Source: Minisyncoccota bacterium
GTDB taxonomy: Bacteria > Patescibacteriota > Minisyncoccia > UBA6257 > JAGOQP01
NCBI GenBank assembly: GCA_041661795.1
Contig: JBAZTS010000002.1
Location: 36,263 to 100,262 of the forward strand
Direction of reading: 5' to 3'
DNA: 64,000 bases
Part shown: one piece after another, positions 1 to 64,000 of the stretch
Numbering within the stretch: the first letter of the stretch is position 1
How the letters are laid out: each line of letters starts with the position of its first letter
Program-made: the position numbers and the translations under genes
The notes under the pieces: model-generated
What the model was told of the DNA's origin: nothing
The model's database searches: none
What the model saw: the letters and a program-made list of their open reading frames with translations, nothing else

Positions 1-1
1 A

Positions 2-1468
2 GAAGTTGAGGAAAAAAGGGCTCATTTGATTGAAAAAATAGTTGAAAAAGATGAGGTCTCAATGGAAAAATATTTAAACGGCCAAGAGGTTGATTTGGAT
101 ACTTTAAGAAAAATTATGCGCAAGGCCACCATTGAAAATGAAATTTTTCCGGTTTACTGCGGTTCAGCTCTAAAAAATAAAGGAACTCAATTGGTTCTGG
201 ACGGAGTAATTGATTATTTGCCTTCTCCTCTGGACATAGGTCATTTAAAACCGATAAAAGGAACAAATCCGAGTACGGGAGAAGAAATAATAAGAAAACC
301 AAGCGATGAAGAACCGTTAACGGCTTTGGCTTTTAAAATAGCCACTGATCCATTTGTCGGAAATCTTACTTATTTTAGAGTCTACAGCGGAATAATAAAA
401 AAAGGGACTTATATTCTTAACTCTTCAAAAGAAAATCAGGAAAGAATCGGTAGAATAGTCCGTATGCATGCCAATCACAGAGAAGATGTGGAGGAAATGT
501 ACGCTGGAGATATCGGCGCTATTGTAGGATTAAAAAATACATCCACGGGGGACACTCTTTGTGACCCTGAAAATCCAATAATTCTTGAAAAGATCATTTT
601 CCCAGAACCGGTTATTAATCTTAAAATTGAACCTAAAACCAAAATTGACCAAGAAAAAATGGGCATGGCTCTTAGGCGTTTGTCCGAAGAAGACCCAACC
701 TTTAGAGTTACGGGAGATTCGGATACTGGAGAAACTATTATTTGGGGAATGGGAGAATTACATTTGGAAATTTTGGTGGAAAGAATGAAAAGAGAATTTG
801 GAGTTGAAGCCGACGTAGGAAGGCCTCGGGTTTCTTATAAAGAAACTATCAAGGGGTCTGCCGAAGCGGAAGGTAAATATATCAGGCAATCGGGAGGACG
901 TGGTCAATATGGACACGTTAAGGTAAAAATTAAACCTCTTGAAAGAGGTAAGGGTTTTGTTTTTGCTAATCAGATCAGAGGAGGTGTTATTCCTCAAGAA
1001 TTTATTTCAGCCGTTGAAAAAGGTATAAAGGAATCTATGGAAAAAGGAGTTGTGGCAGGATATACTTTAACTGACTTTGAAATAACTCTTTTTGATGGTT
1101 CTTATCATGAGGTTGACTCTTCGGAGGCAGCTTTCAAAATTGCCGGGTCTATGGCTTTGCAAGAAGCGGCTAAACAAGCTCAGCCGGTTATATTGGAGCC
1201 AGTTATGAAAATTCAGGTTACTATGCCCGCTGATTTCTTGGGAGACGTTACAGGGGACTTGAACTCAAAAAGAGGTAGAATAGAATCGTTGTCTGACAGG
1301 GCTTTTGCTAAAGTTATTGATGCCAAGGTGCCCTTGTCGGAAATGTTTGGATATGCTACAAAGTTAAGATCAATTACTCAAGGAAGAGGGTCTTTTACCA
1401 TGGAATTTGACCATTATGAAGAGGTTCCTAAAAGCGTTGAACTATTAATTATAGAGGGAAAAAAATAA
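2..1468 (+). CDS. fusA: Elongation factor G, C-terminal ~490 aa (5' end cut by window start)
   Basis: Frame continuous from nt 2 ([12 protein letters not shown]...); EF-G domains II-V motifs; followed by rplM-rpsI. Confidence 0.88.
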
Positions 1469-1472
1469 ATTT

Positions 1473-1814
1473 ATGGAATATACAATTGATTGCAAGGGGA
1501 GGAGTTTAGGAAGAGTGGCTTCGGAAGTTGCCTCTATTTTGCAAGGTAAAAGGGATCCTTCTTATGAACCGAGATTAGTCGGGGACGATACGGTTGTTAT
1601 CAAAAATGTTGACCAAATTAAACTTACCGGCAATAAGGGTCAGCAAAAAATTTATTATTCTCATACAACTCAGCTGGGACATCTTAAAGAAAGAAAAATA
1701 AAAGACGTTATCCAAAAACACGGAATGAAATTTATTTTGAAAAAATCGATTGTTAATATGCTTCCTAAAAATAAATTGAGAGTTGCGAGAATTAAAAAGA
1801 TGTCATTTGAATAA
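1473..1814 (+). CDS. rplM: 50S ribosomal protein L13
   Basis: LGRVASEVA..LQGK..P.Y.P..GD.VVI.N...TG.K..K.YY.H pattern; 113 aa; precedes rpsI. Confidence 0.9.
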   Translation: MEYTIDCKGRSLGRVASEVASILQGKRDPSYEPRLVGDDTVVIKNVDQIKLTGNKGQQKIYYSHTTQLGHLKERKIKDVIQKHGMKFILKKSIVNMLPKNKLRVARIKKMSFE

Positions 1815-1819
1815 AAAAT

Positions 1820-2245
1820 ATGGAAAAGAAAAAAACAACCAAAAAGGCGGAGAAATATTTTGAGGCGGTCGGGAGAAGAAAAACTTCTACAGCCAGAATC
1901 AGAATATATCTTTCTAAAAAAGGAGACGACGGGTTTTTGATAAACGACAAGAATATATCTTCTTATTTTCCCATAAAAAATCATCAAGATACTGTTTTGA
2001 GCCCATTTAAAAGGTTGGATAATTTAGGCGATTTTTCCTTAACCGTTAAAGTTTCAGGTGGAGGAGTTTCTTCACAAGCCCAAGCTATAAGGCATGGTAT
2101 TGCCAGAGCTTTAATAATATTCAACCCCGATTTTAGAAAAAAGCTAAAATCTCTTGGATACCTTAAAAGGGATCCTCGTATGGTTGAAAGGAAGAAATAT
2201 GGATTGAAAAAAGCCAGACGAGCCCCTCAGTGGTCAAAGAGATAA
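1820..2245 (+). CDS. rpsI: 30S ribosomal protein S9
   Basis: GRRKTSTARIRI...GGG.SSQAQAIRHGIARAL...KRDPRMVERKKYGLKKARRAPQWSKR C-terminus. Confidence 0.92.
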   Translation: MEKKKTTKKAEKYFEAVGRRKTSTARIRIYLSKKGDDGFLINDKNISSYFPIKNHQDTVLSPFKRLDNLGDFSLTVKVSGGGVSSQAQAIRHGIARALIIFNPDFRKKLKSLGYLKRDPRMVERKKYGLKKARRAPQWSKR

Positions 2246-2320
2246 TTGGTATCTTGTAGCTTGTGATGTGTATTTTGGATGATAACCAGATACGAGCTAC
2301 TAAATACTAGCTACTAATAA
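2246..2320. repeat. Intergenic repeat element (GTATCTTGTAGCT ... GATACGAGCTAC); inverted copy at 21523-21600
   Basis: Reverse complement of 21523-21600 aligns over ~70 nt with shared blocks gtatcttgtagct, agatacgagctacta, atac.agcta. Confidence 0.45.
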
Positions 2321-2321
2321 C

Positions 2322-2756
2322 ATGACTGTTTCCCTAAAACCAATAGTTATCTTTTTTGTTGTTGTATTTATCATCTATATACCCACAATGATTTTTCAGT
2401 GGTATGTAGATTTACCTTGGATTGATATCCCTTTGCACCTAATGGGTGGAGCTTGGGTAGCTTTGCTTTTCTTTCGTCTTTTTGGAGACCTGTTTTTTGA
2501 GAAACTCTATGAACACAAATATGAGGCGGCTAGAGTTTTAATTTTGGCTGTGGCCTTTAGTGTATTAATAGGAGTTTTTTGGGAATTCTTTGAATATCTA
2601 CTCACTCAATATACCCCCATTGAATTTCAAGGGAGCTTGACTGATACCATGGGAGATCTTTTAATGGATATATTAGGTTCTCTGGCTATGGCTTATTTTA
2701 TCCTTTTTTATCTTTTCCCCAAGAAGAGGCAGGTCGTCTCTCAATTAGAAGGATAA
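2322..2756 (+). CDS. Hypothetical integral membrane protein
   Basis: 144 aa, 4 predicted hydrophobic helices; no family recognised. Confidence 0.5.
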   Translation: MTVSLKPIVIFFVVVFIIYIPTMIFQWYVDLPWIDIPLHLMGGAWVALLFFRLFGDLFFEKLYEHKYEAARVLILAVAFSVLIGVFWEFFEYLLTQYTPIEFQGSLTDTMGDLLMDILGSLAMAYFILFYLFPKKRQVVSQLEG

Positions 2757-4019
2757 ATTAACTGAAGAAATCTTTCCTTCCTTAAGAAGATAAACAACTT
2801 CTTCTTCTTTGTCGTAAACCCAGGATCCCGGGTTATTTTTTATAGTAAACTTGTTGGCCGGCTTATATATACTTAGGTCTGAAATATCCAGAGTTTTTGA
2901 GGAATAATCTATAATGAAATGAAACGAATCATCAAGCCACTCAATCTGCTTGGTTTTTAGGGCGTCTATTATCTCAATTTTCATAATTTCTCCTTTTTTC
3001 TTTTCCAGTGTTACAATTTCGTCTTCAATAAAATAAATAAACGACTTTCCGTCTTTATCCTGATAAAACACTTTCTTTTCGTCAGGAGATATTTTAGCTG
3101 TTTTACCTGAGTGAGCCAATTGGAAAAAATTCTCATCTTTATTATTATAAAACCATATGCTTCCGTCTTTTAATATAAACAGTTGATAATTTTGACTGAC
3201 ATCAATGTTTTCTATTTGATTTCCGTTGAACGGGAGTTTTATTCTTCTGGTTTCTTCAATTAAATTCAAATCAGTGGTGGTGATAAAAGAGTCGGTTGAT
3301 GTGGAATTTTTTTGTTTTGTTGGTAATTCCACCAAATAAAGATTATTTCTTGCCACTGTCATTTTTTCTAAAATTCCCTCTTTTATTGTTTTAAAACTCT
3401 GTTTATTTATGTCTATCCAATAAATCCCCGTAGAAGTCCTGACTATAATTTTGTTTTCTTCTTGAGGATAAATACGAATGTCTTCTATTTTTTGTCTAAA
3501 AAAAGAGGATATTTTTGAATTAAGATTTATTATATTCGGACTATTTAGATTGTATAAGTAATAAATATTCTTTTGGTCGTCCAGAACAATGATTCTCTTA
3601 TCTTTTTTATCTAAAATAATATTTCCCTTAACGTTGTCGATTAATTGTTGTTCATCTATTTTTTGAGGAGCAAGTATGACATTGGAGATTCTGGCAACCT
3701 GAGAAGGGAAAACTTCTATATTTTTTTCATAATCAAGATATCCCTCCTTTTTTAATTCAAGGCGGTATTTTTTAGGCAAGACATTGGAGATTAAAGTCCC
3801 TTTTTGGATTAACCCTAAAGAACTGTCGTATTTTTTATCATTAAGGAATATATCCAAAGATCTTGGTTGCGCCTCAACATAAACAGCCCCAGTTTTAGTG
3901 GCGCTTAGAGTGGAGAAATCAAATCTATATCCTTGGGAATAATAAATAACCCCGGTTCCTATCAATAGGAAAATGACCAAAAAAGAGTAAAAAAGTTTTC
4001 TTCTGAATGGCAGAGTCAT
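2745..4019 (-). CDS. Hypothetical N-terminally anchored protein, PEGA-like segment near N-terminus
   Basis: N-terminal TM (FYSFLVIFLLIGTGVIY); YRLELKKEGYLDYEKNIEV resembles PEGA; remainder unassigned. Confidence 0.45.
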   Translation of the reverse strand: MTLPFRRKLFYSFLVIFLLIGTGVIYYSQGYRFDFSTLSATKTGAVYVEAQPRSLDIFLNDKKYDSSLGLIQKGTLISNVLPKKYRLELKKEGYLDYEKNIEVFPSQVARISNVILAPQKIDEQQLIDNVKGNIILDKKDKRIIVLDDQKNIYYLYNLNSPNIINLNSKISSFFRQKIEDIRIYPQEENKIIVRTSTGIYWIDINKQSFKTIKEGILEKMTVARNNLYLVELPTKQKNSTSTDSFITTTDLNLIEETRRIKLPFNGNQIENIDVSQNYQLFILKDGSIWFYNNKDENFFQLAHSGKTAKISPDEKKVFYQDKDGKSFIYFIEDEIVTLEKKKGEIMKIEIIDALKTKQIEWLDDSFHFIIDYSSKTLDISDLSIYKPANKFTIKNNPGSWVYDKEEEVVYLLKEGKISSVNLSF

Positions 4020-4117
4020 GTTGTAAAGTTGGCTATTTATGAATATTATTAACTAATACAGTTTTAAGCATACCTTTAAGTTGGGCTGTTTTCAATGACG
4101 ATTTATTTGACATTTTT

Positions 4118-5374
4118 ATGAAATTTATAGTAAACGGTAATAAAAAACTCAACGGGAACGTTGATATTAAGGGAGCTAAAAATGCCGCCTTAAAAATAAT
4201 TCCCGCGTCTATTCTGGCTTCTTCTCTTTGTGTTATAAAAAATATTCCACAAATAACCGATATAGAAAAACTTCTGGAAATATTAAAAGGAATAGGGTCA
4301 AAAGTTGAATTTAAAGACGGAGTACTCAAGATAGGTAATAAAGACATTAATTCTTTCCATCCGGATGAAAAATTGGTTAATAAATTCAGAGGATCTATAG
4401 TTCTAATCGGTCCTCTTTTGGCGAGATTTGGCGAGGCAGTTCTTAGTGAACCGGGGGGATGTTTAATTGGTTCAAGACCGATTGATGACCATTTAGATCT
4501 TTTTGAGCAAATGGGAGTTGGTATTGAATATAAGGATAATAAATTTTATTTTCACGGGAAACCAAAAAGCGGTCACATAGTTCTAAAAAAGATGAGTGTT
4601 ACGGCAACTGAAAATGCCATTATGGCGTCAGTTTTTTCCAAGGGTATTACTAAAATTCATATAGCGGCGGCTGAACCGGAAATAAAAGATCTGGCTGATT
4701 TTCTCAATAAAATGGGAGCTAAAATAAAGGGAGCCGGAACCAATGAGATAGAAATAGAAGGAGTGGATGAATTAAAAGGAGCGGAGTATGAAGTTTTGCC
4801 GGACAGAATTGAGATGGGAACATATTTAATAGCCGGTATTTTGACTAACTCGGAAATTACAGTTGGTCCGATTATTTCTTGCCATTCTGACCTGTTTTTT
4901 AAAAAATTAAAGGATGTTGGGGCAAAATTTGAAATAATAGAGAAAGACGGCAAAAAATATGTAAGAACTTTAAAAAGAGGGGATTTAATTCCTCAAAACA
5001 TAGACCCAAGACCATATCCGGGATTTGCCACCGATCTTCAGCCCCAATACGCGGTCTTAATGACTCAGGCCCAAGGCAAAACGGAAATTTTTGATACTAT
5101 GTTTGAAGGAAGATTTAGGTATATTGAGGAATTAAAATTAATGAAGGTTGAAGCCGAAATTTTAAATCCCAATAAAGCCATTATAAATGGTCCCGCTCAT
5201 CTAAAGGGAGCCGAGGTGTCGTGTTTGGATATTAGAGCTGGAGTAGCAGTGGTTCTGGCTTCTCTTATAGCGGAAGGAAAAACAACCATAAATAACATTG
5301 AATTTATAGACAGAGGGTACGAGGATATAGATGGAAAGCTAAGAGAGTTGGGGGCGGATATTAAGAGGGAATAA
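4118..5374 (+). CDS. murA: UDP-N-acetylglucosamine 1-carboxyvinyltransferase
   Basis: MKFIVNG..L.G.V.I.GAKNAALKI; active-site loop EPGGCLIGSRPIDDHL; 418 aa. Confidence 0.92.
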   Translation: MKFIVNGNKKLNGNVDIKGAKNAALKIIPASILASSLCVIKNIPQITDIEKLLEILKGIGSKVEFKDGVLKIGNKDINSFHPDEKLVNKFRGSIVLIGPLLARFGEAVLSEPGGCLIGSRPIDDHLDLFEQMGVGIEYKDNKFYFHGKPKSGHIVLKKMSVTATENAIMASVFSKGITKIHIAAAEPEIKDLADFLNKMGAKIKGAGTNEIEIEGVDELKGAEYEVLPDRIEMGTYLIAGILTNSEITVGPIISCHSDLFFKKLKDVGAKFEIIEKDGKKYVRTLKRGDLIPQNIDPRPYPGFATDLQPQYAVLMTQAQGKTEIFDTMFEGRFRYIEELKLMKVEAEILNPNKAIINGPAHLKGAEVSCLDIRAGVAVVLASLIAEGKTTINNIEFIDRGYEDIDGKLRELGADIKRE

Positions 5375-5378
5375 TAAG

Positions 5379-5990
5379 ATGATTGAATTAGTATTATCTT
5401 GGATTGCCAATATTGTCATAGTAATTATTAACTCTACTGGTTATTTGGGGATTTTTTTGTTAATGGCTTTAGAAAGCGCTAATATTCCAGTGCCTTCGGA
5501 AATTATTATGCCCTTTTCAGGATTTTTGGTTTTTGGGGGAAATTTTAGTTTTTGGTTAGTGGTTTTAGCAGGAACATTTGGAAATCTTTTTGGTTCTCTG
5601 GTTTCTTTCCGGTTTGCCGAGTGGATAGTGGCTAGTCGTTCCAAATTTAAATTAATATCCCATATTTTTTCAGAAAAGTTTTTGTACAAATCTCATGTTT
5701 GGTTTGAGAAGTATGGCTATTGGTCAGTATTTTTTTCCCGTCTCTTACCGGTAGCAAGGACTTTTATTTCTCTCCCAGCCGGATTGGCAAAAATGAACAT
5801 ATGGAAATTTTCCATACTAACTCTTTTCGGGTCGTTTATCTGGTCTTGGATTTTAACTTACATTGGCTTATTTTTAGGGGTTAATTGGCACACTTTGGGT
5901 AAATATTTCAGACAACTTGATTTATTGATATTAGTGATTGTACTTATTCTATTTTTTTGGTGGCTTTATAATCACAATAAACGACACTAA
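5379..5990 (+). CDS. DedA/SNARE-associated family membrane protein
   Basis: GYLGIFLLMALESANIPVPSEIIMPFSGFL core motif of DedA. Confidence 0.75.
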   Translation: MIELVLSWIANIVIVIINSTGYLGIFLLMALESANIPVPSEIIMPFSGFLVFGGNFSFWLVVLAGTFGNLFGSLVSFRFAEWIVASRSKFKLISHIFSEKFLYKSHVWFEKYGYWSVFFSRLLPVARTFISLPAGLAKMNIWKFSILTLFGSFIWSWILTYIGLFLGVNWHTLGKYFRQLDLLILVIVLILFFWWLYNHNKRH

Positions 5991-6043
5991 TGCTCGTGTC
6001 TAAACACCTTTTTTAAAACGATTCTTTCTGGTAAAATTAATAC

Positions 6044-6769
6044 ATGTCTAAATTGGTGGTTTTAAATTGGAAGATGAATTTGCCCGATCTGCCGTCTTGG
6101 AGTGAAGCTTTGAAATTTAAAGGGAATAATAGAATTGTAGTTTGTCCTTCTTTCACTCATATAAATAAGCTAAGGAATTTATTAAAAGGAAAGGGGATAT
6201 ATATTGGGGCCCAAAACGTTTCTTATAAAGAAAATGGAGCTTTGACTGGAGAGGTGTCGGTTGAGATGTTAAAAGATGTCGGCGCTTCATATGCAATTAT
6301 AGGACATTCTGAAAGAAGATATGTTTTTGGAGAAACCGATGAAATTATAGCTAAGAAAGCAAAAGTTGTTCTTGAAGGCAGAATTACTCCTATTCTTTGT
6401 GTGGGAGAAACAAAGAAAATGACTAGAGAAAAATCCTGGAATTTTATCCGCTCTCAACTTCAAAAAGACTTATCTCTTACCCCTTACCCCTTACCCCTTA
6501 CCACTAGTTTAGTTGTGGCTTACGAGCCGGTCTGGTCTATTGGGGGAAATAAAAATATTGATGCGTCACATTCGGCTCATCTAATCGACAGAATAAGAGA
6601 GTTTCTATATACTAACTACAAGATGCGAGCCACCATCTTATACGGCGGAAGTGTTAATAGTAAAAATATTAAATCGCTTTTGTCTGTTGGTGAAATTGAC
6701 GGATTTTTGGTCGGGTCCGCCAGTTTAAAAAAAGAAGAAGTTAAAAAATTATTAAAATTAATAAATTAA
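6044..6769 (+). CDS. tpiA: Triose-phosphate isomerase with in-frame CCCCTTA-type triplet-repeat insertion (TPYPLPLTT)
   Basis: VVLNWKMN, IGHSERR, CVGE, AYEPVWSIG, YGGSV motifs; tandem cttacccc x3 at 6477-6508. Confidence 0.9.
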   Translation: MSKLVVLNWKMNLPDLPSWSEALKFKGNNRIVVCPSFTHINKLRNLLKGKGIYIGAQNVSYKENGALTGEVSVEMLKDVGASYAIIGHSERRYVFGETDEIIAKKAKVVLEGRITPILCVGETKKMTREKSWNFIRSQLQKDLSLTPYPLPLTTSLVVAYEPVWSIGGNKNIDASHSAHLIDRIREFLYTNYKMRATILYGGSVNSKNIKSLLSVGEIDGFLVGSASLKKEEVKKLLKLIN

Positions 6770-6773
6770 TAAA

Positions 6774-7553
6774 ATGAACGAACAATCAAAAAATTCTCTT
6801 TTCGGAGCGCTAACTTTATTTGTCTTGGTTCTCACTGTTATTTTTGTTTATTCAATTTTTTGGGGACCTCTTCACAGATATTCTCAATCTTTAATCTCCC
6901 CAAGAACAATGGCGGTTTCGGCCTCGGATAAAGTAACCGTAAAACCGGATATAGCCAATTTATCTTTTTCGGTGATTACCGAGGGGATGGATACAGCCAA
7001 AGTTGTTGATGAAAACAATAAAAAAATAAATTTAGCCATAGATATTATTAAACAAGAAGGAGTAAGCGAGGAGGATATAAGAACATCAGAATACAATCTT
7101 TCTCCCGTTTATACCTATCCTACCAGGAGCTCTTCTGGCGAGTTTGTCCCAAAAATTGCCAAGTATACTCTGACCCAGTCGGTTTCTTTAAAAATCAGGG
7201 ATTTTACAAAAATCTCTGTTGTTTTACAAAAACTTCCGGCGCTTGGTATAAACAAGATTGAAAATATCTATTTTAGCATTGATGATCCAGATATATTTCT
7301 TTCCAGTGCTAGAGAAGGAGCTTTTAAAAAGGCCTTTGAGAAAGCGGATAAAATGGCCAGACAAAACGGAGTTAGCTTGGGAAGAGTCGTAAGCATTTCG
7401 GATTATTCCAATAACTATTATCCTACCTATGAAAAATATGGAATGGGAGGGGATATGATGTCGTCTTCTGCGTCACCCATCAGCGCTCCTGATATTCAGC
7501 CGGGAAGCAAGGAGTTGACTGTTAATGTTAGTGTCGTTTATGAAATCAAATAG
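6774..7553 (+). CDS. SIMPL/DUF541 family periplasmic protein
   Basis: N-terminal TM then VSASDKVTVKPDIANLSFSV... typical of SIMPL (26 kDa periplasmic immunogenic protein family). Confidence 0.65.
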   Translation: MNEQSKNSLFGALTLFVLVLTVIFVYSIFWGPLHRYSQSLISPRTMAVSASDKVTVKPDIANLSFSVITEGMDTAKVVDENNKKINLAIDIIKQEGVSEEDIRTSEYNLSPVYTYPTRSSSGEFVPKIAKYTLTQSVSLKIRDFTKISVVLQKLPALGINKIENIYFSIDDPDIFLSSAREGAFKKAFEKADKMARQNGVSLGRVVSISDYSNNYYPTYEKYGMGGDMMSSSASPISAPDIQPGSKELTVNVSVVYEIK

Positions 7554-8328
7554 GAAAAAATTTGGAGCTTCTGTTGTTGTTATTTTGGTTGGGTTAATGA
7601 CTATAATCGGACTTTCTGATATCATTTTTATTATTCCCAATCAAAATAACCAAACAGATAATCAAGCCAAAACAATGGAAGAATCCGGTTTCTTAAACGC
7701 CAGCGATGGCAAAAAGATTTCCTATCAATACTTTAAATCTCCAGACCCAAAAGGATGGGTTGTTTATCTACATATGATGCCTTCTACTAAGGAGTCATTT
7801 TTTGATTTAGCCGTAAAACTACAAACTCTTGGATATGAAGGGATAAGTATAGATTTTAGGGGGCATGGGCAATCGGAAGGAGGGCCTGACGGTTATTTGA
7901 ATTTTTCTGATAGTGAGCATCAAAATTATTATAATGATGTTTTGGGAACCGTTGATTTTCTTGTAAGCCAAGGAGCCAAAAAAGAAAAGATATATTTTGT
8001 GGGCGCTTCTATTGGAGCTAATGTTGCTCTAAAATATTTATCTTTAAATAAAGAAACTACAAAAGCAGTCCTGCTTTCTCCTGGGTTTAATTATCGTGGA
8101 ATTACCACAAAAGATTTAGTTGTTAATCTTAGCGAAACAAAAGACATTCTTTTTGTATCCAGCCAAGACGACGAATCTAATTCTGGCGAGGTTGAAGAGT
8201 TATTTTCCTTGGTTCCGCAATCTGCAAAAAAAGATAAAGTTATTTTTGAAAAGGCCGGTCATGGGACTGATATGTTCGCCGTCCAGTCGGATTTATATGA
8301 AAAAATAATTAGTTTTATTACCAATTAA
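7525..8328 (+). CDS. Alpha/beta hydrolase (start may be at 7540, MKSNRKK)
   Basis: N-terminal TM; GHGQSEG and nucleophile elbow GASIGAN. Confidence 0.65.
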   Translation: MLVSFMKSNRKKFGASVVVILVGLMTIIGLSDIIFIIPNQNNQTDNQAKTMEESGFLNASDGKKISYQYFKSPDPKGWVVYLHMMPSTKESFFDLAVKLQTLGYEGISIDFRGHGQSEGGPDGYLNFSDSEHQNYYNDVLGTVDFLVSQGAKKEKIYFVGASIGANVALKYLSLNKETTKAVLLSPGFNYRGITTKDLVVNLSETKDILFVSSQDDESNSGEVEELFSLVPQSAKKDKVIFEKAGHGTDMFAVQSDLYEKIISFITN

Positions 8329-8341
8329 ATTAAAAAATAAG

Positions 8342-8956
8342 ATGGCCATAAAAAAGGATTACTTGTTGGTGTCTCTTATTGGACTGCTCTTTGGGTTGTT
8401 CTCGGCTCCTATTATAAAAAATCTAAATCTCTCATTTTTACCTTTTAGCTGGGTCGCTGTCATTGTTATTGTTGTATTGTTTACTTTGGGAGCTCCCGTT
8501 GCTCTTTTTATAGCGTCTTTTGTCGGCAAGAAAATTCCTGTCATTTTTCAATTTGCCAAATTTGCGGCTGTTGGAGCATTAAATACATTCGTTGATTGGG
8601 GAATATTGAACTTTTTAATATTACTAACTGGAACTGTTACCGGAGTAGGTTTTAGTATTTTTAAAGGAATTTCTTTCCTGTTTTCTGCGTCTAACAGTTA
8701 TGTTTGGAATAAATTTTGGACTTTTGGAGCAACTAATAAAGAAAATTCAGGAAAAGAATTTGGTAAGTTTATTATTATTAGTTTGATAGGATTTCTAATA
8801 AATGTAGGAGTGGCTTCTTTCATAGTAAATTATATATCTCCCTTCGGTGGCTTTTCTTTGACTCAGTGGGCTAACTTAGGAGCTTTGGTGGCTACTTTAG
8901 TGGCTCTTGTCTGGAATTTTGTGGGTTATAAGTTCTTTGTGTTTGACAGTAAATAA
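8342..8956 (+). CDS. GtrA-family membrane protein
   Basis: FAKFAAVGALNTFVDWGILNFL GtrA signature; 4 TM. Confidence 0.7.
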   Translation: MAIKKDYLLVSLIGLLFGLFSAPIIKNLNLSFLPFSWVAVIVIVVLFTLGAPVALFIASFVGKKIPVIFQFAKFAAVGALNTFVDWGILNFLILLTGTVTGVGFSIFKGISFLFSASNSYVWNKFWTFGATNKENSGKEFGKFIIISLIGFLINVGVASFIVNYISPFGGFSLTQWANLGALVATLVALVWNFVGYKFFVFDSK

Positions 8957-9036
8957 AAAAGAGAGTATAATGCCTCTTGAGTGAAGTGCCGAGCAGCCCT
9001 CTGCGATGATATCGATAGAGGATTGCCCTTTCGTTT

Positions 9037-9067
9037 CCCTCCGCCCTCGGGCGGAGGGTTTTGTTTT
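9037..9067 (+). terminator. Rho-independent terminator (ccctccgccc tcgg gcggaggg + T-run)
   Basis: 10-bp GC stem, tetraloop, ttttgtttt. Confidence 0.6.
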
Positions 9068-9175
9068 CATATATGTTTTTTGTTATTATATTAGTGGTGG
9101 TGGGAGAGCACTCACTCATAATAAAAAAACGGAGGTCACCCCCGCCACCATGAAATATAAGGTTCTCATTTAGTT

Positions 9176-10078
9176 ATGTTTATTAGGAAAAATGTTTTGT
9201 TGAAAAATTACAGCGGTTATAAGATCGGAGGACCAGCCGATTTTTTTTGTGAACCCAAATCAAAAAAAGAGCTTTTAACGGCTCTTAATTTTTCACTTAA
9301 AAAAAATATTCCGGTTTATATGTTAGGCGGAGGATTTAATATTTTAATTTCGGATAGTGGTTTTAGAGGTTTGATAATAAAGCCGAAAATAAATTATCTG
9401 GCTGTTAAAAAGAATGGTATGATCGCCGGAGCTGGTGTTGATTTAGGCAGGGCAATTAAATTTTCTTTGAAAAACGGATTGCTTGGACTTGAAGAATTCT
9501 CTGGAATTCCTGGAACTATTGGTGGGGCTCTTTACATAAATATTCATTATTATCAGGCGCTTTTAAATAATTTTGTAGAATGGATTGAATGTGTCGATAA
9601 TAAATTGAATTCGTACTTAATTAAAGCCAAGAACGAAAATTGGAAATATGAATTCTCTCAAATTCAAAAAAGCGGACTTATTGTTGTCAGGGCTTGTTTT
9701 AAACTAAAGAAAGTTAACCAGGAACAAAAATGGAAAGCAATTGGTAAGGCCGAAGAAATTATCCGGACTCGCTTTTACAAATACCCGCAAGAACCGTCGG
9801 CTGGCAGTGTTTTCCAAAACATTGATTCTAAAAATTTTTATGGGGCTCCTTCAATATCAGCGGCTCATTATATTGATCGCTTGGGTATGAAAGGAACGAG
9901 GGTGGGTGGAGCAGAAATTTCCGGGAGGCACGCAAATATGATTATAAATAAAGGCGGAGCTACCGCTAAAGATGTTATTAAGTTAGCTTCTTTAATCAAA
10001 AAACGAGTGAAGAATAAATTTGGAATTGAGTTTAAGCCAGAAGTTCAGTTTATTGGATTTAAAAGTGATCCTTTTTAA
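9176..10078 (+). CDS. murB: UDP-N-acetylenolpyruvoylglucosamine reductase
   Basis: FAD-binding N-terminus YSGYKIGGPADFF; GIPGTIGGA; C-terminal MurB domain. Confidence 0.85.
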   Translation: MFIRKNVLLKNYSGYKIGGPADFFCEPKSKKELLTALNFSLKKNIPVYMLGGGFNILISDSGFRGLIIKPKINYLAVKKNGMIAGAGVDLGRAIKFSLKNGLLGLEEFSGIPGTIGGALYINIHYYQALLNNFVEWIECVDNKLNSYLIKAKNENWKYEFSQIQKSGLIVVRACFKLKKVNQEQKWKAIGKAEEIIRTRFYKYPQEPSAGSVFQNIDSKNFYGAPSISAAHYIDRLGMKGTRVGGAEISGRHANMIINKGGATAKDVIKLASLIKKRVKNKFGIEFKPEVQFIGFKSDPF

Positions 10079-10276
10079 GAAAAAAGTTTAAAAAAGAAAA
10101 AATTTTTAACTGTCGTGAAAGTTATCCACAGTTTTGGTTTCCATTTTGTTGTAAAATGTTCTAAAATTAGATTAGTAAAAGGTTAAAAACTTTTTCAACA
10201 TCATAGTTGAATAGTCGGCGGCTCTGGTGTTGGTAAAATTTATTTTTCTTCCATTAATCTTGGGAGAAATCATAAA

Positions 10277-10363
10277 ATGGCTAAGAAAAAAGCGGCCAAG
10301 AAAGGCAAGAAAGTTGCCAAAAAGGCCAAAAAATCAAAAAAATCAAAGAAATCAAAAAGATAA
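10277..10363 (+). CDS. Tiny lysine-rich ORF (MAKKKAAKKGKKVAKKAKKSKKSKKSKR)
   Basis: GGGAG RBS 8 nt upstream; followed by terminator 10391-10420; not in ORF track (<60 aa). Confidence 0.3.
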   Translation: MAKKKAAKKGKKVAKKAKKSKKSKKSKR

Positions 10364-10390
10364 ATTTTTGAACTAATTTTTAAGATTTAC

Positions 10391-10420
10391 AAAAACCCCT
10401 TTTGGGGTTTTTGTTTTTTT
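10391..10420 (+). terminator. Rho-independent terminator (aaaaacccctttt ggggttttt)
   Basis: Hairpin plus T-run. Confidence 0.6.
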
Positions 10421-10421
10421 A

Positions 10422-10450
10422 CCCCCACACTAATGGAATTAGTGTGGGGG
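10422..10450. repeat. CCCCCACACTAAT-N3-ATTAGTGTGGGGG hairpin/palindrome (family copy 1)
   Basis: 13-bp perfect inverted repeat; related copies at 15335-15361 and 37311-37369. Confidence 0.55.
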
Positions 10451-10469
10451 TTTATGGTAATATACTGGG

Positions 10470-10787
10470 ATGAAGATAATAGTAAAATCAACAGGTTTAG
10501 AGCTTTCTGAGGCGCTAAACGAATTTATAAGTATTAAGCTATCTTCTCTGTCTAAATTTATTGTAAAATTTGAGAAGAAATCAGAAGCTATTTTAAAAGT
10601 TGAAGTGGCTAGATCCACTAAGCATCGCCATAAAGGGGATGTCTATTACGTGGAGTTGTCATTAGCGCTTCCAAAAAATGATTTAAGAATAGAACAATAC
10701 GATGAAGATATAAGATCGGGAATTGATAAAGCCAAAAGAAAAATGGCTCTTGAAATAAAAAAGATTGATGACAAGCATTTTAGATAA
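10470..10787 (+). CDS. hpf: Ribosome hibernation promoting factor (RaiA/HPF, short form)
   Basis: MKI.V...G.ELSEAL.E.I..KL..L.KF... EA...V.V.R......G..Y.VE..L pattern. Confidence 0.8.
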   Translation: MKIIVKSTGLELSEALNEFISIKLSSLSKFIVKFEKKSEAILKVEVARSTKHRHKGDVYYVELSLALPKNDLRIEQYDEDIRSGIDKAKRKMALEIKKIDDKHFR

Positions 10788-13350
10788 AATTTTTTCTCCT
10801 CTTGGTTCTTACCGTAAGAGAGTGGTTAAGATAAATGATTTTGAAAAAGAATTGTCTTTGCTCTCTGATGAGGAAATTAAGAATAAATCTCTTAAATTAA
10901 AAGAGGGTTTTTCCGGTGATCAAGAATATCTGGAAAACAACCTTGAATTGGCTTTTGCTTTAGTTAGAGAATCCTCCAAAAGAAATTTAAAGCAAAGACA
11001 TTTTGATGTCCAGCTTATTGGAGGTTTGGCAATGTCAGATGGAAAAATAGTTGAAATGGCAACGGGAGAAGGAAAAACTTTATCAGCCACACTGCCGGCT
11101 TATCTTTATGGAATCAGTGGAAAAGGAGTTCATGTTATTACTGTCAATGATTATCTTGCCAAAAGAGACGCTGTCTGGATGGGACAGATATATGATTTTT
11201 TAGGATTAACAGTTAGTTGTTTAGTTCATGACGGGGCGTATGTGTATGATTCTAAATATACAAATGAAATTCAAAGTGAAGAAGTGGCAGATGAAAAAAG
11301 AGATGTTGTTGGGGGTTTTAAAGTAATTCAAGAGTTTTTGAAACCAATATCAAGAAGAGAGGCCTATTTGTCAGATATAGTTTATGGAACTAACCACGAG
11401 TTTGGTTTTGATTATCTTAGAGATAATTTGGCTTACAATTCTAAAAATCAGGTCCAACGAGAGCATTATTTTGCTATTATTGACGAGGTAGACAGTATTT
11501 TAATAGATGAAGCCAGAACTCCTTTGATTATTTCAGCTCCAGACGTTGAAGCGGCTCAATACTACAAGGTTTTTGCCAAAGTAGTTAGTTCTTTGGAGAT
11601 TGAAAAGGATTATACAGTTGAAGAGAAAGATAGATCGGCCGTTATGACAGATGATGGTATTGCCAAGGTGGAAAAAATGCTGAATATAGAAAATATTTAT
11701 GATGCTCAATCTGCTTCCCTAGTTCACTATCTTGAAGAATCTTTAAAAGCCAAAGCTCTTTTTAGAAGAGACAGGCATTATGTTGTTAAATCCACTCCTT
11801 CTGGCGAGGGAGAAATTATTATAGTTGATGAATTTACCGGTCGCTTAATGCATGGAAGAAGGTATTCTGGGGGACTTCACCAGGCCATTGAAGCCAAAGA
11901 GGGGGTGAGAATTCAAGAGGAATCAAAAACGTTTGCTCAAATAACTATACAAAATTATTTTCGTCTTTATGAAAAAATAAGCGGAATGACGGGAACCGCC
12001 AAAACCAGCGCTGAAGAATTTAGGAAGGTTTACGGATTGGAAGTTGCTGTTATTCCATCCAATAAGCCCAGAGTAAGAAACGATAAATCGGATTTGATTT
12101 TCAAAACAAAAGAATCCAAATATCAGGCCATCGTGGGTGCTATAAAAGAAATGGTTGAAAAAGGCCAACCGGTTTTAGTTGGCACAACATCAATAGATGA
12201 GAACGAACTTTTATCCTCATATTTTTCCAATGCGGGAATAAAACATGAAGTGCTTAATGCCAAAAACCACGAAAGAGAGGGAGAAATAATTGCTCAGGCC
12301 GGAAGGTCGGAAGGCGTAACTTTAGCCACCAACATGGCTGGAAGAGGAGTGGATATAGTTTTAGGAGGAAATCCTCAAGATGTTTTGGATGCGCAAAAAG
12401 TTAAAGATGCCGGAGGACTTTTTGTTTTAGGAACTCAAAGAAATGAAGCCAGAAGAGTTGATAATCAGTTAAGAGGGCGCTCGGGAAGACAGGGGGATCC
12501 CGGAGAAACACAATTTTTTCTTTCTTTGGAGGATGATATGTTAAGAATTTTTGGAGGAGACAGAATCAAGTCAATGATGAATAGAATGAATATGCCCGAT
12601 GACGTTCCCATAGAATCATCTTTAATCGGAAAAGTAGTGGACGAAGCCCAAAAGAAAGTTGAAGGAATGAATTTTGATATCAGAAAACACCTGTTGGAAT
12701 ATGACGATGTTTTAAACAAACAAAGAAAAGCTGTTTATAGGAAAAGACAAAATATCTTAGAAAGGTTAGAAAAAGGGGAGTTGGAAGATGTTTTAAAAGA
12801 ATTGATTTTAGACGTCCTTAAATTTATTTTTTCAAATCCAACCAAGGATTTGGATTCTATAAAACAATGGTTTGAAGAAGTCGGGTTGGTTAGTAAAGAA
12901 GAAAAAGACAGTTTTAACGTTGAACAAGTGGAAAGCTCAATAAATCAGGGAGTGTTGGATGAATTTATTCTATCTAAAATAAATAACGTCTGTCAGGACC
13001 CGCAAGTTGGATTAAAAATACTTGGGTCCTTGGACGGGTTTTGGACTAATCACTTGGAAAATCTGGAGGCCTTATTGGAATCGGTAAGGATGAGAGCTTA
13101 TGGTCAAAAGGACCCACTGGTTGAATATAAAAGAGAAGGCCATCAGCTTTTTAAGGATTTAATAATTAACGCTCAAGTTTGGGTTGTCTCTAATGTTTTT
13201 AAGGAAATTCAAATCAATCCCAACAAAAATGTTTCTCAGAAATCTTTAGATACGATATACGATATACGAAATACGGATTCCAAATTAGGCCGTAATGACC
13301 CTTGTTATTGCGGAAGCGGTAAAAAATATAAAAAGTGCCATGGAAAATAA
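10765..13350 (+). CDS. secA: Preprotein translocase ATPase SecA
   Basis: 861 aa; MATGEGKTL Walker A; DEAD-like motor; C-terminal Zn finger CYCGSGKKYKKCHG. Confidence 0.95.
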   Translation: MMTSILDKIFSPLGSYRKRVVKINDFEKELSLLSDEEIKNKSLKLKEGFSGDQEYLENNLELAFALVRESSKRNLKQRHFDVQLIGGLAMSDGKIVEMATGEGKTLSATLPAYLYGISGKGVHVITVNDYLAKRDAVWMGQIYDFLGLTVSCLVHDGAYVYDSKYTNEIQSEEVADEKRDVVGGFKVIQEFLKPISRREAYLSDIVYGTNHEFGFDYLRDNLAYNSKNQVQREHYFAIIDEVDSILIDEARTPLIISAPDVEAAQYYKVFAKVVSSLEIEKDYTVEEKDRSAVMTDDGIAKVEKMLNIENIYDAQSASLVHYLEESLKAKALFRRDRHYVVKSTPSGEGEIIIVDEFTGRLMHGRRYSGGLHQAIEAKEGVRIQEESKTFAQITIQNYFRLYEKISGMTGTAKTSAEEFRKVYGLEVAVIPSNKPRVRNDKSDLIFKTKESKYQAIVGAIKEMVEKGQPVLVGTTSIDENELLSSYFSNAGIKHEVLNAKNHEREGEIIAQAGRSEGVTLATNMAGRGVDIVLGGNPQDVLDAQKVKDAGGLFVLGTQRNEARRVDNQLRGRSGRQGDPGETQFFLSLEDDMLRIFGGDRIKSMMNRMNMPDDVPIESSLIGKVVDEAQKKVEGMNFDIRKHLLEYDDVLNKQRKAVYRKRQNILERLEKGELEDVLKELILDVLKFIFSNPTKDLDSIKQWFEEVGLVSKEEKDSFNVEQVESSINQGVLDEFILSKINNVCQDPQVGLKILGSLDGFWTNHLENLEALLESVRMRAYGQKDPLVEYKREGHQLFKDLIINAQVWVVSNVFKEIQINPNKNVSQKSLDTIYDIRNTDSKLGRNDPCYCGSGKKYKKCHGK

Positions 13351-13353
13351 AAA

Positions 13354-13376
13354 CCCCGACACTGTCGGGATTTTTA
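13354..13376. terminator. Bidirectional terminator hairpin (cccgacactgtcggg) between secA and convergent pilin-like gene
   Basis: Stem-loop flanked by A-run upstream and T-run downstream. Confidence 0.55.
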
Positions 13377-13387
13377 TTGATAGAATA

Positions 13388-15280
13388 TTATTGTTCTATA
13401 CAGTAAAGTCTATTAGTCAAGTTGCATGCCTCAATACCAGTGTAAGCCCAGCCACCGATAGCAGTGTTGGTGTATCCATAAGCTCCGTATCCACCCGCAG
13501 AGTTAGTTGTCCAGTTTGAACAGTCACTTGCCCCCTTGTAAAGTCCGGTAAAATCAAAATCTGTCCATACATAATCATTAACAAGAGTTCCATTTTCATC
13601 ATACTCTACTTTATTCATTAGATAATTTGTGCCATCAAATCTTACCCACGGCATTACGTATGGAGAAGTTGTTGTTGCCAAGCTAGAATCGGCGACAACA
13701 TAACCACCCATATTAATTAAACGTATCCAGTTATATCCTATTGTTGTTATTGGTTCTACGGTTGTACTGTATTGTCCAATAATTGCCTCCCACGTTCCGC
13801 CTAAGCTAGCAGCGTTTGCTCGTGCCTGACACTTAGCATGAGCTCCAGAAACTCCACCAAGATTTCCGTCATATAGAGCGGATGTTACAAATACTCTTTT
13901 TGTGAGAGTTGTTGTTGCCGATCCAGAAGCAACAGCCGCGTCAACATAGGCCTTTGTAGTGGCATCGGAATCAGCTGTGGGAGCAGCTAAGTTGGTTAGT
14001 TTGTATGTCGGCGTTGCACCAGTAAGTTTTATATTACCTTTAACTTCAAGCGCTTCTGTTGGAAGAGTTGAAGAAGATAATCCTATCCCAACTTTTGAAT
14101 TAGTTAAGTCCAAAGTCAGTGTTGATGTATCGGATAAAACTTGATAACCGGCAATACAAGGATTTCCAAGACAGATGTCATCTGTAAGAAGAAATTGAAC
14201 ATTTTTTCTACCATAAAATATCATATCATTAAGGGAACTTACTGCCGAAGATGCTCTGCCAAACCACCCTACCGCATAACCTTCATCATCTTCATTGCCA
14301 AAAGAACTTTTTGCTCTACTGGATGAGAATCCATATTGTGGTTCCGATGATACTCCTTCTGCCCACCAATATCCAAAATTATAAGGAGCTCTTGCAGACA
14401 AAACTGATCCGGCCACATCCAGTTTCGCTTTATATGCTGCTGACGTTGATGTTCCTATAACAACTTTATCTCCACTATTACCAACGGTAAAAACAGAAGT
14501 GCTTGAAGCTTTTATTCCCCCTGCGGTTTCTAAACTATAAGACGGAGCTGTTGTGCCTATTCCCACATTTCCTTGCACAATAAGTCCGTTTGAAGGAGCT
14601 GTGCTAGCTCCGGCATATGAAGACCCGATAGCCGCGCCTCCTGCTACGTCCAATTTATTTATTAAAGTTGAAACCCCTATCCCAACGTTTCCGGAAAATG
14701 CAGCGTTCTTCCATCTGGTTGGATTTATTCCAACAGAATATGAGTTGTCCGTTCCGGGAAGCAAATCGGAATCAAATGTCGCTGCCGAAGCTCTGGAAAC
14801 AGCTGATCTCAAACTTCTTGTTACGTTATTTCCTCCAACGTCTTGAGCAGATGATAAAGCCAAATCAATTTGAACCACGTCTTTTCCGGGATATTGAGTT
14901 AACTTCTTAAATTCTAAAGAATCAACCACCACTTTTTCATTAGTAAGCGCTTGAGCTGAATTATTTCCTTCTCTTATGTAAATTTGTCCTCCAGAAAGAT
15001 AAATTGTGGATGTGGTCGTATCTTTCATTCTTAGAACTAAGGAATCAGTGCTGGCTCCCGCTCCTATTTCTATTACGCTGGACTCTTTAACTAATCTTTG
15101 AATGGTATTCATCACAAAATTCAATTGACCCGATAACTCATTTTCAGCAGATTGCTCGACTTGGGTTTTTGTTACCGTTGTCATTATGCCAGTAATAATT
15201 CCTGTAGATATTGCCAAAATACCCACATAAATAAGCACCTCGGTTAAAGTAAAACCTTTGTTTTGTTTGTAGATTCTCAT
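13388..15280 (-). CDS. Type IV pilin-like protein (class III signal GFTLTE) with fibre-like repeats and cysteine-containing lectin-like C-terminal domain
   Basis: N-terminus MRIYKQNKGFTLTEVLIYVGILAI; repeats of the GNVGIGTTAPS..KLDVAG type; C-terminal RVFVTSALYDGNLGG..GAHAKCQ domain (DUF1554-like, tentative). Confidence 0.6.
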   Translation of the reverse strand: MRIYKQNKGFTLTEVLIYVGILAISTGIITGIMTTVTKTQVEQSAENELSGQLNFVMNTIQRLVKESSVIEIGAGASTDSLVLRMKDTTTSTIYLSGGQIYIREGNNSAQALTNEKVVVDSLEFKKLTQYPGKDVVQIDLALSSAQDVGGNNVTRSLRSAVSRASAATFDSDLLPGTDNSYSVGINPTRWKNAAFSGNVGIGVSTLINKLDVAGGAAIGSSYAGASTAPSNGLIVQGNVGIGTTAPSYSLETAGGIKASSTSVFTVGNSGDKVVIGTSTSAAYKAKLDVAGSVLSARAPYNFGYWWAEGVSSEPQYGFSSSRAKSSFGNEDDEGYAVGWFGRASSAVSSLNDMIFYGRKNVQFLLTDDICLGNPCIAGYQVLSDTSTLTLDLTNSKVGIGLSSSTLPTEALEVKGNIKLTGATPTYKLTNLAAPTADSDATTKAYVDAAVASGSATTTLTKRVFVTSALYDGNLGGVSGAHAKCQARANAASLGGTWEAIIGQYSTTVEPITTIGYNWIRLINMGGYVVADSSLATTTSPYVMPWVRFDGTNYLMNKVEYDENGTLVNDYVWTDFDFTGLYKGASDCSNWTTNSAGGYGAYGYTNTAIGGWAYTGIEACNLTNRLYCIEQ

Positions 15281-15334
15281 ATGAGATTATTATATCACAA
15301 TGGTGATTTTTATTCACTAAGATTGTGGATAAAT

Positions 15335-15361
15335 CCCCACACTAATTCTATTAGTGTGGGG
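15335..15361. repeat. CCCCACACTAAT-N3-ATTAGTGTGGGG hairpin (family copy 2)
   Basis: 12-bp inverted repeat between lepB 3' end and pilin-like gene start. Confidence 0.5.
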
Positions 15362-15367
15362 ATAAAC

Positions 15368-15973
15368 TTACCAGACAACCTTGCCTATGATGTTTTCTTT
15401 GGGTATTAAACCAAATCTGGTGCTATCCAAACTTCCTTCCGGAATGTTTCCTAAAATCAAAAAAGTGTCTTTTGGAATAATGGGATAATCTTTGGTATAC
15501 AACTTGAGCATGGCAGATTTTTGAGTAGATAAAACATAAGGAATAGATTGCTGGTTTCTCAATACTTTTTCGTTAACTATTATTTGATATCCGCTGTTTA
15601 TTTTTTTTAAGTTCCAAGAATCTCCATCTATGGCTTTTACTGTTTTTATGAGCGGTTCAGGATTGCCTGCATATTTGTATATGACAATATCATCTCTTTT
15701 GACTGGATTACACTTATAATATCCTTCCAAAACTTTTATTTTAGTTCCCGACTCTATTAATCCGCTCATGGAAGAACCAACTACGATGTCTTCTTTTTCG
15801 TCGTACGCGCAAGAAGAATTATTGGCAGAAACTATTTGTTTATCAGGGTGTTGGTTAATCTGAATCAGCTGGTCCGTGTTGCTTGATATGTTGAAAATAA
15901 TAATCAACAAAAAAATAACCGAGACGAGAACAAATATTTTGAATGTTTTTTTAAAAATCTTTGAATTTATCAT
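15368..15973 (-). CDS. lepB: Signal peptidase I (S26)
   Basis: GSSMSGLI (SM.PT box variant), GNIPEGSLDSTRFG (GDNR.S.DSR box), N-terminal TM. Confidence 0.7.
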   Translation of the reverse strand: MINSKIFKKTFKIFVLVSVIFLLIIIFNISSNTDQLIQINQHPDKQIVSANNSSCAYDEKEDIVVGSSMSGLIESGTKIKVLEGYYKCNPVKRDDIVIYKYAGNPEPLIKTVKAIDGDSWNLKKINSGYQIIVNEKVLRNQQSIPYVLSTQKSAMLKLYTKDYPIIPKDTFLILGNIPEGSLDSTRFGLIPKENIIGKVVW

Positions 15974-16012
15974 AAATTGAACTTGATGCCTATTTAAATT
16001 ATACTTCTTTGT

Positions 16013-18334
16013 ATGTTAAGCGACAATATACGCAATTTTTGTATTATAGCCCACATAGATCACGGCAAATCTACATTGGCTGATAGGTTGCTTGAAATTA
16101 CAGGAACTATAGATAAGAGGAAGATGAAGAACCAATATCTTGATCAATTGGAATTGGAAAGAGAAAGAGGGATAACTATCAAAATGGCTCCTGTCCGCAT
16201 GCTCTATGCGCTGACTAACGCCGACTCTACGCCGACTGACGCAGACAATAAGAAATTAGATAATGCGAGTAGTCAATTATTGTATGAAGATTTAACCTAT
16301 AAAATAAGAGGAGTGTTGTTTGGCGTAAAGAAAAAAATAGGACTTGGTCATAAAGAAGTTATTTACCAAAAGGCCATAGAAGAAGAATTGACAAAAGAGA
16401 ACATACCTTTTGAAAAAGAAAAAATAATTAATATAGAACTTGATAATAAAAGTCTTGGCGTATACAGACCAGATTTTGTTATTGATAATAAAATTATATT
16501 AGAGATAAAATCTTTGCCTTTTATTGGAGATGTTGAGAAAAGGCAAGTTTGGACATATCTTAAGGGATCAGAATATAAATTGGCTTTATTAGTCAATTTC
16601 AATTCTAGAGATATTGATATTAAAAGAGTTGTGTATGATACAGCCAGAGAAATTCAGCGTGAGTCAGCGTTTAGTCAGCGTAAGTCGGCGCAGGTTGAGC
16701 AGTATGTGCTCAACCTGATAGACACTCCCGGGCATCCGGATTTTGGTTATGAAGTTTCCAGAGCTTTGGAAGCGGTTGAGGGGGCAATTTTGTTGGTTGA
16801 TGGAATGCAAGGAATACAAGCACAAACGTTATCTAATTTTTATGCTGCCAAAAAAGCCGGACTTACAATTATTGGCGCGGTTAACAAAGTGGATTTAAAT
16901 ATTCCTGACATAGATAAAGTTGTAATGGAAACAGCGGAGCTAATTGGTTGTGGGCCAGAACAAATTCATAAAATATCAGGAAGAACAGGAGAGGGAGTTC
17001 AACAGCTTTTGGGAGCAGTTATTCTTAGAATCCTACCTCCAAAAGCTGTAATTCCCAATTTCCAATTCCCAATTTCCAATTTTGGAAGGGCATTAATATT
17101 TGATTCTTTTTATGACGACCACAAAGGAATTATAGCCAGTGTCAGGGTATTTAATGGAGAATTTAATCAGTTTGATGATGTGGTTTTGGTGGCTGCTAAA
17201 GAAAAATTTAAAACAAAAGAAGTCGGATATTTTTCTCCGACCCTAAATCCTTCAAAAAGAATTTTAGAGGGAGAGATAGGTTATTTGGTTACCGGGATAA
17301 GAGACCCGTATAAAATAAAAATCGGTGACACGGTAATAGGTCACAAATCACAAGTCGCGCATCACGAATCGTATGCTTTGCCCGGATACAAAGAACCAAA
17401 GCCGGTGGTGTTTGTTTCTTTCTATCCAGACAATCCGGATGAATATGATGATTTAAAAAAATCTTTGGAAAGATTAAAGCTTAACGACTCTTCTTTTGCT
17501 TTTGAGCCGGATTTAAATGAAGTGTTGGGCAGGGGATTTAAAGGAGGATTTTTGGGAAAGCTTCATTTTGAAATAATTTCTCAGCGTCTTGAAAGAGAGT
17601 TTGGAATAAAAACAATCACATCTTTTCCTTCGGTCAGTTATAAAATAAAAACTTCTTCCAAACACTTAGCTCATCTAAAATTGGACGAAGATGGATTTTT
17701 CATAGCGTATAATCCCAAAGATATTCCTGAAGAATTTGAAAAGATATTAGAACCGATGATAAAAGTTGAAATTGTTTCATCACAAAAAATATTGGGAACA
17801 GTTTTGGGACTTAAAGATGCTTTTCGTTGGGAATACATAGAGACCCAACAATTGGGAGAAAAAGTTATTATTAAAACCAGAATGCCCTTGGCTGAGCTTA
17901 TCTCGGATTTTGACGACCAGTTAAAATCGGTTTCAGGTGGATTTGCTTCTTTTAGTTATGAAGAAGACGGCTATCAACAGGGCGATTTAATTAGGATGGA
18001 TATTTTAGTGGCAGACGAAATAGTTCCTGGGCTTTCTAGAATTCTTCCCAAAAAAGACATAGAATATCCGGCCAGGAAAATGGTTGTTCGCTTAAAGGAA
18101 GTATTGCCTCATCAGCAATTTACCCAAGCTATTCAAGCCAAAGTCGGAGGGAGAATTATAGCCAGAGAAACTATTGCGGCTTTAAGAAAAGATGTGACCG
18201 GATATCTTTATGGAGGAGACAGAACAAGAAAAATGAAACTTTGGAAAAAACAGCAAAGAGGCAAAAAGAAACTTCTTTCTATGGCCAAAGTGACCATATC
18301 TCCAGAAAACTTCAAGAAACTTCTTTCAAAATAA
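16013..18334 (+). CDS. lepA: Elongation factor 4 (LepA) carrying an in-frame ~167-aa GxxExxY-domain insertion in the G domain
   Basis: AHIDHGKST ... [insertion] ... DTPGHPDF, NKVDL, LepA C-terminal domain; 773 aa vs ~600 typical. Confidence 0.9.
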   Translation: MLSDNIRNFCIIAHIDHGKSTLADRLLEITGTIDKRKMKNQYLDQLELERERGITIKMAPVRMLYALTNADSTPTDADNKKLDNASSQLLYEDLTYKIRGVLFGVKKKIGLGHKEVIYQKAIEEELTKENIPFEKEKIINIELDNKSLGVYRPDFVIDNKIILEIKSLPFIGDVEKRQVWTYLKGSEYKLALLVNFNSRDIDIKRVVYDTAREIQRESAFSQRKSAQVEQYVLNLIDTPGHPDFGYEVSRALEAVEGAILLVDGMQGIQAQTLSNFYAAKKAGLTIIGAVNKVDLNIPDIDKVVMETAELIGCGPEQIHKISGRTGEGVQQLLGAVILRILPPKAVIPNFQFPISNFGRALIFDSFYDDHKGIIASVRVFNGEFNQFDDVVLVAAKEKFKTKEVGYFSPTLNPSKRILEGEIGYLVTGIRDPYKIKIGDTVIGHKSQVAHHESYALPGYKEPKPVVFVSFYPDNPDEYDDLKKSLERLKLNDSSFAFEPDLNEVLGRGFKGGFLGKLHFEIISQRLEREFGIKTITSFPSVSYKIKTSSKHLAHLKLDEDGFFIAYNPKDIPEEFEKILEPMIKVEIVSSQKILGTVLGLKDAFRWEYIETQQLGEKVIIKTRMPLAELISDFDDQLKSVSGGFASFSYEEDGYQQGDLIRMDILVADEIVPGLSRILPKKDIEYPARKMVVRLKEVLPHQQFTQAIQAKVGGRIIARETIAALRKDVTGYLYGGDRTRKMKLWKKQQRGKKKLLSMAKVTISPENFKKLLSK
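16202..16702 (+). mobile_element. In-frame insertion within lepA encoding a complete GxxExxY-family PD-(D/E)XK domain, flanked by GC-rich AGTC(A/G)GCG-octamer inverted repeats
   Basis: DLTYKIRG...GHKEVIY...PDFVIDNKIILEIKS...LALLVNFN matches GxxExxY family; arms 16218-16262 and 16655-16700. Confidence 0.55.
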
Positions 18335-18349
18335 TTTTTATTTGTGTCT

Positions 18350-18450
18350 TTTTTTAAATAAGCTTTAGGAAAGATTTTGAGGCCATGCGGAAGACGGCGG
18401 TCTGAGCTAGAGGGATTTTTCAGCAGAAAAATACCCGTGCCTAAAAATTT
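18350..18450 (+). repeat. ~95-nt conserved intergenic element (copy A), candidate 5' leader/ncRNA; inverted copy at 46835-46930
   Basis: Near-identical core GAGGGATTTTTCAGCAGAAAAATACCCGTGCC shared with reverse complement of 46835-46930. Confidence 0.5.
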
Positions 18451-18472
18451 TTTCTAAAGCGGATTAGTATTA

Positions 18473-18787
18473 TTGGTTGTAAGTTATTGGCTGTCTTGTT
18501 ATTATTTACTTATGAGTGTTAAGAGGGCTGTTTGGCTGACGGTTTTTGGTTTGTTTTTGCTACTTTTGTGGGTTAATTTATTTGTCATATTTAAAGAATT
18601 AAGAAAGTTGTCTTTGGAATACAAGCAAGTGAGTGAAGATTTTGTGAAACTGGAAGATGAAAACAAGATGATAGAAAGAGATATAGCTTTTTATTCTTTT
18701 CCGGCTAATTTAGAAAAGAATTTAAGAGAGAAATTTAATTATAAAAAAACGGGGGAGAAAATGATTATTGTTGTTCCGGGAAATTAA
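18473..18787 (+). CDS. FtsB/DivIC-like septum formation initiator (possible start at 18512)
   Basis: Single TM then coiled-coil KLSLEYKQVSEDFVKLEDENKMIERDIAF. Confidence 0.45.
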   Translation: MVVSYWLSCYYLLMSVKRAVWLTVFGLFLLLLWVNLFVIFKELRKLSLEYKQVSEDFVKLEDENKMIERDIAFYSFPANLEKNLREKFNYKKTGEKMIIVVPGN

Positions 18788-18789
18788 AT

Positions 18790-19374
18790 ATGATTTTGTT
18801 TTTAAACAAGTACAAAAAATTGACCATTATTTTGTTAATAATGGCTCTTGTTGCGTTCGTTTTTATTTTAATTATCGGATTTGGAATTTATCCTTTGGCT
18901 ATAGCTGATGGAAAAATAATCACATCTCGCCAATACTACAAAAGCTATAATTTGGCTTACAATTATTTTAGCTATTTTAATAATTTTTACGGAGTCAAAG
19001 ATTCTCCCGAATTTGAAAAAGAAATGAAATTAACAGTAATGCAAGGATTAATTGACGAAATTATTGTTGATAAAAAACTTGCGCAGGAATTTAAAAAATC
19101 TGAATTACAGCAAAAAGTGAATGAGAAAGTAAATCAGATGTATGAGGGTGAAAACTTCAAAAAGATATTATCTGAAATCACCAAAGTTTCCGAAGATGAT
19201 ATAAAGAATTATTTTATTGAAAATCAGGCAAAAAATGATATATTGGCCGGTAGGCTGGATTTAGAAGGAAAAAACGTTGTCTCTTGGTTAGTTGAAAAAA
19301 GAAAAGAGATTAAAATTTATCTGTTGGCTCCACATATGAAATGGGAGAAAGGAGAAATAGAATGGAAAGATTGA
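18790..19374 (+). CDS. Hypothetical membrane-anchored protein (SurA-N-like region, tentative)
   Basis: N-terminal TM; no firm family. Confidence 0.4.
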   Translation: MILFLNKYKKLTIILLIMALVAFVFILIIGFGIYPLAIADGKIITSRQYYKSYNLAYNYFSYFNNFYGVKDSPEFEKEMKLTVMQGLIDEIIVDKKLAQEFKKSELQQKVNEKVNQMYEGENFKKILSEITKVSEDDIKNYFIENQAKNDILAGRLDLEGKNVVSWLVEKRKEIKIYLLAPHMKWEKGEIEWKD

Positions 19375-19385
19375 TATATAATTTG

Positions 19386-19456
19386 AGCGGGATACGGGAA
19401 TCGAACCCGCGCTTCAACCTTGGGAAGGTCGTGTATTACCACTGTACTAATCCCGC
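19386..19456 (-). tRNA. tRNA-Gly (anticodon CCC)
   Basis: GCGGGAT acceptor, anticodon arm CGACC-TTCCCAA-GGTTG, T-arm GGGTTCGATTCCC, discriminator U; no encoded CCA. Confidence 0.85.
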
Positions 19457-19477
19457 ACTAAGCATCTAGATAAGTTT

Positions 19478-20668
19478 ATGAAATATCTTAGAAATGTCAA
19501 AATAGAAAAGATAAGAAACAAAACCTGCGTTTTAAGGTTGGGTTTGGATATAAAGGATGGTGAGTTAAAAAATTCGTTGAGAGTTATAAAATCTATCCCG
19601 ACACTCAAATTTCTATTAAAAAACGACTGCAAAGTAGTGATAATTTCACATCGAGGTAGACCTCAAGAGGGGAAAGAGGAAAGTGAAAAGAGGAAAGTGA
19701 AAAGAGAAGAAACTTTAAGATCATTTGTGGAGATTTTTGAAAAACTACTAAAAACAAAGATTAGTTTTGATGACTCTTTTGATTTTAAAAAGATGAGTGA
19801 AAAGATTAAAAAACTTCACTCAAAATCTATAGTTATTGTTGAAAATATAAGATTAGTAAAAGGAGAAAAGGATGATAACGATAAGCTAGGGAGAGAATTG
19901 GCTTCTTTGGGAAATTTTTATGTGAATGATGATTTTTCTACCAGTCACAGAAAAAACGCTTCTTTATGTGCGATAACAAAATTCACACCTTCTTATGTTG
20001 GCCTGCAGTTTGAAGAAGAAATAAAGAATTTAGACAAAGTTCTTAAAAATCAAAGGAAGCCAGTTGTTCTGATTGTAGGGGGAGTTAAATTGTCGGACAA
20101 AGTTGGCGTAATAAAAAATTTCTTAAACAAGGCAGATTATGTTTTGACCGGTGGGGGAGTTTCCAATACTTTCTTTGCTGCTAAAGAAATTCCAGTTGGT
20201 GATTCGTTAATTGATAAAGAAATGATGAAAATGGCAAAAACCTTACTTAAATCAAAAAAAATCATTTTACCCCAAGACGTTAGGATAAAAGGAAAATCTA
20301 TATTGGATATAGGGGATAAAACCATTGAAGAATATAAAAAAATAATAGAAAAAGCAGGGACTATTATTTGGGGTGGACCGTTAGGATATTTTGAGGACAA
20401 AAAATTTGCCAAAGGAACATTTGAAATAGCCAGAGCGATTTTAAAATCAAAAGCTTTTTGTGTTATTGGCGGCGGAGAAACTACAGTCGCCTTTCTTAAG
20501 GCAACTCGCGGACTTACACGGACTTCACGCAGAACTACGCGGAAAACAGTCAGCGTCAGTCAGCGTTCAGTCGGCGTTGGTCAGCGCTTGTTTCTGTCTA
20601 CTGGTGGAGGGGCAATGTTGGAATATCTAGCAGGTAAAAAATTACCGGCTTTGGAAGCGCTTAAATAA
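19478..20668 (+). CDS. pgk: Phosphoglycerate kinase with two in-frame low-complexity insertions
   Basis: VIISHRGRP, FSTSHR, GGGVSNTF, STGGGAMLEYLAGKKLPALEAL; insertions at 19670-19715 and 20511-20588. Confidence 0.9.
   Translation: MKYLRNVKIEKIRNKTCVLRLGLDIKDGELKNSLRVIKSIPTLKFLLKNDCKVVIISHRGRPQEGKEESEKRKVKREETLRSFVEIFEKLLKTKISFDDSFDFKKMSEKIKKLHSKSIVIVENIRLVKGEKDDNDKLGRELASLGNFYVNDDFSTSHRKNASLCAITKFTPSYVGLQFEEEIKNLDKVLKNQRKPVVLIVGGVKLSDKVGVIKNFLNKADYVLTGGGVSNTFFAAKEIPVGDSLIDKEMMKMAKTLLKSKKIILPQDVRIKGKSILDIGDKTIEEYKKIIEKAGTIIWGGPLGYFEDKKFAKGTFEIARAILKSKAFCVIGGGETTVAFLKATRGLTRTSRRTTRKTVSVSQRSVGVGQRLFLSTGGGAMLEYLAGKKLPALEALK
20511..20588 (+). repeat. In-frame GC-rich AGTCAGCG-octamer repeat insertion in pgk (encodes TRTSRRTTRKTVSVSQRSVGVGQR)
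   Basis: cagtcagcgtcagtcagcgttcagtcggcgttggtcagcg; same octamer family as lepA insertion arms. Confidence 0.55.
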
Positions 20669-20673
20669 TTATT

Positions 20674-21522
20674 ATGAAAGATATTGTTGTTTTATATCAT
20701 AAAGATTGCTGGGACGGATTTGGAGCTGCTTGGGCGGCTTGGAAAAAATTTGGCGATAAAGCTCAATATATCCCAGTTGGCTACGAAGAAAATCTACCCA
20801 AGGGTTTAATTAATAAGGAAATATATCTAGTTGATTTTTGCTATGAAGATAATTTAATGAAGAAGATTATTGGTAATAATAAAAAAGTTATAGTTATTGA
20901 CCATCATTTTAGTAGGGAGAAATTTATAAAAAGTGTTAAGGGTTGTATTTATGGAAGAAATAATTCTGGGTCAATTCTCTCTTGGAAATATTTTCATCCA
21001 AACAAAAAAGTTCCCATATTTTTGAAACACATAGAAGACATTGATCTATGGAGTTTTAAATTAAAAGATTCTTACGAAATTATGCTGGCGGTTGATTTAA
21101 AAACTCGCGATTTTAATAGTTGGAGTAAAATTGCCAAAGATTTAGAAGATAAAAAAACAAAAGGTAAATATATAAATGAGGGTAAGATAATTTTAAATTA
21201 TACCAATAGAATCGTAACTGATATTGCAAAAAAAGCTGTTCCTGTTTTGATTGACGGTAAAAAAGCCATGGCGGTTAATGGACCTCATTTTATACATTCA
21301 GAAATAGGAAATGTTTTACACAATAATGAATATCCAATCGGTCTGATTTGGCGAGCGGAAGGAAACAACATTTTTGTTTCTTTGAGGTCAAAAAAAGGAG
21401 GGAAAACAGATGTTTCTAAAATTGCCAAAAAATATGGTGGCGGGGGACATAAATCGGCATCGGGATTCGGGATAAAAAATGGGTTAGGTAAAAAACTTCC
21501 CTGGCGTATTATTAAGCAGTAG
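20674..21522 (+). CDS. DHH-family phosphoesterase with DHHA1 (NrnA-like)
   Basis: VIDHH DHH motif; C-terminal GGGGH DHHA1 motif. Confidence 0.75.
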   Translation: MKDIVVLYHKDCWDGFGAAWAAWKKFGDKAQYIPVGYEENLPKGLINKEIYLVDFCYEDNLMKKIIGNNKKVIVIDHHFSREKFIKSVKGCIYGRNNSGSILSWKYFHPNKKVPIFLKHIEDIDLWSFKLKDSYEIMLAVDLKTRDFNSWSKIAKDLEDKKTKGKYINEGKIILNYTNRIVTDIAKKAVPVLIDGKKAMAVNGPHFIHSEIGNVLHNNEYPIGLIWRAEGNNIFVSLRSKKGGKTDVSKIAKKYGGGGHKSASGFGIKNGLGKKLPWRIIKQ

Positions 21523-21600
21523 CTTGTATATAGTAGCTCGTATCTTGTATAAGAGAAGATTGTATGCCAACTACTAGCTACAAGATACTAGATACAATTT
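21523..21600. repeat. Intergenic repeat element, inverted copy of 2246-2320
   Basis: See 2246-2320. Confidence 0.45.
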
Positions 21601-21604
21601 TATT

Positions 21605-22030
21605 ATGAATAAAATTATCATTTATACTGATGGAGGTTCTCGGGGGAACCCCGGGCCTTCGGCTCTGGGGGTTTATTTTAAGGATTTAAACAAAAAATAC
21701 TCCCAACATCTTGGCAAAGTCACTAATAATGAAGCTGAGTATCAGGCCATTGTTTTTGCTTTAAAAAAATCCAAACAATTAATTGGGAAGAAAAAAAGCG
21801 ATAAATCTCATATTGAAATTAGGTCCGATAGCCAGCTCATAGTCAACCAGTTGAGCGGAGAGTTTAAGTTGAAAGAAAAAGGCCTATGGAAATATTTTAT
21901 AGAAATTTGGAATTTAAAGCAGGAATTTGAGAAGGTGGATTTTGTTTATATTCCACGGGAGGAAAATAAAGTGGCCGATAGATTAGTTAACGAAGAATTG
22001 GATAAAGCGGGTGCCTCTAAATTATTTTAA
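21605..22030 (+). CDS. rnhA: Ribonuclease HI
   Basis: IYTDGGSRGNPGPSALG; AEY.A...AL; DS.....QL; VKADRL pattern. Confidence 0.8.
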   Translation: MNKIIIYTDGGSRGNPGPSALGVYFKDLNKKYSQHLGKVTNNEAEYQAIVFALKKSKQLIGKKKSDKSHIEIRSDSQLIVNQLSGEFKLKEKGLWKYFIEIWNLKQEFEKVDFVYIPREENKVADRLVNEELDKAGASKLF

Positions 22031-22038
22031 TTTTAGCT

Positions 22039-22067
22039 TTGACTTTTTCGATGTTGAGTTGTATTAT
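22039..22067 (+). promoter_or_regulatory. Putative sigma70 promoter for rnpB (TTGACT-N17-TATTAT)
   Basis: Consensus-like hexamers positioned ~7 nt before the start of the P1 helix. Confidence 0.35.
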
Positions 22068-22073
22068 CTTAAA

Positions 22074-22428
22074 AGATAAGTGAGTGATTGCCCTGACATT
22101 TGTTGGGGAGGAAAGTCCGGACTCCCATCTCCGACGTAACGTCGGAGTAAACGTATTCGCTAACAGCGAACTATCGCAAGATAAGAGGTGCGAACAGAGA
22201 CGAGTCCTAATGGAAACATTAGGGGTGAAACGGTCCCGACGCCTATTTCGGGTTAGGGACTCCGACATCCGCAAGGATCGTCGGAGCTAAATCCTTGCGG
22301 GGTGCAAGACCGTATCCGCCCAGGGCGGGTGAGTCGCTTGAACCTGAGAGTAATTGAAGGTCCAGACAAATAATCACTATCCCGACGTAACGTCGGGACA
22401 CAGAATCCGGCTTATAGCTTATCTAAAC
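22074..22428 (+). ncRNA. rnpB: RNase P RNA (bacterial type A)
   Basis: GGAGGAAAGTCCGGACTCC (P4 5' strand), AGGGGTGAAACGGT, ACAGAATCCGGCTTATAG (P4 3' strand), P1 pairing agataag/cttatct; GC-rich versus surroundings. Confidence 0.85.
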
Positions 22429-22500
22429 ATATCAAGAATCTCTCCTTAACGGGGGGATTTTTGATTGATTTATTAAGGGTTTTTTGATACTTTTAACAAG

Positions 22501-23556
22501 TTGCTTATGTTTAAAAAATTTCAAGAAACTCTAAGTTTTGATGATGTTCTGCTGGTTCCGATTTATTCTGAAATTGTTTCCAGAAAAGAGGTTTTGTTAC
22601 AAACCAATCTTTCTTTAAAAAGAAAATTTATTTTAGATATTCCTATTTTTTCGGCTGCGATGGATACTGTTACCGAAAGTAAGATGGCAATTGCTTTAGG
22701 GAAAATGGGCGGGATAGGAATAATTCATCGTTTTATCACAACCGAAAAACAAGTAGTTGAAGTCAAAAAATCTAAATCCGCTGGTGTTAGAGTCGGAGCG
22801 GCGGTAGGAGTTAAAAATGGAGAAATGGAAAGAGCTAAGGCATTGGTCAACGCTGGAGTTGACCTTTTGGTTTTAGATATAGCTCATGGGCATTCCAAAT
22901 ATGGACTTGAAAAAACGAAATTGTTGAGAAAAATGTTTCCTAAAACTTTTATTATTGCCGGAACCGTGGCAACAGGAAAAGGATTTTTGGATTTAGCTAG
23001 AGCTGGAGCTGACGCTGTTAGAGTTGGAATTGGAGCCGGTTCCATATGTACTACTCGCATAGTTACCGGATTTGGAGTTCCTCAAATTTCGGCTATTTTG
23101 GATTGTCTTAGCGCTTCTAAAAAAACGGGAGTGGGTCTAATTTCTGATGGAGGAATAAAAAATTCCGGTGATATTGTTAAGGCCTTGGCAGCTGGGGCTT
23201 GTGCGATAATGACCGGAAATATTTTAGCTGGGACCGACGAAGCGCCCGGCAAGTTAATTACCTATCAGGGAAAGAAATTTAAAGTTTATAGAGGAATGGC
23301 TTCTTTACAAGCCAACCTTTCCAGGTTCGATAAAAAGAATAATAAAAATGAAATTATTGCCGAAGGAGTTTCGGGAGCAGTTCCTTATAAAGGAAGTGTT
23401 GTTGATGTTATTAAAAAAACGATCGGAGGCATCAGGTCGGGCCTAAGCTATGCTGGCGCCAAAGACATAAAAACTTTTCAGAAAAAAGCGTCCTTTATTA
23501 GAATTACTCCTTCTGGGTTTAGGGAAAGTAATTTTCATGATATATTTGTTAAATAG
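22501..23556 (+). CDS. IMP dehydrogenase/GMP reductase family protein lacking CBS pair
   Basis: [20 protein letters not shown] catalytic Cys loop, 351 aa. Confidence 0.8.
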
Positions 23557-23564
23557 TAAAAATT

Positions 23565-23975
23565 ATGAACAATAACAGTGATAAAAACAGTCCATTTTTT
23601 TCAGACATTTTTTGGAGGTATCTTACTCATATTTGGACAGTTGTTTTCATAATTTTAGTTGTCTGTGATTTTTTATACACCGGTAAATTTGAATATCTTC
23701 TTACTCCATTTTCCATTATCTATGGAGCGATTTTAAGCATTTTTGTTGGTACCAAGGAATTTGATAGATGGTATAACGTTTATAAATCAAAACAGCATCC
23801 TGGGGAATTATTTGTCATAGCTTGGAGCATTGTCGTTTTTGGCCTAGTTATCGCTTCTTGGGCTTTAGGGAAGAATTATCAAATTTCTTCCGATGTAATT
23901 TCCGTCTACATAATGGTACTGACAGTTTTTGCTATTACCCAAGGTTCAAAGAGGTTGCATCACAAAAGGAGGTAA
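23565..23975 (+). CDS. Hypothetical integral membrane protein
   Basis: 4 hydrophobic helices. Confidence 0.4.
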   Translation: MNNNSDKNSPFFSDIFWRYLTHIWTVVFIILVVCDFLYTGKFEYLLTPFSIIYGAILSIFVGTKEFDRWYNVYKSKQHPGELFVIAWSIVVFGLVIASWALGKNYQISSDVISVYIMVLTVFAITQGSKRLHHKRR

Positions 23976-23979
23976 ATTT

Positions 23980-25950
23980 ATGAGTATTTTAAAAAGAACA
24001 TTAATTTTTCTTTTTGGGGCGTTTATTCTTTTTTCTGTCGGAAATTTTGCCTATGCTCAAGGGGCTGATTCTTTAAAATATTACTATTACAAATTAATAG
24101 ACGTTTCTTTGTTTGTTAATTCCGACTCAAGCGTTAATGTAACGGAAAAACAAACGTTCAGTTATCAAGGGAATTTTCATAAAGGATGGAGAAGTATCAA
24201 CTTAGACGGGATTGGCGAAGTGAGTGACGTTTCTATTGTAGATGGAACTACTGGAAAGGCGCTAGAATATTCATATTCAAAACTCAGCCCCGAGGATTCA
24301 TCCAGCTGGGGGAAATTTACTCATTATAAATCTAGTGGAGACGAAGGAGTTTATCAAAATATTGAGTGGTACTATAATCTCTCCGATACTGACCACGATT
24401 GGATTATAAGATATAAAATTGCGGATTCAGTTTCTTTTTATGATAATTATGATCGTCTTTATTTGGATATTTTTTCTGACAGTGCTTATAACGTTCCGAT
24501 AGATCAGGTGGATGTCTCTGTTTATTTCCCCGGGCATACTTTGGACCAAAATTATCAGGCATTATATTACAGGTCTTTTGGCAAAAACGGAGATTTTACA
24601 CTAAATCAAAATAGTAATACTCTCGTGTCAAAGGCCTCCAATTTTTCTTCAAAGGAATTCTTAACTGTTGATGTTAAATTTCCAAAGGGGATTGTTGTTG
24701 AAATTTTTAGACCCAAGGCGTCTTTAGGAGATCTTTGGGGAATATTTGCGTCCATAGCTATCTCAATTATTTGTCTTATCATCGGATTTTTCTATTGGCT
24801 TTTTCAGGAGAAATTTAAAAAGGGCAAAGGAGTTATAATTCCGCAATATGAACCGCCAAAAGGCATTAAGCCGGCCATGGCCGAGTTTGTGATAAAAGAA
24901 TCGGTTGGACCCAAAGGAATATCTGCTACTATTGTGGATTTGATTGTCAGGAAATATATAGAGATTGAAGAAATGCCCGTAAAAAAATCAAAGATGCTTC
25001 TTCTCAAGATATTTGTGGGGATTATTCCTCTTGCTGTTTTAGCATCCTTTCTCGTATCTGTTTTGCTTTCTGACGCCGGAAGTGTTTTTTTTGGACTGTG
25101 GCCCTTCTTTGCCATTATAATTGTTATTTCTTTGGCTAAAATATTTTTCTCTTTTGGAAAGAATTTTTCTAAGACGCGTAAGTCATTTAAAATGATTTTA
25201 ATTAAGGACTATCAAAATGATCTACATTTAAACCATTATGAAAAGAAACTTCTTGATACGATTTTCTCTGAAAATAACAGTTTAATGTTTGGATGGGGTA
25301 TTCCTTTTTCAGAATCCGCAAAGTTTAGAAAAATGTATAGCGGAATTTTGGAATTTAAAAAAGAAGTTGGAGAAGAGTTGGAAAAAATAAGCGGAATATA
25401 CACGGCTTCTCCATCCAAGGAATACAGGTGGAAAGTCAGAGTTTTTCTTTCTTATATATTAGCTACCGGAATATTCATATTTGGTTCGTTCTTTTCTGTC
25501 TTTGTGGGCGGAGTGGAATATTCTCATCAGATGGTAATGTTTTGGGCTTATGGTTTTGCCGCCATTTATTCATTGCGTTCTTTTATAAAATACGAAACCC
25601 GGCTTTCTCACGAGGGGAATATTTTAAAAGAACATCTCTTGGGTTTTAAATATTTTTTGGAAACGGTTGAGGGAAGAAGAATACAGGATCTAACTCCGGA
25701 AATGTTCCAGACATTTTTTCCTTACGCGGTTGTTTTTGGAATAGAAAGCAAGTGGACTAATCATTTTTCATCTTTATTTATTCAAGACCAGCAACTTTCA
25801 GGCGGGTATATTAATCCGTCCATAGCGGTTGGACTTTCTTCGTCTTTGTCGTCTGCTTTTAATGTTGGCGCAACTGGAGGAGGAAGTGGTGGATTTGGAG
25901 GCGGAGGCGCAGGTGGTGGTGGAGGAGGCGGTGGCGGTGGAGCCAGTTAG
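23980..25950 (+). CDS. DUF2207-like membrane protein with Gly-rich C-terminal tail
   Basis: Signal peptide, large extracytoplasmic domain, multiple TMs, terminal GGGSGGFGGGGAGGGGGGGGGG; start taken at MSILKRT. Confidence 0.55.
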   Translation: MSILKRTLIFLFGAFILFSVGNFAYAQGADSLKYYYYKLIDVSLFVNSDSSVNVTEKQTFSYQGNFHKGWRSINLDGIGEVSDVSIVDGTTGKALEYSYSKLSPEDSSSWGKFTHYKSSGDEGVYQNIEWYYNLSDTDHDWIIRYKIADSVSFYDNYDRLYLDIFSDSAYNVPIDQVDVSVYFPGHTLDQNYQALYYRSFGKNGDFTLNQNSNTLVSKASNFSSKEFLTVDVKFPKGIVVEIFRPKASLGDLWGIFASIAISIICLIIGFFYWLFQEKFKKGKGVIIPQYEPPKGIKPAMAEFVIKESVGPKGISATIVDLIVRKYIEIEEMPVKKSKMLLLKIFVGIIPLAVLASFLVSVLLSDAGSVFFGLWPFFAIIIVISLAKIFFSFGKNFSKTRKSFKMILIKDYQNDLHLNHYEKKLLDTIFSENNSLMFGWGIPFSESAKFRKMYSGILEFKKEVGEELEKISGIYTASPSKEYRWKVRVFLSYILATGIFIFGSFFSVFVGGVEYSHQMVMFWAYGFAAIYSLRSFIKYETRLSHEGNILKEHLLGFKYFLETVEGRRIQDLTPEMFQTFFPYAVVFGIESKWTNHFSSLFIQDQQLSGGYINPSIAVGLSSSLSSAFNVGATGGGSGGFGGGGAGGGGGGGGGGAS

Positions 25951-25960
25951 TTTATTATAA

Positions 25961-26000
25961 AAAAATCCCGTCCCGACAATTCTATCGGGACGGATTTTTT
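25961..26000. terminator. Bidirectional terminator hairpin (aaaaaaatcccgtcccga...tcgggacggatttttt)
   Basis: Perfect stem flanked by A-run and T-run; convergent genes either side. Confidence 0.6.
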
Positions 26001-26002
26001 GA

Positions 26003-26257
26003 TTACATCTTTTCCTCTTCTTTTTTGTCTACTTTACACTCTGGGCAATCTTTGCAATCTTTCCAACTCTTACAGCTTTTACATCCGCACCATGAGCAAC
26101 CCCAACCACTTTTACACTTATGTTTGAAGCACAAACTAATTCCAACAACTATCAAAGCTATGGGCCAAATAAACCCCCAAACGCTTCCGGCCACTATTCC
26201 CAATGTTTCCAAAAGGAATACAGCTCCGATGATAACTAATATCAATCCTAAAACCAT
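26003..26257 (-). CDS. Small membrane protein with Cys-rich C-terminus
   Basis: 2 TM + CKSGWGCSWCGCKSCKSWKDCKDCPECK. Confidence 0.4.
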   Translation of the reverse strand: MVLGLILVIIGAVFLLETLGIVAGSVWGFIWPIALIVVGISLCFKHKCKSGWGCSWCGCKSCKSWKDCKDCPECKVDKKEEEKM

Positions 26258-26371
26258 ATTTTTATTTGCTATTACAAACCGCGACCTTTTCTGTTACAAT
26301 ACGTCTAATCTAATGTAGTGATTATACAGAGTCGTCTGTATAAATCAATTATCAATAATAAATAAACAAGT

Positions 26372-27334
26372 ATGAGAAAATTATCAGTATTATCATTAGT
26401 TTTAGCGGGTCTTTTGATGGGAACTTTGGCTTTTGCCCAAAATTCTACCGGTACCAATCCGGCTATTTGGGGCATAAAGCAGGATATAAAAGAAGAAAGG
26501 GAAGATTTTAATGACGATACAAATAAGTTGCGGGAGCAAAACAGGGAGGAAATTAAAAATACTCTCAAAAACTCTATTGAACAAAACAAGGAGTTAAAAG
26601 AACAGTTTAGAGAGAAATTTCTTAAAACTGCTACCGCTACAATTGAAGAGATAAAAGATCAAAGAGAGCAGATGACGAAAGTATTAAAGGATAATAGAGA
26701 AGACGCTAAACAGTTTATTGAAGAAAAGAGAGAAGCTCTTAAGGAAAGTTTTGAAAACAGAAGAGAGGCCTTTAAACAAATGGTTGAACAGAAGAGGGAA
26801 GAAATAAAAGATTTAATAGAGCAACGCCGAGAAGAGTTTAAAAATAAGCTTGAAGGATTTAAAGATGAAAAGAAAAAAGAAGTAGCCCAAAGAGTTGATG
26901 ATAATTTGGACAAAATAAACAAAAATCGTTCCGATCATTTTGCCTCAGTTGTTGATAGGTTGGAAAAGATTTTGGCTAACATTGAATCAAGAACTGACAG
27001 GGCTCAAAGTGCTGGTCTTGATGTGACTTTAGTTAGAACCGCAATTACTGAAGCAGAAAATGTTATAGCTTCTGCCCGAACAGCCATAGAAAAACAAGCG
27101 GGAAATACTTACGTAGTTACTTTAACTACCGAAAACAGCTTGGGTCAGGATTTGAAAACTGCCAGAGAGAAACTTTACAACGACTTAAAAGTTGTTAAAG
27201 AGGCGGTGGAAAAAGCTCGTGACGCTGTCCATAAATCAGCCACCACTCTTGGACAAGTTCAGGGAATAAATGATTTGGATGATGACGATGATGATGACGC
27301 AACTGCAACTTCAACAGCTACATCAACAAATTAA
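26372..27334 (+). CDS. Secreted coiled-coil protein (E/K/R-rich repeats, poly-Asp C-terminus)
   Basis: Signal peptide MRKLSVLSLVLAGLLMGTLAFA; repetitive REE..K.. heptads; DDDDDDDATATSTATSTN. Confidence 0.5.
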   Translation: MRKLSVLSLVLAGLLMGTLAFAQNSTGTNPAIWGIKQDIKEEREDFNDDTNKLREQNREEIKNTLKNSIEQNKELKEQFREKFLKTATATIEEIKDQREQMTKVLKDNREDAKQFIEEKREALKESFENRREAFKQMVEQKREEIKDLIEQRREEFKNKLEGFKDEKKKEVAQRVDDNLDKINKNRSDHFASVVDRLEKILANIESRTDRAQSAGLDVTLVRTAITEAENVIASARTAIEKQAGNTYVVTLTTENSLGQDLKTAREKLYNDLKVVKEAVEKARDAVHKSATTLGQVQGINDLDDDDDDDATATSTATSTN

Positions 27335-27357
27335 AATTAATCAACTCAAATAAAAAT

Positions 27358-27654
27358 ATGGAACAGATGCAAAATCAAACTCCTAATATGGAAAATATGT
27401 CATCGGGAGAAAAATCAAAGTCATGGGTTTATGTAGTTGTTGCTGTAATTGCGATTCTTGTTTTTTGCTGGTTTTTCTTTGGAGAAAGGATAAAGACCTA
27501 TGACTTTAACAACCAATCACTTCTTCCTTCGGAACAGAGTCAGAACACCTCTCCTGATTCTTTAACTTCTATAAATGGTGATTTACAGAGTATTGATTTG
27601 GGAGATTTGAACGTAGAATTTCAGGCGGTGGATAAGGATATAAATTCGTTGTAA
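27358..27654 (+). CDS. Small single-pass membrane protein
   Basis: 98 aa with one TM. Confidence 0.35.
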   Translation: MEQMQNQTPNMENMSSGEKSKSWVYVVVAVIAILVFCWFFFGERIKTYDFNNQSLLPSEQSQNTSPDSLTSINGDLQSIDLGDLNVEFQAVDKDINSL

Positions 27655-27781
27655 TTGGTAGAGGAAAGAGATAAGAGAAAAGGGAAAAGTAATAAGTAAT
27701 AAGCAACAAAACAAGACGCTCTAAACGGGTGTTTTGTTGATATTTATCGGGTTTTGATGTAAATTTTGAAAGGTAACTAAT

Positions 27782-27852
27782 TGGGAGATCGTCTAATGGT
27801 AGGACAGCGGCCTTTGAAGCCGTGAATCGGGGTTCGAATCCCTGTCTCCCAG
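27782..27852 (+). tRNA. tRNA-Gln (anticodon TTG)
   Basis: U1-A72 acceptor pair, anticodon loop CTTTGAA, T-arm GGGTTCGAATCCC, discriminator G. Confidence 0.85.
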
Positions 27853-27856
27853 CAAT

Positions 27857-28315
27857 ATGAACATTGTAGATAAGGCCGAATTGTTTGCTAAAGAAAGATA
27901 TTTAGCAAACGACCCAATTCATCAGTGGAGACATATTCAGAATGTAATGGAAAGGGCTCTTTTGATTGCTCAGAATTTTGATGACATTGATTATGAAACT
28001 CTTAAGTTAGCAGTAATTTTTCATGATATAGATTATCGGTCATATGATACACATGTTGATGCAAGCGCAAAAGTTGCAGAGAAATTTCTAAGTGAGAATA
28101 ATTATCCTAGGGAAAGAATTAATAGGGTGAAGGAAGTTATATTTGATCATTCAACGCCACATCGCGAAAAACAAGGAGAAGCGGAGTCTTTAGAAGGAAA
28201 GATAATTTATGATGCGGATAAATCTATATTTATCACTGACAAAAAAACGTACGATAAATATTATCCAAAATTATATTTAAAAGAAACCAAAAATTTGGTT
28301 GTTATCTATAAATAA
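27857..28315 (+). CDS. HD-domain phosphohydrolase
   Basis: H..RH...V...A..IA ... AVIFHDIDY ... DADK. Confidence 0.7.
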   Translation: MNIVDKAELFAKERYLANDPIHQWRHIQNVMERALLIAQNFDDIDYETLKLAVIFHDIDYRSYDTHVDASAKVAEKFLSENNYPRERINRVKEVIFDHSTPHREKQGEAESLEGKIIYDADKSIFITDKKTYDKYYPKLYLKETKNLVVIYK

Positions 28316-28414
28316 ATTATTAACCAAGACGCGTCGGGGTTTTTGTTGGAATGTATTTAAAAAAGCTTTATAATACTTACGTATTCTAGTCCTAAACTGG
28401 AATACACCGTAATT

Positions 28415-28918
28415 ATGACAAATAAAATATCACATGATAGTGAAACTTTAGCTGATGGACAGCAGGTTATAACTGCTTGTGCTTTTATCCATCAAAAATT
28501 TAATGGAATTGAAAAAGTTTTTTTACCAAAAAGAGCAACGACAAAAAAGTTTTTGCCGGATGTATATGAACTGCCTGGTGGTCACATTAACTACAGAGAA
28601 GATATTGTTGACGGTCTTAAGCGTGAAATAATGGAGGAATTTAATATGAAAGTAAGAGTTGGTGATCCATTTGCTGTCTTTACATATAATAACGACATCA
28701 AAAAATCTCATTCTATTGAAGTTATTTATTTTGCTGAGTTTTCCGATCCAATAGAAAATATCAAGATTCATCCGGAGGACCATTCTTGTTTTGATTGGGT
28801 TGGAGAGAACGAATTGGATAAAGTTTATACAGAGAATAAGAAATCCGATGACCCGGAAATGCAATCTATACAAAAAGGATTTAAAATTCTAAACGGAGAA
28901 TCGCCAGCGTTTAATTAA
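28415..28918 (+). CDS. NUDIX hydrolase
   Basis: Nudix box LPGGHINYREDIVDGLKREIMEEFNMKV. Confidence 0.7.
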   Translation: MTNKISHDSETLADGQQVITACAFIHQKFNGIEKVFLPKRATTKKFLPDVYELPGGHINYREDIVDGLKREIMEEFNMKVRVGDPFAVFTYNNDIKKSHSIEVIYFAEFSDPIENIKIHPEDHSCFDWVGENELDKVYTENKKSDDPEMQSIQKGFKILNGESPAFN

Positions 28919-28920
28919 AT

Positions 28921-29634
28921 ATGAAAAACATCAAAACAAAAAAGCAGAGTTTAAAAAAAATTGGTCCTGACCGCATGACCACAGAGGGGAGAAAAAAATT
29001 CTTTGGTTTTTATAAAACTAATAGATCAAGAGCTCTAATAGGTTTTTTAAAGGATATTGCAAAAAGCAAGACCAACAGAAAAAGAATTTCTGCTTATTTA
29101 GGAAATAGAGAAAAAATAAACTGTTTGATTATGGGTTGTTCACATTGGGCTAATCCTAGAGACACGGCGAATTTTTTGAAAAGTTTTAATAAAAATTTAA
29201 ATATTAATCTTGCGGTTCTGGACGTATTACCCGATGCTCTTTTGGAAAGTGTTAGACATAATATTGATTGTTTGCCCATCATAACTCCCGCGCAAAAAAC
29301 TCCGTTTTTGGATAATTATTTTGATATTATAATCTGTGACTGTCTTTTGACTTGTTGTAGTTTTGACCAGCACGAACCAGTAATCAAAGAAATGAGTAGG
29401 GTCATAAAAAGAAAGGGTCTACTTATACTGGGAATTGTGCATTCTAAACGTAATATCACTTTTAAAATGACGGAACGACCTATTGTGAACTATTGCAGAC
29501 CGTTTAAGGATTATCAGAAACTTTTTGGTAAATATAACTTCATATTTCCGCCAAACTCTTCGGTTGAAACGCAACTTCCGGGAAAATGGAGCCAGATGAA
29601 AATCGCAAATGGTATTGTGATCAAGAGAAAATAA
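28921..29634 (+). CDS. Putative SAM-dependent methyltransferase-like protein (divergent)
   Basis: Rossmann-like CLIMGCS..., FDIIICDCLL, IKRKGLLILG; weak. Confidence 0.35.
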   Translation: MKNIKTKKQSLKKIGPDRMTTEGRKKFFGFYKTNRSRALIGFLKDIAKSKTNRKRISAYLGNREKINCLIMGCSHWANPRDTANFLKSFNKNLNINLAVLDVLPDALLESVRHNIDCLPIITPAQKTPFLDNYFDIIICDCLLTCCSFDQHEPVIKEMSRVIKRKGLLILGIVHSKRNITFKMTERPIVNYCRPFKDYQKLFGKYNFIFPPNSSVETQLPGKWSQMKIANGIVIKRK

Positions 29635-29648
29635 TTAAAAGATTCGTT

Positions 29649-29900
29649 ATGTTCTTTGTTTATATTCTCAAATGCTCCGATAAATCTCTTTACGTAGGAT
29701 GTACCAATGACCTTGAGAAGAGATTAAAACAACACAACGAGTCAAAGCAGGGAGCGCATTATACTAAAATCAGAAGGCCGGTCACGTTAAAATATTCTCA
29801 AAAATTCAGGACTCTGGCTCAGGCAAGAAAAAGGGAAGCCGAAATAAAAACATGGCGCAGAAGCGAAAAAATTAAATTAATAAATTCTATAAAAAAATGA
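29649..29900 (+). CDS. GIY-YIG nuclease-family small protein (UPF0213-like)
   Basis: FFVYILKCSDKSLYVGCTNDLEKRLKQHN; start taken at MFFVYIL. Confidence 0.7.
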   Translation: MFFVYILKCSDKSLYVGCTNDLEKRLKQHNESKQGAHYTKIRRPVTLKYSQKFRTLAQARKREAEIKTWRRSEKIKLINSIKK

Positions 29901-30015
29901 TTATCCTTGGCCGTATCCCGCGTTAGCGGGTAGACTACAACAACGAAATGTTCACCCCCTGACATTTTTATAAAAATTTATGAGGGTTAACAAAGTGATA
30001 TAATAAGAATTAAAT

Positions 30016-30579
30016 ATGAAAAAGGTTTTATTATTACCAGGGTGGATGAGAACTCTTAGATTATACAAAGCTCACAATGATTTTGATGTGCGCATAGGAA
30101 AACTAGATGATGAATCTGTACTAGCTGATTATGTTATTGGTTTGAGTTTGGGAAGTTTAGCTGTATTGCAACAAGTTGAAAGTATCAAAGGAAAAATAAT
30201 TTTAATAAATCCTCCTCTTCCAAAAAAAAGCATTCTAATTTGGTTTGTTAACTGGCTGAAGTTTATTGTAACCGAGGGTCTATTTTTTGAAAGACAAAAA
30301 TTTACCAGAAATCCGATCAAGTTTATTTCCGCGTTAATTGTCTGTGTAAAATTACTTAATGTAGATTTTTCAAAAACGTTGGACAGCATAAAAGGGCGGT
30401 TATTGATAATTAGAGGAAGAAACGATAGATTTTTCTGTAATGATAAGACTATAAAATTTCTGAGTGCCAGGGAAATTAGAATTATAGAAATTAATGGAGG
30501 ACATAATTGGTGTGAAGAAATAGAAAAAACAATAAACGATCTGACTAAAGACACCGGTTCAGAATTATTGCCAAAGTGA
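30016..30579 (+). CDS. Small alpha/beta-hydrolase-like esterase
   Basis: Nucleophile elbow GLSLGS; C-terminal GGHNW. Confidence 0.45.
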   Translation: MKKVLLLPGWMRTLRLYKAHNDFDVRIGKLDDESVLADYVIGLSLGSLAVLQQVESIKGKIILINPPLPKKSILIWFVNWLKFIVTEGLFFERQKFTRNPIKFISALIVCVKLLNVDFSKTLDSIKGRLLIIRGRNDRFFCNDKTIKFLSAREIRIIEINGGHNWCEEIEKTINDLTKDTGSELLPK

Positions 30580-30591
30580 TATAATAAACTT

Positions 30592-30903
30592 ATGAGTTTC
30601 ATAAAAAACTACATTAATTATCTGAAAGATAATCCTAATAAATATTGGTTTAAGAGAAAACTGTATGGATGGGGATGGGTGCCGGTTAGATGGCAGGGAT
30701 GGGTTGTTATATTGGCTTTTATTCTTTTTATTGTATTGAGCGGAATGGATATGGAGTCCAATATAACTCCCACAGACGGCCAGTTAATATTGTTTTTTGT
30801 AAAAATTGTTTTATCTGTAGCGGTAGTGATGTGGATTTGCTACAAAACCGGAGAAAAACCCAAATGGCAATGGGGACCGCCTCAAAATTCAAATCAAAAA
30901 TAA
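30592..30903 (+). CDS. Small membrane protein
   Basis: 2 TM, Trp-rich. Confidence 0.35.
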   Translation: MSFIKNYINYLKDNPNKYWFKRKLYGWGWVPVRWQGWVVILAFILFIVLSGMDMESNITPTDGQLILFFVKIVLSVAVVMWICYKTGEKPKWQWGPPQNSNQK

Positions 30904-30906
30904 ATT

Positions 30907-31602
30907 ATGCAAATAAAAATTCTTTCTTGGAATATATGGTGGGATTGTCAATTTGAGCAAGTTGCCGAGTTTTTGAATTCTTCCAATGCCGATATTATCG
31001 GTCTGCAGGAAGTATCTCCAGAGGATAAAAATAGGGATGTTATCGGCTATCTAACAAAACTTGGTTATCAATATGTATTTTCTCCAATTGTAGATATACA
31101 AAACAAAGGTTATAAAAAAGAACCTGTAGGGAACGCTATTTTTAGCAAGTTTGATATCTTAAAAAGCGAAACCCATATTTTGTCTGAAGTGGATAGTAGG
31201 ATTGCCATAGAGGCAGATTTCAAAATAGGAGATAAAGAACTCAATGTTTTCAACGTTCACTTGCTCCATACTCATCAAAATCCATCAGAGATACAAGCTC
31301 TTCAAGCCGAAAATCTTATCAAAATTCTTCCTGATAAAAATACTGTTGTTATGGGCGACTTTAACGCCACACCAGAAAGCGATGCAATAAAAAGTATGAA
31401 CAGTGTTTTAAAAAATGTTGCTGATGATTCAAATCCGACCTGGAGTTTGGATGAGAAGGGTTGCCCTGTGTGTAAGGTGGGGGACTTAAAATATTGTTTG
31501 GATTATATCTTTGTTAGCAAAGATATCCAATCACACTCATTCAAAATCGAAAATCCTAAAGGATCTGATCATTTGCCGATTTCGGTTATGATTGAAATAT
31601 AA
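30907..31602 (+). CDS. Endonuclease/exonuclease/phosphatase (EEP) family protein
   Basis: ILSWNIWW, IIGLQEV, GDFNATPES, GSDHLPI. Confidence 0.75.
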   Translation: MQIKILSWNIWWDCQFEQVAEFLNSSNADIIGLQEVSPEDKNRDVIGYLTKLGYQYVFSPIVDIQNKGYKKEPVGNAIFSKFDILKSETHILSEVDSRIAIEADFKIGDKELNVFNVHLLHTHQNPSEIQALQAENLIKILPDKNTVVMGDFNATPESDAIKSMNSVLKNVADDSNPTWSLDEKGCPVCKVGDLKYCLDYIFVSKDIQSHSFKIENPKGSDHLPISVMIEI

Positions 31603-31640
31603 GAATTTTGTCATATCTTAAAACAGAGTCAAAAATAAAA

Positions 31641-32186
31641 ATGGAAAAAATAACTCACCAGGGGAAAATAATAGAAGTTGTTCAAAAAGAAGTTGAGCAA
31701 AACGGGAAAGTTAAAACTTTTGAATTTGCGCGCCGTTCTCCCGGGACACGTCTGATTATCCCAAAGGAGGACAAAATTCTCTTGTCAAAAGAATTTAGAC
31801 ATGAAGTAGAAGGATATGACTACCGTCTCCCGGGAGGGAAAGTGTACGACTCTTTGGAAGAATACAATTTGGCTCTTCAATCGGGTGTGGATATTGGCGA
31901 AATGGCAAAAAAGGCGGCCATAAAGGAAGCGCGAGAAGAAACCGGAATTGAAATAAAAGATATTTCATTTATACATAAGTCGGTTTGCGGAGCAACTGTG
32001 GTTTGGGATTTGTTTTATTTTGTTGTAAACGACTTTAGTGAAACATCCAGACAGTTGGAGGATGGCGAAGATATAGAGGTTGAATACGTTTCTCGCGACA
32101 AAGTGAAAGAGATGTGTCTAAACGGAACAATCGGAGAGGAGCGATCCGCCCTTGTTTTGATTAGATATTTGGGTGGTGGATTCTAA
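31641..32186 (+). CDS. NUDIX hydrolase (ADP-ribose pyrophosphatase-like)
   Basis: PGGKV....AA.KEAREETGIEI Nudix box; start taken at MEKITHQG. Confidence 0.7.
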   Translation: MEKITHQGKIIEVVQKEVEQNGKVKTFEFARRSPGTRLIIPKEDKILLSKEFRHEVEGYDYRLPGGKVYDSLEEYNLALQSGVDIGEMAKKAAIKEAREETGIEIKDISFIHKSVCGATVVWDLFYFVVNDFSETSRQLEDGEDIEVEYVSRDKVKEMCLNGTIGEERSALVLIRYLGGGF

Positions 32187-32236
32187 AATGACTATTATAG
32201 AGCTTGTGGAGGTCCAATGTTAGTAGATAAAGATTT

Positions 32237-32863
32237 ATGAGTAAAGAACTATCACATAAAGAAATAACAGACTATTTCCGATCTAATATTTATGAGGCTA
32301 TTTCTTCATATAATGCTTGGAAAATGTTGTCGTATTCTAAATCTAATAAAGTGGTTTCTGATGATATGGCAAAAAGATATCTTGAAATACAAAATTACCA
32401 TCCGGGATTTTTTGCGACAGCAGAGCGTGCCTTTTTAGTTGATTTTGTGATTATGTCACTACATCCATTTGACCACAGAGATGATTCTTATTCACTTTAT
32501 AAAATAAACAAGGAAGATACAGAAGATTTTATTAATAACAATGAGAGTGTGGTAGCCGCTTTACGGAATTTAAGGAATAAACTTTTTGCACATAGAGATG
32601 CTGATATAAATAATACAAAAAACTTAATAATTCCTTCGGTTGTTAATCAAAATAAATATTTTGAAAATTTAATTGATTTTTATAATAAGCTTACTTCTGT
32701 GGTTGACGAGTCATCAACAAATTTCGTTAATGCGAAGGAGATTAAATTAGATATAGAGAATTTATTTATGAATTTATATCGAGGCGAGGCTATTAGGAAA
32801 AAACAAATTGATATTGAATGGTTGTGGGAGAAAGACAATAAAAAAGCTTCAGATATTTTATAA
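32237..32863 (+). CDS. HEPN-domain protein, Abi-like (AbiD/AbiF/AbiU2-type RN..AH motif)
   Basis: LRNLRNKLFAHRD = R-x5-H with RN pair; alpha-helical composition. Confidence 0.4.
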   Translation: MSKELSHKEITDYFRSNIYEAISSYNAWKMLSYSKSNKVVSDDMAKRYLEIQNYHPGFFATAERAFLVDFVIMSLHPFDHRDDSYSLYKINKEDTEDFINNNESVVAALRNLRNKLFAHRDADINNTKNLIIPSVVNQNKYFENLIDFYNKLTSVVDESSTNFVNAKEIKLDIENLFMNLYRGEAIRKKQIDIEWLWEKDNKKASDIL

Positions 32864-32865
32864 AT

Positions 32866-33309
32866 TTGATGAATTTAAATAAAATCCAAGAATTCGCTAA
32901 AAAGATATTAAGAAATTCAACTAAGACAAAGAATTCTTTGTCTAGCTTGGCAAAAGATAATTGTAGTGAACTGACTAGATTAGTGGGGTGTTTTATTCTA
33001 AAATCACAAAGTGGAGTTACTGTATATGTGTTAAAAGGGGACAGAGTTTTTGGTAAGAAACAATCTCATGATATATTGGCTTTACATGATAAAAACGGGG
33101 TTTTTGTTATAGACCCATCCGTTTGGCAGTTTTTTCCAAACAAGAAGAGTATTCTTATATCCAACAGTAAGAATATAAAGGACGCTATTAAATCAGCAGA
33201 AAAGATATATGGCGGAAAGTGGAAAGTATCCGAAAAACTGTCGCTGAAGAAATGTTTGAAAAATCAAAAAAAGTGGATTTCTGTCATCCGTAAAAATAAT
33301 CAAAAATAA
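32866..33309 (+). CDS. Hypothetical protein, 3-nt spaced partner of HEPN gene
   Basis: 147 aa, Lys-rich, no family recognised; operonic spacing. Confidence 0.4.
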   Translation: MMNLNKIQEFAKKILRNSTKTKNSLSSLAKDNCSELTRLVGCFILKSQSGVTVYVLKGDRVFGKKQSHDILALHDKNGVFVIDPSVWQFFPNKKSILISNSKNIKDAIKSAEKIYGGKWKVSEKLSLKKCLKNQKKWISVIRKNNQK

Positions 33310-33311
33310 TC

Positions 33312-33878
33312 ATGAAAACAGCCGTAATCATTCACGGGAGTCCGACTAAAAAAGAATATTTTACACGCAAGAAACCAAGTCAGTCCAATAAACACTGGTT
33401 GTCCTGGATACAAAAAGAACTCAATTTGAAAGGTATTCTTGCTCAAACTCCTGAATTTCCGGAACCCTACAAACCTGTTTACGAAAAATGGTGTTCTGTT
33501 TTTGAGCAATTCAAAATTGATGAAAACACCATGCTTATAGGTCACAGCTGTGGCGGGGGATTTTTGGTAAGATGGCTAAGTGAAAACAAAGTAAAAGTTG
33601 GAAATGTAGTTTTAGTAGCTCCTTGGATAGACCCAAATCATTATTTAAAAACCAATTTTTTTGATTTTAAAATAGACCCAAATTTAGCGAAAAGAACCAA
33701 AAAGCTGATCATTTTTGAATCCAATAATGATTTTAAAGAGATACAGAAAAGCATTGATATATTAAGAACCAAGCTAAAAGGCGCCAATTTTAAAAAATTC
33801 AAAAATATGGGGCACTTTATATCAAGTAGTATGAAAACCGACAAATTTCCTGAATTATTGAAAGAGCTTATAAAATGA
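33312..33878 (+). CDS. Serine hydrolase of YdeN/RBBP9 alpha/beta family
   Basis: MKTAVIIHGSP..; GHSCGG nucleophile elbow. Confidence 0.55.
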   Translation: MKTAVIIHGSPTKKEYFTRKKPSQSNKHWLSWIQKELNLKGILAQTPEFPEPYKPVYEKWCSVFEQFKIDENTMLIGHSCGGGFLVRWLSENKVKVGNVVLVAPWIDPNHYLKTNFFDFKIDPNLAKRTKKLIIFESNNDFKEIQKSIDILRTKLKGANFKKFKNMGHFISSSMKTDKFPELLKELIK

Positions 33879-33891
33879 AGTATATAAAAAT

Positions 33892-34470
33892 ATGAACAAA
33901 TTATTTGATAAAAACAAAACTGCGTTAGTTATTATTGATCTTCAAAAAGGAATAATAAACCGACAAACTTATCCACGTAAATCTTCCGTTGTTGTCTCAA
34001 ATGCCACTAAATTAGCCGACGTATTCAGAGAAAATTCTATGCCTGTATTTTTGATTCGGGTTACTGCATCTCCAGATATGAAGGATGGCTTAAAGCCAAT
34101 TACTGACAGTCCGACTGGAACGGAAAATAAAAAAGATCCTGATTGGGCGGACATTGTTTCGGAGCTCGTTCCAAAAGAAGACGATTTTGTAATAACTAAA
34201 AGGCAATGGGGTGCTTTTTATAACACAGAGCTGGATCTTCAGCTAAGAAGACGTAAAATTGAAACCATTGTGCTTTGTGGCATTTCAACTAATATCGGAG
34301 TAGAAAGCACGGCTAGATTTGCCTATGAGTATGGCTATCAGCAAATTTTTGTAGAAGACGCTATGGCATCAGGAAAATCAAAAGAAGAACACGAAGCAAC
34401 AATAAAGTATATTTTTCCAAGAATAGGGCGTGTACGAAAAACCGACGAGATTATCAATGAGTTTAAGTAA
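33892..34470 (+). CDS. Isochorismatase-family cysteine hydrolase
   Basis: KTALVIIDLQKG; CGISTNIGVESTAR catalytic Cys region. Confidence 0.75.
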   Translation: MNKLFDKNKTALVIIDLQKGIINRQTYPRKSSVVVSNATKLADVFRENSMPVFLIRVTASPDMKDGLKPITDSPTGTENKKDPDWADIVSELVPKEDDFVITKRQWGAFYNTELDLQLRRRKIETIVLCGISTNIGVESTARFAYEYGYQQIFVEDAMASGKSKEEHEATIKYIFPRIGRVRKTDEIINEFK

Positions 34471-34515
34471 ATTACATATAAAAATTTATGAAACGGGTTA
34501 TTATAGTCCATTGTT

Positions 34516-35196
34516 ATGCTGAATAAGATATTTAATAGAATCCCCAAACTTCCATTATCCGCTTTAATATTTTATTTGGTTGTTCTTTTGTTTTGGAAAC
34601 TTGGTATTATTCCCAGCCCAGCCAATGCCCTTACCTTTCTTGAGGGGTTGTATGAATCTTACGGATTGGTAGGTCTTTTTATTGCTTCGTTTCTTGAGGG
34701 AGTAGTTTATCTTGGGCTTTATTTCCCTGGTTCTTTTATAGTTGCTTTGACGGTTATTTTGTCCAACGGTTCGTTTCTGTCCTTGCTTTCCATAAGTTTG
34801 GTCGTAGCTTGCGCGCTAACCATAACTTCTCTGATTAATTATCTTATTGGAAAAAGCTTAACCAAAAATAAACCAAATAGTAGTTCGTTGACAGTCAACA
34901 AACAAATTGTATCTAAAGGTTTAGTCGCTTCTATGCTACACCCCAATTCTCTGGCTTTTTATTTTTTAAACTTGGGAATAAAAAAGGAAAATTTACTAAA
35001 AATAGTATTTGTTCCTATTTTTATGACTCTTTACGGTCTTGCTCTGGGGTACCTGCTTTATTCAGTAAAAGAACCTCTAAAAAGAGCGGCCGATAGTCCC
35101 TACGCTCTTATAACCTTAATTTTTATCTGGATAATAATCGCTTTTATCGTGGAGAGTCGCAGAAATAAAGATCTTGAGAAAGATAAACAATTATAA
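34516..35196 (+). CDS. DedA-like membrane protein
   Basis: LFIASFLEGVVYLGLYFPGSFIV. Confidence 0.55.
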   Translation: MLNKIFNRIPKLPLSALIFYLVVLLFWKLGIIPSPANALTFLEGLYESYGLVGLFIASFLEGVVYLGLYFPGSFIVALTVILSNGSFLSLLSISLVVACALTITSLINYLIGKSLTKNKPNSSSLTVNKQIVSKGLVASMLHPNSLAFYFLNLGIKKENLLKIVFVPIFMTLYGLALGYLLYSVKEPLKRAADSPYALITLIFIWIIIAFIVESRRNKDLEKDKQL

Positions 35197-35201
35197 AACA
35201 T

Positions 35202-35921
35202 ATGAGAAGCATACTAATCAAATCTATTAACGGCAGAAAAATGCCTCTTGTTATGGCGCATATGGGGGGATTGTCTCATGGGAGACCAAATTCCATTCAA
35301 GCTATTAGAAATAGTACAAAATACAATCCTGACATATTTGAAATTGATGTTAGAAAAAGCAGAGACAATATTCTTTTTTGTCACCATGGTTCTTTGCCAT
35401 TCGGTATAATATTTTCTCAAATCCTCTTTCTCTTTCGGTTCAATTTTATAGTTAAATTGCTTGGACAGATAAATACTCTTGATGAGATATTGGAAGCTAT
35501 TCCCCAAAACATTATTGTGTATTTGGATATAAAAAGCGGTTATATTACAAGTGATGACTTATTGAAAGTTATTAACAAATATCCAGCTCATCAAATATGG
35601 ATGGCTGCATATAACTTGAATTATTTAAAAAGATTGCGCGCAAAACTCGGAGAGAATTATGTATATGTTTTTAATCGTCCCATAGTTTTCTTAAATCACT
35701 TTTTAAACAACTCAAAAGGCATTGCTGATATTGTTCAATTGTTTATATGGCAGTGGAAAGAGCGTGTTGTCCAAAAAGTAAACAGTAACGGTATTGAAGT
35801 TCATTTGGCTCACTGGTTCGTTCCTCTGTCCAGAAAATATATAATTGGTAAGAAATATAATAATATATGGCTCACTTATGATGATCTTCGTTTGACACAA
35901 ACATCAAAGCAACTTTCTTAA
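35202..35921 (+). CDS. Glycerophosphodiester phosphodiesterase-like (GDPD) protein
   Basis: VMAHMGG...PNSIQAI..S..Y..DIFEIDVR.S.D..LFCHHG. Confidence 0.5.
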   Translation: MRSILIKSINGRKMPLVMAHMGGLSHGRPNSIQAIRNSTKYNPDIFEIDVRKSRDNILFCHHGSLPFGIIFSQILFLFRFNFIVKLLGQINTLDEILEAIPQNIIVYLDIKSGYITSDDLLKVINKYPAHQIWMAAYNLNYLKRLRAKLGENYVYVFNRPIVFLNHFLNNSKGIADIVQLFIWQWKERVVQKVNSNGIEVHLAHWFVPLSRKYIIGKKYNNIWLTYDDLRLTQTSKQLS

Positions 35922-35979
35922 TTTATTGAATAAAAAATCAACTATTCTTACAATGTCTTCTTTGCCTCTTTTATAGATT

Positions 35980-36627
35980 TTAGTATCTTAATACCTTATT
36001 AATTCTCTCTACCGCCAAATTCATATTCCTCATTCCCTGACCGACAGGATAGTAGGTTGGATAAACTAAAAACTTTTTGTTTCTGACATTTAAAGTTTCA
36101 CCTTCTTTATTTTTATAATTGCTTACTTTTATTTTTTTATCCAAAAGAATCGAACTTACTTGATTCCCAAAGGTTATAATTTTTTTGGGATTGACCGACA
36201 AAATTTCTCGGAACATCAAATCCAGATATTCTCTAAAAATTCTATCATTAAGGGAATGAGCGTCTATTTGGGTGCACTTTGCTAAATTGGTTATATAAAC
36301 TTTGTTTTCGTTAATTTCTTGATAGATATTTTTTGAAAAGTCATAAGTCCAGTCACCAAACTTGATCTTTTGCGTTTTGTCAAAACTGCTTTTGGAAATA
36401 AACTCTAATTTATATAAAAGCTTCCATATATTTTTTGTTCCCAGCCACGGAGCTCTCAACCCTTTCCAATTTTTATCGGCGGATATGTTCCTTGCCGTGG
36501 GATTCATAAAAATAAGCATAATCTGGGGACTTCTAATACACCCGGCTCCGTATACGGAATTGAGATTAGAATGGCCGTGTAGAACCTGTAGTCGGTCAAA
36601 TCTTTTATGTAGGTGCTTTAACTGCAT
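35980..36627 (-). CDS. Uracil-DNA glycosylase superfamily protein (MUG/TDG-like motifs)
   Basis: IMLIFMNPTARNISA...NIWKLLYKLEFI resembles GINPG...NRFWK motif; YITNLAKC resembles UDG motif B. Confidence 0.45.
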   Translation of the reverse strand: MQLKHLHKRFDRLQVLHGHSNLNSVYGAGCIRSPQIMLIFMNPTARNISADKNWKGLRAPWLGTKNIWKLLYKLEFISKSSFDKTQKIKFGDWTYDFSKNIYQEINENKVYITNLAKCTQIDAHSLNDRIFREYLDLMFREILSVNPKKIITFGNQVSSILLDKKIKVSNYKNKEGETLNVRNKKFLVYPTYYPVGQGMRNMNLAVERINKVLRY

Positions 36628-36861
36628 TTGTTTTATTATATACTATCAGTGTACAATATCCCTATGGACCAATTGGACCCAAAAATAACAGAAACACTTG
36701 AACAGAAAATAGATAAACTTCAGCGTTCAATAAGCAGATTAAATAAAATATTTCTTTGGACACTGATAATAGGTGTTGTCTTGTTTGTCTTGCCTTTGAT
36801 TGGACTTTTGTTTGTGATACCTCAGCTGTTTTCAAGTTATAGTAATGTATTGAATTTTTAA
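36628..36861 (+). CDS. Small membrane protein
   Basis: 77 aa, 1-2 TM. Confidence 0.3.
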   Translation: MFYYILSVYNIPMDQLDPKITETLEQKIDKLQRSISRLNKIFLWTLIIGVVLFVLPLIGLLFVIPQLFSSYSNVLNF

Positions 36862-36864
36862 TAT

Positions 36865-37176
36865 ATGAAAATAATAAAAAATGCTTTAGTGAGCGCGGTG
36901 CTGGCGGTTTTGTATATAGGATTAGTCGCCACAGTAATGACCAACATAGAAAAATTATTTGGTGAGGGAGATCCAAAAACTGTTTTGGTTCCGATGTCAT
37001 TTTTGATTTTATTCGTATTCTCAGCGGCCTTGATGGGAATAATTATTCTTGGAAAACCGATTTTGTGGTATCTGGACGGATTTAAGAAAGAGGCGGTTAA
37101 ACTTGTTTTTTATACATTAGGATTTCTGTTCATGTTTCTTGTTGTGGCTTTTCTTGTTCTTGTTTTGTTTTTTTAG
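36865..37176 (+). CDS. Small membrane protein
   Basis: 103 aa, 3 TM. Confidence 0.4.
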   Translation: MKIIKNALVSAVLAVLYIGLVATVMTNIEKLFGEGDPKTVLVPMSFLILFVFSAALMGIIILGKPILWYLDGFKKEAVKLVFYTLGFLFMFLVVAFLVLVLFF

Positions 37177-37266
37177 CCATACTATTCTTTTTACACCATC
37201 CTCTCTGCGCTTTTTATCAGCTCTTCCTTTTTTCTTTTGTTTATTGTATACCCTAATCAGTACTAA

Positions 37267-37291
37267 AAGAGAGCGATAAGGGCTCTTTTTA
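37267..37291 (+). terminator. Terminator hairpin (aaagagagcgataagggctcttttt)
   Basis: Stem plus T-run after 36865-37176. Confidence 0.5.
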
Positions 37292-37310
37292 CAGCTCTTT
37301 GACAGATACA

Positions 37311-37369
37311 CCCCCACACCAATTTTGCTTATTATCGTCAAGTGCGTGTTGGCAGAATTGGTGTGGGGG
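37311..37369. repeat. CCCCCACACCAATT-N31-AATTGGTGTGGGGG hairpin (family copy 3, with compensatory change)
   Basis: 14-bp stem; CTAAT->CCAATT change mirrored in the 3' arm. Confidence 0.5.
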
Positions 37370-37418
37370 TAAATAGCGACTCTGCAAATCAGATTTAATA
37401 GAGTTTTAATGCAAAAAT

Positions 37419-38006
37419 ATGAAAAAAATAGCTTTTCTTACGGCTTTTTTGGTCTTGGGAGTAATCTTAGTATCCGGCGTAGCTAAAGCCGAATCTACTG
37501 ACGGAGTAGTAACAGTTGTAAGTCAGGAAGAGGTTTTAACTCCAGAGCTTTCTCAAATTCTTAAAGATGGATTGGATGCTTTGGAAATTACCTTAAATCA
37601 GGTAAAAGCTCGTCTTGACTCTCAGTTGATCTCAGAAGAGAAAAAACCGATTGTTGACCAAAGTTTGGTGATTATAAAAAATAGCTTGGTAACTATTGAT
37701 TATACTCTTGAAACTTTAAGCTTAGCTCCGTCTGCCGATTCGTCCGTTGCTTCCGATGTAAATCTTTCTCCGATTGTTATTAATCCGGCGGAAAATCAAG
37801 AAACATCCAATGTCGCATCTAAAGATAACTTGCTGACAGGAACAGTGTCTAATAAAACAACTTTGACTGTTGTGGGAGCGATTGTGGGATTAGCGCTGAT
37901 AGGACTAATAATGTGGTTTATTATGCGGAAACCAAAATCTAAAACCCTTCAAACAGTTCAGACGCATCAAACTCAAGAATCTTCAGATATTCCAAAACAG
38001 GCCTAA
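37419..38006 (+). CDS. Secreted, C-terminally membrane-anchored hypothetical protein
   Basis: Signal peptide, C-terminal TM + basic tail. Confidence 0.45.
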   Translation: MKKIAFLTAFLVLGVILVSGVAKAESTDGVVTVVSQEEVLTPELSQILKDGLDALEITLNQVKARLDSQLISEEKKPIVDQSLVIIKNSLVTIDYTLETLSLAPSADSSVASDVNLSPIVINPAENQETSNVASKDNLLTGTVSNKTTLTVVGAIVGLALIGLIMWFIMRKPKSKTLQTVQTHQTQESSDIPKQA

Positions 38007-38011
38007 AAATA

Positions 38012-38045
38012 AATCCTCTCATTTCGAGAGGATTTATTTTTATAA
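38012..38045. terminator. Bidirectional terminator (aaatcctctc atttcg agaggattt)
   Basis: Perfect stem; A-run/T-run. Confidence 0.55.
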
Positions 38046-38168
38046 TATTTTGTGTAATTTTTATATCTATCATTTCTTGCTACAGCAACCAGATTTATAT
38101 ATAACCGGTACTTAATATGTAATTTTTTGTATATAGTATTTGGTATACGGTATACGATATTCGGTATT

Positions 38169-39272
38169 CTATTTTAGATTCTCTATTATAGCTATCTCAA
38201 AGGGCACCAAGGGGAAAGGATTGTATTTCATTTGGGAGTAGGCGGTGATGAGCGCTTTTATAAGTTTTATCTGCTCGTCCGTATCTATTTTAGCCGAATG
38301 TTTTTTTATTTCTTTTATTTGGCTTTCGGCCAATTCCTTTTCAAATATCTTTTCCAGTTCCGGATTAAGATGTAAAGAAAGAACCCTTCTTAAATATTCT
38401 GTCAGATCTTTGTTAAATTGAAAAAGATTGTATCCCTGACTGTTTATTTCGTATAAAAATTCCAGCGACTTTTGTAAGTCCTTTTTTATGACCAAATCGG
38501 CCATTTTTATTGTTTTTAGAAAATCAACTTTTCCCAAGATGCTTTCCACGTATTCAACGGTAATATTCTTGCCCTTCATGGAAACAATCTGGTCAAAAAG
38601 AGATTCGGCATCTCTTAAACTTCCTTCAGCTAAAAAGGCAATCATTTCCAAAGCTTCTTTTTCGTATTCTACTTTTTCTTCTTTGGCGATAAATGAAAGT
38701 TTTTTTATAATCTCCTGTAGTGTCAGCTTTCTAAAATGAAATCTCTGGGTTCGGGAAACAATAGTGGGAGGGAGCTTGTCGTATTCGGTGGTGGCTAATA
38801 TAAAAACGGCATGGGCTGGCGGTTCTTCTAAAGTTTTTAAAAGAGCGTTAAATGCCTGTGGAGTGAGCATGTGAACTTCATCTATGATAAAGATTTTGTA
38901 TTTAAGATAAGAGGGGAGTGTTTTTATGTTTTCTTTGAGATTTCTTATTTCATCTATTCCTCGGTTGGAAGCGGCGTCAATTTCAACGACATCCAAAGCT
39001 CTGCCTTCTTCAACTTGTAAACAGGCGTGACATTCTCCACAGGGCTCTCCTTGCTTGGCAAAGTTTTCGTCCTCTTGTCTTTTCTGGCAGTTAATTATTT
39101 TGGAAAAGATTCTGGCGATAGTTGTTTTGCCGGTTCCTCTTGAACCGTAGAAAAGATAGGCATGAGAAATTTTACCTTCCTTAACTGAATTTTGAAGTAT
39201 GGTAACCGTATTTTCCTGACCGTAAATATCAGCAAGTTTTTTTGGTCGGTATTTTCTATAAATAGCTAACAT
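38169..39272 (-). CDS. dnaX: DNA polymerase III subunit gamma/tau (short form)
   Basis: GSRGTGKTT Walker A, Zn module CGECHAC, DEVHML box. Confidence 0.9.
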   Translation of the reverse strand: MLAIYRKYRPKKLADIYGQENTVTILQNSVKEGKISHAYLFYGSRGTGKTTIARIFSKIINCQKRQEDENFAKQGEPCGECHACLQVEEGRALDVVEIDAASNRGIDEIRNLKENIKTLPSYLKYKIFIIDEVHMLTPQAFNALLKTLEEPPAHAVFILATTEYDKLPPTIVSRTQRFHFRKLTLQEIIKKLSFIAKEEKVEYEKEALEMIAFLAEGSLRDAESLFDQIVSMKGKNITVEYVESILGKVDFLKTIKMADLVIKKDLQKSLEFLYEINSQGYNLFQFNKDLTEYLRRVLSLHLNPELEKIFEKELAESQIKEIKKHSAKIDTDEQIKLIKALITAYSQMKYNPFPLVPFEIAIIENLK

Positions 39273-39278
39273 ATCAAT

Positions 39279-39309
<31 letters not shown>

Positions 39310-39334
39310 TAAAGAGCTATGAAATAAAAAAAGC

Positions 39335-39900
39335 CCGCCGGTGTCTTCCGAGGAAGTCCTGGCGGGGTGGAACAGGTGGTGCGACCTTAGCTCACTCGGT
39401 GCTGTCGAGTTCGCTCGCCCGATATACTCTCCGGGTGATACGAGAGCTCGAATCTGCCGAGACGTGACGCGTGGTCACTTTTTGCTAAGGTTTTTTGGGG
39501 TGCTGCTCCTCTTCCTGTTCGGTACTTTCTAAGAACGGTTCCCACACCGTTCTCGCCGGCGAGCTTAGCTCGCGCAGGGTAGAGGCGCCTCCTAAAGGAG
39601 GCAAAACATGAGTACAAATTCGGAATTGGATTTTTGTGAGTTTCCGGACTCACTATCTCGTTTGGTGCACCTCCCGAGAAGTCCTTTTCCTTCCACTTAT
39701 TATTGGGCCAGTTTGAGATCAGCGGTGGACACTCAAACTGTTTGCGTGCTTTCACCGAGCTTGCCGGATTTACTCGGATCTTTGGTGAGATGGCGCAACC
39801 CCACAGTTTTGACCTCCCTCAGCTGCGCGCGCAACTGAGTTGTCAGCTCACCTAGTGACAGAGGCCCCCTTTTTGACCGTTTTTTCTTCTTGGTCCGGAA
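39335..39900. ncRNA. GC-rich structured non-coding locus (one or two ncRNAs; minus-strand terminator at 39335-39378); identity unresolved, SRP RNA candidate by position upstream of dnaX
   Basis: GC content far above flanks, no protein-like ORF, multiple stems (gtttgag..ctcaaac, ccgag..ctcgg), ccccgccagg...ccggcgggc + T7 on minus strand. Confidence 0.35.
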
Positions 39901-40020
39901 GGGTTTCCGTGCTACATTTTTATGCCTGTATTATACTCCTTTTGTTTTATTTGTCAAGTACCCATAATAAAGTTCTAAAAACCTTGGAATTTAGTGTTTT
40001 TGGCTATATAATTAATTAGT

Positions 40021-40737
40021 ATGTTTGAAATGAAGTCGGTTGAGTTCTCTGGGCCCCTGGACAAGCTTTTGGAACTTATTGAGGGGAAAAAAATGGATAT
40101 AACCAGAATCAGTTTAGCCGAAGTGACGGCTGATTTTTTGACATATCTTAAAGACCTAACGCAGGCAAATCAAGAAAATAAAAATGACTCTCTTTCAAGA
40201 ATAATAGCTGATTTTTTAGTGGTGGCTTCTCAATTGATTTTGATAAAATCTAAAGCTATACTGCCCGAGATAGAACTTTCTGAAGAGGAAGAGGAGAGCA
40301 TTCAAGATTTGGAGAAACGCTTGGAGCTTTACAATCAAATCAAACCGATGTTGGCTGTCTTAAAAAAATCGTGGAAAGAAAACAGTCCCTCTTTTTCAAG
40401 AGAAATGTTTTCTTCAATACAACCGGTTTTCTATCCTCCCTTAAAAATTTCAATAAATGACTTAAAACTTTCACTGCAGTCGCTGGTTGATTCGCTGGGA
40501 TCATTTATTCTGGAAACGGAAAAGATAGAAAGACAAATATTTACGCTGGAGGAAAAAGTGGCAGAACTTTCCCAAAGAATTACAGATGGGATTTCAAAGT
40601 TTTCCCAGGTTATTTCAAAGAAATCAAGACAGGAGGCGATTGTTATGTTTTTAGCCCTGCTTCACTTGTTAAGAGATCAGGTTCTAAGAGTCAAACAATC
40701 GGAAATTTTTAAAGAAATAGAATTAGAAAGAGTATAA
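40021..40737 (+). CDS. scpA: Segregation and condensation protein A
   Basis: LDKLLELIE..KMDIT.ISLAEVT..FL.YL; FLVVASQLILIKSKAILP. Confidence 0.8.
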   Translation: MFEMKSVEFSGPLDKLLELIEGKKMDITRISLAEVTADFLTYLKDLTQANQENKNDSLSRIIADFLVVASQLILIKSKAILPEIELSEEEEESIQDLEKRLELYNQIKPMLAVLKKSWKENSPSFSREMFSSIQPVFYPPLKISINDLKLSLQSLVDSLGSFILETEKIERQIFTLEEKVAELSQRITDGISKFSQVISKKSRQEAIVMFLALLHLLRDQVLRVKQSEIFKEIELERV

Positions 40738-40746
40738 AATAATTTC

Positions 40747-41325
40747 ATGGAAGAAAATAAACAAAATCAAAATAATGTGGCGGCTTTGGAGGCGGTAATG
40801 TTTTTATACGGGGAACCGATGGATTTGGAAAAATTGTCCAAGGTTATGAAAATTTCTACAGAGGAAGCCAAGACGGCTCTGGAGGAATTGAAAAATAATC
40901 TCTTGTCGGAAAATAGGGGACTTATCCTTATTGAAAAAGGAGGGTCTTTTGTCTTGGCCACTAAGCCGGAGTTTTCATCTTTTTTGGATAACTTTGTCAG
41001 AGAAAATTTAAAAGAGGATTTAACTCCCGCGTCCTTGGAAACTCTCTCTTTAATCGCTTATTTTTCTCCAATTTCCAGAGCTCAAATTGATTATATCAGA
41101 GGAGTCAATTCCAGCTTTATATTAAGAAACCTACTAATAAGAGGTCTTGTGGATAGAAAAATGAAAGGTAATATGTATCTTTACGAACCAAGTTTTGATT
41201 TCTTAAAACATCTTGGACTGGAGAACATTTCCCAGCTTCCAGAATTTGTTCGCTTCCAACAGATAAAAGATAATTATTTTTCTGCAGAATCAAGTAAATC
41301 CGAAAATCAACCAGCATTCATATGA
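40747..41325 (+). CDS. scpB: Segregation and condensation protein B
   Basis: ALEAVMFLYGEPMDLEKL; tandem wHTH ETLSLIAYFSPISRAQIDYIRGV. Confidence 0.8.
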   Translation: MEENKQNQNNVAALEAVMFLYGEPMDLEKLSKVMKISTEEAKTALEELKNNLLSENRGLILIEKGGSFVLATKPEFSSFLDNFVRENLKEDLTPASLETLSLIAYFSPISRAQIDYIRGVNSSFILRNLLIRGLVDRKMKGNMYLYEPSFDFLKHLGLENISQLPEFVRFQQIKDNYFSAESSKSENQPAFI

Positions 41326-42269
41326 AATTACAAGCTCTTATTTTAATATTTGTCATTGTGATTTCTTTTTATGTATTAAAGGAAGGATCGTCCATATCCC
41401 AAGGCAAATCCGAAATTGACCAGTCGGTCGGCATGGCTTCTTTGGGGGAAATTAATAATGGTGAACCAATAGTGGTAAAAGAAGAAATTACTGTTATCCC
41501 TGCCAACGCTGTTGTTGAGTCGCCTAAAATAGAAAAAGATGAAGAGCTTCCGATAAATTGCCGGTCGGTTAGTTCTAAAATTTTTGCCATAAAAGATTTG
41601 GATGATAATAAAGTTATTTTAGAAAAAAATCCTGATAACCATTGGCCGGTCGCTTCTATTACCAAGTTGATGACGGCCATAGTTGCTTTAGAAAATCTTA
41701 ATCTTTCCAGTGTCGTGGAAATAACTCAGGAAGCTATTTTGTCGGCTGACGGTTTTAGTACGCTGGCGATAAAAGAAAAGTATTCAGTTGAAGATTTATT
41801 GGAGGCCTCTTTGGTTTTTTCCAGTAACGACGCTTCTTATGCTTTAGCGCAGGGGTTAGGGCAAGATATATTTGTTCAAAAGATGAACGACAAAGCCAAA
41901 GAAATAGGTATGAGTCAAACATCTTTTGTTGAGCCGTCGGGACTCTCTTATCTTAATCAATCAACCGCCAATGATCTGGCTACACTACTATCATATATAT
42001 ACAGAAACCATCCTCTTATTTTAAATATGACCAGGCAGAAAACCGCTTCAATAAAAGAAAGAGTTTCTGGGAAAACAAAAAAGTTTTCCAATATAGATTT
42101 GTTTGCCGGACAATCCAACTTCTTTGGAGGAAAAACTGGGTTTATAGACCAGTCGGGAGGAAATTTGGTTACTTTATTTCAGAAAGGTGGTAAGATGTTT
42201 TTTGTAGGAGTTTTGGGAAGTCAGGACAGATTTGGAGAAGTGAGTAAATTATTAGAGTGTATTGAATAA
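41322..42269 (+). CDS. D-alanyl-D-alanine carboxypeptidase (S11, PBP5-like)
   Basis: ASITK (SxxK), SSNDAS (SxN), GKTGF (KTG). Confidence 0.75.
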   Translation: MKLQALILIFVIVISFYVLKEGSSISQGKSEIDQSVGMASLGEINNGEPIVVKEEITVIPANAVVESPKIEKDEELPINCRSVSSKIFAIKDLDDNKVILEKNPDNHWPVASITKLMTAIVALENLNLSSVVEITQEAILSADGFSTLAIKEKYSVEDLLEASLVFSSNDASYALAQGLGQDIFVQKMNDKAKEIGMSQTSFVEPSGLSYLNQSTANDLATLLSYIYRNHPLILNMTRQKTASIKERVSGKTKKFSNIDLFAGQSNFFGGKTGFIDQSGGNLVTLFQKGGKMFFVGVLGSQDRFGEVSKLLECIE

Positions 42270-42271
42270 TT

Positions 42272-43321
42272 ATGTTAAGTTCCCAGGTCATAAGAGTTTT
42301 AATGTTGATGGGCGTGTCGTTCGTAACGGCTTTGCTTTTAACACCCTTGGTAACCAAGTTTCTTTATCGTTACAAAATGGGAAAGCAAATCAGGCAAAGT
42401 GCCGAAACCCCCATATTTTCCGCTTTACATAAAAACAAAGAAGGAACGCCAACTATGGGCGGAATAATAATTTGGGCAACCGTTCTTGGTTTGTCTCTTA
42501 TCTTTTTTATTCTTAATCTTATTTTTGACGGATTTTGGGATTATTTTAATTTTGTTGACAGAGCGCAAACTTATCTTCCGATTGCAGCTATGTTGATTGC
42601 CGCTATCTTAGGACTAGTAGATGATTTGTTTGGAGTTTTTAAAAGAGGGCCTAATGGCGGGGGAATGTCTGCTAAAAGAAAGTTAATAATTTATCTTGTT
42701 ATATCTTTGATTGGTGCTTATTGGTTTTATTTCAAACTTAACTGGACGATTCTTCATATTCCTTTTTTAGGGAGCTTTGAAATTGACGGATGGTATATTC
42801 CCTTGTTTATATTTATTATTTTTGCCTCGGCTTTTTCGGCTAACGAAACTGATGGCTTAGACGGGCTTTTGGGCGGAGTTTCTCTTTTTTCATTTGGCTC
42901 GTTGGCGGTTGTCTCTTTTGCTTTGGGAAGATACGAGCTGGCGGCTTTTTCTACTGTAGTGGCTGGAGCCCTGTTGGCTTTCTTGTGGTTTAATATTTAT
43001 CCGGCCAAGTTTTTTATGGGGGACACTGGTTCTATGGCTCTTGGTATTACCATGGGAGTTATAGCTTTGCTCACCAATACCATTATATTCTTACCTTTAT
43101 TTGCTCCGATATTGGTTATTGAATCGCTGTCCGTAATAATTCAGATGATTTCTAAAAAACTTTTTAAAAAGAAAATATTTCTTTCCACTCCCATTCACCA
43201 TCACTTTGAGGCCTTGGGGTGGCATGAATCCAAAGTAACAATGAGATTTTGGATTATAACGGCCGTCTCCAACGGCCTGGGACTAGTCCTGTTTTTCCTT
43301 TCAAGAATCGTGTTGAGATAA
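42272..43321 (+). CDS. mraY: Phospho-N-acetylmuramoyl-pentapeptide transferase
   Basis: VDDLFGV, NETDGLDGL, GDTGSMALG; 10 TM. Confidence 0.9.
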   Translation: MLSSQVIRVLMLMGVSFVTALLLTPLVTKFLYRYKMGKQIRQSAETPIFSALHKNKEGTPTMGGIIIWATVLGLSLIFFILNLIFDGFWDYFNFVDRAQTYLPIAAMLIAAILGLVDDLFGVFKRGPNGGGMSAKRKLIIYLVISLIGAYWFYFKLNWTILHIPFLGSFEIDGWYIPLFIFIIFASAFSANETDGLDGLLGGVSLFSFGSLAVVSFALGRYELAAFSTVVAGALLAFLWFNIYPAKFFMGDTGSMALGITMGVIALLTNTIIFLPLFAPILVIESLSVIIQMISKKLFKKKIFLSTPIHHHFEALGWHESKVTMRFWIITAVSNGLGLVLFFLSRIVLR

Positions 43322-43324
43322 ATA

Positions 43325-43930
43325 TTAAAGAAATTCTTTTAGAACTTTAAAATCCTCTTTTAAAGTGTCTTTTGTTTTATTGTTGTAGATAGCAACTGCC
43401 GGGTGGTAGAGAGGAATAATAGTTATTAATCTTCCCGAAAGTGAATTTGTTTTAAAAACTTTCCCATGAAGTTGGCTTATCGGTCCAAGCTCGTTGTGGA
43501 GTCCCATCTTTTCCATTATATAAGCCATAGAAAATCTTCCCAAAGAAGCAATAACTTCTGGTTGAATAATTTCAATTTGTCTGTCTAAAAAAGGTCCATA
43601 TATTTTTATTTCTTCTGGTAACGGGTCTCTGTTTTGTGGGGGTCTGTCTTTAACGATGTTGGTTATGTAAACATTTTCTCTTTTAAGACCTATTGAATCG
43701 CAAAGCTCATCTAAAATCTTTCCTGCCGCTCCGCAAAATGGATGACCTGTTTTTGCTTCGTTTCTTCCTGGACCTTCTCCTACAAACATTATTTTGGCAT
43801 AGTGGCTCCCTTGCCCGATAACGGGAAAGTAATTATTGTCTACCCGATATTGGTAGAGAGGAGAGTCCTTTAAGTCAATTACCTCATCTCTTATCTTTTT
43901 TAATTCTTCATCTCTATTTGTGTCTTTCAT
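43325..43930 (-). CDS. Uracil-DNA glycosylase family 4
   Basis: MFVGEGPGRNEAKTGHPFCGAAGKIL motif A; HPA motif. Confidence 0.8.
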   Translation of the reverse strand: MKDTNRDEELKKIRDEVIDLKDSPLYQYRVDNNYFPVIGQGSHYAKIMFVGEGPGRNEAKTGHPFCGAAGKILDELCDSIGLKRENVYITNIVKDRPPQNRDPLPEEIKIYGPFLDRQIEIIQPEVIASLGRFSMAYIMEKMGLHNELGPISQLHGKVFKTNSLSGRLITIIPLYHPAVAIYNNKTKDTLKEDFKVLKEFL

Positions 43931-43992
43931 ATTTTGGACAAATGCTATTTTTTATGTAATTATACCAGAAAGAGTTCTTTTTCAAAATTTTT

Positions 43993-44721
43993 ATGTATAA
44001 AAGAAGTGATCCTTTCAAACAAGGAGAAGATTTCAAATTAAGCCGAAGCAAACTTGAAGCATTTACACAATGCCCAAGATGTTTTTATTTGGACAGACGT
44101 TTAAAAATTCCTCAGCCCTCAGGGCCGGCCTTTACTCTTAATTCGGCAGTTGATGCTCTTTTAAAGAAAGAATTTGATATTCACAGGGCTAAGGGTTCTA
44201 CCCACCCTCTTATGAAGGAGTATGGAATAAAAGCAATTCCTTTTTCCCATGAAAATATAAATATTTGGAGAGAGAATTTTAAAGGTGTGACTTTTTATCA
44301 CGAGCCCACTAAGTTAACAATTTCAGGGGCTATTGATGATATTTGGCAAGACGATTCTGGAAAACTTTTTATAGTTGATTATAAAGCCACCAGCACTACC
44401 GCTGAACTTTCTTTGGATACCGAATACCGTCAGGCCTATAAGAGACAAATGGAAATATATCAGTGGCTTTTTAGGAGAAACGGATTTGATATTTCTGATA
44501 TCGGATACTTTGTTTATGCCAACGGAAGAAAGGATAAGGAGGCCTTTGACGGCAAACTGGAATTTGACGTTCAAATCATTACTTATCATGGAAATGATTC
44601 ATGGGTGGAAAAAACGATAATTGATGCCAGAAAATGCCTTGATTCAGATGATCTTCCTCAAAGTTCTCCAACTTGCCAGTTTTGTGAATATAGGAAAAAG
44701 GCCGTCAAAGTAGAAGAATAA
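43993..44721 (+). CDS. PD-(D/E)XK nuclease, Cas4/RecB-like with putative Fe-S cysteines
   Basis: GAIDD...LFIVDYKAT nuclease core; CPRC near N-terminus and C...CQFC near C-terminus. Confidence 0.6.
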   Translation: MYKRSDPFKQGEDFKLSRSKLEAFTQCPRCFYLDRRLKIPQPSGPAFTLNSAVDALLKKEFDIHRAKGSTHPLMKEYGIKAIPFSHENINIWRENFKGVTFYHEPTKLTISGAIDDIWQDDSGKLFIVDYKATSTTAELSLDTEYRQAYKRQMEIYQWLFRRNGFDISDIGYFVYANGRKDKEAFDGKLEFDVQIITYHGNDSWVEKTIIDARKCLDSDDLPQSSPTCQFCEYRKKAVKVEE

Positions 44722-44730
44722 ATACATGAC

Positions 44731-45426
44731 ATGAAAGTGCATCGATTTTTTATTGACAAAGATCTGTCGGAATACAATCTAAATCTTTCCGATTCAAAAA
44801 TTATTAATCAAATAAAAAATGTTTTGAGATTGAAAATTGGAGAGGAAGTGTCTTTTTTTAATGGCCGAGATGAAGTTTTGGCAAAGATAAATTCATTGGA
44901 AAAAGATAAAATTCTTTTTTCGTGCAAGAAGATATCCATCAAAAAAGACAGAGGAATTATAGTTTCTTTGTACTGTTCCGTTGTCAAAAAGGACAAATTT
45001 GAATGGATTGTGGAAAAAGCATCCGAAGTGGGGATTTTTAAAATTATTCCTGTCATATCTTCCAGAACAATAAAAACATCTCTTAATCTAAAAAGATTGA
45101 ACGATATATCCAAAGAAGCGTCCGAGCAGTCAGGAAGGATAACCTTGCCTCTTATTAGCGATATAATGACTTTTAGCCAATCCATAGAAGATGCCAAATT
45201 CAATAAAATGAATGTTTTTTTAAACACCGATATTGATGATCGAAAAATTCCCAAAATCGGAGATGGAGAAAGTATTGGAATATTTGTAGGTCCAGAAGGC
45301 GGATGGACTCAAGAAGAATCTGATCTTGCCAAAAAGAATGGGTTTTTGGAAAAGTCCTTAGGGAATAATATTTTTAGAACCGAAACTGCTGCTATTGTTG
45401 CTTCCTATTTATTTGCCAATAGCTGA
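44731..45426 (+). CDS. rsmE: 16S rRNA (uracil1498-N3)-methyltransferase
   Basis: MKVHRFFID; PUA-like N-terminus; SPOUT fold GPEGGW. Confidence 0.75.
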   Translation: MKVHRFFIDKDLSEYNLNLSDSKIINQIKNVLRLKIGEEVSFFNGRDEVLAKINSLEKDKILFSCKKISIKKDRGIIVSLYCSVVKKDKFEWIVEKASEVGIFKIIPVISSRTIKTSLNLKRLNDISKEASEQSGRITLPLISDIMTFSQSIEDAKFNKMNVFLNTDIDDRKIPKIGDGESIGIFVGPEGGWTQEESDLAKKNGFLEKSLGNNIFRTETAAIVASYLFANS

Positions 45427-45448
45427 AGTTTTGTATTAGAATACAGAC

Positions 45449-45901
45449 ATGACAAGAAAAAAATACTTTATGTTGGCGGGCGTGGTGGTGGTTATTTTAG
45501 TAGGTGTTTTTCTGTTTTTAAATAAAGACGGAGGATTTACGGTTTTGGCTTCTTATAATAATCCGATTTATAAATATAGTTTAGGTATACCCAAAGAGTG
45601 GCAGGGAAAATATGAAATTCAAGAATCGTCAGATTTTAGGACGGCCTCTTTTATTTATTCCAACGACCAAAAAAAGAGTCCTATTATGACTTTGGTTATT
45701 TTTAATAAAAATGAATGGGATTTAATTCCGGATAAATCTGGGGCCGGGACAGAGCTTGGAACAAAAGATAATAATGTCTTTCTATATTTGGCTTATCCTA
45801 TTTCTCAAGGCAATCCTTATGAAGGCCAGGCAGGAAAAGAATTTTCTTCTTTTGTAAAACAAGCTAATTTGGTAGCTAAAACATTTAAATTTGCTGAGTA
45901 A
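45449..45901 (+). CDS. Hypothetical membrane-anchored/secreted protein
   Basis: N-terminal TM. Confidence 0.4.
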   Translation: MTRKKYFMLAGVVVVILVGVFLFLNKDGGFTVLASYNNPIYKYSLGIPKEWQGKYEIQESSDFRTASFIYSNDQKKSPIMTLVIFNKNEWDLIPDKSGAGTELGTKDNNVFLYLAYPISQGNPYEGQAGKEFSSFVKQANLVAKTFKFAE

Positions 45902-46328
45902 TTTTATGTGGCTTTTATACGCTTTTTTGGCATCTGTTTTCGCTGCTTTGGTGGCTGTTTTGGGAAAATTAGGCCTGAAAAATATAGACCCGATTTTGGC
46001 AACTACAGTCAGAGGGATAATTATGGCGATCTTTCTTTTTGTTGTAACTTTAGGTTTGAACAAAATAAATCTGACTAATATTAAATCAATTTCTACAAAA
46101 GATTGGGGGTTTATAGCTGCATCGGGAATAGCCGGAGCTTTGTCTTGGCTTTTCTATTTTGTGGCTCTTAAAAACGGCAGCGCTTCAAAAGTTTCGGCTA
46201 TTGACAGGACCAGTATAATTTTTGTCATTTTTTTGTCCGCCTTATTTTTAGGAGAAAGTTTTGGATGGAAAAGCGCTTTCGGGGCTTTGTTTATAGCTTT
46301 GGGAGCGATTCTTATTACTCTTAGATAA
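45891..46328 (+). CDS. EamA-like (DMT) 4-TM small transporter
   Basis: 4 TM, EamA-type pattern. Confidence 0.5.
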   Translation: MLSNFMWLLYAFLASVFAALVAVLGKLGLKNIDPILATTVRGIIMAIFLFVVTLGLNKINLTNIKSISTKDWGFIAASGIAGALSWLFYFVALKNGSASKVSAIDRTSIIFVIFLSALFLGESFGWKSAFGALFIALGAILITLR

Positions 46329-46331
46329 TTA

Positions 46332-46817
46332 TTATTTTATCTTCTGTATTGAAACATCATCTTCTTTTTGAATGGACAATTTGTCTATAGTTCCGGCATT
46401 TATTTCTAAGACCATATCAATTAATTGCTGAGGTAAAATTGTTATCGGATCTTCTCCGTTTTTTGGGTAATCAACATTTTTATCTACTCTCACCACTTTA
46501 TTGTTATTAATCCAGACAAAGTCCAGCGGGAATTTCATTTCTCTCATTGAAAATCCAACCGCCTGGCTTGTTCCAAAAATGAATAACATTCCTTTATCTT
46601 CTTCCATGAAAACTACTCCAGAAAGGCCTTGCGCTTTTTTATATGAAGAAGCCGAAACTTGAGCTTCTATTTCTTTTCCGTTGATTGATATTATGGCCGT
46701 GTTTTCGTCGTTCCATTCTATTTCTCCCTTTTGATAATAATTACTTACGATAAACCAAATCAAAAACAGCAAAGCAACGGAGATTATTATGATGAATAAA
46801 ATAGTAATCATTTTCAT
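46332..46817 (-). CDS. DUF192-family protein
   Basis: N-terminal TM; GMLFIF..., PLDFVWIN..KVV....NV.P typical of DUF192 (COG1430). Confidence 0.65.
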   Translation of the reverse strand: MKMITILFIIIISVALLFLIWFIVSNYYQKGEIEWNDENTAIISINGKEIEAQVSASSYKKAQGLSGVVFMEEDKGMLFIFGTSQAVGFSMREMKFPLDFVWINNNKVVRVDKNVDYPKNGEDPITILPQQLIDMVLEINAGTIDKLSIQKEDDVSIQKIK

Positions 46818-46834
46818 GGGTTTTATTATTTCGT

Positions 46835-46930
46835 TTCAGAAAAGGTTTTGGGGCACGGGTATTTTTCTGCTGAAAAATCCCTCAAGCTCAGCCCGTCGGC
46901 TTCCGCACGGTCCCAAAACCTTTTCTAAAA
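46835..46930 (-). repeat. ~95-nt conserved intergenic element (copy B, minus orientation), in 5' leader of DUF192 gene
   Basis: Reverse complement matches 18373-18450 with the GGGATTTTTCAGCAGAAAAATACCC hairpin core. Confidence 0.5.
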
Positions 46931-46955
46931 CTACAAATATGTTAAAATCATTATT

Positions 46956-47384
46956 ATGAAAAATTATCTATATATAGCAATTGTGTTGGTTTTAGTTATC
47001 GGGGGAATCGTATATAATTCTTATAATAAAAATAACATAAATAATATGAGTAATACACAAGAGGGACTTATTATTGAGGACTTGATAGTTGGCGGTGGAA
47101 AAGAGGCGCAGGTTAAAGATAGTGTGGTGGTGAATTATGTAGGCACTCTTACCGATGGAACTAAGTTTGATAGCTCTTATGATAGAGGTCAGCCATTTCC
47201 TTTTATACTGGGAGCGGGCGACGTCATAAAGGGTTGGGACAAGGGAGTTTTAGGGATGAAAGTCGGTGGTAAAAGAAAATTAACAATTTCTCCCGAACTG
47301 GCTTATGGCGACAGTGGAGCCGGGTCAATTATCCCTCCCAACGCCACCTTGATATTTGAAGTTGAGTTATTAAAAGTTGAATAG
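46956..47384 (+). CDS. FKBP-type peptidyl-prolyl cis-trans isomerase
   Basis: [51 protein letters not shown]. Confidence 0.85.
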
Positions 47385-47386
47385 AA

Positions 47387-48235
47387 ATGAAAATGAGGAT
47401 TGGGGCTCATGTTTCTGCTTCCGGAGGTTTAGGAGAAACGATAAAGAGAGCTAAAGAAATAGGTGCTAACACCATTCAAATTTTTGGCGCTTCTCCTGTC
47501 AGATGGCAAGCGTCTTTACCGGATAAAAAAGAGGCGGAAAAATTTTATTTAGAAGCAAAAGAAAACGACATCTTACCTATTTTTCTTCATGCCCCCTATC
47601 TTATTAATTTACCCAGTCAAAAAGAAAATTTACCCTCTCTTTCAAAAAATCTTTTAAAAAAACATTTGGAAATATCAAATGCCATTAAAGCCAATGGTGT
47701 TATTTTTCATATAGGTTCTAGGGGAGACAGGGAAGAAAAAGAAGGTCTAAAAATTGTAATTGATTCAATTAAACAAATATTAGAAGACGTTAAAGAAGGA
47801 AATCTTCTGATAGAAAACAGCGCTGGAGCTGGAAATTTGGTTGGTGACACCTTAGAAGAGATATCGGAAATCATAAAGAGTGTGAAAAGTAATCGCTTAG
47901 GAATGTGTTTGGATACGGCTCACGCTTTTGAATCGGGAATACTTCCCGACTATTCCAAAAAATCCATTGATGAATTTTCAAAAAAAATTGATAAGTTAAT
48001 CGGATTTGATAAGATTTTGGCTGTCCATCTTAACGACAGCAAAACGCCCTCTTTCTCAAACAAAGACAGACATGAAAATATAGGGGAGGGAATGATAGGA
48101 AAAGAGGGTATAAAGAATTTTATTAACCATAAGGACTTTAAAAAACTCCCATTTCTTCTTGAAGTTCCCGGGTTTGACGATAATGGACCGGATAAAAAGA
48201 ATATTGATATAGTCAAATCTCTCGTGGTAGAATAA
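47387..48235 (+). CDS. nfo: Endonuclease IV (AP endonuclease, TIM barrel)
   Basis: IGAHVSASGG, IFHIGS, NSAG.GN.VG, metal-binding H/D/E pattern. Confidence 0.85.
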   Translation: MKMRIGAHVSASGGLGETIKRAKEIGANTIQIFGASPVRWQASLPDKKEAEKFYLEAKENDILPIFLHAPYLINLPSQKENLPSLSKNLLKKHLEISNAIKANGVIFHIGSRGDREEKEGLKIVIDSIKQILEDVKEGNLLIENSAGAGNLVGDTLEEISEIIKSVKSNRLGMCLDTAHAFESGILPDYSKKSIDEFSKKIDKLIGFDKILAVHLNDSKTPSFSNKDRHENIGEGMIGKEGIKNFINHKDFKKLPFLLEVPGFDDNGPDKKNIDIVKSLVVE

Positions 48236-48240
48236 GCAAG

Positions 48241-48321
48241 ATGAATAAGAAAAGAAAAATTGCCGGCAGGAAACACGCTAAAAAAGCTGGCAAGAAGATA
48301 AAGTCAATTCGTAACCGTTAA
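48241..48321 (+). CDS. Tiny lysine-rich ORF (MNKKRKIAGRKHAKKAGKKIKSIRNR)
   Basis: 26 codons between nfo and HAD gene; weak RBS. Confidence 0.25.
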   Translation: MNKKRKIAGRKHAKKAGKKIKSIRNR

Positions 48322-48326
48322 GGTTT

Positions 48327-48998
48327 ATGAAACCCCTGGCTATATTTGATATAGACGGAACTATATTTAGAAGCTCTTTAGTTATAGAACTTAACAGGGC
48401 TTTAGTTAAATATGGTGTTTTTCCTCCGATAGTGGAAAAGGAGATAGAACATCATTATATAAAGTGGGTGAATAGAAAAGGTGACTATGATGATTATATC
48501 AATCAAGTTATTAAGGCATTTGATAAAAGGATAGAGGGATGTTCGGTGGAGGATATAAAAAGAGTCAGTGAGGTTGTTATCAAGGAACAGAAAGATAAAG
48601 TATATCGTTTCACTAGAGATCTTATAAAAGAAATAAAAAAGAAGTATGTTTTGGTGGCTATTTCCGGGTCTCCTATTGAAATTGTAAAGATATTTGCAAG
48701 AAAATGGGGATTTGAAGTTTTTTATGGAACTTTCCATTATTCTAAAAATGGAAGATATACCGGTGAAATTAACGTGCCGGCAAGAAACAAAGAGAAAGTA
48801 GTTCTTGATTTGAAAAATAAAACTGGTTGGAGTTTAAAAAACTCTATTGGTGTAGGGGATACTGAAACTGATATCGGATTTTTGAAATTAGTTTCTAAAC
48901 CAATTTGTTTTAATCCCAACAAAAAACTTTACAATATCGCTAAAAAGAACGATTGGAAGATTGTTGTTGAAAGAAAAGACATGGTCTACAAAATATAA
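48327..48998 (+). CDS. HAD-superfamily hydrolase (subfamily IB-like)
   Basis: FDIDGT motif I; S(G)SP motif II; GDTETD motif IV. Confidence 0.7.
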   Translation: MKPLAIFDIDGTIFRSSLVIELNRALVKYGVFPPIVEKEIEHHYIKWVNRKGDYDDYINQVIKAFDKRIEGCSVEDIKRVSEVVIKEQKDKVYRFTRDLIKEIKKKYVLVAISGSPIEIVKIFARKWGFEVFYGTFHYSKNGRYTGEINVPARNKEKVVLDLKNKTGWSLKNSIGVGDTETDIGFLKLVSKPICFNPNKKLYNIAKKNDWKIVVERKDMVYKI

Positions 48999-49663
48999 TG
49001 TTATACGTTGTTTCTACTCCAGTCGGTAATTTAAAAGATATTTCGGAACGTGCTTTAGAAACATTGAAAAATGTTGATTTTATAATTGCTGAAAGTCCGA
49101 CCGACTCAATAAAACTTCTTAACGCTTATTCTATAAAAAAAGAAATAGTTAAGTATAACGACAAAAATAACAAGTTGGTTGTTAATAAAATTGTTGAACG
49201 GCTGGAGAATGAAAATGCCGCTTATATAACGTCTGCTGGAACTCCTGGCATAAGTGATCCTGGTGCTGATTTGGTTAAAAAAACAAGAGAAACTGGAGTG
49301 ATAATAAATATAATTCCTGGAGCATCGGCTTTAGTTAGTGCCGTTGCCGTTTCTGGAATAAGAGCCAAGCTGTTTACATTTATTAGTTTTCCGCCAAAAA
49401 AATCGGGGCAGATGAAAAATTTTTTTGATGAATATAAAGAAAGAAAAGAAGTTTTGGTATTTTTTGAATCAACCCATCGTATATTAAAAACTTTAAATAT
49501 TTTAAAAGAAACAGTGCCTGATTGTTATGTTTGTGTAGCCAAAGAAATGACCAAGATATTTGAAAATTATTTTACCGGAAGTCCACAGGAGGTTATTGAT
49601 AAAATTAGTGAATTGCCTAAAAACGTAAGAGGGGAGTTTACGATTGTGATTGACTTTAAATAA
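48998..49663 (+). CDS. rsmI: 16S rRNA (cytidine1402-2'-O)-methyltransferase
   Basis: MLYVVSTPVGNL.DIS.RAL..L..VD.I.AE; tetrapyrrole-methylase fold. Confidence 0.85.
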   Translation: MLYVVSTPVGNLKDISERALETLKNVDFIIAESPTDSIKLLNAYSIKKEIVKYNDKNNKLVVNKIVERLENENAAYITSAGTPGISDPGADLVKKTRETGVIINIIPGASALVSAVAVSGIRAKLFTFISFPPKKSGQMKNFFDEYKERKEVLVFFESTHRILKTLNILKETVPDCYVCVAKEMTKIFENYFTGSPQEVIDKISELPKNVRGEFTIVIDFK

Positions 49664-49698
49664 ATAAAAAGATATTTTTCTGTTAAGGGGGATGGATA

Positions 49699-49926
49699 AT
49701 GGCTAGAAGAAAACCGGCAAGATCGATAACCATAGATAGGATGACAAGGATGATTTGCGGAGTGCTGATTCCGTCAATTATCCTTCCTCGACTACAAGAG
49801 GCGGAAGACATCGCCCTTCGGACTCTGGGGGCTTTAGGAAAGTCCCAGAGTGAAGCTCGTCATCTTTTCTGGGTGGCTATTGAGACACTCGCCAAGAGTG
49901 AGCAGATTTCCAACGGCACGCAATAG
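49699..49926 (+). CDS. GC-anomalous small ORF (75 aa) of unknown function; may instead be non-coding
   Basis: GGGGGA RBS; GC content well above flanks; 9-bp hairpin gactctggg...cccagagtg inside. Confidence 0.3.
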   Translation: MARRKPARSITIDRMTRMICGVLIPSIILPRLQEAEDIALRTLGALGKSQSEARHLFWVAIETLAKSEQISNGTQ

Positions 49927-49942
49927 ACAGCTCTTTCCAACT

Positions 49943-49975
49943 ATAGGCGCGGAACTTGTTCCGCGCCTTCTGCAT
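49943..49975. terminator. Terminator hairpin (ggcgcggaac ttg ttccgcgcc)
   Basis: Perfect 10-bp stem between 49699 ORF and convergent tgt. Confidence 0.55.
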
Positions 49976-51133
<1,158 letters not shown>

Positions 51134-51178
51134 TTATAATAATCATATACCGAATACAGTATACCGTATACCGCAAAA

Positions 51179-52666
51179 ATGACTAAGTATATTAAATCTA
51201 AATTAAATAGTTGCTTTTCTTATCCCGATATACGGTCTACGGTTTACAGTTCCCGTTCCTTCACCCTTGTAGAACTCCTCGTCGTCATAGGTATCCTAGC
51301 AGTCCTTACTACAGCAGTCGTTATCATCCTCAATCCTGCTGATTATCTTGCTCAATCTCGTGACTCTAGAAGAATGAATGACCTCTCTCTCCTCAATAAC
51401 TCTCTCCAGAACTTAGAAGCCATAGACCCTACCATATCTTTTGGAACATCTCTTACCGTCTATATCTCCATCCCAGACGATGCTTCTTCTACCTGTGGAA
51501 CCTTAGGATTACCCAATCTTTCTTCAGGATATACATATAACTGTGTCTCTACAGCTAATCTCACCAAAACAGATGGTACAGGTTGGGTTCCTGTCAACTT
51601 TACTACTCAATCTATTGTTCAATTATCTGCTCTTCCTATAGATCCTACTAATACCCCTACAGATGGACTTTATTATACATATACTCCTGGAGGGAGTTGG
51701 CATCTAAGATCTATTCTTGAATCATCTAAATATCAATCCAAAGCTCTAAACGATGGAGGCACATCAGACAACGCCTTTGAAACAGGAACGAACATGGCTC
51801 TTGCTCCAGCAGTATTCCCCAACAACTGGATAAAGGTTCCCGGAAGCTCCACATACAATACCTCTGATTTTTGGGTTATGAAGTATGAGGCCAAGTATGA
51901 CAAGGATAATGATGGAAAAGGAGATGCAACATCATATTGTAGATACGGTGGTTATAATTCAATTTCTATTGGTTGTGTTACTGGTGGCAGTTTTATATCC
52001 TCAGCTTATGGTTTTCCTGTTGCTACCGCTTATTCTGCTTCTGACGCTAACAATGCCTGTTCTTCTACCGGTGCTCATCTTGTTACAAATAACGAATGGA
52101 TGACGATCGCCAGAAATGTAGAACAAGTTGATTCCAACTGGACAGGCGGTTCTGTTGGTTCCGGAAAATTATTTATTGGCAACTATGGTTATTGTTATGG
52201 AGTTAGTAATTGCTATACCTTTAGTGGCACGTTTCAAGATTATGGAACTAATAGAAACTCAAGAGCAAAGTTGACTCTTTCCAATAAGGAAGAAATATAT
52301 GACTTTTCTGGTAATATGGCCGAAAATGTAAAACTCGGATCTTCTTTTGCTATTACCGAAGCAAATCATCCGGATGCGATCAGTATAGGAGATTGGGCCA
52401 ATAATGATTTTTTATCTCTTACTAGTTATGGAGATTTTTCTTCTTATGATAATCTAGGACCATCTGATGACTCATGGACTAATGCCAGTCAAGGAGTTGG
52501 ATATATGTATCATTGCGATGGATGTTCTTCTGGTGGCGCCTCAACAATAATTAGAGGAGGATCAGTTGATTCTCAAGCCGCTGGAGCTCCTGGAATATAT
52601 ACGATTCGTCTGCGTTATATAGGTGGCGATTATAATGCTTATAGTGGTTTTCGCTGCGCTAAATAA
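51179..52666 (+). CDS. Type IV pilin-like protein with C-terminal FGE-sulfatase (SUMF1)-like lectin domain
   Basis: N-terminal SFTLVELLVVIGILAVL prepilin-type motif; AHLVTNNEWMTIAR and IIRGGSV...IRLRY...GFRCAK FGE-domain signatures. Confidence 0.65.
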   Translation: MTKYIKSKLNSCFSYPDIRSTVYSSRSFTLVELLVVIGILAVLTTAVVIILNPADYLAQSRDSRRMNDLSLLNNSLQNLEAIDPTISFGTSLTVYISIPDDASSTCGTLGLPNLSSGYTYNCVSTANLTKTDGTGWVPVNFTTQSIVQLSALPIDPTNTPTDGLYYTYTPGGSWHLRSILESSKYQSKALNDGGTSDNAFETGTNMALAPAVFPNNWIKVPGSSTYNTSDFWVMKYEAKYDKDNDGKGDATSYCRYGGYNSISIGCVTGGSFISSAYGFPVATAYSASDANNACSSTGAHLVTNNEWMTIARNVEQVDSNWTGGSVGSGKLFIGNYGYCYGVSNCYTFSGTFQDYGTNRNSRAKLTLSNKEEIYDFSGNMAENVKLGSSFAITEANHPDAISIGDWANNDFLSLTSYGDFSSYDNLGPSDDSWTNASQGVGYMYHCDGCSSGGASTIIRGGSVDSQAAGAPGIYTIRLRYIGGDYNAYSGFRCAK

Positions 52667-52668
52667 TT

Positions 52669-54618
52669 TTATGAAGATGCTTTTTTAATTGCCTCCATTT
52701 CTTTTTTTATTTGAGTAGCTTTTTCAAACTGTAAATTTCTCTGTGCCATTTCCAGTTTTTGCCTTAATTCTTTCAAATAATCCCTCTTAAATTCACTGCT
52801 GATATTTTTGAACTCTTCGCTTTTCTCTTCTTTATTATCTAATAATGTATTTTTTATTTCTTTTATTATGGCCTGTGGCTTTTTATTGTGTTTGCGATTA
52901 TATTCCTGCTGAATTTTTCTTCTTCTGTCCATTTCGGATATTGCTCCTTTCATTGATTTAGTAGTTTTGTCGGCATACATAATCACATGGCTGTTTAAGT
53001 TTCTGGCAGATCTTCCGGCAATTTGAATGAAAGAAGTTTTATCTCTTAAAAATCCTTCTTTGTCGGCGTCTAAAATAGCTATTAATGAAACTTCAGGTAA
53101 ATCCAATCCCTCTCTTAATAAGTTTATCCCAACCAGAACATCAAACTTTCCGGTTCTCAAATCAAAAAGAATTTTTGGTCTTTCCAATGTATCAATTTCG
53201 GAATGTAAAAACTCAGCTTTTATTTTTTTATCCTTAAAATGTTGAACTAGGGCTTCTGACAAGCGCTTGGTAAGAACAGTTACTAAAACTCTTTCTTTCC
53301 TTTTTATTCTTTCTTCTATTTCTTTTATTAAGTCAGGGATTTGATTTTCCGTGGGGCGAATCTCAGTTTCCGGGTCCAAAAGATAAGTTGGTCTGACAAT
53401 CTGTTGGGCAACCAAAGATGATTTTTCCAATTCATATTCAGCTGGGGTAGCCGAAGCAAACAAACATTTATTTATTTTTGAATGAAACTCGTTAAATTTA
53501 AGAGGTCGATTATCTAAGGCCGATGGTATGCGAAATCCGTGTTCTATAAGAGTTTCTTTTCTGGCTTTGTCGCCGTGATACATCCCTCTTACCTGAGGAA
53601 GAGTCATGTGGGACTCGTCTATAATCATCAAAAAATCTTTAGGAAAATAATCAATCAAAGTGAATGGGGGACTGTCTGGTTTTCTTCCCTCAAAATAACG
53701 GGAATAATTTTCAATTCCTTTACACCAGCCAACTTCAGATATCAAAGCCATATCATAATTAGTCCTTCTCTTGAGACGCTCGGCTTCTATCATTTTTCCT
53801 CTTTCCTGAAGTTTTTTAACTTGTTCTTCCAAATCCAAACGTATATTGGATATGGCTACTTGTCTTACACTCTCTTCCGATGACCAGAATTTTGCCGGAA
53901 ATAAATTAATTTCTTTTATATCTTTACTTTTTCCAAACGGCGCTTCCATTTCCACTATTTTCTCAATTGATTCGTGGTTTATCTTAAATCTGTATAAAAT
54001 ATCTCCTCCCGGGGGCCAAACATCTATAAACTCGGCCCTCTGTCTAAAATTTCCTCTCCAAAAACCAAATTCGTTTCTCTCAAACTGTAAAGTTAGTAAT
54101 TTTTTTAGAAGTTCTCTTTTAGTTGTTTTTTGACCCACTTTTATTTTTAAAGAAAGATTTTTGTATGCCTCTGGAGAACCCAAATTATAAATACAGGAAA
54201 CAGAAGCCACGATTATGGTGTTTGGATTTTTTAAAACTGATTGGACGGCCGCGTGTCTTAGTTTGTCTATCTCTTCATTAATTTGAACTTCCTTTTCTAT
54301 ATAAGTATCGGATGTGGGTAAGTAGGCCTCTGGTTGGTAGTAGTCGTAGTAGGAAACAAAATAATGGACATTGTCTTTAGGAAATATCATTTTAAATTCT
54401 TCATAAAGCTGGGCGGCTAAAGTTTTGTTATGGGAAATAACTAAGGTGGGCTTGTTAAGTGCCTGAATGGTGTGGGCCATAGTAAACGTTTTACCGCTTC
54501 CGGTAACTCCCAAAAGTGTCTGGAATTTATTGTTTTTACGGAACCCAGAAACTATCTGTTTTATAGCTTTGGGTTGATCGCCAGCTGGCTTTAGTTTTTT
54601 TGATATATTAAATGGCAT
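52669..54618 (-). CDS. uvrB: Excinuclease ABC subunit B
   Basis: GVTGSGKTFTMA Walker A, YFVSYYDYYQPEAY beta-hairpin, helicase motifs, C-terminal UVR coiled-coil. Confidence 0.95.
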   Translation of the reverse strand: MPFNISKKLKPAGDQPKAIKQIVSGFRKNNKFQTLLGVTGSGKTFTMAHTIQALNKPTLVISHNKTLAAQLYEEFKMIFPKDNVHYFVSYYDYYQPEAYLPTSDTYIEKEVQINEEIDKLRHAAVQSVLKNPNTIIVASVSCIYNLGSPEAYKNLSLKIKVGQKTTKRELLKKLLTLQFERNEFGFWRGNFRQRAEFIDVWPPGGDILYRFKINHESIEKIVEMEAPFGKSKDIKEINLFPAKFWSSEESVRQVAISNIRLDLEEQVKKLQERGKMIEAERLKRRTNYDMALISEVGWCKGIENYSRYFEGRKPDSPPFTLIDYFPKDFLMIIDESHMTLPQVRGMYHGDKARKETLIEHGFRIPSALDNRPLKFNEFHSKINKCLFASATPAEYELEKSSLVAQQIVRPTYLLDPETEIRPTENQIPDLIKEIEERIKRKERVLVTVLTKRLSEALVQHFKDKKIKAEFLHSEIDTLERPKILFDLRTGKFDVLVGINLLREGLDLPEVSLIAILDADKEGFLRDKTSFIQIAGRSARNLNSHVIMYADKTTKSMKGAISEMDRRRKIQQEYNRKHNKKPQAIIKEIKNTLLDNKEEKSEEFKNISSEFKRDYLKELRQKLEMAQRNLQFEKATQIKKEMEAIKKASS

Positions 54619-54628
54619 AATTTTCTGC

Positions 54629-54658
54629 CACCTTTTTGGTCAGAAAAAGGTGGCGCCA
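54629..54658 (-). promoter_or_regulatory. 12-bp-stem hairpin in uvrB 5' UTR containing the only SD-like AAGGTGG
   Basis: gccaccttttt ggtcag aaaaaggtggc 9 nt upstream of uvrB ATG. Confidence 0.4.
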
Positions 54659-54842
54659 AAACTGACAACCCTGTATATCCTCTCAAACAAATGAAACAAA
54701 TATCTCGCTTTGTCTTGAACTCGTATCTGCTATACTCACACACTCAAGACACTAAAAGCTCATATTTGCTTTATTTGTTAGTGTTCGGACATACGGGTTG
54801 ATATTTAGCTAATAATAGCCCTAAATCTAGTGTTTGTTAATA

Positions 54843-54871
54843 TTGACTTATTAGTAATAATATGATATACT
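54843..54871 (+). promoter_or_regulatory. Near-consensus sigma70 promoter (TTGACT-N17-TATACT) driving GC-rich gene
   Basis: Hexamers and spacing; ~90 nt upstream of 54963 ATG. Confidence 0.45.
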
Positions 54872-54962
54872 CAAAACAAGTTTCGAAACCGCTTCACTGC
54901 CGTGAACAACACTACAGAAAGAGCGGTCGGAGCACTGCTCTTTCACAGAAAGGGGAACTTCG

Positions 54963-55361
54963 ATGAGTGGGATCGCTTGGTTTTTCGAGGTGTTCGCTCT
55001 GCTGTTTTTCGTGGGGACTCTGGGCGTTGCTTTCATCGGACGCCGCATCCTCAAGGCGGAGCAGGAGTCGTCGGTTCTGATGTCTTTCCTCCAGATCTGC
55101 AGTGGAGCGCTCTTCATCTTCTACGTTTTCGGACTGGGTCAACTCATGGCTCTGTCTGGACTGGAAGGTGCAAGGGCGCCCCGGTGGCTGATTCCGGGCA
55201 CCTACATCACTCTCACCATCTTCAGCGCGTTGACTCGGCTGGCTCTTCCAAGGTGGGGCAGTGACAACAAAGCGATGCAACTCTGGAGTGTCGTCAGCGT
55301 CCTGACGTTCCTACTCGGCACGTTCTGCCTCGGGGCGTACTCGTCCAACTACTTCGAGTAG
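54963..55361 (+). CDS. GC-anomalous (foreign-looking) 4-TM membrane protein, unknown function
   Basis: 132 aa, GC3-rich codons in an AT-rich genome, AGGGGA RBS, own terminator. Confidence 0.6.
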   Translation: MSGIAWFFEVFALLFFVGTLGVAFIGRRILKAEQESSVLMSFLQICSGALFIFYVFGLGQLMALSGLEGARAPRWLIPGTYITLTIFSALTRLALPRWGSDNKAMQLWSVVSVLTFLLGTFCLGAYSSNYFE

Positions 55362-55385
55362 GTCTCCTTCTTCAGCTCTTCAACT

Positions 55386-55421
55386 GGCGGCGTCTCTCAC
55401 GAGGCGCCGCACTGCTTTTTA
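55386..55421. terminator. Bidirectional terminator (gcggcgtctc tcac gaggcgccgc + T-run)
   Basis: GC stem between GC-rich gene and uvrC 3' end. Confidence 0.6.
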
Positions 55422-55467
55422 TATGGTTATAAAATTTATATAAATTTCCCCGTCAATATAAATCCGC

Positions 55468-56607
55468 TTAATCGGTATATGTCCGTGACCGACGTAGTCG
55501 GTGGTATCGTATAGCAAATCTGTGGGCTTCGTTTCTTAACGAAAGTAATGTATTTTTAACATCTTCGGGGATTTGGCTCAAGCTGATAGGGGATTTTGAA
55601 TAGGGACTGTAAATCAATCCTTTTGTTTGTGATCTTTTATATTTCTTGCCAACATCGTTAATTAACTTACCATTACAATTAGAACGATCGTTGTAATTGT
55701 AATGGTGTGGATTATTACCCACAGATTGCAATTTGCCCACGTTTAGTTTTGCTAGAGCTATCATCGGAATCTTAATTGTTTTGAGTTGTGAGATTTGTGA
55801 TTTTCCTCCGTCAATGATAATTAAATCCGGATATTTCCATTCTTTGTGGTTAAGGCGTCTTTCTATAATTTCTTTTATTGAAGCCGGGTCATTGGCTCCT
55901 TTTATCGTTTTTATTTTAAATTTTCTGTAAAGATTTTTATTAGGTTTATTTCCGATAAACGTTACCATTGAGCCAACTGACAAACTACCTTGGGTATTGG
56001 AAATGTCGTAGCACTCAATATGTGTTTTTTCTCCATTATATAAACGAAGAAAAGTTTTTAATCCATTAACCACCTGGATGTATTTTTTTACTTCGATATT
56101 ATGAGCGGAACATAACCCTAAGTGATAATACAAGCACGGCTTTTCCGGTTTATTTTTACATGTGCGATAGGGGAATATTCTTCTGATTATCAATAAGAGA
56201 TGCTTAATCTCTTTTGCGTCTACAAACGGGCCAACAAAATCGGCTTTAAATTTTTTTGTTTGGTGTGTTAAAAGCACTCTGGGGTACTTTTCGTCGGTAA
56301 AAGCTATATACAAAAAATCCTTGTCATCTTTAAGTTCAATGTTATATTTTGGCTGATACTGTCTAACTAATTTTCTTTCTAAAATCAAGGCGTCTTTTTC
56401 AGATGGGGTTTCTATAAAATCTAAGTCAGCTACTTGTTTGTAAAAATTAATAGAAGCATTCTCTTGTCTAGAAAAATGCGATTCTATTCTCTTTTTTATA
56501 TTAATAGCTTTTCCGATATACAAAATCTTCTCATTCTTATCTTTGAAAATATATACTCCCGGTTTCTTAGGAAGTGCTTTTATCTTATTCTTCAGGATTG
56601 TTTTCAC
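55468..56607 (-). CDS. uvrC: Excinuclease ABC subunit C, short form lacking C-terminal (HhH)2 region; GTG start; contains in-frame palindrome insertion
   Basis: GIY-YIG PGVYIFKDKNEKILYIGKA, UvrC Cys-region, RNEAHRFAIRYHR motif near C-terminus; 379 aa vs ~600 typical. Confidence 0.8.
   Translation of the reverse strand: MKTILKNKIKALPKKPGVYIFKDKNEKILYIGKAINIKKRIESHFSRQENASINFYKQVADLDFIETPSEKDALILERKLVRQYQPKYNIELKDDKDFLYIAFTDEKYPRVLLTHQTKKFKADFVGPFVDAKEIKHLLLIIRRIFPYRTCKNKPEKPCLYYHLGLCSAHNIEVKKYIQVVNGLKTFLRLYNGEKTHIECYDISNTQGSLSVGSMVTFIGNKPNKNLYRKFKIKTIKGANDPASIKEIIERRLNHKEWKYPDLIIIDGGKSQISQLKTIKIPMIALAKLNVGKLQSVGNNPHHYNYNDRSNCNGKLINDVGKKYKRSQTKGLIYSPYSKSPISLSQIPEDVKNTLLSLRNEAHRFAIRYHRLRRSRTYTD
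55670..55705. repeat. 36-bp palindrome copy 1 (CCATTACAATTAGAACGATCGTTGTAATTGTAATGG) inside uvrC coding sequence, in-frame
   Basis: One mismatch from perfect symmetry; translated as ...YNYNDRSNCNGKLIN... Confidence 0.6.
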
Positions 56608-56645
56608 TGTTTTTTTATTTTTATCCTTATCTTAATCTTAATCTA

Positions 56646-56681
56646 CCATTACATTTAGAACGATCGTTCTAAATGTAATGG
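56646..56681. repeat. 36-bp perfect palindrome copy 2 (CCATTACATTTAGAACGATCGTTCTAAATGTAATGG), 39 nt upstream of uvrC start and abutting PaaX-like gene stop
   Basis: Perfect symmetry with symmetric A/T change relative to copy 3. Confidence 0.6.
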
Positions 56682-56684
56682 TGG

Positions 56685-57245
56685 CTAGATTTTCTTTATA
56701 GTCCCCATTTTTCCTATTTCCAATATCTCCACGTATTCGTTTATTCTCATTTTTTCTAAATCTTCCACAAACTTTTTAGGAATTTTTATTTTTCCTATCC
56801 AGACACTTTTTTGCAACATTTCAAATCCAATATTCTTTACAGCTGATCTTAACCAAGCCCTCTTCCTTTTAAATTTTTCCGGAACATCAAAAGCTATCAA
56901 AATAACATTGTTTCCGGCTTCTTTCTTATAATCTAAAGCTGGAGATTGATTATTGGATACCCGGTTAATAAGTTTTTTGGCTTTTTTAGTAATCTTGATA
57001 ATCAACCCCTCTTTTTGTTCTATGAGTCCGTCTTTCTTAAGACGATAAATCATTACCCTATATCTGTTTCTTATTTTTTCTTTCTCTGTTTTGATAGTCT
57101 CATTTTTAGTGCCGATTCTATTTAAATTGTCTCTTAATATAGACGTTGAGCCCCAAGAGAATAAAAACGCTTCAAAAGCATTAGAGTATGTTTGTCTATC
57201 TACATTATTTAGAAAACTTATTGTTTCTCTATTTCTTGCCCTCAT
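56685..57245 (-). CDS. PaaX-like transcriptional regulator (wHTH + PaaX middle-domain-like fold)
   Basis: RLKKDGLIEQKEG wHTH; VILIAFDVPEKFKRKRAWLRSAVKNIGFEMLQKSVWIGKIKIP matches PaaX W..LV.S.PE..R..R..LR..L...GFG.LQ.SVWI. Confidence 0.55.
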   Translation of the reverse strand: MRARNRETISFLNNVDRQTYSNAFEAFLFSWGSTSILRDNLNRIGTKNETIKTEKEKIRNRYRVMIYRLKKDGLIEQKEGLIIKITKKAKKLINRVSNNQSPALDYKKEAGNNVILIAFDVPEKFKRKRAWLRSAVKNIGFEMLQKSVWIGKIKIPKKFVEDLEKMRINEYVEILEIGKMGTIKKI

Positions 57246-57270
57246 AACAATATTATATCATCATTTATTA

Positions 57271-57306
57271 CCATTACAATTAGAACGATCGTTCTAATTG
57301 TAATGG
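57271..57306. promoter_or_regulatory. 36-bp perfect palindrome copy 3 overlapping putative leaderless promoter (TTGTAA-N16-TATAAT) of PaaX-like gene
   Basis: CCATTACAATTAGAACGATCGTTCTAATTGTAATGG; TATAAT 6 nt before the ATG. Confidence 0.5.
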
Positions 57307-57417
57307 AGGGAGTATATATGATTAAGAATATTAAATAATTATCATAGAGTTATTATGATTATAGATTGATTTTATCGTTTTAATTAAAGAGTGCCTTATA
57401 AATTAGCACGGACCGCT

Positions 57418-57570
57418 TTATGGGCGGTCCGGGATGGGTGGAGCGGGTGCGGGCTTGACCACTTTGGCCACGAGGCCGATTAATATGGTCAGCATTGAAA
57501 CGGGTACTACGGTGGCGATGATGACGGACGATTCCACCACCACCAGAGACCACTTGACTAGGTAGTGCAT
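57418..57570 (-). CDS. GC-rich tiny membrane protein (50 aa, MHYLVKWSLVVVESSVIIATVVPVSMLTILIGLVAKVVKPAPAPPIPDRP)
   Basis: AAAGGAGG SD; overlaps upstream ORF stop; followed by hairpin cggaccgc...gcggtccg. Confidence 0.4.
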   Translation of the reverse strand: MHYLVKWSLVVVESSVIIATVVPVSMLTILIGLVAKVVKPAPAPPIPDRP

Positions 57571-57689
57571 TCAACCTCCTTTCTTCTGAGAATCTTGGTG
57601 ATCCACAGATAGAGGTTGTATCCTGTTTGAATAACGTGGGCCATCTTTTGGCCCAGTATTGTCGTCCGATGAAACGTTGTTGTAGACAT
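57558..57689 (-). CDS. GC-rich tiny protein (43 aa, MSTTTFHRTTILGQKMAHVIQTGYNLYLWITKILRRKEVECTT)
   Basis: AAAGGAGACGTG-ATG SD; same frame as C-terminal part of listed ORF 57558-57860. Confidence 0.35.
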   Translation of the reverse strand: MSTTTFHRTTILGQKMAHVIQTGYNLYLWITKILRRKEVECTT

Positions 57690-57703
57690 CACGTCTCCTT
57701 TGG

Positions 57704-57949
57704 TTAGGCGATGGCGCCGGGGTATTCTTCGGAGATCTTCTCGATCTCTTTTTCCTCTTTCTTCACTTGGTCTGTGAGCACAAGGAAGAAAAAGATGATG
57801 GCCATGATTCCCACAAGAGTGGCAAAGGCCCATGAAAAGCTCTTGGGGAGTTGGAACCATCGTGATAAGTGATATCCTCCAAAAGTGAGAATTACCACGG
57901 CCACGGTCGCTCCAACTTTACGGAGCAAGTTGAGTAGTCCCGGGAACAT
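57704..57949 (-). CDS. GC-rich small membrane protein (81 aa, 2 TM)
   Basis: AGGAGG SD 6 nt upstream; hydrophobic helices. Confidence 0.5.
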   Translation of the reverse strand: MFPGLLNLLRKVGATVAVVILTFGGYHLSRWFQLPKSFSWAFATLVGIMAIIFFFLVLTDQVKKEEKEIEKISEEYPGAIA

Positions 57950-58193
57950 TACTCTCCTCCTTTTTGGTGTACATCTTTCGAAGTTTCTCCTGTAGAGCGT
58001 TGAGCCCCGTGAAGACCAGGGCTCCGGTCAGAAACCCGATACAAGCCAACGATCCTCGGATCTCCAATCCTGGAGGCAGTGGAACTCGGTCTGCCCATAG
58101 GACCGTGAAGAAACAGGAAGCAGCAGTTGAAAGGCCAACGAAAGTGAACCAAACCACTCTTGCGATCAACTCCAGAACTTTTCCGATTTTCAT
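57918..58193 (-). CDS. GC-rich small membrane protein (91 aa, 2-3 TM)
   Basis: GGAGGA SD 8 nt upstream; hydrophobic helices. Confidence 0.5.
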   Translation of the reverse strand: MKIGKVLELIARVVWFTFVGLSTAASCFFTVLWADRVPLPPGLEIRGSLACIGFLTGALVFTGLNALQEKLRKMYTKKEESNVPGTTQLAP

Positions 58194-58280
58194 GCTCTGA
58201 TCCTCCTCTGTTTTTCACATTATAATAATCATTGAATTTTGTCCATGTTTGATTTAGAATAACCCTTTGGTTGGCATTTT

Positions 58281-61193
58281 ATGAAAAAAGAGAATCAATC
58301 AATAGAAATAATCGGGGCGCGTGTCCACAACTTAAAAAATGTGGATGTTTCTATACCTAAAAATAAATTGGTAGTTGTTTGCGGAGTTTCTGGTTCCGGA
58401 AAATCATCTTTAGCTTTTGATACTTTATACGAAGAGGGACAGAGAAGATATTTAGAAAGTTTGTCCTCTTATGTCAGACAGTTTTTAGGAGGATTTAAAA
58501 AACCAGATGTTGAAAAAATAATCGGCTTGTCTCCGACTATCGCCATCAACCAAAAAAGCGTTTCTTCCAATCCGCGTTCAACTGTGGGCACAATAACTGA
58601 AATTTACGATCATCTCCGTCTTCTCTTTGCTCGAGTTGGAATTCCTCATTGTCCAAATGACAACATTGTCATAACCGCTCAGACACCACAAGAAATCGCC
58701 AATAGAATTATTGACTTGGCTCATAACAACGAAATTGTTTTGCTGGCTCCAATAATCTCGGGGAAAAAGGGTCAGCACCAGGCGATTTTTGACGAGATTG
58801 AGAGGGGCGGATATTCACAGGTCAGGGTTGATGGGTATTTTTATCCCATTGCCGAAGCCAAAAATATTTCTCTGGATAAAAATAAAAAACACGATATCGA
58901 AGTTACCGTAGGTAAGTTTTTTACTGGAGTAAAAATAGATATCCAAAGAAATATATCCAAAATGGAAAGAGAGGCATTGAAAAACAAAAATAAAAAGATA
59001 GATAAGTTGATAAAAGAAGAAAAGTTAGAACTTTTAGAAAACATCAGAAAAGGACTGGCCATGGGGCAGGGAAATATTGTTGCTCATACCAAGGGGAAGG
59101 ATTTTTCCTTTTCCGAGAATTATTCCTGTTCTAAATGCGGATTTTCTTTACCCAAAATTGAACCCAGAACTTTTTCATTCAACAGTCCTTTTGGAGCTTG
59201 TAAAAATTGTCAGGGATTGGGAACTAAACTTGAAATAGATTTGGATTTGATAATCAACCCGGAAATCTCTTTGGAAGCGGGAGCTATAAAGCCCTGGTTT
59301 TCTTTAAGCCGTATGGGAAGAAGAGCTCTTGGCGCCAATTGGCAGAGATTTGTTACTGAGACCATTATTAGGGATTCTGGGCTGTCCCCAAGAACTCCTT
59401 TTGGAAAACTTCCCAAAGAAGTCCAGGATAAAATTTTATATGGTGATAAAGAAAATTATACTCATCTTAAAGACGGCGATTGGGAAGGAAAAACTTTATT
59501 TGAGGGAATTATTCCTCGCTTGGAGCGACTTTATTACGAAACTGAATCTGATTTTATCAGACAGGAACTTTCTAAATACATGCTTGAAAAAACCTGTCCC
59601 GTTTGTAATGGGTCGCGTTTAAGAGAAGAAGCATTGGCGGTAAGAGTGGGAGGAAAGAACATTTCTGAATTGACTTCAATGGCGGTTTTGGATTTTGTTA
59701 GTTTTTGCCAAAAACATATTTATGAAAAAATGTCGGAAAATCAAAAAACGGTTGCTGTTTCAATAATCAAAGAAATTTCCACTAAATCAAATTTTTTAAT
59801 TAACGTTGGTTTGGAATATATGAACTTGGGAAGGTCAGCGACTACTTTGTCAGTAGGAGAAAATCAAAGAATCCGCCTGGCTACCCAGTTGGGTTCTGGA
59901 TTGTCTGGAGTGATTTATGTTTTAGACGAACCGACTATTGGGCTTCATCCTCGCGACACTGACCGTCTCATAAAAACATTAAAAGAACTTAGAGATTTAA
60001 ATAATACCGTGATTGTGGTGGAACATGATGAGAGGGTTATAGAAAGCGCCGATTGGGTTATTGAAATTGGACCATTAGCCGGAGAAGAAGGTGGCAAGGT
60101 TGTTTTTGAAGGAACGCCATCAGATTTGAAAAAATCAAAAACGTTAACTGGATTATATTTTGCCGGCAAGAAAAAAGCGCAATCGGGACTTTCTAAAAAT
60201 AATTCTGAAAATAAAGAATTTATAAAACTGTATGGCGCTTCACAGTTTAATTTAAAAAACATAAATCTTTCCATTCCTTTAAAAAAATTTGTCTGTGTGG
60301 CAGGAGTTTCGGGCTCGGGTAAAAGCACGTTAATGTTAGATGTTTTTGCCAAGGCCCTTCAGAAAGAAGTTCTTAGGATGAGCGTGGCTGTAGGTGAATA
60401 TAAAAAACTTGAGGGGGAAAGAAATATAGACAAAGTGGTTATTATTGACCAAAGTCCTATCGGCAGAACCCCTCGTTCCAATCCGGCTACTTATACGGGA
60501 ATTTTTACTCCCATTAGACAATTTTTCACTCGCTTGGAAGAGTCGCAGATAAGGGGATATGGGCCATCATATTTTAGTTTCAACGTTAAGCCGGGAAGAT
60601 GTGAGGCCTGCAGAGGGGAAGGATTTAAAAAGGTGGAGATGTATTTTTTGCCGGATATGTACGTAGAGTGTGAAGTTTGTAAAGGCACCAGATTTTCTCC
60701 CGAGGTTTTGGATGTTAAATATAAAAACAAAAACATTGCTGATGTTCTTTCTATGAGCGTTAAGGAAGCGCTGGCGTTTTTTCACCAGTTTCCTTTTATT
60801 GGCGATAAGTTAAAAATTCTTGATGAAATCGGTCTTGGATATATGAAACTGGGACAGCCGGCGACAACTTTGTCGGGAGGAGAAGCTCAAAGGATAAAAC
60901 TTTCCGATGAACTTGCCAAAAGAGCTACAGGAAGGACTATTTATATTTTAGACGAACCGACTGTGGGACTTCACTTTGAAGACACAAAAAAACTTTTATA
61001 TATTTTGCGCTCGTTGGTTCTAAAAGGTAATACGGTTTTAGTTATAGAACACAATCCTGATGTTTTAAAAGAATCGGACTGGATTATTGAACTTGGTCCC
61101 GAAGGTGGAGACAAGGGAGGAAAAATAATTTTTGAGGGAACACTGGAAGAGATAAAAAAGAAAAAAACAATGACGGGGAAGTATTTAATATGA
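58281..61193 (+). CDS. uvrA: Excinuclease ABC subunit A
   Basis: Two ABC modules ([20 protein letters not shown]), Zn fingers CSKCGF...[12 protein letters not shown]...CEVCKG; 970 aa. Confidence 0.95.
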
Positions 61194-61411
61194 AGATAAT
61201 AATCATCGTAAAACCAAATAAAAAAGAAAATAAGGTTGTGAAAATAGGAGAGAACATTTTTGAAATTTATACGAATCAACCGGCTAAAGAAAATAAAGCC
61301 AATTTGGATATTATTCAACAAATGTCCAAGTATTTTAAAGTATCAAAATCAAAGGTTTCTATATCTTCCGGATTAAAGTCAAAGAAGAAAATTTTGGAAA
61401 TAAATATATAA
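61190..61411 (+). CDS. DUF167 (YggU/UPF0235) family protein
   Basis: VKPN.K.....I......I....P..E.KAN.....Q..K.F.VSKS.V.I.SGL.SK.K.L.I. Confidence 0.65.
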   Translation: MKIIIIVKPNKKENKVVKIGENIFEIYTNQPAKENKANLDIIQQMSKYFKVSKSKVSISSGLKSKKKILEINI

Positions 61412-61443
61412 AAAAAGGGGGCTCCCGGTGTTGCTGGGAGCCC
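61411..61443 (-). terminator. Minus-strand terminator (gggctcccagcaacaccgggagccc + T7)
   Basis: Perfect stem followed by TTTTTTT on minus strand, ending GC-rich island. Confidence 0.5.
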
Positions 61444-61960
61444 AAAGTGCGGTAAGGAGGTCAATGTACGATGCGGTGCCTGCCGTGCGTCGCTTCGCTC
61501 GTTCGGGTCTTGGTGGTTCAGATCAGGGCCAGTCGTGCCCGAAAACTTAACTTTCTGGCCCATTGCTTCTCGGCACGCATGGTTTCTCCTTGCATGGATT
61601 TTTGGTCCACGCAGCTCTGCCCTCAGCGCTTGACGGTGGCCTCGTCGTTGGTGCGGTGGTTGTTCTGACGCTGTTGCATGGGATTTCTCCTCGCGTGAAC
61701 GTCGTCGGTTGTTGGTGCTAGCTATGGCTCAAGTCAAGCTTTCTTTTCGGTGAGCTTGACGAGCAGTGCTAGCGCCTGTTCTGGGTTTCGTTTTTTATCG
61801 GTATAACCTTCACAAGGTTATACCAGGGTTTCCTTCCTGATTGGCGGTCAAGAAGGTTGTTTAATCATCCAGCATTGTCCTAACTAACGGAACGGCGGTT
61901 CGACGTCCACGTGCATCGCTTTCCTCCTTATGTAGTTTACTTATTTCAGGATAAAACAAA
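61444..61960. other. GC-rich non-coding island (candidate structured RNA or degraded foreign DNA) in convergent intergenic region
   Basis: GC content well above flanks, stops in most frames, hairpins (ggtataacc..ggttatacc), possible minus-strand promoter TTGACT near 61950 and terminator at 61411-61443. Confidence 0.3.
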
Positions 61961-61991
61961 AACGGCTATTAGTCAAATATTTTTGTGAAAC

Positions 61992-62693
61992 TTACTTTTG
62001 ATGCTGAAACACATCTATTATCAAATTTTGGTCGGGGATAATTTCTTTTTTTAATGCTTTGACAATGACCTGAGCAACTTGATTTGGAGTATGTTTTGGT
62101 TCATGGTCGGGAAAACATGTTTTAAACATTCCAGTATCGGTTGAGCCGGGAGTAATTGTAAAAACGTCTATATTGTATTTGGAAAGTTCGTCTTTTAACG
62201 ACTGAGAAAGATTTATAATCGCCGCTTTAGTTAGAGAATAAATAGAGAGTCCTTCAATCCCGTAAAATCCGGCTCCAGAAGAAATATTGACGATTAATCC
62301 GGATTTCTTTTCTTTCATAATTTCAAGAACCCTTTTTATAACATTTAAAGTTCCTTTGATGTTAACGTCTATAATAAAATTCCAGTCAGGATAATCGGTT
62401 TCTTCAAAATTTTTATTCTGGGCAACAGCCGCATTGTTTACTAAAATATCTATACTTCCGAATTTATCAATCGTTTCTTCAATAACTTTTTCAACATCTT
62501 CTTTTGTTCTTATATCGCCTTGAGTAACTAAAAAATTGGGATTTTTTAAAATCACTTCCGTATCCAAATTATCGGGGATATTAATGGAAACCGTAGAAAC
62601 TTTACATCCTTGGTCAAGCAAGAGTTTGGCTGTTTCAAGACCTATTCCCGACGTTGCTCCAGTTATAAATACAACTTTATTTTTTATGTCCAT
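61992..62693 (-). CDS. Short-chain dehydrogenase/reductase (SDR)
   Basis: VVFITGATSGIGLETAKLL; NNAA; catalytic Y...K. Confidence 0.8.
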   Translation of the reverse strand: MDIKNKVVFITGATSGIGLETAKLLLDQGCKVSTVSINIPDNLDTEVILKNPNFLVTQGDIRTKEDVEKVIEETIDKFGSIDILVNNAAVAQNKNFEETDYPDWNFIIDVNIKGTLNVIKRVLEIMKEKKSGLIVNISSGAGFYGIEGLSIYSLTKAAIINLSQSLKDELSKYNIDVFTITPGSTDTGMFKTCFPDHEPKHTPNQVAQVIVKALKKEIIPDQNLIIDVFQHQK

Positions 62694-62743
62694 AAGATTA
62701 GTATATAGTATTTAGTAGTTAGTATATAGTATAATAGAAACAA

Positions 62744-63790
62744 ATGGATACCCAAAGCTTTGTAATTCTCATAATTATCCAAGCCGCTTTTCTTGCGGGT
62801 ATTTATTTTGTATTTAAAAAATTATCTACAAAAAAGCCGGAGGATTCTTCTTTCTTGATGATCCAAAATCAGCTTAATGAGCTGACTAAAAATATGGACT
62901 CTAAACTGGGGGAATCACATAAGGCCGCTCAGCACCAATTCTCCGAGAGCGCCAAAATTATTCGCGATGTTACCGAACGCTTAACCCGTCTTGATGAAAC
63001 CAATAAGCAGGTTATTGATATCACCGACCAGCTTAAGAATCTTCAAGATATTTTAAAAAATCCAAAACAAAGGGGAGTTCTTGGGGAATATTATCTAGAA
63101 ACAGTTTTAAAAAATGTTTTGCCTCCCGGAGTTTTTCAAATGCAATACGAATTTGCCGACGGCAATATCGTTGATGCGGTAGTTTTTGTGAAAGACAAAA
63201 TAATTCCCATTGATTCCAAGTTCAGTTTGGAAAATTACAACAGAATTCTGGAAGCTAAAACGGATGAGGACAGAAAAAGATTTGAAAACGCTTTTTCCCA
63301 AGATTTAAAAAACAGAATTGATGAAACATCCAAATATGTTCGTCCGGAAGAAAAAACGACCGAGTTTGCTTTTATGTTTATTCCATCCGAAGCGGTGTTT
63401 TACGACTTATTAATAAACAAGGTTGGAGTAATGCAATCCAACACCAGGAGCTTGATTGATTATGCTTCGGGAGAAAAGAAAGTGGTAATTGTTTCTCCAA
63501 CAACATTCTTGGCTTATTTACAAACTGTGCTTCAGGGCCTTAAAGCCATGCAGATAGAAGAATCGGCTAAAGAAATCAAAAAAAGAGTTATTGATTTGGG
63601 AAAACATCTGGCCGGTTACGACAGTTATTTTAGTAAGCTTGGAAATCATCTTTCTACGACCGTTAATGCTTATAACTCGGCTTATAAGGAACTGGGAAAA
63701 ATTGACAAGGATGTTTTGAAAATCTCTGGCGTAGCTCCGGGGATAGAAGTCAGCCAGATAGAAAAACCAAGAGAAGAAGAGGAGGAATAA
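62744..63790 (+). CDS. rmuC: DNA recombination protein RmuC
   Basis: N-terminal TM, coiled coil, GVLGEYYLETVLKNVLPPG..QMQYEF.DG..VDAVVFV....IPIDSKFSLENY RmuC core. Confidence 0.75.
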   Translation: MDTQSFVILIIIQAAFLAGIYFVFKKLSTKKPEDSSFLMIQNQLNELTKNMDSKLGESHKAAQHQFSESAKIIRDVTERLTRLDETNKQVIDITDQLKNLQDILKNPKQRGVLGEYYLETVLKNVLPPGVFQMQYEFADGNIVDAVVFVKDKIIPIDSKFSLENYNRILEAKTDEDRKRFENAFSQDLKNRIDETSKYVRPEEKTTEFAFMFIPSEAVFYDLLINKVGVMQSNTRSLIDYASGEKKVVIVSPTTFLAYLQTVLQGLKAMQIEESAKEIKKRVIDLGKHLAGYDSYFSKLGNHLSTTVNAYNSAYKELGKIDKDVLKISGVAPGIEVSQIEKPREEEEE

Positions 63791-63900
63791 ATTTTTGTTG
63801 ACTTTGTTAAGAATTTGAATAGAATTTTGACTGTAAAGAGCAGGGTCGAAAGCTTAACTTTACAAACCTTTAACTTTATAAACTTTAATAACTAATAATA

Positions 63901-64000
63901 TGAATTTAAAACCACTTTCTAATCGTATAGTTCTTGAGCCGGTAGGCGAGGAAAAAGTAACTCAATCGGGGATAGTTCTTCCCGAAAGCTCGGAGGCAAA
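63901..64000 (+). CDS. groES: Co-chaperonin GroES (3' end beyond window)
   Basis: MNLKPLSNRIVLEPVGEEKVTQSGIVLPESSEA. Confidence 0.8.

What the first reader, a model, noticed from the sequence alone, without database searches (positions are those of the whole stretch)
20511..20588. Same AGTCAGCG-octamer GC-rich repeat forms a 24-aa in-frame insertion in pgk
PGK normally reads ...GGGDT.AA...GL-ADKMSH-ISTGGGASLE. Here a GC-rich stretch (cagtcagcgtcagtcagcgttcagtcggcgttggtcagcg, preceded by cgcggacttacacggacttcacgcagaactacgcgg) replaces the short linker with TRTSRRTTRKTVSVSQRSVGVGQR. The octamer family is the one that builds the inverted arms around the lepA GxxExxY insertion. This looks like a solo or MITE-like remnant of the same element, tolerated in a surface loop of an essential enzyme.
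Basis: seen in the sequence. Interest (0 to 1): 0.7.

Follow-up and report, generated by a model that had tools for sequence, protein, structure and literature searches.

The report
Miniature mobile repeat read through inside pgk
An 80-base GC-rich repeat sitting in frame inside the glycolytic gene pgk is a miniature copy of an apparently undescribed family of selfish DNA elements, linked to a small nuclease gene, that occupies essential protein genes and ribosomal RNA genes of ultra-small (CPR) bacteria without breaking them.

Summary
It is read through as 27 residues (R344-R370) in a loop that AlphaFold2 models as disordered.

The block has two inverted 38-nt arms. Each arm is four heptamers (CGCNGAM / KTCNGCG) spaced 3-4-3 nt, and 4 nt separate the arms. 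The arms flanking the in-frame GxxExxY (PDDEXK_3) nuclease insert in lepA, 4 kb upstream, have the same architecture.

A 4-heptamer pattern expected less than once by chance in 596 Gb matched at least 119 stretches, mostly Patescibacteria. About half lie in frame in housekeeping genes (IF-2, LepA, aminoacyl-tRNA synthetases, DnaK, ATP synthase, RecG, PGK). Many others lie in 16S/23S rRNA and RNase P RNA. Long forms carry only PDDEXK_3 between the arms.

The same pgk loop is occupied in many CPR lineages, in at least two reading frames, with decayed and one-armed versions. The arms are not complementary outside the motif, which suggests phased protein-binding sites rather than a hairpin.

Best reading: a non-autonomous, MITE-like miniature of a nuclease-associated mobile element, analogous to Rickettsia palindromic elements. 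Mobilisation by PDDEXK_3 is inferred, not shown. I found no published description.

The parts
19478..20668 (+). pgk coding sequence (396 aa), intact, host of the element
   Evidence: ORF. Pfam PGK E 1.2e-92. Matches solved PGKs. AF2 mean pLDDT 90.1.
20507..20586 (+). 80-nt heptamer-array element, read through as R344-R370 (RGLTRTSRRTTRKTVSVSQRSVGVGQR)
   Evidence: GC 0.59 against 0.33 for the rest of the gene. pLDDT below 50 for residues 354-366.
20507..20544 (+). Left arm: CGCGGAC tta CACGGAC ttca CGCAGAA cta CGCGGAA (four CGCNGAM units, one degenerate)
   Evidence: Matches the 4-unit pattern on the minus strand with 1 mismatch. Same unit types as the pgk left arms of L001, L003 and L056.
20545..20548 (+). 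4-nt centre (AACA) between the arms
   Evidence: A 4-nt loop is the commonest length in the family.
20549..20586 (+). Right arm: GTCAGCG tca GTCAGCG ttca GTCGGCG ttg GTCAGCG (four KTCNGCG units)
   Evidence: Exact match to the 4-unit pattern. Tandem-repeat period 10-11.
16013..18334 (+). lepA coding sequence (773 aa) carrying the long form of the same element in frame
   Evidence: Pfam GTP_EFTU, LepA_C, EFG_C plus PDDEXK_3.
16209..16246 (+). Left arm of the lepA long element: CGCTGAC taa CGCCGAC tcta CGCCGAC tga CGCAGAC
   Evidence: Exact pattern match.
16289..16630 (+). GxxExxY / PDDEXK_3 nuclease domain (LepA aa 93-206), no start or stop codon of its own, PD...ExK motif intact
16653..16690 (+). 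Right arm of the lepA long element: TTCAGCG tga GTCAGCG ttta GTCAGCG taa GTCGGCG
   Evidence: Exact pattern match.

Best explanation
Window 20507-20586 is a non-autonomous miniature copy of a mobile-element family found mainly in Patescibacteria (CPR).

A family member has two inverted 38-nt arms. Each arm is four copies of the motif (A)CGCNGAM (KTCNGCG(T) on the other strand), at 10/11/10-nt start-to-start spacing, about one DNA helical turn. Long forms carry one gene between the arms, a roughly 125-aa PD-(D/E)XK nuclease of the GxxExxY/PDDEXK_3 family. Short forms, as in pgk, have only about 4 nt between the arms.

Most copies that persist in the sampled loci lie where they do no harm. These are loops of conserved proteins, where the copy is in frame, stop-free and simply translated. 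Others lie inside 16S/23S rRNA and RNase P RNA genes.

In this pgk the element adds 27 residues to a loop modelled as disordered, between the GGGET and STGGGAM motifs, and leaves the enzyme intact.

Shown here:
- the element's anatomy and its membership of the family;
- in-frame read-through;
- family distribution and host genes;
- the association of the arms with PDDEXK_3;
- near-identical copies at different sites within single genomes;
- lack of arm complementarity.

Inferred:
- the arms are phased binding sites for the nuclease;
- the nuclease supplied in trans (for example from the lepA copy) moves or copies the short forms at the DNA level;
- the pgk loop has been invaded more than once.
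For: - **Same architecture in pgk and lepA.** No other such arm exists in 64 kb, and shuffles give 0.
- **Wide occurrence.** The 4-unit pattern has a uniform-composition expectation of about 0.07 in 596 Gb (my own calculation).
- **Typical layout.** Minus arm, about 4 nt, plus arm, roughly 80 nt in all. Six of the seven arm pairs separated by 250-900 nt read through in frame, with 274-406 nt between the arms. All that were checked carry PDDEXK_3 between the arms.
- **Free-standing long form.** One copy has its own start and stop codon between canonical arms.
- **In-frame copies.** 71 of 145 arrays in loci below 60% GC lie in stop-free spans of at least 200 codons. Hosts include ATP synthase, IF-2, LepA, EF-G-type GTPases, class I aaRS, DnaK, UvrB/RecG, MnmA and PGM.
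- **Copies in RNA genes.** Others sit in 16S rRNA, 23S rRNA and RNase P RNA genes.
- **Recent multiplication.** Copies 93-99% identical lie at different sites of one genome. Examples are two in one RNase P RNA gene with different flanks, two in one 16S gene, and three contigs of one MAG.
- **Orthologous pgk inserts.** Window, L001, L003, L056, L123 and L124 keep the heptamers but not the spacers. They use at least two reading frames and different junctions. L125 is decayed and L126 retains one arm.
- **Scattered on the PGK tree.** 28 long-loop PGKs need 23 state changes, against 25.5 in shuffles.
- **Nuclease phylogeny.** In-frame PDDEXK_3 copies form one clade. The window's lepA copy is closer to copies in recG and glycosyltransferase genes (69-71%) than to most lepA copies (55-65%).
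- **Nuclease likely active.** Catalytic D/E/K are conserved, and the fold is closest to Cas4 and restriction endonucleases.
- **PGK intact.** Mean pLDDT is 90.1, with the insert at 45-72.
Against: - No target-site duplication or conserved target is visible at 16 coding-sequence junctions. A classical cut-and-paste transposase is therefore not supported.
- No PGK with a full-length PDDEXK_3 in this loop appeared among the best 120 hits of a chimeric query.
- Nearest PGK relatives are only about 53% identical. No presence/absence pair exists to define the insertion event in this lineage.
- Heptamers are conserved at an orthologous site despite about 48% host identity. This could also mean host-level selection rather than repeated invasion.
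- A test for co-converted flanks was not convincing (0.143 against 0.116 excess identity).
- The NJ tree is nearly star-like, so 'scattered' is weak evidence.
- Binding or cleavage of the arms by PDDEXK_3 is untested.
- There are no transcript or protein data for the read-through.
Confidence: 0.7

Rival explanations
1. Single ancient insertion, now domesticated. The element entered pgk once in an early Paceibacteria ancestor and is inherited vertically. The heptamers stay conserved because the host uses them, for example as binding sites on DNA or mRNA for a regulatory or nucleoid protein.
For: The insertion point and similar left-arm unit types are shared by window, L001 and L003. The units CGCAGAA cta CGCGGAA, including the spacer, are identical in window and L003. 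Heptamers are conserved while spacers and host synonymous sites are not.
Against: Orthologous inserts differ in junction and reading frame: TRGxTR in one group, TRNYAE in another. Decayed and one-armed versions exist (L125, L126). Bearers are scattered over the PGK tree. Most PGKs lack the insert. The same element sits in unrelated genes and in rRNA, with near-identical copies within genomes.
Confidence: 0.12
2. Intervening sequence removed after transcription. The arms mark the element for RNA-level excision or processing, as in RNase III-processed rRNA intervening sequences or archaeal bulge-helix-bulge introns. The PD-(D/E)XK protein would act as the RNA endonuclease, so mature PGK lacks the insert.
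Against: - Every copy inside a long ORF is in frame and stop-free. This includes long forms in which the nuclease ORF has lost its start and stop codons and is fused to the host gene on both sides (LepA in many lineages, RecG, glycosyltransferases, DHFR, LeuRS). Efficient splicing would not require that.
- The arms do not base-pair outside the motif. Watson-Crick pairing is 4-35% at the N positions and near random in the spacers.
- The pgk fold has a z-score of only -2.1.
- The top structural neighbours are DNA nucleases.
- No Rfam family matches the element.
Confidence: 0.05
3. Native low-complexity linker produced by local replication slippage. It would be unrelated to the lepA arms except through shared mutational bias.
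For: The genome is rich in short tandem repeats, some inside genes including pgk itself (19671-19706) and lepA (17050-17082).
Against: The fixed 7-3-7-4-7-3-7 inverted architecture recurs in unrelated genes and genomes, far beyond chance. It is associated with PDDEXK_3. GC is 0.59 against 0.33 for the host gene. Most PGK orthologues have a 15-19-aa loop.
Confidence: 0.03

Closest known systems
Rickettsia palindromic elements (RPEs)
   Same: Both are short repeated elements found in frame inside unrelated, often essential, protein-coding genes. They are translated as extra peptide segments at positions compatible with the fold (PMC10969869). Both occur in small genomes.
   Different: RPEs are about 100-150 bp, and each family encodes a conserved peptide. 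No associated enzyme gene is known for them (my own knowledge). Here the element is 80 nt and built from phased heptamers. It is read in different frames, so there is no conserved peptide. It also lies in rRNA and RNase P RNA genes and has a long form carrying a PD-(D/E)XK nuclease. Sequence relatedness to RPEs was not tested.
[quoted passage not shown]
   Same: Small size, no enzyme gene, multiple copies, inverted terminal arms shared with a longer gene-carrying relative, and occasional in-frame fusions with host ORFs (PMC10969869).
   Different: No target-site duplication was seen. The arms are arrays of a degenerate motif rather than complementary terminal inverted repeats. The partner gene is a small PD-(D/E)XK nuclease, not a known transposase.
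Intervening sequences (IVS) of bacterial 23S rRNA, some encoding a small ORF (S23p / four-helix-bundle protein)
   Same: Extra segments with inverted ends inside rRNA genes, sometimes carrying a small ORF of unknown function (my own knowledge). Members of this family sit in 16S and 23S rRNA genes.
   Different: Classical IVS form long base-paired stems cut by RNase III, and they are not reported in protein genes. Here the arms pair poorly, and the same element occurs in frame in coding sequences.
Homing endonuclease genes and inteins
   Same: A nuclease ORF lies in frame within highly conserved host genes. The same site is occupied across distant lineages: the lepA loop before DTPGH, the equivalent IF-2 loop, the recG DEQH region and the pgk loop.
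   Different: No Hint/intein domain was detected. The flanks are read in variable frames, so there are no conserved splice-junction residues. The nuclease phylogeny does not follow the insertion site. Conserved arms are a feature of transposon ends, not of homing elements.
Cyanobacterial short dispersed and heptameric repeats (STRR, SDR elements)
   Same: Very small mobile repeats, often linked to heptamer repeats (my own knowledge, Elhai et al. 2008). This window also carries many 7-nt tandem repeats.
   Different: Different sequence and architecture, no nuclease partner described, and mostly intergenic.

Membership tests
Heptamer-array / PDDEXK_3 element family (defined here) | Two inverted arms, each four KTCNGCG/CGCNGAM units spaced 3-4-3 nt | tested here: met
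   Right arm is an exact match and left arm has 1 mismatch. Shuffles give 0.
Heptamer-array / PDDEXK_3 element family (defined here) | A long form with the same arms carries a PDDEXK_3 gene | tested here: met
   lepA 16209-16690 in this window. L083, L084, L096, L119, L047 and L130 elsewhere.
MITE | Small (under about 300 bp), no transposase gene | tested here: met
   80 nt, with 4 nt between the arms.
MITE | Terminal inverted repeats | tested here: inconclusive
   The arms are inverted arrays of a shared motif. Outside the motif, complementarity is at random level.
MITE | Target-site duplication | tested here: not met
   No direct repeat flanks the 16 in-frame copies or the pgk copy. Erosion cannot be excluded.
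MITE | Multiple copies per genome, with evidence of recent spread | tested here: met
   Two loci in this 64-kb window. Copies 93-99% identical lie at different sites in other genomes.
MITE | Mobilised in trans by the enzyme of an autonomous relative | not testable with these tools
   Needs biochemistry or genetics. Only the association between arms and PDDEXK_3 is shown.
Rickettsia palindromic elements | In-frame insertion in protein genes at sites the structure tolerates | tested here: met
Rickettsia palindromic elements | Sequence membership of an RPE family, or a conserved encoded peptide | tested here: not met
   Orthologous and paralogous copies are read in all three phases and give different peptides. 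No direct comparison with RPE consensus sequences was possible.
Intein | Hint domain and conserved splice-junction residues | tested here: not met
   Pfam scans of LepA and PGK show no intein/Hint domain. Junction residues vary.
rRNA-type intervening sequence | Long base-paired stem that is processed out of the RNA | tested here: inconclusive
   Family members do lie in rRNA genes. Arm pairing is poor, the pgk hairpin has z -2.1, and processing cannot be tested.
GxxExxY / PDDEXK_3 protein family (the lepA cargo) | Match above the curated cut-off with PD-(D/E)xK residues present | tested here: met
   PF13366, 101 bits against a cut-off of 22. TIGR04256, 109 bits against a cut-off of 35. D/E/K conserved.

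The most novel reading that the evidence does not exclude
The GxxExxY/PDDEXK_3 nuclease and its phased-heptamer arms form a previously undescribed class of selfish element. The class colonises conserved sites of essential protein genes and of rRNA and RNase P RNA genes across Patescibacteria. It persists by being read through or structurally tolerated, not by splicing. The pgk block is one of its miniature derivatives. If so, a large orphan protein family would gain its first functional context, and RPE-like 'protein-coding palindromes' would gain a candidate enzymatic driver.
Probability: 0.5. Interest if true: 0.8.

Novelty: new variant of a known kind. Interest (0 to 1): 0.72.

Why it matters
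In-frame selfish repeats in essential genes have been a curiosity of Rickettsia for 25 years, with no known mechanism. This family behaves the same way but has three useful properties. Its architecture is simple and searchable. It has a broad host range in the CPR. It has a candidate enzyme, a PD-(D/E)XK nuclease of the large GxxExxY family, whose function is unknown.

That makes several questions directly testable:
- How are such elements mobilised?
- Why do the same loops of conserved proteins (PGK, LepA, IF-2, RecG) and rRNA genes get hit repeatedly?
- How much of the odd length variation of CPR proteins and rRNAs is due to these elements?

There are practical consequences too. The elements inflate and distort alignments of marker genes (pgk, infB, lepA, 16S, 23S) used for CPR phylogeny. 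They also lead annotators to label host genes 'GxxExxY protein, partial'.

Tried and rejected
- **Hairpin or RNA-structure reading.** The pgk fold is -34.7 kcal/mol with z only -2.1. Across 26 canonical elements, the arms are complementary only at the motif positions. Rejected as the conserved feature.
- **Known RNA family.** Rfam shows nothing at the element, even at E up to 1.
- **Full-length element in PGK.** A chimeric PGK::PDDEXK_3 query returned no protein with both domains among the best 120. It did reveal PDDEXK_3 in frame in RecG, glycosyltransferases, DHFR and a DEAD helicase.
- **Target-site duplication or shared target motif.** None seen.
- **Co-conversion of pgk flanks among element bearers.** The excess flank identity was too small to interpret.
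- **Intrinsic 'ORF-friendliness'.** Elements have 2.75 of 6 frames open, against 2.13 for shuffles. Coding and non-coding copies do not differ. The design is therefore not strongly adapted to translation.
- **Phage carriage.** Only 3 hits in 2.9 million viral contigs.
- **Genes split out of frame by an element.** Among non-read-through copies outside rRNA there is no clear case. A few candidates (L034, L074, L081, L109) were not resolved.
- **Exact boundaries in 16S rRNA.** The elements lie inside larger lineage-specific expansions, so no clean boundary was obtained.
- **Literature.** Searches for GxxExxY, PDDEXK_3, and CPR in-frame or intervening elements found no description. Steczkiewicz et al. 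2012 list PDDEXK_3 as function unknown.
- **One failed call.** An Rfam call on 18 loci failed and was repeated in smaller batches.

Full report
**1. The observation**

The window is a 36% GC stretch of a Candidatus Paceibacterota (CPR) genome. The ORF at 19478-20668 is a full-length phosphoglycerate kinase (Pfam PGK, E 1.2e-92).

Against a solved PGK, query residues 341-368 face only six residues of the structure. Among 120 CPR PGKs, the loop between GGGET and STGGGAM is usually 15-19 aa; here it is 38 aa. The octamer AGTCAGCG occurs five times in 64 kb against 0.55 expected, and only in pgk and at the two ends of the lepA insert.

**2. Anatomy**

The block is more regular than an 'octamer repeat'.

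- Positions 20507-20544 read CGCGGAC tta CACGGAC ttca CGCAGAA cta CGCGGAA.
- Four bases follow (AACA).
- Positions 20549-20586 read GTCAGCG tca GTCAGCG ttca GTCGGCG ttg GTCAGCG.

Each arm is four heptamers with 3-4-3-nt spacers, giving 10/11/10-nt phasing, and the two arms are inverted. The in-frame GxxExxY/PDDEXK_3 insert of lepA is flanked by arms of identical architecture at 16209-16246 and 16653-16690. The PDDEXK_3 domain scores PF13366 E 7e-29 and TIGR04256 E 1.3e-31.

The pattern KTCNGCG-N3-KTCNGCG-N4-KTCNGCG-N3-KTCNGCG, allowing two mismatches, finds exactly these four arms and none in 100 shuffles. The element is 59% GC in a 33% GC gene. It is translated as R344-R370.

**3. The element belongs to a large family**

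For uniform base composition I estimate about 0.07 chance matches of the exact 4-unit pattern in the 596-Gb genome collection. By record title these are overwhelmingly Patescibacteria: Saccharibacteria and many Paceibacteria/Parcubacteria lineages, plus Magasanik-, Doudna-, Berkel- and Moraniibacteria.

A few come from MAGs labelled Acidobacteriota, Bacteroidetes or Gammaproteobacteria. About ten lie in genomes above 60% GC and are probably unrelated.

The usual layout is minus arm, about 4 nt, plus arm, roughly 80 nt in all. A second class has 274-406 nt between the arms. All those checked contain PDDEXK_3. One free-standing long form, with its own start and stop codons between canonical arms, lies intergenically beside PrgI/TraC-like genes. 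Viral contigs hardly carry the pattern: 3 hits.

**4. Where the copies sit**

In loci below 60% GC, 71 of 145 arrays lie inside stop-free spans of at least 200 codons. The host ORFs are housekeeping genes:

- ATP synthase alpha/beta
- IF-2, LepA and EF-G-type GTPases
- class I aminoacyl-tRNA synthetases
- DnaK
- UvrB and RecG
- MnmA
- phosphoglycerate mutase
- ABC ATPases

Many of the remaining copies are inside RNA genes. These include 23S rRNA genes, 16S rRNA genes, and one RNase P RNA gene that carries two copies.

All three codon phases are used, so no particular peptide is being selected.

**5. Evidence for mobility**

The most similar element pairs are copies within one genome at different sites:

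- two copies 96% identical, with different flanks, in one RNase P RNA gene;
- two copies 97% identical in one 16S gene;
- copies 85-93% identical on three contigs of one MAG.

The median identity over all pairs is 70%.

In-frame PDDEXK_3 copies form one clade, distinct from the free-standing genes of Flavobacteria and others. This clade includes copies in lepA, recG, glycosyltransferases, DHFR and LeuRS. Within it, the window's lepA copy is closest to copies in recG and glycosyltransferase genes (69-71%), not to most lepA copies (55-65%). The nuclease has therefore changed host gene over time.

**6. The pgk site across lineages**

DNA of seven further PGK genes shows the same element at the same loop.

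- L001, L003 and the window share the junction GCN ACT|CGC...GCG|N YTN TTY and read the left arm as TRGxTR.
- L056 and L123 have GCG GCA A|CGC...GCG|TTG TTT and read it in another frame, as TRNYAE.
- L124 has a third junction.
- L125 is heavily decayed.
- L126 keeps only the right arm.

Heptamers are conserved and spacers are not, although the host proteins are only about 45-50% identical. On a neighbour-joining tree of 120 PGKs, the 28 long-loop sequences need 23 state changes, against 25.5 for shuffled labels.

I read this as repeated occupation of one permissive or preferred site, followed by decay. The tree is close to a star, however, and one ancient insertion with host-level constraint is not excluded. 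A test for co-converted flanks was inconclusive.

The same recurrence holds at other sites:

- The lepA loop just before DTPGH carries the long form in many lineages.
- The structurally equivalent loop of IF-2 carries short forms in five genomes.
- Three RecG proteins share one site.

**7. What the arms are**

Across 26 canonical elements, the two arms are complementary only at the defining motif positions and at the A/T next to each unit. The central N pairs in 4-35% of cases, and the spacers pair at random level. The pgk element folds only modestly better than shuffles (z -2.1), and no Rfam family matches it.

A motif conserved at helical phasing, with free spacers and a free central base, is what arrays of protein-binding sites look like. 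Transposon ends and iterons are examples (my own knowledge). I therefore infer DNA-level recognition, most plausibly by the only cargo ever seen between the arms.

**8. Consequences for PGK**

The AlphaFold2 model of the window's PGK is confident (mean pLDDT 90.1, pTM 0.87). The exceptions are a segment at about residues 61-80 (10-residue block means 62 and 72) and the insert itself. Ten-residue block means over residues 341-370 are 72, 45 and 50, and residues 354-366 fall below 50. The model shows a helix extension running into a disordered excursion between strand 327-331 and strand 371-373. All residues invariant in the PGK alignment are present.

The element is not strongly 'designed' for translation. 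It has 2.75 of 6 frames open, against 2.13 for shuffles, and coding and non-coding copies do not differ. Selection presumably just retains insertions that happen to be open and harmless.

The long forms are a stronger argument for read-through. In LepA, RecG, glycosyltransferases, DHFR and LeuRS, the nuclease ORF has no start or stop codon of its own and is in frame with the host on both sides. Splicing would not require this.

**9. Comparison with known systems**

The closest analogue in behaviour is the Rickettsia palindromic element, which inserts in frame into many unrelated genes (PMC10969869). The short/long relationship is MITE-like. The copies in rRNA genes recall rRNA intervening sequences. 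The recurrent occupation of conserved sites by an in-frame nuclease ORF recalls homing endonucleases and inteins.

It fails defining tests for each:

- no conserved peptide (RPE);
- no target-site duplication and no truly complementary terminal repeats (MITE);
- no Hint domain (intein);
- poor stem pairing (intervening sequence).

I found no description of this family in the searchable literature. I rate it a new variant of a known kind.

**10. Verdict**

The mechanism (trans-mobilisation by PDDEXK_3 binding the phased heptamers) is inferred, not shown.

Noticed in passing
window 6476-6502, 13250-13275, 17050-17082, 19671-19706, 38136-38169, 39279-39311, 51146-51173, 62699-62733: Eight arrays of 7-nt tandem repeats, 3.7-5.1 copies each, with a different unit at each site. 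Four lie inside ORFs. One is in pgk itself (GGAAAGA, encoding EGKEESEKRKVKREE). One is in lepA (AATTTCC, encoding IPNFQFPISNF). The peptide 'NFQFPIS' also fills the PGK loop of other CPR PGKs (P0033, P0038, P0083). This suggests a second, AT-rich kind of in-frame repeat.
   Followed up: partly
window 17340-17375: lepA has a heptamer-like run, TCACAAA TCACAAG TCGCGCA TCACGAA (GHKSQVAHHES). In another genome (L041 5296-5375), lepA carries a full heptamer-array element at this site. The run may be a remnant or a different small insert.
   Followed up: no
window 21523-21600 and 2290-2317: The intergenic stretch after the DHH-family gene has palindromic cttgtat/tacaag repeats. It contains tagtagctcgtat, the reverse complement of the 14-nt tandem unit ATACGAGCTACTAA at 2290-2317. 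This is a separate dispersed intergenic repeat.
   Followed up: no
window 39326-39870, 54986-55426, 57401-58111, 61411-61932: Four islands of 50-55% GC in a 36% GC genome, each 0.4-0.7 kb and mostly without long ORFs. They are unrelated to each other by blastn. Three of the four were scanned against Rfam at E up to 0.1 with no match; the first was covered only by the gathering-threshold scan. Their nature is unknown.
   Followed up: partly
P0131 (lepA fragment from another CPR genome): After the PDDEXK_3 insert, the right-arm peptide and the host target are duplicated...QRNSAQVEGVILNLID DSARTSALSALSQRNSAQIEDYVLNLIDTPGH. This could be the footprint of a second insertion or of imprecise repair.
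   Followed up: no
PGK homologues P0012/P0021 vs P0033/P0044; P0039/P0054/P0058: Other insert types occur in CPR PGKs. An 18-aa block, SRHLFKTNLEGGIPPAAG, is present or absent between close relatives at the same loop. A block SAPRSKGRGGGPRGLA lies just before GGGET. Their DNA was not examined.
   Followed up: no
loci L004-L122 (one-armed arrays inside ORFs): When only one arm passes the strict motif test, the coding strand carries the CGCNGAM orientation 39 times and KTCNGCG 8 times, by my tally of the listings. This strand bias is unexplained.
   Followed up: no
L003 12763-12821; L056 4644-4672: The RNase H gene next to pgk in L003 carries a one-armed array, CGCGGAC x4 plus further units, read as ADLRGLGADLRGQNTDLRG. 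The PGK of L056 carries a second array about 100 codons upstream of the main element.
   Followed up: partly
L036 6755-7393: An RNase P RNA gene of a Saccharibacteria MAG spans 639 nt, against a 367-position Rfam model. It holds two 80-nt elements, 96% identical, at different positions.
   Followed up: partly
window 19385-19456 (-) and 22072-22430 (+): tRNA-Gly(CCC) lies directly upstream of pgk, and an RNase P RNA (class A, 138.8 bits) lies downstream of the RNase H gene. Neither carries an element in this genome. The pgk, DHH-phosphoesterase, RNase H gene order is conserved in L001 and L003.
   Followed up: yes

What the first reader, a model, noticed from the sequence alone, without database searches (positions are those of the whole stretch)
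32237..33309. HEPN (RN..AH) Abi-like gene with a tightly coupled unknown partner inside a hydrolase-rich accessory island
The 208-aa protein carries LRNLRNKLFAHRD, i.e. the R-x4-6-H HEPN RNase motif with the RN pair characteristic of AbiD/AbiF/AbiU2-type abortive-infection proteins. The next gene starts 3 nt later (147 aa, Lys-rich, no recognisable domain). This is a candidate two-gene defence or toxin-antitoxin-like module.
Basis: partly seen in the sequence, partly recalled or inferred. Interest (0 to 1): 0.55.

Follow-up and report, generated by a model that had tools for sequence, protein, structure and literature searches.

The report
Solo HEPN gene beside unrelated cysteine-enzyme gene
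The two adjacent genes are real, but they are a stand-alone AbiU2-type HEPN (predicted RNase) gene and an unrelated small transglutaminase-fold cysteine enzyme gene. They sit together only in this one ultra-small (CPR) bacterium, so they are not a conserved toxin-antitoxin or defence pair.

Summary
Both ORFs exist as described. P1 is 32237-32863 (208 aa, motif RNKLFAH). P2 is 32869-33309 (146 aa, Lys-rich, 2-5 nt after P1). The source is a Candidatus Paceibacterota MAG.

The two-gene module is not supported. Among 25 P1-family loci and 82 P2-family loci, none carries both genes. P1 has no conserved neighbour at all. A gap of 5 nt or less occurs in 21 of 53 same-strand gene pairs in this window, so the tight spacing is ordinary.

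P2 has no sequence-level domain but a clear fold. Its model (pLDDT 97) resembles transglutaminase/papain-like enzymes such as protein-glutaminase, vasohibin and CPR-C4. C32, H67 and D82 are invariant. In about a quarter of related loci, including the closest metagenomic relative, P2 homologues follow a PqqD, radical-SAM/SPASM and roughly 30-aa Cys-peptide cluster. That cluster is absent from this window.

Verdict: two independent accessory genes placed side by side by chance. P1 is a new member of a known family. P2 belongs to an unannotated CPR-specific branch of a known superfamily.

The parts
32237..32863 (+). P1: 208-aa stand-alone HEPN_AbiU2-like protein, a predicted metal-independent endoribonuclease
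32573..32593 (+). Codons for R113-N-K-L-F-A-H119, the R-x5-H HEPN catalytic motif of P1
   Evidence: R113, F117, A118 and H119 are invariant in 30 homologues of 39-67% identity to P1. The motif lies inside the stretch that matches Pfam HEPN_AbiU2 positions 108-179.
32869..33309 (+). P2: 146-aa Lys-rich protein of an unannotated CPR-specific family with a transglutaminase/papain-like fold (alternative TTG start at 32866)
32962..32964 (+). Codon TGT for Cys32 of P2, the predicted catalytic nucleophile at the N-terminus of helix 32-46
   Evidence: Invariant in 45 sequences. Position taken from the DSSP assignment of the model. Codon read from the sequence.
33067..33069 (+). Codon CAT for His67 of P2, the predicted general base at the start of strand 67-74
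   Evidence: Invariant in 45 sequences. Model secondary structure. Sequence.
33112..33114 (+). Codon GAC for Asp82 of P2, the predicted third triad residue at the end of strand 77-81
   Evidence: Invariant in 45 sequences. Model secondary structure. Sequence.
27857..35921 (+). Context: a co-directional, tightly packed array of small, mostly hydrolase genes that starts just after tRNA-Gln (27782-27853). P1 and P2 are two members of the array.
   Evidence: Pfam hits; tRNA; intergenic gaps of 2-115 nt within the array.

Best explanation
These are two functionally independent accessory genes that lie next to each other only in this Paceibacterota genome. Shown: P1 belongs to a CPR-restricted, roughly 200-210-aa subfamily of the HEPN_AbiU2 family. 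Inferred: like other HEPN proteins it probably dimerises to form a composite R113/H119 site and cleaves RNA without a metal. It probably acts as a single-gene conflict or abortive-infection type effector. It has no dedicated protein partner. Its very low GC, sporadic distribution and occasional location beside other conflict genes in relatives fit lateral acquisition. Shown: P2 belongs to a different CPR-specific family of minimal (about 150-aa) transglutaminase/papain-fold enzymes with an invariant Cys32-His67-Asp82 triad. Inferred: P2 is a thiol peptidase, amidase or Gln-modifying enzyme acting on a peptide or protein substrate. In relatives the likely substrate is the product of an adjacent PqqD, radical-SAM/SPASM and precursor-peptide (...C-x-x-A-G-C-Q-G-K) cluster. 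Here P2 is an orphan copy sitting among other small hydrolases. The 2-5 nt gap between P1 and P2 reflects the general gene packing of this genome, not specific coupling.
For: Co-occurrence: none of 25 P1-family loci (20 with at least 500 nt downstream) and none of 82 P2-family loci (70 with at least 700 nt upstream) contain both genes, by tblastn and by HMM search. Nearest P1 relative: P0002 (69% identity) is followed by an unrelated 143-aa gene (hhalign probability 0.3%). Nearest P2 relatives: P0078 and P0079 (63% and 59% identity) are preceded by unrelated genes (hhalign probability 0.2%) and followed by ABC transporter genes. P1 neighbours share no family across loci, apart from one pair of closely related contigs. 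Spacing: 21 of 53 same-strand pairs in the window are 5 nt or less apart. P1 identity. P1 relatives lie next to an Mrr endonuclease, CBASS Cap15 and a CD-NTase fragment, and a GHKL ATPase and an RHS/Ntox44 toxin. P2 identity. P2 linkage to rSAM: 12 of 53 loci with enough upstream DNA carry it. A conserved roughly 30-aa peptide ORF is found in 16 loci. The linked P2 homologues are only 33-86% identical to each other (median 41%). They include the window's closest metagenomic relative, L016, at 60% identity.
Confidence: 0.75

Rival explanations
1. P1 and P2 form a lineage-specific two-gene toxin-antitoxin or defence module. P1 would be the HEPN RNase toxin or effector. P2 would neutralise it, or would process or activate it proteolytically.
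For: The two genes are on the same strand with a 2-5 nt gap and no terminator between them. P1 has the HEPN catalytic motif. P1 and P2 are among the lowest-GC ORFs in the window (0.287 and 0.311), so they could have arrived together. P2 is basic (pI 10.2) and P1 is acidic (pI 5.8).
Against: No locus out of 25 plus 82 holds both families, and the closest relatives of each gene lack the other. Forty per cent of same-strand pairs in this window are equally tight. P2 homologues keep a different conserved linkage, to rSAM/PqqD/peptide clusters and ABC exporters. Lactococcal AbiU2 was not toxic in E. coli (Dy et al. 2014, PMC3985639), so the family does not obviously need an antitoxin.
Confidence: 0.07
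2. P1 is a toxin controlled by a non-protein partner, for example a type III RNA antitoxin or a small upstream leader ORF, and P2 is irrelevant to it.
For: P1 has no conserved protein partner. A 7-codon uORF with a GGAGG site lies at 32217-32240 and ends in an ATGA overlap with the P1 start (read).
Against: There are no tandem repeats and no Rfam family around P1. The uORF and Shine-Dalgarno arrangement is absent upstream of 18 homologues.
Confidence: 0.05
3. P1 is a catalytically silent or regulatory HEPN-fold protein with a housekeeping role in CPR bacteria, such as RNA binding or processing, rather than a conflict-system effector.
For: The family is strongly conserved (39-67% identity to P1) across several CPR classes at constant length. 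Many loci have housekeeping neighbours, for example a ribosomal protein operon, prfB/ftsX and DNA pol III delta. There are no hits in viral, phage or plasmid collections. AbiU2 was not toxic in E. coli.
Against: R113 and H119 are invariant, which argues for catalysis. The gene is rare: 14 loci were found among 185,579 species-representative genomes with a pattern-limited scan. It has the lowest GC in the window. Several relatives lie next to Mrr, CBASS, GHKL or RHS toxin genes.
Confidence: 0.13

Closest known systems
HEPN_AbiU2 (Pfam PF18734), typified by AbiU2 of the Lactococcus lactis AbiU abortive-infection locus (Anantharaman et al. 2013, PMC3710099)
   Same: P1 matches the profile over the helix that carries the conserved Rx4-6H motif and the helix after it. 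It is all-helical, small and single-domain.
   Different: Only profile positions of about 105-189 of 193 align, and the N-terminal half is family-specific. The window protein falls 1 bit under the gathering threshold. There is no Sel1-repeat or R-M operon partner of the kind listed for AbiU2 in that paper, and no AbiU1-like gene. The family is CPR-restricted, and no PADLOC AbiU model matches.
HEPN toxins of HEPN-MNT toxin-antitoxin systems (PDB 7ae2, 5yep, 8xdj)
   Different: There is no sequence similarity. No MNT nucleotidyltransferase gene lies next to P1 here or in any relative. P1 is about 70 residues longer.
[quoted passage not shown]
   Different: Sequence identity is 11-15%. P2 matches no Pfam family and no PDB sequence. 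P2 is a minimal 146-aa domain with no pro-peptide and no signal peptide.
CPR-C4, a cysteine protease family conserved in the Candidate Phyla Radiation (PDB 7pjo; Cornish et al. 2022, PMC9108980)
   Different: CPR-C4 is 216 aa and uses a Cys-His-Leu(carbonyl) triad with a Zn site. P2 has an invariant Asp as its third residue. A profile search of PDB sequences gave no hit to it at E up to 10. They are separate families.
Leader peptidases and tailoring enzymes of radical-SAM RiPP clusters, for example papain-like C39 peptidase domains of bacteriocin exporters
   Same: P2 homologues sit directly after PqqD, rSAM/SPASM and a short Cys-containing peptide gene, or next to rSAM and ABC exporter genes.
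   Different: There is no sequence match to C39 or to any curated RiPP family. The linkage is seen in only about a quarter of loci and not in this window. The role is inferred from context only.

Membership tests
HEPN_AbiU2 (PF18734) | Score at or above the Pfam gathering threshold (26.8 bits) | tested here: inconclusive
   The window protein scores 25.8 bits, E=8.4e-6, just below threshold. Six of 10 homologues score 27.0-40.7 bits, and 29 of 30 match at E<0.01. At family level the feature is met.
HEPN_AbiU2 (PF18734) | Conserved Rx4-6H catalytic motif | tested here: met
   R113-x5-H119 is invariant in 30 sequences.
HEPN_AbiU2 (PF18734) | All-alpha HEPN fold | tested here: inconclusive
HEPN_AbiU2 (PF18734) | Genomic association with Sel1-repeat, R-M or AbiU1 genes | tested here: not met
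   None of these genes is in the window. Among relatives, one locus has Mrr and one has a Dam methyltransferase with CBASS parts.
HEPN_AbiU2 (PF18734) | Phage-resistance phenotype or RNase activity | not testable with these tools
   This needs an experiment.
AbiU defence system as modelled in PADLOC-DB 2.0 | Match to the PADLOC AbiU profile | tested here: not met
   No AbiU hit for the window protein at E up to 10, nor for any of 30 family members at E up to 0.1.
Type II toxin-antitoxin or two-gene defence module (P1 + P2) | The gene pair is conserved as neighbours across genomes | tested here: not met
   None of 25 P1-family loci and none of 82 P2-family loci hold both genes.
Type II toxin-antitoxin or two-gene defence module (P1 + P2) | Toxicity of one gene neutralised by the other | not testable with these tools
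   This needs an expression assay.
Transglutaminase-like / papain-fold cysteine enzymes | Alpha+beta core fold shared with solved members | tested here: met
Transglutaminase-like / papain-fold cysteine enzymes | Cys at a helix N-terminus, followed by His and Asp on successive beta-strands | tested here: met
   C32, H67 and D82 are invariant in 45 sequences. They lie at the start of helix 32-46, the start of strand 67-74 and the end of strand 77-81. The three-dimensional geometry of the triad was not measured.
Transglutaminase-like / papain-fold cysteine enzymes | Sequence-profile match to a curated family of the clan | tested here: not met
   No Pfam or NCBIfam hit for P2. None of the 120 listed homologues has a precomputed Pfam domain. 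No PDB sequence hit.
CPR-C4 family | Cys-His-Leu(carbonyl) triad and detectable sequence homology to CPR-C4 | tested here: not met
   The third residue in P2 is an invariant Asp. The A3 profile does not hit 7pjo at E up to 10. CPR-C4 features are taken from PMC9108980.
Shedu SduA (DUF4263) | Significant profile match and nuclease fold | tested here: not met
   Only a weak PADLOC hit, E=0.0032, 15.3 bits. The fold search gives cysteine-enzyme folds, not nucleases.

The most novel reading that the evidence does not exclude
P2 represents an undescribed, CPR-specific family of minimal transglutaminase-fold Cys-His-Asp enzymes. Its native job would be to process or modify a new class of radical-SAM-matured peptides, by leader cleavage or by deamidating or cross-linking Gln. 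The precursor is about 30 aa, with an M-K-x-F-x-K-P-x-I-V leader and an invariant C-x-x-A-G-C-Q-G-K C-terminus. The copy in this window would be an orphan paralogue. A more remote possibility (about 5%) is that it has been recruited here as a lineage-specific regulator of the neighbouring HEPN RNase.
Probability: 0.3. Interest if true: 0.55.

Novelty: new member of a known kind. Interest (0 to 1): 0.3.

Why it matters
The proposed new HEPN toxin-partner module does not exist as a conserved unit. This removes a false lead and shows that tight spacing in streamlined CPR genomes is weak evidence for functional coupling. Two modest positives remain. First, an AbiU2-type HEPN subfamily that is absent from PADLOC's defence-system models is widespread but sporadic in CPR bacteria. 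Second, the 'domain-less' partner belongs to a CPR-only family of very small transglutaminase-fold enzymes that is repeatedly linked to an uncurated radical-SAM peptide cluster. That linkage gives a concrete, testable handle on peptide natural-product chemistry in organisms that cannot be cultured.

Tried and rejected
1. PADLOC scans of P1 and of 30 family members gave no AbiU or other consistent defence model.
2. The weak SduA/DUF4263 hit for P2 (E=0.003) was rejected because the fold search returns cysteine-enzyme folds only.
3. A Foldseek PDB search of the P1 model found nothing significant.
4. Profile searches of PDB sequences with both families found nothing meaningful.
5. NCBIfam and PHROGs gave nothing for either protein.
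6. Viral contigs, GenBank phages and PLSDB plasmids hold no relatives of either protein.
7. I tested whether the different genes next to the closest relatives are remote homologues of the missing partner. The L095 143-aa gene against the P2 profile gave probability 0.3%. The L100 230-aa gene against the P1 profile gave 0.2%. The L100 and L101 upstream genes are also unrelated to each other.
8. A search for a type III RNA antitoxin or any structured RNA around P1 found no tandem repeats and no Rfam hit.
9. The promoter and terminator scan was at chance level and uninformative.
10. The mini-uORF upstream of P1 is not conserved in homologues.
11. A search of the window for the rSAM, PqqD and peptide genes linked to P2 relatives found none.
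12. The literature search found nothing on the peptide motif, and only two archaeal-immunity papers that mention both HEPN and Patescibacteria, which I did not read. Dai et al. 2001 (AbiU) is not held in the library.

Full report
**Observation**

The window holds an ORF at 32237-32863 (+, 208 aa; P1). A second ORF follows at 32866 (TTG) or 32869 (ATG) and runs to 33309 (+, 147 or 146 aa; P2). P1 ends with TAA at 32861-32863, so the gap is 2 or 5 nt. Both proteins are identical to 'hypothetical proteins' WC705_01735 and WC705_01740 of a Candidatus Paceibacterota MAG. The public call for P2 uses the ATG start. The string LRNLRNKLFAHRD is present. P2 is 18.5% Lys with pI 10.2, against a window mean of 9.8% Lys.

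**What P1 is**

- P1 matches Pfam HEPN_AbiU2 (PF18734) at E=8.4e-6 and 25.8 bits, one bit under the gathering threshold.
- It has at least 76 homologues, nearly all 201-235 aa, at 42-69% identity (one 137-aa fragment aside). The named ones all come from CPR/Patescibacteria bins or bins so labelled.
- Of 30 aligned members, 29 match PF18734, with a best E-value of 2.3e-10. Six of 10 tested individually exceed the threshold. The match always covers only profile positions of about 105-189 of 193, which is the Rx4-6H helix and the next helix.
- R113, F117, A118 and H119 are invariant.
- The AlphaFold model (pLDDT 89.9) is all-helical.
- Anantharaman et al. 2013 define AbiU2 as a HEPN family with a conserved Rx4-6H motif, found in operons with Sel1-repeat or R-M genes (PMC3710099).
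- No PADLOC AbiU model matches P1 or any relative.

I conclude that P1 is a divergent, CPR-specific subfamily of HEPN_AbiU2.

**What P2 is**

- P2 has no Pfam, NCBIfam or PHROG match.
- A profile search found 199 homologues. The 120 listed are mostly about 145-165 aa (range 124-183), and none has a Pfam domain or a name.
- An exhaustive profile search of 1.84 billion representative proteins found only 105 clusters, almost all single-domain.
- In a 45-sequence alignment, C32, S33, E34, R37, H67, D68, D82, Q87, Y114, G116 and W118 are invariant.
- The AlphaFold model is very confident (pLDDT 97.4, pTM 0.91). C32 lies at the N-terminus of helix 32-46, H67 at the start of strand 67-74, and D82 just after strand 77-81.
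- This is the transglutaminase/papain-like Cys-His-Asp architecture.
- P2 is not a CPR-C4 homologue. CPR-C4 uses Cys-His-Leu(carbonyl) and binds Zn (PMC9108980). The P2 profile finds no PDB sequence at E up to 10.

**Is it a module?**

I fetched 14 genomic loci with P1 relatives and 80 metagenomic loci with P2 relatives, plus 13 further loci for the closest relatives.

- By tblastn and by HMM search of six-frame ORFs, 25 loci carry a P1-family gene and 82 carry a P2-family gene. None carries both.
- Twenty of the P1 loci have at least 500 nt downstream, and 70 of the P2 loci have at least 700 nt upstream, so the absence is not a contig-end artefact.
- The closest P1 relative with flanking DNA (69% identity) is followed after 14 nt by a 143-aa protein unrelated to P2.
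- The closest P2 relatives (63% and 59% identity) are preceded by genes unrelated to P1 and to each other.
- The immediate neighbours of P1 relatives share no family, except in two near-identical contigs.
- In the window itself, 21 of 53 same-strand adjacent ORF pairs are 5 nt or less apart. The whole stretch 27857-35921 is one co-directional array with gaps of 2-115 nt.
- No terminator or above-chance promoter signal separates or singles out the pair.

**Context clues to function: P1**

- P1 has the lowest GC of the ORFs called in the window (0.287, against a mean of 0.361 and sd of 0.05).
- Its family is rare among species-representative genomes.
- In some relatives it lies beside an Mrr endonuclease, CBASS Cap15 with a CD-NTase fragment and a Dam methylase, a GHKL ATPase, an RHS/Ntox44 toxin and an RNase_T exonuclease.
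- Other loci are housekeeping.
- There is no phage, plasmid or viral-contig relative.
- No RNA-antitoxin-like repeat or Rfam element is nearby.
- Lactococcal abiU2 was not toxic in E. coli (PMC3985639).

The most likely reading is a single-gene HEPN RNase of the conflict or abortive-infection type. This reading is inferred, not shown.

**Context clues to function: P2**

- In 12 of 53 loci with enough upstream sequence, the P2 homologue follows PqqD (PF05402) and a radical-SAM/SPASM enzyme (PF04055 + PF13186).
- Between the rSAM gene and the P2 homologue lies a conserved ORF of about 30 aa, for example MKKAFVKPTIVRRGKPRPHASSCSRAGCQGK at L016 5796-5891. It is found in 16 loci and ends 64-154 nt before the P2 homologue.
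- The linked P2 homologues are only 33-86% identical to each other (median 41%). They include the window's closest metagenomic relative, L016, at 60% identity.
- The closest named relative (Campbellbacteria, 63% identity) sits between an rSAM/SPASM gene, an HExxH protein and an ABC exporter.
- The rSAM enzyme reaches no curated NCBIfam equivalog, and the peptide matches nothing. The motif is absent from the literature searched.
- This points to a peptide-processing or Gln-directed role for the P2 family. That role is inferred.
- The window has no such cluster, so this copy is an orphan among small hydrolases. Two other loci also place a P2 homologue next to a Ser_hydrolase-like or isochorismatase-like gene (L084 and L035).

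**Verdict**

The HEPN call is right and the module is not. P1 is a new member of a known family. P2 is a member of an unannotated, CPR-specific branch of a known superfamily. Their adjacency is best explained as an accident of gene packing. I rate the finding as posed at an interest of about 0.3. The P2-rSAM-peptide linkage seen in related loci is the more promising lead.

Noticed in passing
L016 5796-5891 (also L022, L024, L025/26, L031, L033, L038, L039, L052/53, L068, L086, L089, L091/92): A conserved ORF of about 30 aa (M-K-x-F-x-K-P-x-I-V ... C-[GS]-[KR]-A-G-C-Q-G-K-stop) lies between a PqqD + radical-SAM/SPASM gene pair and the P2-family gene. It looks like a RiPP precursor of an uncurated class. 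The rSAM enzyme reaches no NCBIfam equivalog, and the motif was not found in the literature searched.
   Followed up: partly
L100 4312-5004; cluster c14 in L049, L051, L054, L067: A protein of about 230 aa with an HExxH motif (e.g. VTAHEILHFFFFDY) and no Pfam hit recurs next to P2-family genes. In L100 it overlaps the P2 homologue by 4 nt, within an rSAM/SPASM-to-ABC-exporter gene run.
   Followed up: partly
window 32208-32240: A GGAGG site lies 4 nt before a 7-codon mini-ORF (MLVDKDL). The mini-ORF's TGA stop overlaps the P1 start codon (ATGA). The arrangement is absent upstream of 18 homologues, so it is probably chance.
   Followed up: yes
L008 6620-7279: A 219-aa gene starts 7 nt after the P1 homologue and carries its own R-x4-H string (ALRNSLTH). 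It has no Pfam hit and may be a second, unrelated HEPN-like gene in tandem.
   Followed up: partly
L015 and L016 (same contig Ga0210057_1000089, 176,855 bp): Two P2-family paralogues (56% and 60% identical to the window protein) lie on one contig, and only one of them is rSAM-linked. This suggests that genomes can carry a cluster-linked copy and an orphan copy.
   Followed up: no
window 54900-55450 (+) and 57350-58210 (-): These are GC-rich islands (0.46-0.585) in a genome of about 36% GC. They contain small ORFs preceded by strong Shine-Dalgarno-like sites, for example 54963-55361 (132 aa, hydrophobic). There is no Rfam match at E up to 1, and the fold z-scores are -4.5 and -3.3. They are possibly laterally acquired small membrane-protein genes.
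   Followed up: partly
window 39300-39800 (-): A GC-rich (about 0.52) segment lies just upstream of dnaX (38169-39272, -) and ends in a hairpin plus U-run. It has no Rfam match at E up to 1, a fold z-score of -2.85, and an overlapping 122-aa ORF. It is unclear whether it is an RNA gene or a coding gene.
   Followed up: partly
window 22072-22430 (+); 27782-27853 (+): Bacterial RNase P RNA class A lies at 22072-22430. tRNA-Gln at 27782-27853 lies immediately before the co-directional array of small hydrolase genes (27857-35921). No integrase matched among the array ORFs scanned with Pfam.
   Followed up: partly
L104 2359-3330: A P1 homologue (64% identity) lies about 700 nt downstream of a CBASS-like remnant in a CPR contig. 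The remnant is a 56-aa CD_NTase_C fragment plus a 207-aa Cap15_CD_rec protein, with a Dam-type methyltransferase and a LexA-like gene nearby.
   Followed up: no

What the first reader, a model, noticed from the sequence alone, without database searches (positions are those of the whole stretch)
39335..39900. 560-nt GC-rich, non-coding, highly structured locus just upstream of dnaX with a minus-strand terminator
GC content is far above the genome background. All ORFs there are short, Arg-rich and overlap on both strands. There are numerous perfect stems (e.g. gtttgag..ctcaaac, ccgag..ctcgg, cagctg..cagctg). On the minus strand the region ends in ccccgccagg...ccggcgggc followed by TTTTTTT, just before the dnaX start. 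The position matches the ffs(SRP RNA)-dnaX synteny of many bacteria, but no canonical helix-8 motif (GGUCC-GGAA-GGAAGCAGC) was found. Length suggests two RNAs or one large novel RNA.
Basis: partly seen in the sequence, partly recalled or inferred. Interest (0 to 1): 0.6.

Follow-up and report, generated by a model that had tools for sequence, protein, structure and literature searches.

The report
Orphan 600-nt structured RNA gene
Between dnaX and scpA of an uncultivated Paceibacterota (CPR) bacterium lies a self-contained unit (consensus promoter, about 598 nt of GC-rich, strongly folding, non-coding sequence, terminator) that matches no known RNA or protein family and is not SRP RNA; two relatives carry unrelated GC-rich sequences in the same slot.

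Summary
Window 39326-39923 is 52-57% GC in a 36% GC genome. It has no credible ORF and folds better than every shuffle.

I added two points. A perfect sigma-70 promoter (TTGACA-16-TATAAT, 39957-39930, minus strand) sits about 598 nt upstream of the minus-strand terminator, so this is one transcription unit, not two. dnaX has its own conserved proximal promoter (TATACT-N7-ATG, probably leaderless) after that terminator.

The SRP idea fails. No Rfam family matches at E<=10, ARAGORN finds no tmRNA, and 13 relatives have no Rfam family above gathering score upstream of dnaX.

No homolog of the RNA body was found anywhere I could search. The dnaX/scpA synteny is conserved in about 11 related lineages:
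- Two others (L083, L169) carry a 500-600-nt GC-rich, ORF-free, promoter-plus-terminator unit in the same slot and orientation, with no detectable sequence similarity to this one.
- L169 shares a 27/28-identical promoter.
- The other lineages lack the unit.

Best reading: a lineage-specific, strongly expressed structured non-coding RNA gene of unknown function, with no covariation support. Main rival: a remnant of GC-rich foreign DNA. Moderately interesting.

The parts
39930..39957 (-). Promoter of the RNA unit: TTGACA, 16-nt spacer AATAAAACAAAAGGAG, TATAAT (12 of 12 consensus positions).
   Evidence: It is one of only two perfect TTGACA-N16-18-TATAAT sites in the 64 kb window, where 0.07 are expected by chance. 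It is 27/28 identical to the promoter at the same locus in L169-L171.
39326..39923 (-). Predicted primary transcript of about 598 nt, 53% GC, A-rich and U-poor, with no credible ORF. The transcription start is inferred at about 7 nt past the -10 box.
   Evidence: No Rfam match. The largest ORFs have no protein homologs.
39326..39367 (-). Intrinsic terminator: bulged GC-rich hairpin (39367-39333) followed by U7 (39332-39326).
   Evidence: Read directly. It is the 3' hairpin in the MFE and centroid folds.
39587..39602 (-). Hairpin GCCUCCUUUAGGAGGC, in which an anti-SD-like sequence pairs with an SD-like one. On the plus strand the same bases form the AGGAGG in front of the homolog-less 76-aa ORF.
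   Evidence: L169 (CCUCCAUUUUGGAGG) and L083 (AACCUCUAAGAGGUU) have similar hairpins. This may be chance.
39709..39740 (-). Perfect 9-bp stem CAGUUUGAG/CUCAAACUG, one of the many local hairpins.
   Evidence: I4.
39818..39839 (-). Spacer-less palindrome CUCAGUUGCGCGCGCAGCUGAG, a hairpin with a self-complementary GCGC centre.
   Evidence: I3.
39279..39309 (-). Heptamer repeats (TTTATAC x4) that contain the dnaX-proximal promoter. TATACT ends 7 nt before the ATG, so the dnaX mRNA is probably leaderless.
   Evidence: D1. The TATACT-N7-ATG arrangement recurs in L083, L089, L090 and L091.
38169..39272 (-). dnaX (367 aa), the gene immediately downstream of the terminator and co-oriented with the RNA unit.
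39984..40012 (+). Divergent scpA promoter (TTGGAA-17-TATAAT), placed back to back with the RNA promoter. scpA starts at 40021.
   Evidence: The -35 region is conserved in L084.

Best explanation
This is an autonomous gene for a non-coding, highly base-paired RNA of about 598 nt. A consensus sigma-70 promoter (39957-39930, minus strand) starts transcription near 39923. The transcript folds into a chain of GC-rich hairpins joined by A-rich linkers and is released at an intrinsic terminator (39367-39326). dnaX begins 54 nt after the terminator's U-tract and is then read from its own proximal promoter.

The RNA belongs to no described family and is not SRP RNA. It is lineage-specific. Among relatives with the same dnaX/scpA synteny the whole module (promoter, RNA, terminator) is either absent or replaced by a GC-rich module of similar size and unrelated sequence.

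Shown here: the anatomy, the non-coding status, the excess folding energy, the absence of homologs and the patchy distribution.

Inferred: that the RNA is abundant and stable, and that it acts in trans as a regulatory or scaffold/sequestering RNA. In size and layout it resembles multi-hairpin regulators such as S. aureus RNAIII. Its function would then depend more on its structure and local loops than on a conserved primary sequence.
For: **Transcription signals**
- The promoter is a perfect 12/12 match and one of only two such sites in 64 kb.
- The other perfect site also drives a short GC-rich, ORF-less unit with a terminator. RNase P RNA and a tRNA also carry TTGAC(T/A)-type promoters.
- The terminator sits at exactly the 3' edge of the GC-rich block.

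**Folding and composition**
- MFE z = -3.5 with 0 of 100 shuffles as good. A coding control gives +0.5.
- GC is 53% against a 36% background, the same level as this genome's RNase P RNA.
- The transcribed strand has A 29% and U 18%, like RNase P RNA.

**Not coding**
- No gene call in the gap and no codon periodicity.
- No homolog of either main ORF and no Pfam or PHROG hit.
- No frame is interrupted by only one kind of stop codon.

**Positional analogues**
- L083 carries about 610 nt with its own TTGACA-17-TATACT promoter and terminator, z = -9.3.
- L169 carries about 495 nt behind a 27/28-identical promoter.
- Both lie on the dnaX strand and lack ORFs.
- Aligning L169 with its closer relative L174 shows the whole module is present or absent, while the dnaX-proximal promoter is retained.

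**Argument from mutation bias (inference).** In a 36% GC genome, a neutral insert old enough to have lost all sequence similarity should also have lost its GC excess.
Against: **No comparative support**
- No homolog of the RNA body exists in the data I could reach, so there is no covariation evidence.
- The only other copies are 100% identical.
- The three positional analogues share no k-mers or motifs beyond chance. A conserved function is therefore unproven.

**Weak RNA-specific signals**
- The plus strand folds even better (z = -5.6). The RNase P control shows the same inversion, so the strand cannot be called from z-scores.
- The MFE fold has almost no GNRA or UNCG tetraloops, whereas RNase P RNA has three. 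Several stems are spacer-less palindromes, which could equally be DNA-level features.

**Alternative origin.** The same genome holds other GC-rich islands that are clearly coding and look foreign, so GC richness alone does not mean RNA.

**No expression data.**
Confidence: 0.55

Rival explanations
1. It is a remnant of horizontally acquired GC-rich DNA: a decayed small-gene cassette or other foreign fragment lodged in a permissive intergenic slot. It is transcribed, but the RNA itself has no function.
For: - The window contains several other GC-rich islands with their own promoter and terminator that do encode small, mostly membrane, proteins.
  - 54963-55361: GC3 = 0.74.
  - 57420-58215: four SD-led ORFs.
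  - About 49699-49927.
- Even the coding island at 55 kb gives z = -5.6, so strong folding is not exclusive to RNA genes here.
- The distribution is patchy and the inserts at the same slot in relatives are unrelated.
Against: - There is no trace of a reading frame. No periodicity, stops of all three kinds in every frame, and no protein similarity for the longest ORFs.
- The perfect promoter and the terminator lie exactly at the two edges, and the same layout recurs in L083 and L169.
- The unpaired linkers are A-rich and the strand composition matches RNase P RNA.
- A decaying neutral insert should drift towards 36% GC (inference).
Confidence: 0.2
2. It is a sequence-independent cis element. 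A long, strongly transcribed, GC-rich unit placed between the divergent scpAB and dnaX promoters would act through transcription itself (supercoiling coupling, promoter insulation, or terminator-controlled read-through into dnaX), not through the RNA product.
For: - In all three lineages the unit is co-oriented with dnaX and directly upstream of it. Its promoter is back to back with the scpA promoter, 44-125 nt from the scpA ATG.
- Bodies differ completely while size, GC content and layout are kept. This fits a role that does not depend on sequence.
Against: - dnaX keeps its own conserved TATACT-N7-ATG promoter downstream of a strong terminator. Most relatives manage with a 97-291-nt gap and no element.
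- The extreme folding (z = -6 to -9 in L083 and L169) is not required for such a role.
- No riboswitch-like conservation exists.
Confidence: 0.13
3. It encodes one or more very small proteins. Candidates are the 23-codon GUG frame preceded by GAGGGAGG on the minus strand (about 39804-39733) and the 76-aa plus-strand ORF 39608-39838 with AGGAGG-7-ATG. Under this reading the structured RNA is an mRNA or a dual-function RNA.
For: - SD-like motifs lie at correct spacing before both frames.
- A neighbouring GC-rich island (61415-61950, minus strand) carries three SD-led mini-ORFs of 9-20 codons.
- RNAIII-type RNAs combine a peptide with a regulatory RNA (my own knowledge).
Against: - The 76-aa ORF is on the strand opposite the promoter and terminator and has no homolog or family.
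- No codon periodicity.
- I count only two AUGs in the 598-nt transcript by eye, and neither follows an SD.
- The plus-strand AGGAGG is simply one arm of a hairpin.
Confidence: 0.07
4. It is a highly divergent or expanded SRP RNA (ffs), or another universal RNA (tmRNA, 6S), in the classical position upstream of dnaX.
For: - It has the same orientation and adjacency to dnaX as ffs in many Firmicutes (my own knowledge).
- No SRP RNA was found elsewhere in the 64 kb window.
Against: - No hit to any SRP, tmRNA or 6S model, even at E<=10. ARAGORN is negative.
- The 598-nt length is wrong for these families.
- The sequence is not conserved in relatives that must also need SRP RNA.
Confidence: 0.02

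Closest known systems
SRP RNA gene ffs upstream of dnaX (Rfam RF00169 / RF01854)
   Same: It is a stable-RNA-type gene immediately upstream of dnaX and co-oriented with it, with its own promoter and terminator.
   Different: No helix-8/domain IV motif and no covariance-model hit at E<=10. At 598 nt it is far longer than the 80-280 nt of bacterial SRP RNAs. It is not conserved in relatives.
Large ornate bacterial ncRNAs (OLE about 600 nt, ROOL about 580 nt, GOLLD, raiA, HEARO)
   Same: Size class of about 600 nt. GC-rich in an AT-rich genome, ORF-free and with excess predicted structure. This is how the GC-rich-intergenic-region approach finds such RNAs (PMC11109978, PMC8723152). ROOL, GOLLD and OLE form RNA-only homo-oligomers (PMC12286853). 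Here several hairpins have self-complementary centres (GCGC, UGCA, CCGG).
   Different: No Rfam hit to any of them. Those families are defined by conserved sequence and covariation across many genomes, whereas this RNA has no detectable homolog at all. It has very few GNRA tetraloops.
Staphylococcus aureus RNAIII (514-nt multi-hairpin regulatory RNA); comparison from my own knowledge
   Same: It is a 500-600-nt transcript with its own promoter and intrinsic terminator, built as a string of hairpins. It is fast-evolving and has possible C-rich single-stranded stretches, such as the ACCC loop at about 39898-39895 and CACCACCUGUUCCACCCC before the terminator. A possible tiny ORF is present.
   Different: No sequence relationship. 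No target complementarity beyond chance was found in the window. No quorum-sensing context. The tiny ORF is unsupported.
Other GC-rich islands in the same genome (54876-55450, 57376-58215, 61415-61950)
   Same: They have the same GC excess, their own promoter-like and terminator-like ends, sizes of about 550-850 nt and strongly negative folding z-scores.
   Different: The 55 kb and 58 kb islands have clear SD-led ORFs with high GC3. The target has none. Only the 61.4-61.9 kb island is similarly ORF-poor, and it shares no significant sequence with the target.

Membership tests
Bacterial SRP RNA (ffs; RF00169, RF01854) | Domain IV / helix 8 with a GNRA tetraloop and conserved symmetric and asymmetric loops, as scored by the Rfam covariance models. 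| tested here: not met
   No SRP hit at gathering score or at E<=10 on 39200-40050. None at E<=1 in the whole window.
Bacterial SRP RNA (ffs; RF00169, RF01854) | Length of about 80-280 nt. | tested here: not met
   The distance from promoter to terminator gives about 598 nt, with no internal promoter or terminator on the minus strand.
Bacterial SRP RNA (ffs; RF00169, RF01854) | Universally conserved, so orthologues are expected in close relatives. | tested here: not met
   Relatives at the same locus have no element or an unrelated one. Thirteen related loci show no Rfam family above gathering score upstream of dnaX.
Bacterial SRP RNA (ffs; RF00169, RF01854) | Common synteny: upstream of dnaX and co-oriented with it. 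| tested here: met
   The synteny rule itself comes from my own knowledge. It is a frequent association, not a defining feature.
tmRNA | tRNA-like domain plus a tag-peptide reading frame. | tested here: not met
   ARAGORN finds no tmRNA in the window. No Rfam tmRNA hit.
6S RNA | Rod of about 180-200 nt with a central bubble, as in Rfam RF00013. | tested here: not met
   No hit. The MFE fold is multi-branched, not a rod, and the length is three times too great.
OLE / ROOL / GOLLD / raiA / HEARO large ncRNAs | Match to the family covariance model (conserved core sequence and structure). | tested here: not met
   No hit at E<=10.
Group I / group II introns and small ribozymes | Catalytic-core covariance models. 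| tested here: not met
   No hit at E<=10. The locus does not interrupt a gene.
Generic bacterial ncRNA gene (independent transcription unit) | Own promoter and intrinsic terminator bounding an ORF-free segment. | tested here: met
Generic bacterial ncRNA gene (independent transcription unit) | Conserved secondary structure supported by compensatory changes. | not testable with these tools
   No diverged homolog is available. The only other copies are 100% identical.
Generic bacterial ncRNA gene (independent transcription unit) | A detectable transcript of the predicted size. | not testable with these tools
   No expression data are accessible.
Protein-coding gene or pseudogene | A reading frame with codon periodicity or homologs. 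| tested here: not met

The most novel reading that the evidence does not exclude
The dnaX-scpA gap of these Paceibacterota may be a promoter-anchored slot for exchangeable RNA cassettes. A conserved strong promoter (TTGACAAATAAAAYAAAAGGAGTATAAT, identical at 27 of 28 positions in two lineages whose ScpA proteins are only 55% identical) drives GC-rich, hyper-structured, non-coding payloads of about 500-600 nt. Each payload ends in its own terminator. They are replaced or diversified so fast that no sequence similarity remains. This would be a new kind of hypervariable RNA locus, for example decoy, immunity or host-interaction RNAs of an episymbiont.
Probability: 0.12. Interest if true: 0.75.

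Novelty: new member of a known kind. Interest (0 to 1): 0.45.

Why it matters
CPR/Patescibacteria have tiny genomes and almost no experimentally characterised non-coding RNAs beyond the universal ones. A reduced genome that keeps a 600-nt, strongly promoted, ORF-free, highly folded transcript suggests a function worth finding.

The more unusual point is evolutionary. Three lineages hold equally large, equally GC-rich but unrelated sequences in the same slot and orientation, and two of them share a near-identical promoter. If that pattern holds across many genomes, it would point to one of two things. Either the RNA's function depends on structure rather than sequence, or there is a cassette-exchange mechanism for RNA genes. 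Neither has been described in this phylum as far as I could find: three full-text literature searches returned nothing relevant.

If it turns out to be decaying foreign DNA, the finding is ordinary.

Tried and rejected
**Known RNA families: none match**
- Rfam gathering scan and E<=1 scan of the whole window, and an E<=10 scan of the locus.
- Rfam scans of relatives' elements found nothing meaningful.
- ARAGORN for tmRNA: none.

**Coding tests: all negative**
- ORF list, codon periodicity and stop-codon types, to check for recoding.
- Protein searches with the 122-aa and 76-aa ORFs: zero hits.
- Pfam and PHROGs: nothing.

**Search for homologs of the RNA body: none found**
- nhmmer/blastn against the window itself and against the loci fetched by each search (80; 179): only self hits.
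- blastn in 'distant' mode against phages and plasmids: no match.
- Exact-pattern scans of viral contigs with the promoter and with three 20-22-mers: no match.

**Comparison of the positional analogues: nothing beyond chance**
- Pairwise MAFFT and blastn.
- Shared k-mer and motif counts among the elements.

**Tests that proved uninformative**
- Calling the strand from folding z-scores. The RNase P control also folds 'better' on the wrong strand.
- GC content of paired against unpaired positions. The result is the same as in shuffles.
- Tetraloop census: few GNRA or UNCG loops.

**Other ideas rejected**
- Trans-target complementarity within the window: only chance-level matches of 14 nt or less.
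- Replication origin: GC skew and gene orientation do not switch here.
- MITE or IS: no terminal inverted repeats seen by eye at the element's edges and no other copy in the window.

**Other**
- Literature searches for CPR large ncRNAs found nothing relevant.

**Limitation.** The single genome-collection scan and the single metagenome scan were both spent on dnaX synteny. The RNA body and the 28-nt promoter could therefore not be pattern-searched in those collections.

Full report

Yes. The window averages 35.9% GC. Across 39300-39900 the 200-nt windows reach 47.5-56.5% GC.

The region lies in a 748-nt gap between two divergent genes:
- a 367-aa gene on the minus strand (38169-39272);
- a 238-aa gene on the plus strand (40021-40737).

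On the source contig (ENA ERZ27249449, k141_214873, 156 kb, labelled Candidatus Paceibacterota) these are DnaX and ScpA by their Pfam domains, followed by ScpB. No gene was called in the gap.

The segment folds better than all shuffles on both strands:
- minus strand: -212 against -184.9 +/- 7.7 kcal/mol, z = -3.5;
- plus strand: z = -5.6;
- a dnaX coding control gives z = +0.5.

**2. Anatomy**

A perfect sigma-70 consensus promoter, TTGACA-16-TATAAT, lies at 39957-39930 on the minus strand.
- It is one of only two perfect sites in 64 kb, where 0.07 are expected by chance.
- The other site (8943-8971, plus strand) also drives a short GC-rich, ORF-less unit that ends in a terminator and has no convincing Rfam match.
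- RNase P RNA and tRNA-Gly in this window also carry TTGAC(T/A)-type promoters.

Transcription should start near 39923. It should end at the bulged hairpin 39367-39333 plus U7 (39332-39326). That gives a single RNA of about 598 nt. One search shows no internal minus-strand promoter or terminator, so 'one large RNA' is preferred over 'two RNAs'.

The transcribed strand is A-rich and U-poor (A 29%, U 18%), like RNase P RNA in the same genome.

Downstream of the terminator are four TTTATAC heptamers. They contain a TATACT box ending 7 nt before the dnaX ATG. The same TATACT-N7-ATG arrangement occurs in L083, L089, L090 and L091. I therefore infer that dnaX has its own conserved promoter, probably producing a leaderless mRNA, and that the GC-rich unit is a separate gene rather than a dnaX leader.

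**3. Coding or not?**

All evidence points to non-coding.
- ORFs of at least 30 aa that lie within the region run 33-122 aa and overlap on both strands.
- No frame shows codon-position GC periodicity. By contrast a neighbouring GC-rich ORF has GC3 = 0.74.
- No frame is interrupted by only one kind of stop codon, so recoding is not indicated.
- The 122-aa minus ORF has no homolog among 5.8 billion proteins. Neither does the 76-aa plus ORF, which has a perfect AGGAGG-7-ATG.
- Neither has a Pfam or PHROG match.
- The plus-strand SD is simply one arm of the GCCUCCUUUAGGAGGC hairpin.

**4. Known RNA families**

Rfam 15 at gathering thresholds finds only RNase P RNA (22072-22430) and two tRNAs in the window. 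Permissive scans of the locus (E<=10) and of the whole window (E<=1) add nothing relevant. ARAGORN finds no tmRNA. SRP RNA, tmRNA, 6S, OLE/ROOL/GOLLD/raiA/HEARO and group I/II introns are therefore tested and not met.

The ffs-dnaX analogy rests on position alone. Thirteen related loci show no Rfam family above gathering score upstream of dnaX.

**5. Relatives**

The nearest species representative (L001, DnaX 73%) has a different upstream neighbour. The closest ScpA in the large protein collection is only 64% identical. No near relative exists, and the only other copies of the locus are 100% identical.

The divergent dnaX/scpA synteny is nevertheless conserved. I sampled about 11 lineages:

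| Locus | dnaX-scpA gap | GC-rich unit |
|---|---|---|
| window | 748 nt | present |
| L083 | 756 nt | present |
| L169-171 | 845 nt | present |
| L084/85 | 291 nt | absent |
| L086/87 | 131 nt | absent |
| L173 | 97 nt | absent |
| L174 | 262 nt | absent |
| L176/177 | 125-134 nt | absent |
| L172 | at least 230 nt (contig end) | none seen |
| L168, L178 | another gene (peptidase M3 in L168, unannotated 595-aa gene in L178) | absent |

The L083 gap holds a unit of about 610 nt at 54% GC on the dnaX strand. It has its own TTGACA-17-TATACT promoter and a terminator, no ORF and no Rfam hit. Its folding z is -9.3.

The L169 gap holds a unit of about 495 nt at 54% GC with a terminator and no ORF. 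Its z is -7.5.

The three bodies share no detectable similarity:
- MAFFT and blastn give only chance hits;
- no shared 8-mers, and shared 5-7-mers are at the level of shuffles.

Yet the promoter of L169 is identical to that of the window at 27 of 28 positions, spacer included. Identity starts one base upstream of the -35 box (a shared C) and stops at the -10 box.

Aligning L169 with its closer relative L174 (ScpA 76%) shows that the whole module (promoter, RNA and terminator) is present or absent, while the dnaX-proximal promoter is retained.

Other co-oriented RNA genes sit upstream of dnaX in more distant relatives: a 280-nt GC-rich unit in L090 and a tRNA in L089. A 600-nt GC-rich ORF-free island lies near dnaX in L109.

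**6. Interpretation**

The best-supported reading (confidence about 0.55) is a lineage-specific, strongly expressed, structured non-coding RNA gene.

Shown: the anatomy and the non-coding status.

Inferred: that the RNA is stable and acts in trans as a regulator or scaffold. The closest functional analogy I can name is a multi-hairpin RNA of the RNAIII type. This is an analogy from my own knowledge, not a membership claim.

One argument for selection is that a neutral insert in a 36% GC genome should lose its GC excess by the time all sequence similarity is gone. This too is inference.

Evidence against:
- no covariation;
- almost no GNRA or UNCG loops, unlike RNase P RNA;
- several stems are spacer-less palindromes;
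- the 'wrong' strand folds better, although the RNase P control shows the same effect;
- the same genome holds GC-rich islands that are plainly coding and probably foreign, one of which also folds strongly.

Rivals:
- transcribed remnant of foreign DNA (0.20);
- sequence-independent cis element between the divergent promoters (0.13);
- tiny-protein or dual-function gene (0.07);
- divergent SRP, tmRNA or 6S RNA (0.02).

**7. Novelty and limits**

As it stands this is a new, orphan member of a known kind, the bacterial structured ncRNA candidates found as GC-rich intergenic regions (PMC11109978, PMC8723152). It is not a demonstrated new class.

The most novel reading not excluded is a promoter-anchored, exchangeable or hyper-diversifying RNA cassette slot (probability about 0.12).

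The main limitation is that the single genome-collection scan and the single metagenome scan were both used for dnaX synteny. The RNA body and the 28-nt promoter could be pattern-searched only in viral contigs, where nothing was found.

Decisive tests are strand-specific transcript mapping, an exhaustive nucleotide and covariance-model search followed by R-scape, and a census of what follows the conserved promoter across Paceibacterota.

Noticed in passing
window 8943-9075 (+): The only other perfect TTGACA-17-TATAAT promoter in the window drives a GC-rich, ORF-less unit of about 95 nt. It ends in the terminator CCCTCCGCCCTCGGGCGGAGGG plus a T-run. No convincing Rfam match (best E = 0.66). It is a candidate small RNA. 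A 7-codon SD-led ORF (MKYKVLI) follows at about 9151-9174.
   Followed up: partly
window 61415-61950 (-): A second GC-rich (52%), ORF-poor island with a promoter-like site (TTGACT-17-TATCCT, 61976-61948) and a terminator hairpin plus T-run at about 61415-61445. It folds strongly (z = -6.3). It carries three SD-led mini-ORFs of 9, 17 and 20 codons. No significant similarity to the target.
   Followed up: partly
window 54844-55421 (+): A GC-rich (54-60%) cassette with its own promoter-like site (TTGACT..TATACT) and terminator. It encodes a 132-aa protein that looks like a four-helix membrane protein (GC3 = 0.74). No Pfam or PHROG match. It looks horizontally acquired. Its mRNA strand folds far better than shuffles (z = -5.6 against -0.4 for the opposite strand).
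   Followed up: partly
window 57420-58215 (-): A GC-rich operon of four small SD-led ORFs (91 aa, 81 aa, about 43 aa, about 50 aa), mostly hydrophobic. It sits next to a PaaX-like protein with a Cas2-like domain (56685-57245, PF20803, E = 1e-11). The function is unknown.
   Followed up: partly
window about 49699-49970 (+): A small GC-rich ORF with SD AAGGGGG and a terminator hairpin (aggcgcggaac..gttccgcgcct). It is another compact GC-rich cassette.
   Followed up: no
window 20426-20650 (+): A GC-rich stretch inside the 396-aa ORF 19478-20668. It contains repetitive gtcagcg-like units and looks like an in-frame insertion in a housekeeping gene.
   Followed up: no
window 39273-39280; L083 about 2053-2065; L089, L090 and L091 about 2480-2503: dnaX is preceded by TATACT exactly 6-7 nt before the ATG, with no SD, in five lineages. 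This suggests a conserved leaderless dnaX mRNA in this clade.
   Followed up: partly
L109 1320-1925: A GC-rich (53%) island of about 600 nt with no ORF over 98 aa. It has promoter-like and terminator-like ends and lies near dnaX in a Patescibacteria contig (FLOH01000200.1). It folds strongly (z = -6.7) and is unrelated in sequence to the other elements. Its U-rich composition differs from theirs, so its strand and nature are uncertain.
   Followed up: partly
L090 2190-2472 (+): A GC-rich, ORF-free unit of about 280 nt with a promoter-like site and a strong terminator, about 30 nt upstream of the dnaX ATG. It has no meaningful Rfam match; the only sub-threshold hit (NsiR1, E = 0.11) covers just its terminator hairpin. 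It is another uncharacterised RNA gene co-oriented with dnaX.
   Followed up: partly
L089 2310-2398 (+): ARAGORN calls an 89-nt tRNA-Asn (unusually long) directly upstream of dnaX and co-oriented with it. This shows the position commonly hosts stable-RNA genes.
   Followed up: no
L083 567-926 (-): A bAvd / 23S_rRNA_IVP-family gene, the kind of accessory protein found in diversity-generating retroelements, lies directly downstream of dnaX in the relative that carries the 610-nt element. No reverse transcriptase is visible on the 6.2-kb contig.
   Followed up: no
L084 about 3873-3892: A perfect 20-nt palindrome (cctgcctgccggcaggcagg) sits in the short dnaX-scpA gap of a relative that lacks the large element. 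A small hairpin plus T-run lies just upstream of dnaX.
   Followed up: no
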